Below are positions 1-25,149 of a stretch of DNA of 25,149 bases, in pieces. Position 1 is the first letter of the stretch. The number at the start of each line of letters is the position of its first letter. Position numbers and translations under genes: made by a program. Source of the DNA: a virus (taxonomy: Duplodnaviria; Caudoviricetes); IMG/VR virus record IMGVR_UViG_3300020044_001396, positions 1-25,149 of that record; one strand, written 5' to 3'. A model generated the notes under the pieces. That model saw only the letters and a program-made list of their open reading frames with translations. It was not told the DNA's origin and did not search any database.

Positions 1-2
1 TC

Positions 3-1682
3 CGGCATGACTTGCCTCTGATCAACCGCATCCTTGGGCTTAACCTGAACCACACCAAGTTTGTTGATACACTAGGATTGTCGTGGTACATCAACTTCAG
101 TCGTGACCGTCATGGCCTAGAGCAATATGGCATTGAGTACGGTGTCCCTAAGCCTAAGGTCACAGACTGGAACAATTTGACGCCAGAGGATTACGCCCAT
201 CGTGTCCGAGAGGATGTCAAGATCAACTGGAAGCTCTGGAAGGAACTGGAACGTAAGCTCAAGTCTCTATATGGCACTGAGGAAGAAAGCCTTCGTCTGA
301 TCCAGTACCTCTCGTTCAAGCTAGACTGTGCTAGAGAGCAAGAGGCTAACCCGATCACTATGGACATGGAGGCTGTCAGGACCCACTTCCAGACACTCTC
401 TGACCTTCAGGCACACAAGATGGAAGAGCTTTCTAAGGTGATGCCCAAGAAGCCTATCTACAAGCAGGTTAACAAGCCTACTGTGATCTACAAGAAGGAC
501 GGTGGTATCAGTGTGGCTGGTGCAAACTGGTTCCAAACCCTAAACGAACTGAAACTACCTAGCGATGTGGTTGGACCTGTCAACGTCCTGATGGGATATC
601 AAGACGGTAACCCTAACAGCCACGAGCAGGTCAAGGATTGGTTGTTCAGTCTAGGTTGGAAGCCCAAGACGTTCAAGTACGTCAAGGAAGACGATGGCTC
701 AGAGCGTAGCATACCACAAATCAAGAGTGGTGATGAGCTTTGTGACAGTGTGGTTGAGTTGGCTGAAGAGGTCCCTGAAATCCAGTTGCTCGTAGACATG
801 GGGATCATTCAGCATCGTAAAGGTGTGTTCAAAGCCTTCCTTGATAATGCAGTGGACGGTAAGATCGCAGCGACTATTGGTGGTCTCACCAACACGTTCA
901 GGTTCCAACATCGAAAGCCTATCGTGAACCTCCCTAAAGTGGACAAGCCTTGGGGTAAGGAGATACGTGGCTGCATTGTGGCCCCTGAGGGGATGACCTT
1001 GTGTGGCTCAGACATGGTCAGCCTAGAGGATACCACCAAAAGGCATTATATGAAGCCTTACGACCCTGACTACGTGGAGGAGATGAGTAAGCCGGGGTTT
1101 GACCCCCACCTCGACCTTGCCACCTTTGCTGGTGCTGTAACGAGTGAACAGGTTGAACAACACAACAGAGGCGAGATTAACCTGAAGGCTATCCGTAGTC
1201 AGTATAAAGCTGCTAACTATAGTTGCGTCTACGGTGTTGGTAAAGCCAAGCTGGCCCGTACTGTTGGGATCACACCTAAGCAGGCAGCTAAGTTGATTGA
1301 GGATTACTGGAGCCGTAACTTCTCGGTCAAGAAGGCTGTAGAGAAATTCGAGATGAAGGTCTTGGGTCCGTACATGTGGGTCAAGAACCCTGTGTCTGGC
1401 TTCTGGCACAATCTCCGTTCTGAGAAGGATGCTTTCTCTACTGTCAACCAAAGCACAGGTGTCTACGCCTTCGATACTTGGCTTTACTATGTACGTGAAC
1501 AAGGTGTTGTGGTTAACTTCCAGATGCACGATGAGAAGGGTTCCTACCTCCCTGATGGAAATGAGGAGGACCACAAGAAGAAGCTCTTGTTGGCTATCGA
1601 GAAGACTAACCAGAAGCTGAAACTTAATGTACAACTGAGTGTAGATGTTCAATTTGGATTGACCTACGCGGATGCTCATTAA
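3..1682 (+). CDS. polA: Family A DNA polymerase (T7-like), 5' end outside the window
   Basis: Frame is open from the window edge (RHDLPLI, ExoII-like). ExoIII-like YAHRVREDV; TNTFRFQH..P..NLP; motif A GSDMVSLE; motif B RSQYKAANYSCVYG; motif C QMHDE; C-terminal YADAH. Confidence 0.96.
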   Translation, partial: RHDLPLINRILGLNLNHTKFVDTLGLSWYINFSRDRHGLEQYGIEYGVPKPKVTDWNNLTPEDYAHRVREDVKINWKLWKELERKLKSLYGTEEESLRLIQYLSFKLDCAREQEANPITMDMEAVRTHFQTLSDLQAHKMEELSKVMPKKPIYKQVNKPTVIYKKDGGISVAGANWFQTLNELKLPSDVVGPVNVLMGYQDGNPNSHEQVKDWLFSLGWKPKTFKYVKEDDGSERSIPQIKSGDELCDSVVELAEEVPEIQLLVDMGIIQHRKGVFKAFLDNAVDGKIAATIGGLTNTFRFQHRKPIVNLPKVDKPWGKEIRGCIVAPEGMTLCGSDMVSLEDTTKRHYMKPYDPDYVEEMSKPGFDPHLDLATFAGAVTSEQVEQHNRGEINLKAIRSQYKAANYSCVYGVGKAKLARTVGITPKQAAKLIEDYWSRNFSVKKAVEKFEMKVLGPYMWVKNPVSGFWHNLRSEKDAFSTVNQSTGVYAFDTWLYYVREQGVVVNFQMHDEKGSYLPDGNEEDHKKKLLLAIEKTNQKLKLNVQLSVDVQFGLTYADAH

Positions 1683-2128
1683 TGGAACAGATGACAAAAA
1701 TATGCACAGTTTGCAACCTAGAGCTACGAAAGGAGGCTTTCTATAACTGTAAAGCCACAAAAGACGGCAAGAGTTATCGTTGTAAGTCTTGCGACAGGGT
1801 TTGTGCAAACAACTATAAAAAGACCCAGTACTTAAAGCACAGAGAGCTTAGGAGAAAAGTTCAAAGGAAATCTAAGTACGGCTTGACCGAAGATGGTTTT
1901 GATGAGTTGCTAAAGTCACAAGATGGTCTTTGTGCTATTTGTAATGTAGTGTTAGACCAAGGCTGGACTAGGCAACACAAACCGAACAAACTCGTTGTAG
2001 ACCACAACCATAAAACAGGTGAGGTTCGTGGCCTACTATGCACAATGTGCAACAAAGGTATAGGCTTACTGAAGGATGACCCTGCCATCTTGGAGAGGGC
2101 TTTGGGCTACCTAAACAGAACTCACTAA
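1682..2128 (+). CDS. Free-standing HNH endonuclease, endonuclease VII-like
   Basis: N-terminal CxxC..CxxC zinc ribbon; KYGLT...Q.G.CAIC...VDHNHKTGEVRGLLCTMCNKGIG signature; start overlaps the polA stop (TAATG). Confidence 0.9.
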   Translation: MEQMTKICTVCNLELRKEAFYNCKATKDGKSYRCKSCDRVCANNYKKTQYLKHRELRRKVQRKSKYGLTEDGFDELLKSQDGLCAICNVVLDQGWTRQHKPNKLVVDHNHKTGEVRGLLCTMCNKGIGLLKDDPAILERALGYLNRTH

Positions 2129-2138
2129 AGGGACTAAC

Positions 2139-2216
2139 ATGGATATGACCTATGACGAATACCTAGCATTCTATCGTCACTTTTTTGTGGTAAACGAGAA
2201 GAAATACTACTTCTGA
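2139..2216 (+). CDS. Small hypothetical protein (25 aa, MDMTYDEYLAFYRHFFVVNEKKYYF)
   Basis: ATG at 2139 preceded by AAAGGGA; fills the gap after the HNH gene; too short for the ORF track. Confidence 0.4.
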   Translation: MDMTYDEYLAFYRHFFVVNEKKYYF

Positions 2217-2219
2217 CCC

Positions 2220-2250
2220 TTGACGAATCTGTAACTACAACATATATAAC
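2220..2250 (+). promoter_or_regulatory. Putative sigma70-type promoter upstream of ssb
   Basis: TTGACG (2220-2225), 17-nt spacer, TATATA (2243-2248) in an AT-rich intergenic gap. Confidence 0.6.
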
Positions 2251-2276
2251 TTGACCCGACAACGAAAAGGTTTCAA

Positions 2277-2882
2277 ATGTCGCAGAATAAAACGAAGTAC
2301 GTCACTCTTGATGCTGAACTTGAGTATGCTCAGGTGTTCTACGAGAACCGTGACATGGGTAACGAGCAAGTGGACCACAGCGACACTGATGGTGTCTACA
2401 AGGTCACCTTGATCCTTGATGAAGAGAACAAGGAGAAGGCTCTCCAAGCTGGTTGCCCTGAGAAGCAAGGTGCATACTTCCAGTTCAAACCCTTTGAGCG
2501 TGATGGTAAGACCCTGTACAAGTTCACTGTGCGTCGTCCTCATCTGCACCCGAAGTTCATGAAGCAAGATGAGCAAGGTAACCCAACTGATGAGCGTTTG
2601 GTTCTGGGTGCTCCTCAAGTGTTCGACCTGAACCTTGCTAAGGCTGCTTGGGTCGAGGCTGGTGAGAAAGGTCGTATTGACCAGTATGCCCTGCCTTGGA
2701 CCAAAGATGATGGTCTTCTGGGTAATGGCACTCTGGGTAAAGTCAAGTTGGCTATCCAGTCTGGTGTGGGCGTCCACGGTAAGGCTAAGGGTAAGAAGTT
2801 CACTAAGGTTGAACTTATGGGTGTGGGTATCACTAACCTCGTCGAGTATGCTGGTGCATCTGGCAATGGCGGTTGGGACTAA
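2277..2882 (+). CDS. ssb: Single-stranded DNA-binding protein (T7 gp2.5-like, putative)
   Basis: 201 aa next to polA; YAQVF...GVYKVTL...LGNGT.GKV...V.ITNLVEY pattern typical of phage SSBs; has its own promoter and terminator. Confidence 0.7.
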   Translation: MSQNKTKYVTLDAELEYAQVFYENRDMGNEQVDHSDTDGVYKVTLILDEENKEKALQAGCPEKQGAYFQFKPFERDGKTLYKFTVRRPHLHPKFMKQDEQGNPTDERLVLGAPQVFDLNLAKAAWVEAGEKGRIDQYALPWTKDDGLLGNGTLGKVKLAIQSGVGVHGKAKGKKFTKVELMGVGITNLVEYAGASGNGGWD

Positions 2883-2888
2883 TAGGTT

Positions 2889-2908
2889 GGGGCTTCGGCC
2901 CCTTTCTT
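2889..2908 (+). terminator. Rho-independent terminator
   Basis: GGGGC-TTCG-GCCCC hairpin (cUUCGg tetraloop) followed by TTTCTT, just after the ssb stop. Confidence 0.85.
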
Positions 2909-2939
2909 ACCACACATGTCAAATAGCTGAGAGGACCAA

Positions 2940-3140
2940 ATGATTAAAAAGCTGTGGATCGATACTGTAACACAAACTCAAGTGCAACCAGTGGTTTTTG
3001 AACTGTTGTATTTTAAAGAGTGCGATGAGTATGAAGTTGTATATAATGACGGTGAGCTTGCTATTAGCTTTTCCTCCGAAAATTTTAGTAAAGCAATGAA
3101 CCTGATGATGCAGGACATCTCGACTTTCCAACAAAAGTAA
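2940..3140 (+). CDS. Hypothetical protein (66 aa)
   Basis: GAGAGGA RBS, ATG start, co-oriented with the operon. Confidence 0.7.
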   Translation: MIKKLWIDTVTQTQVQPVVFELLYFKECDEYEVVYNDGELAISFSSENFSKAMNLMMQDISTFQQK

Positions 3141-3151
3141 GCGGGTTCAAC

Positions 3152-3337
3152 ATGACGTATTACGAATTTCTATCTAAGGACGTTGAGGCTAACCGAGATA
3201 CCTTGGTGTCACGAGGTGATGTTGAATATCTGGGTGATGTCCTTGAGTTGTTTCTGGCTTTCCTTCAAGGGACTGGTTACTCTTATGTGACTAAGATTGT
3301 GGCTGTCTCTGATGACAAGGAGTGGGAGACGCAATGA
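3152..3337 (+). CDS. Hypothetical protein (61 aa)
   Basis: Co-oriented; stop overlaps the thyX start (ATGA). Confidence 0.7.
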   Translation: MTYYEFLSKDVEANRDTLVSRGDVEYLGDVLELFLAFLQGTGYSYVTKIVAVSDDKEWETQ

Positions 3338-4041
3338 AGGTTACATACATCGATCATTGTGGTTCGGACTTGACTACAGTTAATGCAGCTAGGGTCAGCT
3401 TCGGCAAAAAGAGCTATGCAGAGGGGTGGGATTGCATCGACATTAAGGGCCGATCAGGTGACCTTGTAGCAGTCTTGTCCGATAAGGACATTAAGCTGAT
3501 CAAGTACCTTGCTGAACACAAGCACTACAGTCCCTTTGGTCACGCCTTCGCTTCCTTTCACGTCAAAGCCCCTATCTTCGTGGCACGACAACTAGTCAAG
3601 CACAAGTTCCTTCGGTGGAACGAGATTAGTCGTCGATACGTAGAGGATGAACCTGAGTTCTATGTGCCTGAAGTTTGGCGTGGTAAAGCTCAGGACAAGA
3701 AGCAAGGCAGTGATGGTGTCGTCTTGGACGAAGGTCTTTATTCTTTCGATAGCTTATCGGACGCTGTAAGTTCTTTTGCTGGTGAAGACGTAGCTCTGTA
3801 CCAAGCTCTCCTTAAACGTGGAGTAGCACCTGAACAAGCCCGTCTGGTTCTACCACAATCTGTTTTTACGGAGTGGTACTGGTCAGGTTCACTAGATGCC
3901 TTTGCCAGTATGTGTGCTCTACGCCTCAAGGACGACACGCAATACGAGACCCGTGTAGTTGCACAACAAGTAGACGAAGTGATGGTTAAATTGTTCCCTC
4001 ACTCATGGACAGCCTTAATGGAGAAACCTAATGATGATTGA
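3334..4041 (+). CDS. thyX: FAD-dependent thymidylate synthase ThyX
   Basis: VNAARVSF, HYSPF, APIFVARQLVKHK..WNEISRRY, PEQAR.VLP, LR...TQYE motifs; ATG at 3334 with GGAG upstream. Confidence 0.96.
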   Translation: MKVTYIDHCGSDLTTVNAARVSFGKKSYAEGWDCIDIKGRSGDLVAVLSDKDIKLIKYLAEHKHYSPFGHAFASFHVKAPIFVARQLVKHKFLRWNEISRRYVEDEPEFYVPEVWRGKAQDKKQGSDGVVLDEGLYSFDSLSDAVSSFAGEDVALYQALLKRGVAPEQARLVLPQSVFTEWYWSGSLDAFASMCALRLKDDTQYETRVVAQQVDEVMVKLFPHSWTALMEKPNDD

Positions 4042-4297
4042 TACAGCAAAGGCTGATGCACTCAAGGAACTACTGAAGAGTGGTCAGGGCTACTACGATG
4101 CTTTCTACGAAATCTCAGATGCTGTCATTGTTCAAGCTCTTGTAGAAAACATTCGTGATCTCTCGGATGAACACAATGATCCCTTTGAGACGCCTGACAA
4201 CAAGGCTGCTGACCTTGCAGCATTCTATCGGGTCTTGCGGTATTACACGACTGCTGCGGACTATCGTGAGTTTGTAATGGAGTTGTCTAAGAAATGA
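4031..4297 (+). CDS. Hypothetical protein (88 aa)
   Basis: GGAG RBS; overlaps neighbouring genes by a few nt. Confidence 0.75.
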   Translation: MMIDTAKADALKELLKSGQGYYDAFYEISDAVIVQALVENIRDLSDEHNDPFETPDNKAADLAAFYRVLRYYTTAADYREFVMELSKK

Positions 4298-4527
4298 AGC
4301 TGGTAAGCGAAGAACAACAACGTCGTGACGTAACCATTAAGTTTACTCCTTATGAACAAGATGTTCTGTTGGCTATCTGTACCCGTATTGGTGGTCCCCC
4401 TTCTGGCCCGCGAAGTGTGGCAGAGGCTTTAAAGTTGATTTTGCGCGAAGCTGAAGCAGAAGATGTTTTTAACGTAAATAGTATAAAGGGGTCAGCAATT
4501 TATTTCGAGGATGATGTTCCGTTTTGA
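4294..4527 (+). CDS. Hypothetical protein (77 aa), ends in EDDVPF
   Basis: ATGA overlap with the previous gene; GGAG RBS. Confidence 0.7.
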   Translation: MKLVSEEQQRRDVTIKFTPYEQDVLLAICTRIGGPPSGPRSVAEALKLILREAEAEDVFNVNSIKGSAIYFEDDVPF

Positions 4528-5210
4528 CAAAGCTCCTCATTGATGGTGACACTCTAACCTATAGAGCAGCCTTCAGTAAGGATGGACAGACTGTTGGTGG
4601 TATTTGCGATAAGATTGATGAGTTGATCTCTAACATCTTGAATGCCACCAACCCTTATGCCACAAAGGAAGACTATCAAATCTTCTTGACTGGTAAAGGT
4701 AACTTCAGGAACGAACTCACTGATACATACAAACTCAATCGTGTAGCCAAAGAAAAGCCCTTGATGCTCGGGTTCGCTAGGAACTACATGATTGAGAAGT
4801 ATGATGCCACAGTGAGTGAAGGTCAGGAAGCTGATGATGACATTGCTATTGAGGCTACAAGACTTTACCCTGATTGTGTGATTGTGTCTATCGACAAAGA
4901 TTTTAGGCAGATACCGGGAACGATCTATAACCCACAAAGAGACAGTTGGGAGAAGGTCACTGAAGAGGCAGCTAGGCTTAACTTCTATGAGCAAGTCCTT
5001 ACAGGTGACGCTGTAGACAATATCATTGGTGTCTACAAGATTGGTCCTAAGAAAGCCCAGAAACTACTGGCTCCTTGTGTTACTGAGCGAGAGATGTACG
5101 AGGTCTGTGTCGAGGCTTACAGAGGTGATGTTGAACAAGTAATTCTTAATGCGAGGCTTTTGTGGCTAAGACGACAAGAAAACGAAATGTGGGAACCGCC
5201 AAGCGTCTAG
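4524..5210 (+). CDS. 5'-3' exonuclease / RNase H (T7 gp6-like)
   Basis: LLIDGD, NFR...YKLNR, EADD, SIDKD, GDAVDNIIGVYKIGPKKA motifs; TTG start after GAGG. Confidence 0.95.
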   Translation: MTKLLIDGDTLTYRAAFSKDGQTVGGICDKIDELISNILNATNPYATKEDYQIFLTGKGNFRNELTDTYKLNRVAKEKPLMLGFARNYMIEKYDATVSEGQEADDDIAIEATRLYPDCVIVSIDKDFRQIPGTIYNPQRDSWEKVTEEAARLNFYEQVLTGDAVDNIIGVYKIGPKKAQKLLAPCVTEREMYEVCVEAYRGDVEQVILNARLLWLRRQENEMWEPPSV

Positions 5211-5569
5211 GCTATCGATCTGGTCTAGAAGAGAAGGTTGCCACAAAACTTAAAGCGTCAGGTGTAGAGTTTGGATATGAGACCACAAAGATCAAGTATG
5301 TGGTTCCTGAAAGCGTCCATAACTATACGCCTGACTTTGTCTTTCCTAGTGGTGTTATCGTTGAGACTAAGGGTAGGTTCGTCTTGGCTGACAGGAAGAA
5401 GCACCTCTTGATCCAACAGCAACACCCTGAGCTAGATATTCGTTTTGTCTTTTCTAACTCTAAGGCTAAGATCAACAAAGGCTCCAAGACGAGCTATGGT
5501 GATTGGTGCAATCAACACGGCTTCATGTATTCAGATAAGGAAATCCCAGAAGAATGGTACAGATTGTAA
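5162..5569 (+). CDS. Endonuclease I / Holliday junction resolvase (T7 gp3-like)
   Basis: YRSGLEEKVA, YTPDF, VETKGRF, KHLLI.QQHPELDIRFVF, YGDWC...GF motifs. Confidence 0.96.
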   Translation: MAKTTRKRNVGTAKRLGYRSGLEEKVATKLKASGVEFGYETTKIKYVVPESVHNYTPDFVFPSGVIVETKGRFVLADRKKHLLIQQQHPELDIRFVFSNSKAKINKGSKTSYGDWCNQHGFMYSDKEIPEEWYRL

Positions 5570-5799
5570 ACGTACTTCGTGACCCTATCCACTCCAGTGA
5601 TGACCCTGATTGGGATATGGAAGATGATGGGTTTGGGCTACGCTACAATGAAGGTTATATCCTTGACGTTGTGGTCCGAGATGATCGTGGCGTCCTCTCT
5701 GAAGAGCAACTAATCTATGAAGACTTTGAAGATGCCATGTCTCTTGTGGACCACTTCATGGACCAGATTATTCCTGTTGAATGGGAGGAAAATCTCTAA
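5554..5799 (+). CDS. Highly acidic hypothetical protein (81 aa)
   Basis: AAGGA upstream of ATG; 23 D/E versus 4 R and no K. Confidence 0.75.
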   Translation: MVQIVNVLRDPIHSSDDPDWDMEDDGFGLRYNEGYILDVVVRDDRGVLSEEQLIYEDFEDAMSLVDHFMDQIIPVEWEENL

Positions 5800-5963
5800 T
5801 GGTACCTGTGTTCACCATCCTCAAGGCACACAACTTGGGGTCTTGGGTTTACCACAAAAGCTACTGGACCTATGAAGAGGCAGAGGATTACTTGAAGACT
5901 TCATCAGAAGTTACCTCTTACCAATATTGGAAGATTGAAAAAGTCTGGAGTTGGCCATTTTGA
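5799..5963 (+). CDS. Hypothetical protein (54 aa)
   Basis: GGAGG RBS and TAATG coupling favour the ATG at 5799 over 5781. Confidence 0.65.
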   Translation: MVPVFTILKAHNLGSWVYHKSYWTYEEAEDYLKTSSEVTSYQYWKIEKVWSWPF

Positions 5964-6235
5964 GTAGAGTCCCTTACACAATCAATGTCGATGAGTACAT
6001 TTGTGGTTGCCTTGAGCAAATCCGTAAGATGGTTGAAACTCACGACTTCTCCTCGCTTCTTGCTGTCACAGAGCGTATCCAATACCACGCAACTAAGATG
6101 GAGTCTGCCCTTTACTCCTACGAAGACATCAAGTACAAGATCAGTAGGAAGGTAGATAAAGAGGACCTCACTGACGAAGAGTTTCGTGATTATGCTCGTG
6201 ACCTCGTAAAGAAGTGGACCAAGGAGGATGAGTAG
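5951..6235 (+). CDS. Hypothetical protein (94 aa)
   Basis: Co-oriented and tightly packed; start codon uncertain (TTG). Confidence 0.7.
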   Translation: MAILSRVPYTINVDEYICGCLEQIRKMVETHDFSSLLAVTERIQYHATKMESALYSYEDIKYKISRKVDKEDLTDEEFRDYARDLVKKWTKEDE

Positions 6236-7001
6236 GACTGTCGTAGTCTGGACTTGCGCCCACGCTCATGGTGACGTAAGCAACAAACGCTTTACTTGGC
6301 TAGGTGACCTCATTGAAGACATCAAACCTGACTACTGCGTTGACCTTGGGGATGGTGCTGACATGCAGTCCCTTAATACCTATGACACACGGTACCCTGC
6401 TGCTATTGTGGCACAGTCCTACCAGCGTGACGTAGAGGCTTACAACGAGGCTCAAGATCGTATCTGGGGTCGTTACAAGATCAGTAAGAAGAAGCGTCCT
6501 TGGCGCATTGGCTTCGAGGGTAACCACGAAAACCGTATCAAGAAGGCTATTGCCCATGATCCACGTCTAGAAGGTGATCGTTATGGAATATCATTTTCCC
6601 ATCTTCAAACAGACCACTGGTTTGACGAGTACCACGAATACGCTAATTCCGGTCCCGCCCTCGCTGCTTATGATGGTGTGCTCTATGGTCACTATGTTTC
6701 TAGCGGCAATTTTGGTAGTGCAATGTCTACTAAGCATCATGGTTATAGTCTTGTTGAAAAGCTGGCCCATAGCTGCACTGTTGGTCACAGTCATAAGTTT
6801 CACTATTATCGGAAAGCTGATGCTCGACCTACACCGCTTAACGGTCTTGTGGCGGGTTGCTTCAAGGGTTCCGAAGAACGATGGGCCGGGCAGTCCAACG
6901 CCGATTGGAGTAAGGGCGTTGTGATCAAGCGTTACGTTGACAACGGTGACTACGATATTCAATGGGTATCTTTGAAAGCTCTGGAGAAGGCTTATGGCTG
7001 A
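6228..7001 (+). CDS. Calcineurin-like metallophosphoesterase
   Basis: Motifs CAH (in place of DxH), GDGAD, GNHE, H and GHSH; AAGGAGG RBS. Confidence 0.88.
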   Translation: MSRTVVVWTCAHAHGDVSNKRFTWLGDLIEDIKPDYCVDLGDGADMQSLNTYDTRYPAAIVAQSYQRDVEAYNEAQDRIWGRYKISKKKRPWRIGFEGNHENRIKKAIAHDPRLEGDRYGISFSHLQTDHWFDEYHEYANSGPALAAYDGVLYGHYVSSGNFGSAMSTKHHGYSLVEKLAHSCTVGHSHKFHYYRKADARPTPLNGLVAGCFKGSEERWAGQSNADWSKGVVIKRYVDNGDYDIQWVSLKALEKAYG

Positions 7002-7236
7002 AGGTGCAATCTTCCATTCTTGTGGTCATAGCGACATGTGGCGTCCTTCAGCAGGTTGGCCCCTGTACTACAAAGACCACACGAGTAAGGGCAATGACTG
7101 TATCGGCTTCGGGACTTACTGCCTAGAGTGCTACTTAGAGTTTCTTGGTACATGCCCTGACCAAGTGTTCATGTCTTGGAACGAAGCAGAAGAGTGGCTT
7201 AGTGGAAACGGAGTGACGAATGGGAAGAAAAGCTAA
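6994..7236 (+). CDS. Hypothetical Cys/His-containing protein (80 aa)
   Basis: CGH...CLEC could bind zinc; GGAG RBS; overlaps its neighbours. Confidence 0.65.
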   Translation: MAEGAIFHSCGHSDMWRPSAGWPLYYKDHTSKGNDCIGFGTYCLECYLEFLGTCPDQVFMSWNEAEEWLSGNGVTNGKKS

Positions 7237-7780
7237 TGTGGCGTCCAACAGCATTACCACAAAGCCTCGCAAGGAACGGGACTGGTATCCTACCCCTCGT
7301 AAGGCTGTAGAGCCTCTCTTGCCACACCTACCAGAGTATAGCTCGTTCTGTGAGCCTTGTGCTGGTGATGGGGCCTTGATGAAGCACCTAGACGAACTCA
7401 CTAATGGTGCCTTCTGGTGTCGAACAGCCTTTGACATTGAACCACAAGCTGATGGGATTACCAAGAGAGATGCCCTTACTCTTGAACCTATCGATGTCTT
7501 AGAGGTCAGCTACATCCTCACAAATCCACCCTTTGTGTGGTCAACACTACAGCCCATGCTGGACTTGTTCCCGACACTGAAACCAACTTGGTTGCTCTTA
7601 CCTTTCGGTTATGCTTGCAATAAGCGTATGGCACCCTATATGAAGATATGCCGGAAGGTAGTACCTATCGGTCGTGTCAAATGGATCGAAGACAGCAAGC
7701 AGTCCAGTACGGATGACTTTTTCTGGGGTCTGTTTGACAACGACTTTATTGGAACCACAAAACTGTATGCAAGAGAATGA
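7220..7780 (+). CDS. DNA amino-methyltransferase (likely N6-adenine)
   Basis: DWYPTP, SAM-binding EPCAGDGAL, catalytic TNPPF, LLLP motifs. Confidence 0.88.
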   Translation: MGRKANVASNSITTKPRKERDWYPTPRKAVEPLLPHLPEYSSFCEPCAGDGALMKHLDELTNGAFWCRTAFDIEPQADGITKRDALTLEPIDVLEVSYILTNPPFVWSTLQPMLDLFPTLKPTWLLLPFGYACNKRMAPYMKICRKVVPIGRVKWIEDSKQSSTDDFFWGLFDNDFIGTTKLYARE

Positions 7781-7917
7781 ACAGAGAACAGATCGAAGAA
7801 CTCCTTGAGACCTACGGATTTGAAGAAATCCTGATCCGCTTTAACCTGACTCCTTGGAAAACCCTAGAGCTTTTAGATGATCTGGGTTACATTATGTTGG
7901 AAGTATATGATGAGTGA
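7777..7917 (+). CDS. Small hypothetical protein (46 aa, MNREQIEELLETYG...)
   Basis: ATGA overlap with the methyltransferase stop; fills the gap to mazG. Confidence 0.7.
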   Translation: MNREQIEELLETYGFEEILIRFNLTPWKTLELLDDLGYIMLEVYDE

Positions 7918-7923
7918 TAACAC

Positions 7924-8262
7924 ATGACACGATGGGAACTAGACATTAAGTCCGACTTCGATGTGTTTCAAGAGGAGTGCAAGAAGACTGCTATCTACCC
8001 TAAGTCACAAGGCCTAGTGTATGTCACTCTAGGCTTGATGAACGAAAGTGGGGAGTTTGGTGGTAAGATCAAGAAGATGATCCGTGATGGACACATTGAT
8101 GACAAAGCTGCTGCACATGAACTCTTTGATGTGTTGTGGTATGCAGCTATGTGTGCTGAAGAGCTAGGCTATGACCTTAGTGAGGTTGCCAAGATGGGTC
8201 TAGACAAGCTACGGGATCGTCAACAACGTGGTGTCCTCAAGGGTTCAGGTGATTCAAGGTGA
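7924..8262 (+). CDS. mazG: MazG-like nucleotide pyrophosphohydrolase
   Basis: LGLMNESGE..GKIKK.IRD...ELFDVLWY...KL.DR..RG...GSGD signature. Confidence 0.92.
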   Translation: MTRWELDIKSDFDVFQEECKKTAIYPKSQGLVYVTLGLMNESGEFGGKIKKMIRDGHIDDKAAAHELFDVLWYAAMCAEELGYDLSEVAKMGLDKLRDRQQRGVLKGSGDSR

Positions 8263-8423
8263 CTGTTGATGAACTTATCACCAAGTTAGAGAAGATCAAA
8301 GACAAGAGCATCCCTGTTGTCCTTGTCGAGTGGTCTATCCAGAACCCAATGCTGGCTAAGGTTGATGTGACCACAAACAGGATCATTGTGCAACCACACC
8401 GACTAGCTATTATTATTGATTAA
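8259..8423 (+). CDS. Small hypothetical protein (54 aa, MTVDELITKLEKI...)
   Basis: GTGA overlap with the mazG stop; AGGTG RBS; common phage MTVxELIxKL N-terminus. Confidence 0.7.
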   Translation: MTVDELITKLEKIKDKSIPVVLVEWSIQNPMLAKVDVTTNRIIVQPHRLAIIID

Positions 8424-8434
8424 GAAAGAATAAC

Positions 8435-9407
8435 ATGAACAACTACCTGCCTACTGACTACCAAAGTTTCATCGGAACATCACGCTATGCCCGTTGGATC
8501 GAAGAAGAGAAGCGTCGAGAAAACTATGGGGAGACTGTAGAGCGTTACATCCAGAACGTAGTGGTCCCTAAAGTCAAAGACCTTGCTGTGGTTGACAAAA
8601 TCCGTCAAGCAATCCTTGGTCTCGAAGTCATGGGGTCAATGAGAGCACTCATGACTGCTGGTCCTGCCTTGGAGCGTGACAACACAGCAGGTTACAACTG
8701 TGCCTATCTTGTGGTAGATGACCCCAAGTCCTTCGACGAGGCTATGTTCATTCTGCTTTGTGGTACAGGTGTTGGGTTCTCTGTCGAGCGTCAATACATC
8801 TCTAAGCTCCCTGAAGTCCCTGAACAGATGTTCAAGAGTGATACCACAATCGTTGTTAAGGACAGCAAAGAGGGTTGGGCTAAGGCTCTGCGTCAACTGA
8901 TCAGCTTGCTCTATGCTGGTGAAATCCCTCAGTGGGATGTCTCTAAGGTTCGCCCTGCTGGTGCCAAACTCAAGACCTTTGGTGGTCGTGCATCTGGCCC
9001 TGCACCTCTTGTCGAGATGTTCAACTTCGCTATCAACACCTTTGTCAATGCCAAGGGTCGTAAGCTGTCGTCTATCGAATGTCACGACCTGATGTGTAAG
9101 ATCGGTGAGGTTGTGGTTGTTGGTGGTGTACGTCGCTCTGCTATGATCAGCTTGTCTAACCTCTCGGATGACCGTATGCGTCACGCTAAGAGTGGTCAAT
9201 GGTGGGAAAAGAATGGACAACGCGCTCTGGCTAACAACTCTGTGGCTTACACCGAGAAGCCCGACATGGAGACCTTCATGCGAGAGTGGTTGTCTCTCGT
9301 TGAAAGCAAGAGCGGAGAGCGAGGTATCTTCTCTCGTCCAGCAAGCAAAAAGCAAGCCGCAAAGAACGGACGACGTGACAACAACTATGATTATGGTACC
9401 AATCCGT
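8435..9407 (+). CDS. nrdJ: Class II (adenosylcobalamin-dependent) ribonucleotide reductase, exon 1
   Basis: SRYARW, YNCAY, GTGVGFSVE, GGRASGP, GGVRRSA and SGERG motifs; ends at GTNP plus the T of the catalytic Cys codon. Confidence 0.93.
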
Positions 9408-10183
9408 AAGCGATAAATGTGCGGATTTAAAACCCCTTCTGATTGACTTGGAAGTCTGTAGCAAGACGACAGGGCGCAAGCGTAATGGTAGCGTGAGAGA
9501 CTAAGTGAAGGGGACACTAATATGATTGTTTATTGGATCAGAGAAAAGCAACACTCAGACATCTACACTGAAGGGTATGTTGGTATAACCAAGAAGCCCT
9601 TAAAAGAGCGTGTTCGTGAGCACAAGAAGAATAAAGGCAACAGTATAGTTGCTGGAAAACTTCGGAGCTACCCAGACCTTGTGTGGTCTGTTATTCACGA
9701 GACTAACACTCTTGAAGAAGCCCTTGCACTTGAAGCACAGTATCGGCCCACGCAACTTGTAGGTTGGAACTTGCAGAAAGGTGGGCAGCTTGGTGTTGAG
9801 CCTGAGTGGTACGATGACCCAGTTAACAGCCAGAGACACAGCATGAAAACGTCTGAGGCAACTCGACGTGGGATTGCCGCCAAAGATACTAAAGAGGCCC
9901 GTTCTGAGAGGGCTAAACTTAACCACAAAAATAAACCAGAGAGCTACAAAGATGTTGTTAAGGGTGAGAAAAACCCTAAGGCAATTCTTAGCGAAGCTGA
10001 TGTGGTTAAGATAAAGTATGATTTGTTCCCTCAAGGGCTGAAGAACCCAGAGATTGCAGATATGTTTGGCGTGAAACCTTATGTTATCAGTTTTATACGG
10101 ACTGGTAAAAATTGGAAACATGTGTAGTGTATGCGATAGTCCAGCGCACAAGCGGGTATGCTAATGTAACCCCGTGGTGTGAG
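9408..10183 (+). mobile_element. Group I self-splicing intron in nrdJ (776 nt) with a homing endonuclease ORF in the P8 loop
   Basis: P1: exon AATCCGT (9401-9407) pairs with GCGGATT (9421-9427), giving the U-G wobble at the splice site. P3: CCCCTTC (9433-9439)/GAAGGGG (9507-9513). P5: GTCT/AGAC. P7: GACTA (9499-9503)/TAGTC (10137-10141). P8: ACACTA (9514-9519)/TAGTGT (10125-10130). Terminal G at 10183. Removal restores TNPCSEIIL in frame. Confidence 0.93.
9522..10127 (+). CDS. Intron-encoded GIY-YIG homing endonuclease
   Basis: IVYWI...YVGIT....ER..EH, conserved E (ALALE) and GWN; C-terminal KGEKNPKAIL plus HTH-like IADMFGV....IS.IRTGKNWKHV DNA-binding module. Confidence 0.88.
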   Translation: MIVYWIREKQHSDIYTEGYVGITKKPLKERVREHKKNKGNSIVAGKLRSYPDLVWSVIHETNTLEEALALEAQYRPTQLVGWNLQKGGQLGVEPEWYDDPVNSQRHSMKTSEATRRGIAAKDTKEARSERAKLNHKNKPESYKDVVKGEKNPKAILSEADVVKIKYDLFPQGLKNPEIADMFGVKPYVISFIRTGKNWKHV

Positions 10184-11112
10184 GCAGTGAAATCATTCTG
10201 CGTCCGTATCAGTTCTGTAACCTCACAGAGGTCGTGGTTCGAGCTACGGACACACTCAAAGACTTGGAACGTAAGGTAGAGTTGGCAACTATCCTTGGCA
10301 CTATCCAATCGACCTATACTCACTTTCCGTATCTCCGTAAGGTCTGGAAAGACAACACTGAGGAAGAGCGTCTGCTTGGCGTTTCTCTGACTGGGATTAT
10401 GGACAACAAGTTGATGTCTGGTGGCGCTGACTTGCCGCACATCTTGGAGTACTTGAAGAATGTTGCTATCGCTACTAATACAGATTGGGCTGCTCGTCTT
10501 GGCATCCCGACAAGCGCAGCTATCACTTGCGTCAAACCAAGTGGAACTGTCTCTCAGTTGGTGGATAGTGCTTCTGGCATCCATGCACGGCATTCAGACT
10601 ACTACATCCGTACCGTGAGGGGCGATAACAAGGACCCCCTGACACAGTTCATGATCGATCAGGGCATCCCGCATGAACCTGACGTGATGAAGCCCGACAG
10701 TACCACTGTCTTTAGTTTCCCACAGAAGTCTCCTGAAGGTGCTATCACTCGTAACGATATGACTGCTCTGGAACAGCTTGAGTTGTGGCTGGTGTATCAG
10801 CGTCACTGGTGTGAGCATAAGCCCTCTATCACTGTCACAGTGCGTGACCACGAGTGGATGGAGGTGGGAGCTTGGGTCTATAAGCACTTTGATGAAGTCT
10901 CTGGTGTTTCGTTCTTGCCTCACTCTGACCACACGTATCAGCAAGCACCCTACCAAGAGTGCAGTGAACGTGAATACCTTGATGCCTTGGCCTTGATGCC
11001 AGAGCGTATTGACTGGAGTAAACTTAGCGAGTATGAGACTGAGGATACCTCTAAAGGCACTAGCACCTTTGCCTGTGCTGGTGGTAGCTGCGAGATTGTA
11101 GACTTGACCTAA
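10184..11112 (+). CDS. nrdJ: Class II ribonucleotide reductase, exon 2 (spliced product 633 aa)
   Basis: Resumes GC AGT GAA (C-S-E), then IILRPYQFCNLTEV, TCVKPSGT, EHKPSIT, QAPYQE and the C-terminal redox pair CAGGSC. Confidence 0.93.
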
Positions 11113-11113
11113 A

Positions 11114-11136
11114 GAGTTGGCCCTTCGGGGCCGCTC
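11114..11136 (+). terminator. GC-rich UUCG hairpin after nrdJ (terminator or processing/stability element)
   Basis: GGCCC-TTCG-GGGCC with flanking GAG/CTC; no U tract follows. Confidence 0.5.
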
Positions 11137-11162
11137 ACTCCCCAACATAAAGGACCACAAAC

Positions 11163-11246
11163 ATGCCCACTATCTACCCGGCAATCGATTACTTCATGCT
11201 TGCCATTCAACTGTTCATTGCTTACAAACTTGTCAAACTAGGATAA
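11163..11246 (+). CDS. Small hydrophobic protein (27 aa)
   Basis: AAAGGA RBS; MPTIYPAIDYFMLAIQLFIAYKLVKLG. Confidence 0.55.
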   Translation: MPTIYPAIDYFMLAIQLFIAYKLVKLG

Positions 11247-11249
11247 CCT

Positions 11250-11390
11250 ATGTACTTTGAGATTATTAACATCGTTGGCCTTTTGGTCATTGGTTGGGGC
11301 GTGTGGGTGCAACACCAGAGGATCGACGATCTGGAGTTCATGATGGGCTACGTCCTGACTGAGATTGGTGCAACAGGGGAGGGAGATTAA
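11250..11390 (+). CDS. Small membrane protein (46 aa)
   Basis: AGGA RBS; MYFEIINIVGLLVIGWGVWVQHQRIDDLEF...; one predicted TM segment. Confidence 0.6.
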   Translation: MYFEIINIVGLLVIGWGVWVQHQRIDDLEFMMGYVLTEIGATGEGD

Positions 11391-11391
11391 C

Positions 11392-11616
11392 GTGTGGTGG
11401 ATGATCACTAAGAATGACTGCCCTTGGTGCGTTGAAGCAGCCAAATTGATCTTATCTAAAGGTGAATCGGTAGAGGTTTATGACATCACAAGTCACCCAA
11501 TGCTTGCCAAGACCTTGAAGTTGGCAGGTTGCTCGACAGTCCCTCAAATCTGGTGTGGTACTGAATATGTTGGTGGTTACGAGAATGTAAAGAAATGGTA
11601 CGACAATGACAACTGA
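11392..11616 (+). CDS. Glutaredoxin
   Basis: CPWC active site, TVPQIW, YVGGY; GTG at 11392 after GGAGGGAG. Confidence 0.92.
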   Translation: MWWMITKNDCPWCVEAAKLILSKGESVEVYDITSHPMLAKTLKLAGCSTVPQIWCGTEYVGGYENVKKWYDNDN

Positions 11617-12322
11617 GCGAACTTCCTCCCGTACTGGAGGTAAACGAGCCACAAAGTTCAAGGGTGCAGAGGGAGAAGCTAAAGCTAAGACTATCCAGCT
11701 AGTGCCTCTTAACGAGAACCAACGCTTGTACATAGATGCCCTGAAGCGAACACCACAAGTGATCGTGCTTGGTCCTAGCGGTACAGGTAAGACCTTTGTG
11801 GCAGCTACCTATGCAGCTAACCTCTATGCTAACCGTAAGATCAGTAAGATCATCATTACTCGTCCTGCTGTGAGTGTAGGGAAGTCTCTGGGTGCTCTCC
11901 CCGGCACTATGGAAGAGAAGTATGGCCCTTGGTTGTCACCTGTCCTGAGTGTCCTAGAGGAACAACTAGGTAAGGGTGCCTTTGATACAGGGATCAAGAA
12001 CGGTAACATCGTGATGGCACCCCTAGAGTATATGCGAGGGTCATCGTTCAACAATGCCTTTGTCCTAGCGGATGAGTGCCAGAACCTTGACGTGGCTCAG
12101 TTCAAGATGTTGACCACAAGGGTTGGTGAGAATTGTACTCTGGTTATGAATGGTGACATTCGTCAGTCTGACATCAAAGAACAGTCAGGTTTGTCTAAGG
12201 CTATCCACCTAGCCAAGAAGTACAACATCGATGCAGCTATCGTTGAGTTTACTATTGACGACGTGGTACGAAGTGATATATGTAAGCAATGGCTTGTGGC
12301 ATTCTATGAGGAAGGAATCTGA
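11606..12322 (+). CDS. phoH: PhoH family ATPase
   Basis: GPSGTGKT, IIITRP, LGALPG..EEK, PLEYMRG, DECQN, LTTRVG, GDIRQSD and DVVRS motifs. Confidence 0.96.
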   Translation: MTTERTSSRTGGKRATKFKGAEGEAKAKTIQLVPLNENQRLYIDALKRTPQVIVLGPSGTGKTFVAATYAANLYANRKISKIIITRPAVSVGKSLGALPGTMEEKYGPWLSPVLSVLEEQLGKGAFDTGIKNGNIVMAPLEYMRGSSFNNAFVLADECQNLDVAQFKMLTTRVGENCTLVMNGDIRQSDIKEQSGLSKAIHLAKKYNIDAAIVEFTIDDVVRSDICKQWLVAFYEEGI

Positions 12323-12612
12323 TGACAGAGACTAAAGAGATGACGCCAATGCAGATCGTTAATGATTACCACGAGAACAAACCCCCCACTAAAGCGTTCA
12401 ACCCCTTTGACCACCAAGTCGCAGGGACACACTACAAGACCCTTAAGATTCAACCTGTCGAGTTCATCCTAGCTAACCAACTAGGTTTCTGTGAGGGATC
12501 GATCATCAAGTACACTTGTCGGTATAGGCAGAAGGGCGGCATTGAGGACCTCAAGAAGGTTATCCACTATGCCCAACTCCTGATCGCTAAACTGGAGGAG
12601 GGTGATGCATAA
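12322..12612 (+). CDS. DUF3310 protein (T7 gp1.7-like, putative nucleotide kinase)
   Basis: QVAGTHY...IQPVEFI...F.EG.IIKY..RY..KGGIEDLKK..HY signature. Confidence 0.85.
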   Translation: MTETKEMTPMQIVNDYHENKPPTKAFNPFDHQVAGTHYKTLKIQPVEFILANQLGFCEGSIIKYTCRYRQKGGIEDLKKVIHYAQLLIAKLEEGDA

Positions 12613-12697
12613 CTTGCGTGACTACCTACCGTACATTATCTTCCCACTTGTTTGTGGTATCCTTACAGGGTTCCTTCTCCCATTGATCTTGAGGTGA
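12605..12697 (+). CDS. Small membrane protein (30 aa)
   Basis: GGAGGAGG RBS; MHNLRDYLPYIIFPLVCGILTGFLLPLILR. Confidence 0.55.
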   Translation: MHNLRDYLPYIIFPLVCGILTGFLLPLILR

Positions 12698-12700
12698 TAC

Positions 12701-12775
12701 ATGCTTGAACTAGGCCTTGTGATCGTAGCCATTATGACCTTCTTCTGGTTAATGGTTGATCAGGACCACGAATGA
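12701..12775 (+). CDS. Small membrane protein (24 aa)
   Basis: GAGGTG RBS; MLELGLVIVAIMTFFWLMVDQDHE. Confidence 0.55.
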   Translation: MLELGLVIVAIMTFFWLMVDQDHE

Positions 12776-12782
12776 CGAAATG

Positions 12783-12832
12783 AAAAAGCCCGCTAGAATC
12801 CTTGTGAGGGGACTCTAGCGGGCTTATCTTTT
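12783..12832. terminator. Bidirectional rho-independent terminator between the convergent modules
   Basis: AAGCCCGCTAGA (12786-12797)/TCTAGCGGGCTT (12814-12825) inverted repeat with an A run on the left and a T-rich run on the right. Confidence 0.9.
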
Positions 12833-12848
12833 AGGATAACTTCTTGGA

Positions 12849-13091
12849 CTATTCTGGGTTATTTGGCTGAGATTTATACAATTCGATAATGTCTCTCTTG
12901 ACCTCTTTCAGGTCAGACTTGATCTCTTGCATAACCTCTCGGTCTTCTTGCCTACGTACATCCCTCTCATGTATCTCTTGTTGTAACAGAGAGAGTTGCT
13001 TCTCATTGGTCAGGACTTTCCTGATGAGTAGTGTGGTTCCTGATAAGATGGCCGTGATAGCAGCACCCACGATGTACTCCAAGTAATTCAT
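12849..13091 (-). CDS. Single-TM coiled-coil protein at the end of the lysis cassette (possible second holin or antiholin)
   Basis: N-terminal hydrophobic helix followed by a charged heptad region; AGGGG RBS. Confidence 0.65.
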   Translation of the reverse strand: MNYLEYIVGAAITAILSGTTLLIRKVLTNEKQLSLLQQEIHERDVRRQEDREVMQEIKSDLKEVKRDIIELYKSQPNNPE

Positions 13092-13146
13092 TTTTTGGAT
13101 GACCCCTGATCCAGATGTTTATGTTAGTTATGGCATAACCGTAGTT

Positions 13147-13368
13147 TCAAGGGAAACGAACCCAAGCGGGGCAGACTATTGCCTGCACATCATAGGCATA
13201 GCCGATTTCTTGTTGTGTGCGTTCTGTATCTAGGCGGGACCGTGTAGGTAGGCTATCCCGCCATTGGATACAAATCTCACGCTCAGTCTCTGTAACCACG
13301 TTTATCTGTGGGGTCTGAGTGCAACTCATGGTTAACCCTACCAGCGTCAACGCGATCACGGATTTCAT
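13147..13368 (-). CDS. Putative o-spanin (Rz1-like lipoprotein)
   Basis: Signal peptide with lipobox-like MKSVIALTLVGLTMS-C; overlaps the 3' end of the i-spanin in another frame. Confidence 0.75.
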   Translation of the reverse strand: MKSVIALTLVGLTMSCTQTPQINVVTETEREICIQWRDSLPTRSRLDTERTQQEIGYAYDVQAIVCPAWVRFP

Positions 13369-13513
13369 TAGCGCGTTTACGATCCGCATTGTTAACCTCC
13401 AGAGCCACCTCTACCTTGGCTTCCTTCTTGGCTCCCCGTCTGATCAGCCATCGACCAATCAGAGCGGAGAAAACCTTAGAGAGGAAAGAGCCAATGATGG
13501 CCCACCAAGTCAT
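13283..13513 (-). CDS. Putative i-spanin (Rz-like, 76 aa)
   Basis: MTWWAIIGSFLSKVFSALIGRWLI hydrophobic N-terminus then a charged helix; TAATG coupling with the holin stop. Confidence 0.7.
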   Translation of the reverse strand: MTWWAIIGSFLSKVFSALIGRWLIRRGAKKEAKVEVALEVNNADRKRANEIRDRVDAGRVNHELHSDPTDKRGYRD

Positions 13514-13686
13514 TACACTTTGTCTTTCATGAAGATGGCGAGAGCACCAGCAATGGCTGCACCAGCCGAGATGATGACCTGACCCCATGCTTCAGATGCA
13601 GGGATAAAGGACAGAGAGGCTACCATAGCGGCCAAGCCAGCATAGGTCGAGGGTTCGCTCAGACGAGCAAGAATAAAGTCTTTCAT
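13513..13686 (-). CDS. Putative holin (57 aa, 2 TM)
   Basis: MKDFILARLSEPSTYAGLAAMVASLSFIPASEAWGQVIISAGAAIAGALAIFMKDKV; AGGAG RBS; directly after the endolysin; missed by the ORF track. Confidence 0.8.
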   Translation of the reverse strand: MKDFILARLSEPSTYAGLAAMVASLSFIPASEAWGQVIISAGAAIAGALAIFMKDKV

Positions 13687-13697
13687 TTTGTGGTCTC

Positions 13698-14108
13698 CTA
13701 TTTTGCGGGATACTTCTTGGCACTAAGTTGCCAATGTGGTCCATCTTTGAATGTACGCCAGTCACCGCCCCACTCAATAACTACACCCTCTTTAAGGGCA
13801 GCAGCTTTAATGGCAGGGGCTAGTTTGTGGTAAAGAGGCCAAGAGTACATCTCCTCGACCTCAACCTTACCATCTTTATCAATGTCAACAAAAGGCACCA
13901 GATCGACAGCGTGACCAGTTAGGTGCCTAGAGTTAAGTGTATTGCTTGCACCAATACGAACGAGTTCTTTCTGTCGTTCAAGAGTGCGAAGCCCTTCTGT
14001 AACCACAAAAGCGAATGGTGCTTCCTGCAAAGCTCTGTCCATGACCTTACGTAGATCAGGGTGGATACCTTGCAGGTTACGAAGGCTACGTGCGTCCCAT
14101 TGTTTCAT
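13698..14108 (-). CDS. Endolysin, peptidase M15 family (L-Ala-D-Glu peptidase-like)
   Basis: EGLRT.ERQ, SRHLTGHAVD, WGGDW..FKDGPHWQL motifs. Confidence 0.93.
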   Translation of the reverse strand: MKQWDARSLRNLQGIHPDLRKVMDRALQEAPFAFVVTEGLRTLERQKELVRIGASNTLNSRHLTGHAVDLVPFVDIDKDGKVEVEEMYSWPLYHKLAPAIKAAALKEGVVIEWGGDWRTFKDGPHWQLSAKKYPAK

Positions 14109-14115
14109 GTTGTGG

Positions 14116-14376
14116 TTACTCAGGTTGTGTGGGCCAGATTACGTTTTCTGGGAAACCTTCTTGGTCAGGGATGTCCCGAAGCTCTTGCCGATAGACAGCC
14201 CAGAGGGTTTGATCCACTGGGGCATCAGCAACTTGCGTCCAGTCACATGCGGCAAGCATGGCGTTGCGCTGGGTGCGGATTTCGTCTGCTGTGGGTGCAA
14301 GTGCTGCAATCTCTTCCGGCGTCATCTCGCGGATGGTGACTTCGCCTGTCTGCGCGTTGGTGATGATTTCCTGCAT
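14116..14376 (-). CDS. Tail fibre assembly chaperone
   Basis: IRTQRNAMLAACDWTQVADAP...W.VYRQELRDIP.Q.GFP....WP..P signature. Confidence 0.88.
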   Translation of the reverse strand: MQEIITNAQTGEVTIREMTPEEIAALAPTADEIRTQRNAMLAACDWTQVADAPVDQTLWAVYRQELRDIPDQEGFPENVIWPTQPE

Positions 14377-14377
14377 A

Positions 14378-14914
14378 TCATTTCACCCCGTAAAAGGCGA
14401 TTGTTCCGGCGTCAAAGGTTCCTGCGGATAAACTAAAGCCAATGCTTGTCGTGGCTGTGGTATAACCAGTTCTGCCAACATAGACATCAACAGAGACTGG
14501 CGTGGTTATAATTTCTGAGGAAGTGCCGCCTACAGAAAGGTTGGAAAGAAACGCTCCGCCACTGGTCAAATCCATTTGGATATATCCGTTTCGAGAGCCT
14601 CCTGCTCCAAAACTAGCTGTTAAGTTAAGCACTGGGGATGCAAAACGTAAGATACTTGTGGACGTTCCAGAAACCCCCTGAACGCTAATCCACAGCGACC
14701 GAAATGGCGTCAGAACCAAACCGCTAAGGGTCTGCGTCGATCCGCTGGTGGTGGTCAGGGTGCCAAGGAGTTGCGTGTTTCTCAGGCTCTCAGGAACAGT
14801 CGCATCTCCCTCAGCAATCGCAATCGGATTATCCCTCCACTTCTTAGCGAGTTCAGAGGTTAGCGGTGCTTCGGGATCAGTCTCAGCATCTGTAATTGCA
14901 ATATAACTTGTCAT
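14378..14914 (-). CDS. Short tail fibre / tail tip protein
   Basis: Lies between the hub and the chaperone; RDNPIAIAEG N-terminus; G/S/T-rich beta domain ending GTIAFYGVK. Confidence 0.7.
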   Translation of the reverse strand: MTSYIAITDAETDPEAPLTSELAKKWRDNPIAIAEGDATVPESLRNTQLLGTLTTTSGSTQTLSGLVLTPFRSLWISVQGVSGTSTSILRFASPVLNLTASFGAGGSRNGYIQMDLTSGGAFLSNLSVGGTSSEIITTPVSVDVYVGRTGYTTATTSIGFSLSAGTFDAGTIAFYGVK

Positions 14915-14927
14915 GTCGGGTTATCCT

Positions 14928-16703
14928 TTAGATAAACAGATAAGGTGATGCCCCGTCAGGGAACAAGAGGGTTGTGCCATCAACGAACCAAGCCCCATTA
15001 CGTTTCTCAGCGTCTGTAGCAAGACCATAGTCAGGTGCAGTGTTAGCCATGATGACCCCATACTTACCATCATACTGGAAGGCTTGTGTGGTAATCTCGA
15101 TTTCATGCCCTGACTTCTTTTCAGTGCGCTTGATAACCTGAACCAACCTCTTGACCAGACTACCTGTCTCATTTGTGACAATCCTGCTATCAAGCTCAAG
15201 GACATCAACAAGACCAATGTCCCTGTCTTTAGCATCCAACAGGATAGTGTAGTGTACAGGGGGGGTATTGAAACGCTTCAAGAGACGCAGTGCCAAGGTT
15301 CTTACGATAGCGTCTGCACCATTGTTCAACCACCGACAAAAGACTTCCTTGATCTTAGTGTCACCATAAGCATTGGTAGCTTCAGCGTCAGTGTCCACAA
15401 GGACGTTAATCTGATCATAGTTACCTTTGTCCTTGTAGTCTTTGGTGGGATCAGACTGCTTACTGTAGAAGTGAACCTGAGTAAGTCGATCCTCGTCTCT
15501 GTCTTCCTGTTGGATAGATTTGATGTTGTTCCTATCTGAGACAGGGATAAGGAGTTCATCACCGACAGGTCTGTTAGCTTGGAGCTTAACCTTTTGGTTA
15601 ACTTCGTCCCACCACACAGAGATACCAAGGACAGCCAACTCTCCAACTAACTGAGATACACCTGTAGGCTTAGTGATGATGGTATCTAGCTTCAAGGCAC
15701 TTAGCCACTTAGTTACTTCAGGTTCCCACTCAGTTACAAGAGGGCAGAAAGCTGCTGGCACATTGGCGTAGTTGACAAGAAGGTCATAGATAGTGTCATC
15801 AATACGCTCGTTCTGAATGTTCAAGGCTTCTTGGAAAGAGTCATTCAGGTTGTGGGTAGCGGCAATAGTCCCATAGAGACCACGACCAGTCACTGTGATT
15901 GTGTCAGTTGAACGAGTGAACGAAACTACCTCAGAGCCAATAGTAGCCCAACCTGAGGCTGGGTACTCAGCGCCAATACCAGCAGGGGTAAGCGTAAAGA
16001 CTTGACCTACAGCCGCTGTGATGTTAGCACCAAGTTTACCACGAGAAGGTCTAGGGGCAACAGCTTTGTTGTCATCAGCGAGAGCTAGGACATCCTTACC
16101 TTCGATCTGGACATTACCCTGATTGTCAGGACCAACTACGTTAGTGATGATGAAGTATCTGGTCTGGGTGTCTGTCAGAACACCCCCATCAACATAACCA
16201 TCGATGATACGCAGAGGACGCCCAGCATAGTAAGGGAACCTAGACTTTAGCTTAGTAAAGAAGGTGCCACGGTCTACAGGGTTGTATCCGACAGCAGAGA
16301 ACTGTGCAGCACCACTGATACGTTGGGTCTGATACTTATCAACACCAATGTCGTCAGCCACAAAGTCTTGCAGTTTAACAGACACAGTTGCCCTACGACC
16401 AAAGGCCCCAAGTTTATCATCACTACCAGCAATGTTCACTGTGCTTGAGAAAGCTGTTACGCCACGTTCCTCTAGGCAAGGATAAGCGTTAAGCCCTTTA
16501 GGCAAGTTGCTTCTATTGTTGATAAACTTGAGAGTCTTTGTGGTTTTAGCGAAGACAGGTTTTACCTGACAGGTAGCATAAGTGTTAAAGCACTTGTTAG
16601 AGTTGAGTGACGAAAGCGTAGCTGTACAAGGCGCTGTGCCATAGGTCAAGCTACAGTAGTCAATGTCAATCTCTACAAGCTGGATAGGTTCTCTATTCGC
16701 CAT
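14928..16703 (-). CDS. Tail tip / baseplate hub-like protein (591 aa)
   Basis: Second gene after the tape measure; N-terminal Cys cluster (C...C...C...C), RGLYGT..ATH motif; ATG at 16703 after GGAGG. Confidence 0.75.
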   Translation of the reverse strand: MANREPIQLVEIDIDYCSLTYGTAPCTATLSSLNSNKCFNTYATCQVKPVFAKTTKTLKFINNRSNLPKGLNAYPCLEERGVTAFSSTVNIAGSDDKLGAFGRRATVSVKLQDFVADDIGVDKYQTQRISGAAQFSAVGYNPVDRGTFFTKLKSRFPYYAGRPLRIIDGYVDGGVLTDTQTRYFIITNVVGPDNQGNVQIEGKDVLALADDNKAVAPRPSRGKLGANITAAVGQVFTLTPAGIGAEYPASGWATIGSEVVSFTRSTDTITVTGRGLYGTIAATHNLNDSFQEALNIQNERIDDTIYDLLVNYANVPAAFCPLVTEWEPEVTKWLSALKLDTIITKPTGVSQLVGELAVLGISVWWDEVNQKVKLQANRPVGDELLIPVSDRNNIKSIQQEDRDEDRLTQVHFYSKQSDPTKDYKDKGNYDQINVLVDTDAEATNAYGDTKIKEVFCRWLNNGADAIVRTLALRLLKRFNTPPVHYTILLDAKDRDIGLVDVLELDSRIVTNETGSLVKRLVQVIKRTEKKSGHEIEITTQAFQYDGKYGVIMANTAPDYGLATDAEKRNGAWFVDGTTLLFPDGASPYLFI

Positions 16704-17487
16704 AAGCATAAACCTCCATACCAACACTCATAAAGACACCAGTGGCATCAAAGGTTGGAGCAAGAGTGGAGCCTTCTGTACGCCACACATAACCCACATC
16801 CTTCGAGAAGACAGAGGGTCCAGCAGCCCACACAAAAGCCTTACCTGAATTGAAGTGTTCACGGAAAGGGAGGATTGTGGTTTCACCAAAGGTTCTGTCC
16901 ACAGCCACTAGATTGATAGAGGTTTGACCACCTTGACGCAGCACTCGGTTCCCAAGGAACTGACCACCAAGAGTTGTCGCAGTCAAGAGTTCATATGCTT
17001 GTGACAACCACACGGGCTTGTAAGGGGATACCACACCAGCAGGGAAGTTGAACCGAGCACCAGCCATAGCCACACCGATAACTGGGGCTGTACCACCACT
17101 GAAGTTGAACCTCCAGTATCTAGCTGATACAGAAGTGAACAAAGCCAAGATGGTGGTGTCGTCTGTAGGTACAATGGTTGCACGAGTAGTCCAAGTGGTG
17201 TTGTCTGTAGAGCTTTGCACAAGGACAGTGTTACCTGATGTACCACAGTTGTGAGCCACAAGAGCAGCACAGTCTACAGAAACAGCAGTCCCTTTATCGA
17301 TAGTCAACTGGGCAGGCAAAGACGAGGGCTTCCAAGAATTGTAGGTAGCTTCAGAGACAGCATTCTCTTTAGGGTAATCAGCAGCCTCGCTAGAAGCAGT
17401 CAGGGTGCCACTAGCGAAGATGTTGTTCCACAAGATTGTGGGAAGGCTGTCTTGACTTGTCGGGGTGTTAGTTATAACAATAGTCAT
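16693..17487 (-). CDS. Distal tail-like protein with a discoidin (F5/8 type C)-like domain
   Basis: Follows the tape measure; LTASS....PKENA...W....VQSSTDNTTWT...VSARYWRF pattern. Confidence 0.7.
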   Translation of the reverse strand: MTIVITNTPTSQDSLPTILWNNIFASGTLTASSEAADYPKENAVSEATYNSWKPSSLPAQLTIDKGTAVSVDCAALVAHNCGTSGNTVLVQSSTDNTTWTTRATIVPTDDTTILALFTSVSARYWRFNFSGGTAPVIGVAMAGARFNFPAGVVSPYKPVWLSQAYELLTATTLGGQFLGNRVLRQGGQTSINLVAVDRTFGETTILPFREHFNSGKAFVWAAGPSVFSKDVGYVWRTEGSTLAPTFDATGVFMSVGMEVYAYGE

Positions 17488-19649
17488 CGTGCCACCACAA
17501 ATACTTTGCCACGGTTGTCATTCTCTTTGTAGAAGTTCTCAAAGAGGCGAGAGAGTTGTTCACCCGTAAAGAGTGCATTAGGGTCAAGACCAGAGATAAG
17601 GACTGTCTGTGGGGTAGCAGGAGCAGCAGGTTGAGCTACAGTAGCAGAGCCGGGAGAGCCACCAACACCACCAGAAGCCCCACCACCAACACCACCAGCA
17701 GAGCGGATAGCCATAACACCTTTGAGACCAGCAGCAAGAACACTGGCGTAAGCAGCAAAACGTCCTGCCAAAGTGATCCCCGGAGTGTTCAAAGCCTTGA
17801 TAGCTGCGCCATATGCGTTGATAGTCCCTTCAACAGCTTGGAAAGCCGCTACAACTTTTACAGTCTTTTGACCACCAACAGAGGCGATGTTTGCAAGTTG
17901 ACCAAACATATTTGCAGTGTCGCTCAGGCGTTGCTGTTGAGCATTACCTTCAATGTTAGCCAAATCTTGCTGGTGTTGTAGAGCCAAAGCCTTTTCAAGC
18001 TCGTTGTACTCTTGGAGAGTGAGCATCTTGTTCTCTAGAGCAGAACGAAGAACCTCTTGGCGTTGTTCAAACGCAATGGTTTCTTGTTCAACCAAGTACT
18101 TGTCGAGTTCGAGATACTTGTAGATTTCTTCCATCTTGTTTTCAAGAGTGGTTGTACCAGCACCTCCACCACCGCCAGCGCCTGTCTCAGTGAAAACCCC
18201 AGCAGCGCCACCAGCAAGAGTACCAAAAGGGTTTGGCCTGTCAAGCATTTGACCACGAGCAGCGGCATCCATGCCACCTTCAGTGAACCTACCATAAGGA
18301 GTAGCAGTGCCGGGGATCACGTTTCCGGGTCCGTAAGTGGCATAAGCAGAAGCCATCTCGCGGAGTTTGTCCAAGAAGTTTTGAGCAGCAGGCATGGCCT
18401 TAGCAAAGGCACTACTAAGATCGGTTGCAGCCATTGCCTTCATGTGGCCCAGAGCTTCAAGTGCGCGATCTCGCAGAGACTCAGCCTTGGTAATTGCCTT
18501 TTCGTAGGCGGCTCTTTTTTCGTTGACTTTATCAACAATAGCTTGTTGGGTTGAAAGTTGTACTTTTAGCGCCTGAATCTCTTCCGCAAGGCGTTGACGA
18601 GCAGATAGGCTGTCGGTTTGTTCATACTCTCTGCTGAGACTTTGGATTTGCCCAGTAAGCCCGAGTATTTCTCTAAGAGCAACCGCTTCAGCTTGAGTAT
18701 CAACCCCAAAACGGAGCATTTCCAGTTTTAGAGCGTAGTCTCCAGCAACCTCATTAAGTTGTTTTTGAGCATCAGCAAGGCTCAGAACTCCATTTGCAGC
18801 AGACTCAGCGTTTTCCTTAATCCTCATAAAAGCAGCGCCAATCGCTGTGGTAAGGGAGATACCAATGCCAAGAGCAGCACCTAGTACGCCGGGGAACAAG
18901 CCTGCAAGCTGTGTTGCTTGTTGTCCAAAGGCTACAAGTACGTTAGTGCCAGATTGGATTTGAACAAAGAAGTCACCAACCTGATAACCGACTTGTTGTG
19001 CATACAAACCAAACTGGTTTAACCCACGGCCAGATTCGTTGACGTGCTGACTAAAGCGGTTGTTGGCAAGAACTGCACCCTGAGTGGAGTTAGAGAATTG
19101 CTGATACTCGAAGTTCAACTGTTCAACAGCAGACTCATGTTGTTTGGTTGAAGTGACGCCAAGCATGTGAGCACGATTAAGTTCATTAAGAGAGGATTCA
19201 TACAGGCGAGATGCGCTGTAAACCTGATCATACTTCTGACGGAGACGTTCGATCTCAGCGTCCATAGCAGCAAATCCTGCGCCGCCGCTTGTAGCAGAGG
19301 GACCACCAACACCAAGTTGTTTATTGATTGCAGCTTGGTTAGCTTGTGCAGTCTTCAGAGCTTGAGCTTCTTGTTTACGAAGGCCTTCAGTGAAGGCAGA
19401 AGCACTTTGTTCAGCAGACTTATAAGCGTTCGTGATCTTTAGGTTATCGTTGATCAACCTCTGCAAAGCCTGAGAGGTTTGACGGATGTACTGTTCATCT
19501 CTCTGAGATTGTTTAGCTGCACGTTCAAAAGCCTGCATGAAGATAGAGGCAGACTTAGAGGCAGAATTAAAGGAGTTACCAAGCTCTTGGAGTTCCTGCT
19601 TTGCAGTCTTAACCTGAGAACTGTTAACAAGGATGTCAATATCAGCCAT
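17484..19649 (-). CDS. Tail tape measure protein (721 aa)
   Basis: Ala/Gln-rich helical protein after the chaperones; QVGYQVGDFFVQIQSG....AFGQQATQL (lambda H-type N-terminal motif). Confidence 0.93.
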   Translation of the reverse strand: MADIDILVNSSQVKTAKQELQELGNSFNSASKSASIFMQAFERAAKQSQRDEQYIRQTSQALQRLINDNLKITNAYKSAEQSASAFTEGLRKQEAQALKTAQANQAAINKQLGVGGPSATSGGAGFAAMDAEIERLRQKYDQVYSASRLYESSLNELNRAHMLGVTSTKQHESAVEQLNFEYQQFSNSTQGAVLANNRFSQHVNESGRGLNQFGLYAQQVGYQVGDFFVQIQSGTNVLVAFGQQATQLAGLFPGVLGAALGIGISLTTAIGAAFMRIKENAESAANGVLSLADAQKQLNEVAGDYALKLEMLRFGVDTQAEAVALREILGLTGQIQSLSREYEQTDSLSARQRLAEEIQALKVQLSTQQAIVDKVNEKRAAYEKAITKAESLRDRALEALGHMKAMAATDLSSAFAKAMPAAQNFLDKLREMASAYATYGPGNVIPGTATPYGRFTEGGMDAAARGQMLDRPNPFGTLAGGAAGVFTETGAGGGGGAGTTTLENKMEEIYKYLELDKYLVEQETIAFEQRQEVLRSALENKMLTLQEYNELEKALALQHQQDLANIEGNAQQQRLSDTANMFGQLANIASVGGQKTVKVVAAFQAVEGTINAYGAAIKALNTPGITLAGRFAAYASVLAAGLKGVMAIRSAGGVGGGASGGVGGSPGSATVAQPAAPATPQTVLISGLDPNALFTGEQLSRLFENFYKENDNRGKVFVVAR

Positions 19650-20001
19650 TTTTAGTTACAACCCTCAGATAAACTGCGTCTAGTCTTTTGATAGCGTCTA
19701 CCTCCCACGGAAGAAGACTTTCGTTTGTCAATTGTTGCCAAGCTATGATCTCTTGGTAACTGATAGGTAAAGGTCCAGAAAACCCTTGACCTCTGGTGTG
19801 GTTAAGCAATAAAAAAGCAGCCCAGACGTATTCCAGTAACTCTGGGAACTCTGGTCCCTGTAGAGCCAATGGAGTTCGCCCAGACTGCCTTTCCACTTCT
19901 TGTAGGTGCTGTCGCTCAGTCACACCATCTTTGTCAGGAATAGAGAGTTTGAAATCCCACTCAGCATATTCCTCTAGGTCAAGGATCAAGCCTTCAAAAA
20001 A
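19642..20001 (-). CDS. Tail assembly chaperone C-terminal extension (gpT-like), probably reached by -1 frameshift
   Basis: GFSGPLPISYQEIIAW.......PWEVDAIKRLD signature; no ATG start; overlaps the upstream chaperone at T TTT TTG. Confidence 0.8.
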   Translation of the reverse strand, partial: FFEGLILDLEEYAEWDFKLSIPDKDGVTERQHLQEVERQSGRTPLALQGPEFPELLEYVWAAFLLLNHTRGQGFSGPLPISYQEIIAWQQLTNESLLPWEVDAIKRLDAVYLRVVTKNG

Positions 20002-20387
20002 GCTGAGTAATCCTCTTGGGCATCAATTACCTGTGCCTTCAACCAAGGGAGCTTACCATAGAGTTCGACAGCTTCACTAACAGAAAACTTCGGTGACTTG
20101 CCATTAAGTTGGATACTCCAATCCTTGGTAGTCTTAGCCAGAAGCTCAAGCGTGGCATTCTCAATCTCTTCAGCAGTGAAGGTGATCTTCTTGCCTTTGG
20201 ATGCCTTTTGGATACGCTTGTTGGTCTGTTCGTGAATAGCACTCTTGTACTGTGCCGAATGAGGCGCATATACGGTGATTGTCATTTCCTTGTTGTCATC
20301 TTTCAGCAGAGGCTCCTCAGTGAGAGGGTGCTTAATGGTGATAACAATAGTGTCGTCAGTCGGGATCATGTTGAAAAGATCGGCCAT
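19986..20387 (-). CDS. Tail assembly chaperone (gpG-like)
   Basis: Lies between the major tail and tape measure genes; IKHP.T...ITVY..HS...W...PWLK.QV pattern; AAGGA RBS. Confidence 0.85.
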   Translation of the reverse strand: MADLFNMIPTDDTIVITIKHPLTEEPLLKDDNKEMTITVYAPHSAQYKSAIHEQTNKRIQKASKGKKITFTAEEIENATLELLAKTTKDWSIQLNGKSPKFSVSEAVELYGKLPWLKAQVIDAQEDYSAFLKA

Positions 20388-20423
20388 TGTCGGGATGTCC
20401 TTGGGTTAATGTATAGTCGGGAT
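20359..20423 (-). repeat. Three direct repeats of ATCCCGAC (- strand)
   Basis: GTCGGGAT on the + strand at 20359-20366, 20389-20396 and 20416-20423. Confidence 0.9.
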
Positions 20424-20424
20424 T

Positions 20425-20481
20425 AAAAGTTAAACGGACGACCGAATCCCCGACAAATCCAGTCGTCCTAGCCCCGAAGGG
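20425..20481 (-). terminator. Tandem hairpins / probable terminator after the major tail gene
   Basis: - strand: CCC-TTCG-GGG, then a 13-bp stem GGACGACTGGATT/GATTCGGTCGTCC (with G-U pairs) and loop TGTCGGG, followed by GTTTAACTTTT. Confidence 0.7.
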
Positions 20482-20482
20482 A

Positions 20483-21406
20483 TTACGCAGAACGAGTGAG
20501 CTTGATGTTTGTGGCTTCCGTGGTGTCGTAGAGTGCCACGAAGGGAAGCGTGATGATACGCGAGGTGGGGCCATCAACAGGAACAGATGCACCATTGATC
20601 TTAACACGAGGGAAGAGCCACGTATAGTCAGAGGCACCCGTGGGGTCGTCCACAACAACCTGAAGGCCACTCTCAGTTTCGTTGATAAAGCGGTTGACAA
20701 GAGCAGCATCTTCAAAATAGGCAGTGATCGTACCTTCAACAGTTGCCATGCCGTACTCAAGTTGCGGGGTCGAAGCCGAGCCAACCACAAAAGTAGGGGC
20801 AAGTGCGTTATTCAAGGTGAAGTCAATGCCAGTCACGATAGCAGACGAAGACAGTGAACCACCAGCATTGCCAATCGACAGAGCACCAGAGTAAGCGTCA
20901 AAGGGTGCATTACCCGAAGCAGCAGTCTTGGTGGCATCCACAGACGTACCCGAGATGGTCATGTCTTTACCGACCATACTGAACGTAGCAGTAACCATTT
21001 GGTTAGGACGAATAGACACAGCAAGCGAGGAGACAGCCATACCCGTGAACAAACGGAACTGAGTGATGTCAGTGGCTGCATCTTCAATAGAGAAGAATTT
21101 CGGGGTGGTGCCAATCTTCAGGACGTTGGTCGAGAAGGTATTAAAAAAGGCACTTTCGAGGAAGGCATCGTAGTCACCTTTACGAAGGTCAGCCACAATG
21201 TCACCAGCCACAGAACGGTTACCGTGACGGTCAACACGCTGCATACGGTCAGGTTGAATATCTGTACCAGTCACACGCTCTTTGGTAAGGTCAAGAGAGT
21301 GGGTGGTGTAAGGGAGTTGGATCAGAGAAGGGGTGCCGGGAGTAGTCCCGAAAGTGGATTCAGCAACATAGGAGAGGCCAGCGCGGCTACCAGAAGAAAA
21401 GGGCAT
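20483..21406 (-). CDS. Major tail (tube) protein
   Basis: LSYVAESTFGTTP N-terminus, TITAYFED; T/S/A-rich; position in the tail operon. Confidence 0.92.
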   Translation of the reverse strand: MPFSSGSRAGLSYVAESTFGTTPGTPSLIQLPYTTHSLDLTKERVTGTDIQPDRMQRVDRHGNRSVAGDIVADLRKGDYDAFLESAFFNTFSTNVLKIGTTPKFFSIEDAATDITQFRLFTGMAVSSLAVSIRPNQMVTATFSMVGKDMTISGTSVDATKTAASGNAPFDAYSGALSIGNAGGSLSSSAIVTGIDFTLNNALAPTFVVGSASTPQLEYGMATVEGTITAYFEDAALVNRFINETESGLQVVVDDPTGASDYTWLFPRVKINGASVPVDGPTSRIITLPFVALYDTTEATNIKLTRSA

Positions 21407-21409
21407 TTA

Positions 21410-21976
21410 TTATTCCTCATATCTATTAGATTTGGATAGGTTGATGTCAGAAGGTAAGACTTGTAAGTTCCACGGAACGTGCAAACCACAAACCCTTTTA
21501 CCTCTTAGAGGAACGATATGGTCTACGTGGTACTTTTGCCCTGAAACAGCTTCAAGGTCTTTGGCAAGCCAGTAGAAATCTTCCATCTCTTTAAGTTGGG
21601 AACTCGTCAACCACTCAGGTGTTGCATTGAGTTTTCTAGACCTGCGCCGAGCTTCTTTTGCCGCATACTTATCTAGGTTGTTTTTTCTGTGCTCTTCGTG
21701 CTGTTTACGAAATCTTTCTGGATCGTCCCGATACCGCTTTAATTGGTAATCCTTAGTTTTTGGATTTGTCCAATACCTTTGGTTTAGGGTGTCTTTGTTG
21801 TTTTCGTAATAAGTCTTCCAGTAGTTCGCTGACGCCTGATCACCAGCTCTAGAGGGTCGAGTTTCTTTTCTGCACTGCTTACAACGAGCATCAAAACCAG
21901 ACTTTATATCTTTTCTAGGGGAGAATGACGTCAAGGGAAGTGCAATTTTACAGCGTGTGCAAACCTTTTCCGTCAT
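21410..21976 (-). CDS. Free-standing HNH endonuclease
   Basis: CxxC..CxxC N-terminus; ATPEWL, YHVDHIVPLRG..VCGLHVPWNLQVL....N.SKSN; ATG at 21976 after AAAGGA. Confidence 0.9.
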   Translation of the reverse strand: MTEKVCTRCKIALPLTSFSPRKDIKSGFDARCKQCRKETRPSRAGDQASANYWKTYYENNKDTLNQRYWTNPKTKDYQLKRYRDDPERFRKQHEEHRKNNLDKYAAKEARRRSRKLNATPEWLTSSQLKEMEDFYWLAKDLEAVSGQKYHVDHIVPLRGKRVCGLHVPWNLQVLPSDINLSKSNRYEE

Positions 21977-21989
21977 GATTGATCCTTTA

Positions 21990-22472
21990 TCAGTTATACG
22001 TGAACCAAGCGATGGTAACAGGTGTGCAGTAGAAGGGGGAGTCAAGGAAACTCGTCCTGACCTCGGAGTAATCGATAGACACGATAGTTGGACTACCAAG
22101 AAGGAGCCTGCTACCATCTTCTAGAAGGATGTCGTCACCACTCTCTAAGAGGATCGCATCTGTAGGGTTAGTGTAAACAATGTCTGTGGTAGCATTGAAG
22201 CGGTCCAGCAACAAGTCAGCCACATCATAACCAGCACCTGAACCAAGTGCCTCTGGTGTACAAATCAAGATACTGTATAACCCATCATATCTTTGTTGTG
22301 GGTTCAAACCACGAACAGCGGGACGACGAGAAGTAGGAACCAAATCAGCTTTAACGAAAGTAGTTCCTGTGGTTGGTTCGTAAGGCACGTTCTGTCTAGC
22401 GATAGCAGGGATACCCACTGTGCCAGAGAGGTGTGTGTCTAGGCAGGCACGAATGTCATTAATGATTGTCAT
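21990..22472 (-). CDS. Tail terminator protein with an acidic repeat segment
   Basis: Position before the major tail gene; IA.QN..YEP..G....G.Y.I.I.TP...G.G...PVTI.W pattern. Confidence 0.75.
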   Translation of the reverse strand: MTIINDIRACLDTHLSGTVGIPAIARQNVPYEPTTGTTFVKADLVPTSRRPAVRGLNPQQRYDGLYSILICTPEALGSGAGYDVADLLLDRFNATTDIVYTNPTDAILLESGDDILLEDGSRLLLGSPTIVSIDYSEVRTSFLDSPFYCTPVTIAWFTYN

Positions 22473-22894
22473 CGCCTACCCTTTACAGTGTTGATAGCGG
22501 CTTGTAGGTGAATGTTAGCTCTATTTCTGACACTAGTGTAAACTGCATATGCAGGCTTGCTGCCCCAACCACTATACTCGACTTTGTTAGCATAAGGACT
22601 TCTGTTAGCGATATAGACAGTTGTGGTATCTTGAGGTAAACCAGCGATCTGTCCGTTCAGCTTATCCAGAGCGTCTGCTCTAGCTGTGCCATTGTCAGGA
22701 GGTTTATCGTGAGAGTTTTGTCTACCACCAGAACCAGAAGATGTAGTGATTGAGTGGTTTCTTACATAGGTGCCAGTGTCAACAGGAGAGGAGTTAACCA
22801 AGTCTTCAGCTACGTTCCGAAGAAACTCATCTCGTACTGCATCAAGCTCTTGTTCAACCTTGTTGATTAGTGCTGTAAGTGATCGTTGAACCAT
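22469..22894 (-). CDS. Neck / tail completion protein (HK97 gp10-like)
   Basis: SPVDTG...N...YIAN.SPYA..VEY.G signature. Confidence 0.8.
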   Translation of the reverse strand: MVQRSLTALINKVEQELDAVRDEFLRNVAEDLVNSSPVDTGTYVRNHSITTSSGSGGRQNSHDKPPDNGTARADALDKLNGQIAGLPQDTTTVYIANRSPYANKVEYSGWGSKPAYAVYTSVRNRANIHLQAAINTVKGRR

Positions 22895-22895
22895 G

Positions 22896-23258
22896 TCACT
22901 CCCTCACTTGCAACTGATAGCACATCGTGGCACTACCAGATTTGATCTCCATGACCTTAACGATGTTGACTGTATCACCAAGTCCAATGATCTGGTCTGT
23001 GGCATCAGGTTCAGGGGTAGCTGTTCCAGCAATCAATACACTGTCTAGGACTACCCTACGGTCACCGCGAAGGATGGATTGTCCGTCAACCATGTCTGGC
23101 GTATAGTCGTAGAAATAGCCCCGTACAGCGTAGTCAGTGTTTGTGGTAGTCACACTACCCGTATCGTCGTTATATGCACCAGCGGCCCGCTTACGAAGCG
23201 TCAGGGCCATACCGTGCTCTTTGATGAGTTGACGCAGAGTGTAGGGGTCAAATGCCAT
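22896..23258 (-). CDS. Head closure (stopper) protein
   Basis: G..LTLR....YNDDTG...VDG.SI.RGD...YQLQVR pattern and synteny. Confidence 0.75.
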   Translation of the reverse strand: MAFDPYTLRQLIKEHGMALTLRKRAAGAYNDDTGSVTTTNTDYAVRGYFYDYTPDMVDGQSILRGDRRVVLDSVLIAGTATPEPDATDQIIGLGDTVNIVKVMEIKSGSATMCYQLQVRE

Positions 23259-23722
23259 CAGCTTTCATCAGGGATATAGTCATCCACTGCCTCTACGTTA
23301 TCGAACTGACCAATGGTAAATGCAGGAGGAACCCGATCTGGGTCTTGGCTAACCACAAACATGTCTGAGACAGAGATACCACCAGCAAAGACGCCAAGAG
23401 CTTTACCTGAAGTCTTCTTGCCTTGGGCTTCGATCTGTGCAGCCAAGAGGTTGTACTGTTTAGCACGATCACTATAGCTGGCCTTCAGAGCACCATCAAG
23501 TTGGGTATCAACCATACGGCTAAATTTGGCTGCAATGACTTTGCAAACCCATGACCCTGCATAATAGATGTTGTCGCCAACCTGTGCTAGGGCAAATGTA
23601 ATCTCTTCGTTCTGCACAAGTTGATCTGTGGTATCGGTATCACCCACCAGCAGACGTACAGAGTTGAGCCTTCCAGTTGAAGTGGTAGTATTCAAGTCGG
23701 TTGCGGAATAACTCCAAGACAT
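23258..23722 (-). CDS. Head-tail adaptor / connector protein
   Basis: VRLLVGDTD..DQL..NEEI.F.L signature and synteny. Confidence 0.8.
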   Translation of the reverse strand: MSWSYSATDLNTTTSTGRLNSVRLLVGDTDTTDQLVQNEEITFALAQVGDNIYYAGSWVCKVIAAKFSRMVDTQLDGALKASYSDRAKQYNLLAAQIEAQGKKTSGKALGVFAGGISVSDMFVVSQDPDRVPPAFTIGQFDNVEAVDDYIPDES

Positions 23723-23738
23723 CTGGAAGGCTCCTAAT

Positions 23739-24146
23739 TTATTCTAGCTCACCATATGTAAGCCGCCAGTTACGGATTCTACGAATTTGTGCGTTACGGT
23801 CTTTAGGGATAAAGGCGCACTTCTTTTCGTTGTAGTCTTTGTTGGTCTTGACTTTCGCCTTAACCTTTTCGTTGATCTTTTCAACCACAATATGAAGCTG
23901 TTCAAGGGTCAAGTCATCTAGGCCATCGCCTACTGATACTTTAACTGCCTCTTTCTCTTCAAACTCTTCGTTGTGGTACAGTTGATCGTTGAAAAACATC
24001 TGTTGAATAACGTCAAAAGGAGTTCCGAAGTTCTCCCACTTGAACCTGTCGCCCTGCTTCCAAATCGTCCCAGCAGCCTGTAGTCCATTTTGTTTAACGA
24101 ATACAGGCCGTGAGGGATTGAAGTAGGGGAGAAACGGTCGGGTCAT
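23739..24146 (-). CDS. Hypothetical protein downstream of the capsid gene (135 aa)
   Basis: Strong AAGGAGG RBS; co-oriented with the late operon. Confidence 0.8.
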   Translation of the reverse strand: MTRPFLPYFNPSRPVFVKQNGLQAAGTIWKQGDRFKWENFGTPFDVIQQMFFNDQLYHNEEFEEKEAVKVSVGDGLDDLTLEQLHIVVEKINEKVKAKVKTNKDYNEKKCAFIPKDRNAQIRRIRNWRLTYGELE

Positions 24147-24160
24147 CTCTCCCCTCCTTA

Positions 24161-25147
24161 TTAGGCTACAACGGTGTCGATGAAGGCACCCAGATCAGCC
24201 GACACAACCTTGTGGTCATAGGCCAAGTTGGCTTCCAGCACTTCAGCAATACCGTCGATGGCGAGGTAATCACCCGTGTACGACTTGATCGAAATACCGT
24301 GACCCGAAGCGTTCTCCAGTTCATCCCAAGTGAAGGTGTAACCAGCCGACGGGATCATCAGACCCGACGAACGCGGACGGTAGTAGAAAGCAACAGCCTT
24401 ACCACCAATGAAAGCGTTAGCTTCGGTCAGACCTTCAGCAGCCGTGTTCTTCACGGTCTCCATGACGAGGAACTCTTCCACACCGAAGATTTCAGCCAAT
24501 TTGGCATCCGTCACCAGAGCGGTGTTCGTCACGGTAGCGCCGCCATTCAGACGAGCGAGGATCGTGGGGTGGTTAACCAGAACGTCACGGACTTCTTTGC
24601 CCAGAACCATAACGTTGGGCTTGAAACCACCCGACTTGAGTTGGACAGCACGCATAATCGCGGTAACGTCTTGGATCGGGGTCGAGTTGGTGTAATCCGA
24701 CCACTGACGAACCTGTGCGGTCGAGGGCGAACCCGAAACACCATCCCAGTCCGTACCCCAGACGCCAGCCGCGAAGTAGGTCGAAGCCCACTTGATTTCA
24801 CGGTCGATCAGGAGTTGGTGGGTCAGCATCTGAGCACCAGCCGAGCGGATGTCCAGAGCGGCATCTTCGTTAGCCAGCGTCTCGAAGTCGAAGTCAGTTG
24901 CCAGCGAGTACACGTCCGTCAGGTAGGTGTCCTGCGACAGCGACATACCAACGCGCGGAGCCTGAGTGCGGGGCGCACGAGCCTGAACCTGACCAACGCG
25001 GTTGAAGTCAGCACGGTTATAGATGTAATACTTGTCGCTCTTCTTCGAGACCGAGACTTTCGGGAAGACGCGATCAGCAATAAAGCCGTTAGCATCCTGA
25101 AGGAAAGCAATCGTCAGGTTAGTAAGCGGGGCGTCGATATGAACGGC
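24161..25147 (-). CDS. Major capsid protein (lambda gpE-like HK97 fold), 5' end outside the window
   Basis: Frame is open to the window edge (AVHIDAPLTNLTIAFLQDANGFIADRVFPKVSV...), not just from 24946; WSD...S.PIQDV, PNVMVLG...L.NHP, LAEIFGV motifs. Confidence 0.92.
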   Translation of the reverse strand, partial: AVHIDAPLTNLTIAFLQDANGFIADRVFPKVSVSKKSDKYYIYNRADFNRVGQVQARAPRTQAPRVGMSLSQDTYLTDVYSLATDFDFETLANEDAALDIRSAGAQMLTHQLLIDREIKWASTYFAAGVWGTDWDGVSGSPSTAQVRQWSDYTNSTPIQDVTAIMRAVQLKSGGFKPNVMVLGKEVRDVLVNHPTILARLNGGATVTNTALVTDAKLAEIFGVEEFLVMETVKNTAAEGLTEANAFIGGKAVAFYYRPRSSGLMIPSAGYTFTWDELENASGHGISIKSYTGDYLAIDGIAEVLEANLAYDHKVVSADLGAFIDTVVA

Positions 25148-25149
25148 GC

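Follow-up and report, generated by a model that had tools for sequence, protein, structure and literature searches.

A compact IB-like group I intron in the catalytic cysteine codon of a phage nrdJ gene and its predicted L5-L9 kissing brace

The window, i.e. the whole 25,149-nt stretch of phage DNA that was analysed, contains an nrdJ gene that is interrupted by a group I intron within its catalytic Cys codon. We consider it likely (probability roughly 0.7) that this is a compact intron of IB-like build from an apparently unclassified phage family, and that a kissing brace between L5 and L9 permits it to splice itself without the GIY-YIG protein that it carries. The boundaries, the core helices, the covariation of L5 with L9, natural copies that lack the ORF and the exchangeability of the ORFs are directly supported. 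The unrecognized family and its covarying kissing contact appear to be what is new here; small size alone was already known elsewhere.

The 25-kb phage record carries polA, thyX, PhoH and class II ribonucleotide reductase (RNR) genes, and the nearest matches of the nrdJ exon DNA were in Roseobacter and Lentibacter podophages. Exon 1 of this monomeric class II enzyme (8435..9407; all features given here are on the + strand) ends with base 1 of the catalytic Cys codon, and exon 2 (10184..11112) was assigned by restoration of the frame and by profile coverage. The exons map to positions 33-387 and 389-698 of the phrog_367 profile. Excision of the 776-nt intron (9408..10183), of which omega-G 10183 is the last base, restores the frame: T9407 and G10184-C10185 become TGC, in a single frame of 633 aa that runs across GTNP-C-SEIILRP. 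By alignment to PDB 1L1L, the Lactobacillus leichmannii enzyme, the split Cys should be equivalent to residue 408, which we take to be the thiyl-radical cysteine. Fifty-two of 56 relatives have boundaries that likewise restore an RNR frame, with the insertion at this NP-C codon, and introns at this site occur in monomeric and dimeric-type RNR enzymes alike.

In the window P1 (9401..9427) pairs exon bases 9401-9407 with the IGS (9421-9427), with a U9407-G9421 wobble at the 5' splice site, and a P10 of 3 bp is possible (9418-9420 with 10184-10186). The earlier note had stated that P1 nearly abuts P3 and that P2 is missing. Indeed, P1 ends at 9427, P3 starts at 9433 and only a 5-nt A-rich linker (9428..9432) lies in between; comparable spacing was found in 56/56 introns. 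The 5' half of the core (9433..9513) comprises P3 (9433-9439/9507-9513), P4 with 4 Watson-Crick pairs (9447-9450/9470-9473), P5 (9454-9457/9464-9467), P6 of CGC/GCG (9475-9477/9491-9493), P6a (9480-9481/9488-9489), J6/7 with UGA (9494-9496), the 5' strand of P7 (9497-9503; 3' strand 10137-10142) and J7/3 (9504-9506). P5 is the 4-bp hairpin described before, with a 6-nt loop (L5, 9458..9463) of which 9459-9463 are complementary to 10159-10163, and the 3 nt of J7/3 leave no place for P7.1/P7.2 between P7 and P3', as had also been noticed. P8 (9514..9519 with 10125-10130) is followed by J8/7 (10131-10136). A single 3' hairpin (10145..10181), built from P9a (10145-10149/10177-10181) and P9b (10152-10156/10171-10175), holds the 14-nt L9 with its pairing segment 10159-10163. 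With the ATG at 9522 and the stop at 10127, 114 nt precede and 56 nt follow the ORF, as counted earlier. The stop codon (10125-10127) begins the 3' strand of P8. The ribozyme therefore measures about 173 nt plus loop, so that the compactness claimed for a core of about 170 nt stands and its size is corrected. Essential peripheral helices inside the ORF, which the earlier note had named as the finding that would overturn a small core, are absent: natural ORF-less copies, which make up 26 of 52 same-site relatives, are 167-190 nt long.

Free-energy folding of the two ribozyme halves separately was not significant compared with shuffles (z -1.25 and -0.54). Structural support was therefore taken from covariation, computed on a MAFFT alignment of the 26 ORF-less relatives. 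Paired cells amounted to 92.8% versus 80.4% in shuffled alignments, and two-sided changes were present in 31 of 52 pairs (P3 6/7, P5 4/4, P6 plus P6a 4/5, P8 3/3 and P7 1/6). P4 was invariant in these introns and showed two-sided changes in the wider family, where five pair types were seen in P4, four in P7 and three in P6. Compensatory changes at 2 of the 3 P6 pairs favour CGC/GCG, and an alternative register, GC/GU, was rejected for this reason. P9b pairs poorly in the alignment because MAFFT misaligns it; the stems are clear sequence by sequence. The U-G wobble at the 5' splice site, a group I signature, was found in 26/26 ORF-less introns. In 51 of 55 introns P10 has 3 bp or more, and it changes along with the Cys codon; the group I core of P3-P7-P8 and P4-P5-P6, with the bulged-A G-site in P7, is present. 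J7/3 has 3 nt in 99 of 105 parsed cores and 4 nt in four (by eye), two being truncated, and one further locus is without P3. The 3-nt J7/3 in 151/151 cores of the wider family is a product of the filter and was not counted as evidence. Position 2 of J3/4 (9440-9441 in the window) and position 2 of J7/3 (9505-9506) were seen to covary in these 151 (GG 92, AA 45, TG 9 and AG 5), which suggests a non-canonical purine-purine pair extending P3.

A protein search for relatives yielded 4 loci. Scanning with a core motif gave 119 viral stretches, with an estimated total of about 230, and in 79 of 105 unique cores the P7 partner was at most 70 nt away, i.e. L8 contained no ORF. A scan with a 3' motif added 97 further stretches. 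The 129 matches to this motif, 29 of which had no 5' core (chance or truncated), gave 57 unique complete introns; one was dropped, as its 3' end fell outside the pattern (loops complementary by eye), and 56 were analysed. The relatives having been gathered by sequence motifs, the sample is biased to similar cores; L5 and L9 were absent from the motifs. A later metagenome scan gave 119 matches (47 without 5' core) and 58 unique introns, 37 of them new, after 4 loci had been dropped whose 3' ends were outside the pattern (loops again complementary by eye). The intron family is common in uncultured phages. It is mainly viral, since the core motif was found in just 23 stretches among 185,579 prokaryote genomes. 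Blastn with two ORF-less members returned few matches each among 50,697 annotated phage records. The cultured phage CRP-118 (OR420741.1) has a 172-nt ORF-less copy in nrdJ. In GenBank, CRP-118 nrdJ and one capsid gene are each annotated as two CDS and no intron (both records were inspected). In the literature outside subscription journals no description was found of this family, of L5-L9 pairing in group I introns or of CRP-118 by name, and a prior description is possible.

L5 and L9 can form at least 4 consecutive Watson-Crick pairs in 54 of the 56 introns; 2 of the 56, and 3 of the 37 new introns, form just 3. Strict Watson-Crick runs served as the measure, and a best-register test that allowed G-U was discarded because it chose spurious registers. 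Summed over 32 distinct L5 sequences, the runs came to 162; 100,000 permutations gave 98.8 +/- 4.8 and never exceeded 121. Loop L6a, taken as the control, showed no pairing signal (own 2.94, cross 2.97). In a MAFFT alignment made without regard to the structure, 98 of 104 cells of the four central L5-L9 pairs were intact. The covariation score was 0.758 versus 0.282 for shuffled alignments and at most 0.177 when slid; three of five measures exceeded the shuffles in this alignment test, and pairs changed and extra pair types did not. A tree built with both loops left out requires about 29 changes in the L5 core, which implies that kinship is not the explanation for the complementarity. Of 15 L5 sequences that first appeared in the later metagenome scan, 14 can form 4-6 bp with L9, and the summed run of 82 (versus 45.5 +/- 4.4) was reached in 0 of 100,000 permutations. 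An ORF-internal partner for L5 or L9 was rejected, no complementary 5-mer being present in the ORF. As a duplex the kiss of the window would contribute about -4.9 kcal/mol, and it spans 4-6 bp in the family.

The canonical struts of group I introns are L2-P8 and L9-P5 (PMC2813881). From its covariation we infer that L5-L9 is an intramolecular kissing brace in place of the GNRA L9-P5 contact, and that it would be the sole remaining peripheral strut of the RNR-site introns. It would tie the P4-P6 domain to the P3-P9 domain, with no L2-P8 contact. This pairing, which the earlier note had missed, would better explain how so small an RNA joins its domains. Splicing would proceed in two standard, guanosine-dependent steps by means of the G-site of P7, the wobble in P1 and P10. 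An RNA-specific exon junction was not found in RNA-labelled runs, which are contigs and in 2 of 4 cases probably DNA; joined forms also occur in DNA, and small-share RNA runs are uninformative on expression or habitat.

It could be argued that the structure and the kiss are right and that efficient splicing needs a general RNA chaperone of host or phage, or ongoing translation, neither of them encoded by the intron. With one predicted inter-domain strut and 4 Watson-Crick pairs in P4 the RNA may profit from assistance. The aI5beta intron, which has no P2-P8, is protein-dependent, the host factors StpA and S12 assist T4 introns (PMC3984707), and 4 of 8 tested intron-carrying genes of Bastillevirinae were spliced in vivo only (PMC11878797). 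However, as indirect evidence to the contrary, the intron persists across very different RNR genes and in phage genomes of 41-198 kb, and the window family is GC-rich and tightly conserved, as opposed to the A+U-rich, degenerate minimal introns of fungi (PMC8971849). We regard such a dependence as rather unlikely and prefer self-splicing supported by the L5-L9 brace.

The Rfam model Intron_gpI (RF00028) did not reach its gathering cut-off on this intron family. It had no match on the window or on the intact CRP-118 intron, and among 32 loci it gave weak partial matches of 22.9 and 23.5 bits to family members, versus 85-113 bits for unrelated introns in the same loci and for those of T4, Twort and S-PM2; SPO1 introns were found too. 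A model made from the 26 ORF-less introns scored 193 bits on CRP-118, gave one weak 33-bit match in Twort and none in T4, S-PM2 and SPO1. Since Rfam misses the family, it is probable that numerous RNR, capsid and tRNA genes of phages carry annotations as interrupted or divided genes.

To place the intron in a subgroup, a visual comparison was made with a subset of the IB4 rows of GISSD, with all IB3 rows and with a number of ID and IE2 rows. The layout of IB3/IB4, with no P7 extension, a 3-nt J7/3 and a dispensable P2, is that of the window intron. Among the GISSD rows compared (PMC6125680) are IB4 and IB3 rows in which P1 runs into P3, P2 is often absent, J7/3 has 3 nt, P7.1/7.2 are missing and P7 is similar, and the shortest IB4 row there is 203 nt including exon flanks. 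The missing helices are therefore ordinary for IB. In contrast to these rows, the window family has a J3/4 that is 2 nt longer, a P4 with an A-G start and 4 Watson-Crick pairs, P6 of CGC/GCG, J6/7 of UGA, a single long 3' hairpin and Watson-Crick pairing of L5 with L9, and it was found in phage protein genes. The IB core pattern (4-nt J3/4, 6-bp P4, J6/7 of UCA in IB4 or GUA in IB3) was not seen in it by eye. Neither were the IC3 features (P2 with L2-P8, GNRA L9 in a P5 receptor) or the large domain 2 from P1 to P3 that marks ID, present with one exception in the ID rows read. The intron thus has an IB-like build, and by eye it could be assigned to none of the subgroups whose rows were compared (IB4, IB3, ID and IE2).

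An ordinary membership in IB1, IB2 or IB4, with a size near the low end and the kiss as a local embellishment, is unlikely. The shared layout and the IB4 row of 203 nt with flanks point in that direction, as do the non-RNR members of the family, which have a P9.1 loop and 3' tail in common with archaeal IB4.5. However, the longer J3/4, the A-G start of P4, CGC/GCG in P6 and UGA in J6/7 were in no IB4, IB3, ID or IE2 row read, and RF00028 gave no score on the intact CRP-118 intron. As a tentative extension of the preferred IB-like, apparently unclassified placement, the family may represent a previously undescribed group I subgroup that is widespread among uncultured phages and escapes Rfam. 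Of all natural group I ribozymes that splice themselves without protein, those of its RNR-site branch (167-175 nt) might then be the smallest, with one re-programmable L5-L9 kiss taking the place of all GNRA-receptor struts and the canonical strut used in sister branches.

The phage IA2 introns (T4 td, nrdB and nrdD; Twort; SPO1) and the S-PM2 psbA intron resemble the window intron in residing in a nucleotide-metabolism gene and in having an endonuclease in a loop. P1 also runs directly into P3 in S-PM2 psbA and in one Twort intron. All the same, in these introns additional sequence (P7.1/7.2) separates P7 from P3', and RF00028 detects them; neither applies to the window intron, so that the earlier statement that it is unlike IA2 holds. 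The IC3 intron of Azoarcus pre-tRNA-Ile has 205 nt (PMC13168695, PMC2813881). Like the window intron it is compact and without P5abc and P7.1/7.2; it differs in having P2 and two GAAA tetraloop-receptor struts (L2-P8 and L9-P5), whereas the window intron is about 30 nt shorter and has neither P2 nor a P5 receptor. Lehnert et al. are said to have described in 1996 the loop-loop pairings P13, P14 and P16 of IC1/ID introns, each of which reportedly uses a loop of domain 2. These contacts are likewise Watson-Crick kissing loops that act as peripheral braces, but the window intron, which has no domain 2, would join L5 to L9 instead.

'Derived' fungal mitochondrial introns of 142-144 nt, which do not splice in vitro (Prince et al. 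2022, PMC8971849), are also a core with few peripheral elements. They are A+U-rich and poorly conserved, in contrast to the GC-rich, conserved and widespread window family with its covarying tertiary contact. Predicted introns of Bastillevirinae and relatives range from 173 nt upward (PMC11878797). The suggestion that the window holds a near-minimal natural ribozyme is thus upheld for its compactness and withdrawn for unusual size and missing helices, which are ordinary in IB3/IB4, introns of 142-144 nt having been published.

Among sister introns at other sites, 15 have an 11-nt-receptor-like P5, and 15/15 of these have GAAA or GAGA in L9 (by eye); the P5 pattern was drawn up after the data had been viewed. 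It was found in 0/50 RNR-site introns, in which L9 loops are 13-20 nt. Another 74 introns have neither receptor-like P5 nor GNRA L9 by these patterns, and several show the kiss by eye. The elements that L5-L9 connects are those joined by the canonical L9-P5 contact, and within the family the kiss and the receptor form exclude each other. This makes it improbable that L5 and L9 are complementary for the sake of dimerization between molecules or of a switch in folding or regulation, although covariation is blind to intra- versus intermolecular pairing and P9 is longer than a canonical P9. An intramolecular brace is the interpretation retained. A third P5/P9 layout, with GAAA in L5 and an A-rich L9, was observed at L016, L040, L051, L061, L064, L069 and L112 and is possibly a strut of reversed polarity.

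L8 of the window intron accommodates a gene for a GIY-YIG homing endonuclease of 201 aa (9522..10127; Pfam PF01541, E 6.7e-8). Residues Y4, Y19, G21, R30, H34, E71 and N83 are invariant in an alignment of eight relatives and T4 I-TevI. We presume that the Arg, Glu and Asn among them have the catalytic roles assigned to their I-TevI equivalents; with these residues intact the ORF is predicted to encode a nuclease. A comparison of the endonuclease with PDB gave no match, and no sigma-70-like promoter was found near the ORF. The purine-rich 3' strand of P3 (9507..9513) has a Shine-Dalgarno-like placement 8 nt before the ATG, and the first ATG is 5-8 nt past P3 in 14 of 23 introns with a long L8. 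This strand probably doubles as the ribosome binding site of the ORF, and folding of P3 and P8 would then conceal both this site and the stop codon.

The ribozyme itself does not seem to need the ORF. An intron (L135) that is identical to that of the window at 101/106 plus 53/53 (154/159) ribozyme positions has a tetraloop for L8 and resides in a complete genome without the nuclease. A nuclease homologue was encoded elsewhere in 0/5 complete phage genomes with ORF-less copies, both positive controls being found, and in none of three further partial records. Unrelated HNH genes fill L8 in three relatives, and on the tree copies with the ORF are intermingled with copies that lack it. One DNA run contained alleles of three states: intron with ORF, intron without ORF, and no intron. 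Such a mixture would be expected of a homing cycle, in which the nuclease would cut intron-less nrdJ alleles and later be lost or swapped. The near-identical ORF-less copy, the homologue-free genomes and the HNH replacements make a required self-encoded maturase unlikely. The earlier idea that splicing may need the intron's own ORF product finds no support in view of the 26/52 ORF-less relatives, the HNH swaps and the nuclease-free complete genomes. Intron-encoded maturases do exist (the bacterial example in the review PMC3984707 is a LAGLIDADG protein), but a GIY-YIG protein that doubles as a maturase for the minimal RNA is very improbable in view of this evidence and of the fact that without splicing nrdJ would be dead in the phages with ORF-less copies.

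Compared with the Azoarcus model, these natural group I ribozymes are shorter by about 30 nt, and CRP-118 provides a cultured ORF-less example. Since a kissing loop would naturally take the place of a tetraloop-receptor among members of a single family, the minimal peripheral support of a group I core becomes directly testable, and orthogonal L5/L9 pairs could be used in split, trans-splicing and RNA circularisation designs.

Several members differ in site or build. In Omnitrophota and related genomes (L243-L246, L249, L255, L258) the family intron lies in the D-loop of tRNA-Asn(GUU) genes, with 215-323 nt in the five that have both boundaries and L5-L9 complementary by 3-5 bp by look; the tRNA introns mapped in the available part of Williams 2020 are in the anticodon loop only. 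At L012, L013, L020, L022, L030, L036, L045, L080-L082, L250 and L260 P7 is followed after 7-9 nt by a tRNA-like 3' half, which leaves almost no P9. This branch occurs in phage contigs and gut-type MAG contigs, with a tRNA 5' half about 930 nt upstream in three loci; its members are possibly still smaller ribozymes, or decaying, several being without the terminal G. Two RNR-site members (L247, L259) have a P2 hairpin, a GNRA loop and a longer P5, which suggests a loss or a gain of P2 during the evolution of the family. At least two family introns occur within 2.6 kb at L005, L008, L052 and L060, some in capsid-like genes, and a second, canonical group I intron follows shortly downstream in the same nrdJ at L077:652-899 and L253:1333-1564. 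The window further contains a free-standing endonuclease VII gene (1682-2128) that overlaps the polA stop, and a free-standing HNH-like ORF (21410-22117; motif by eye) amid tail genes.
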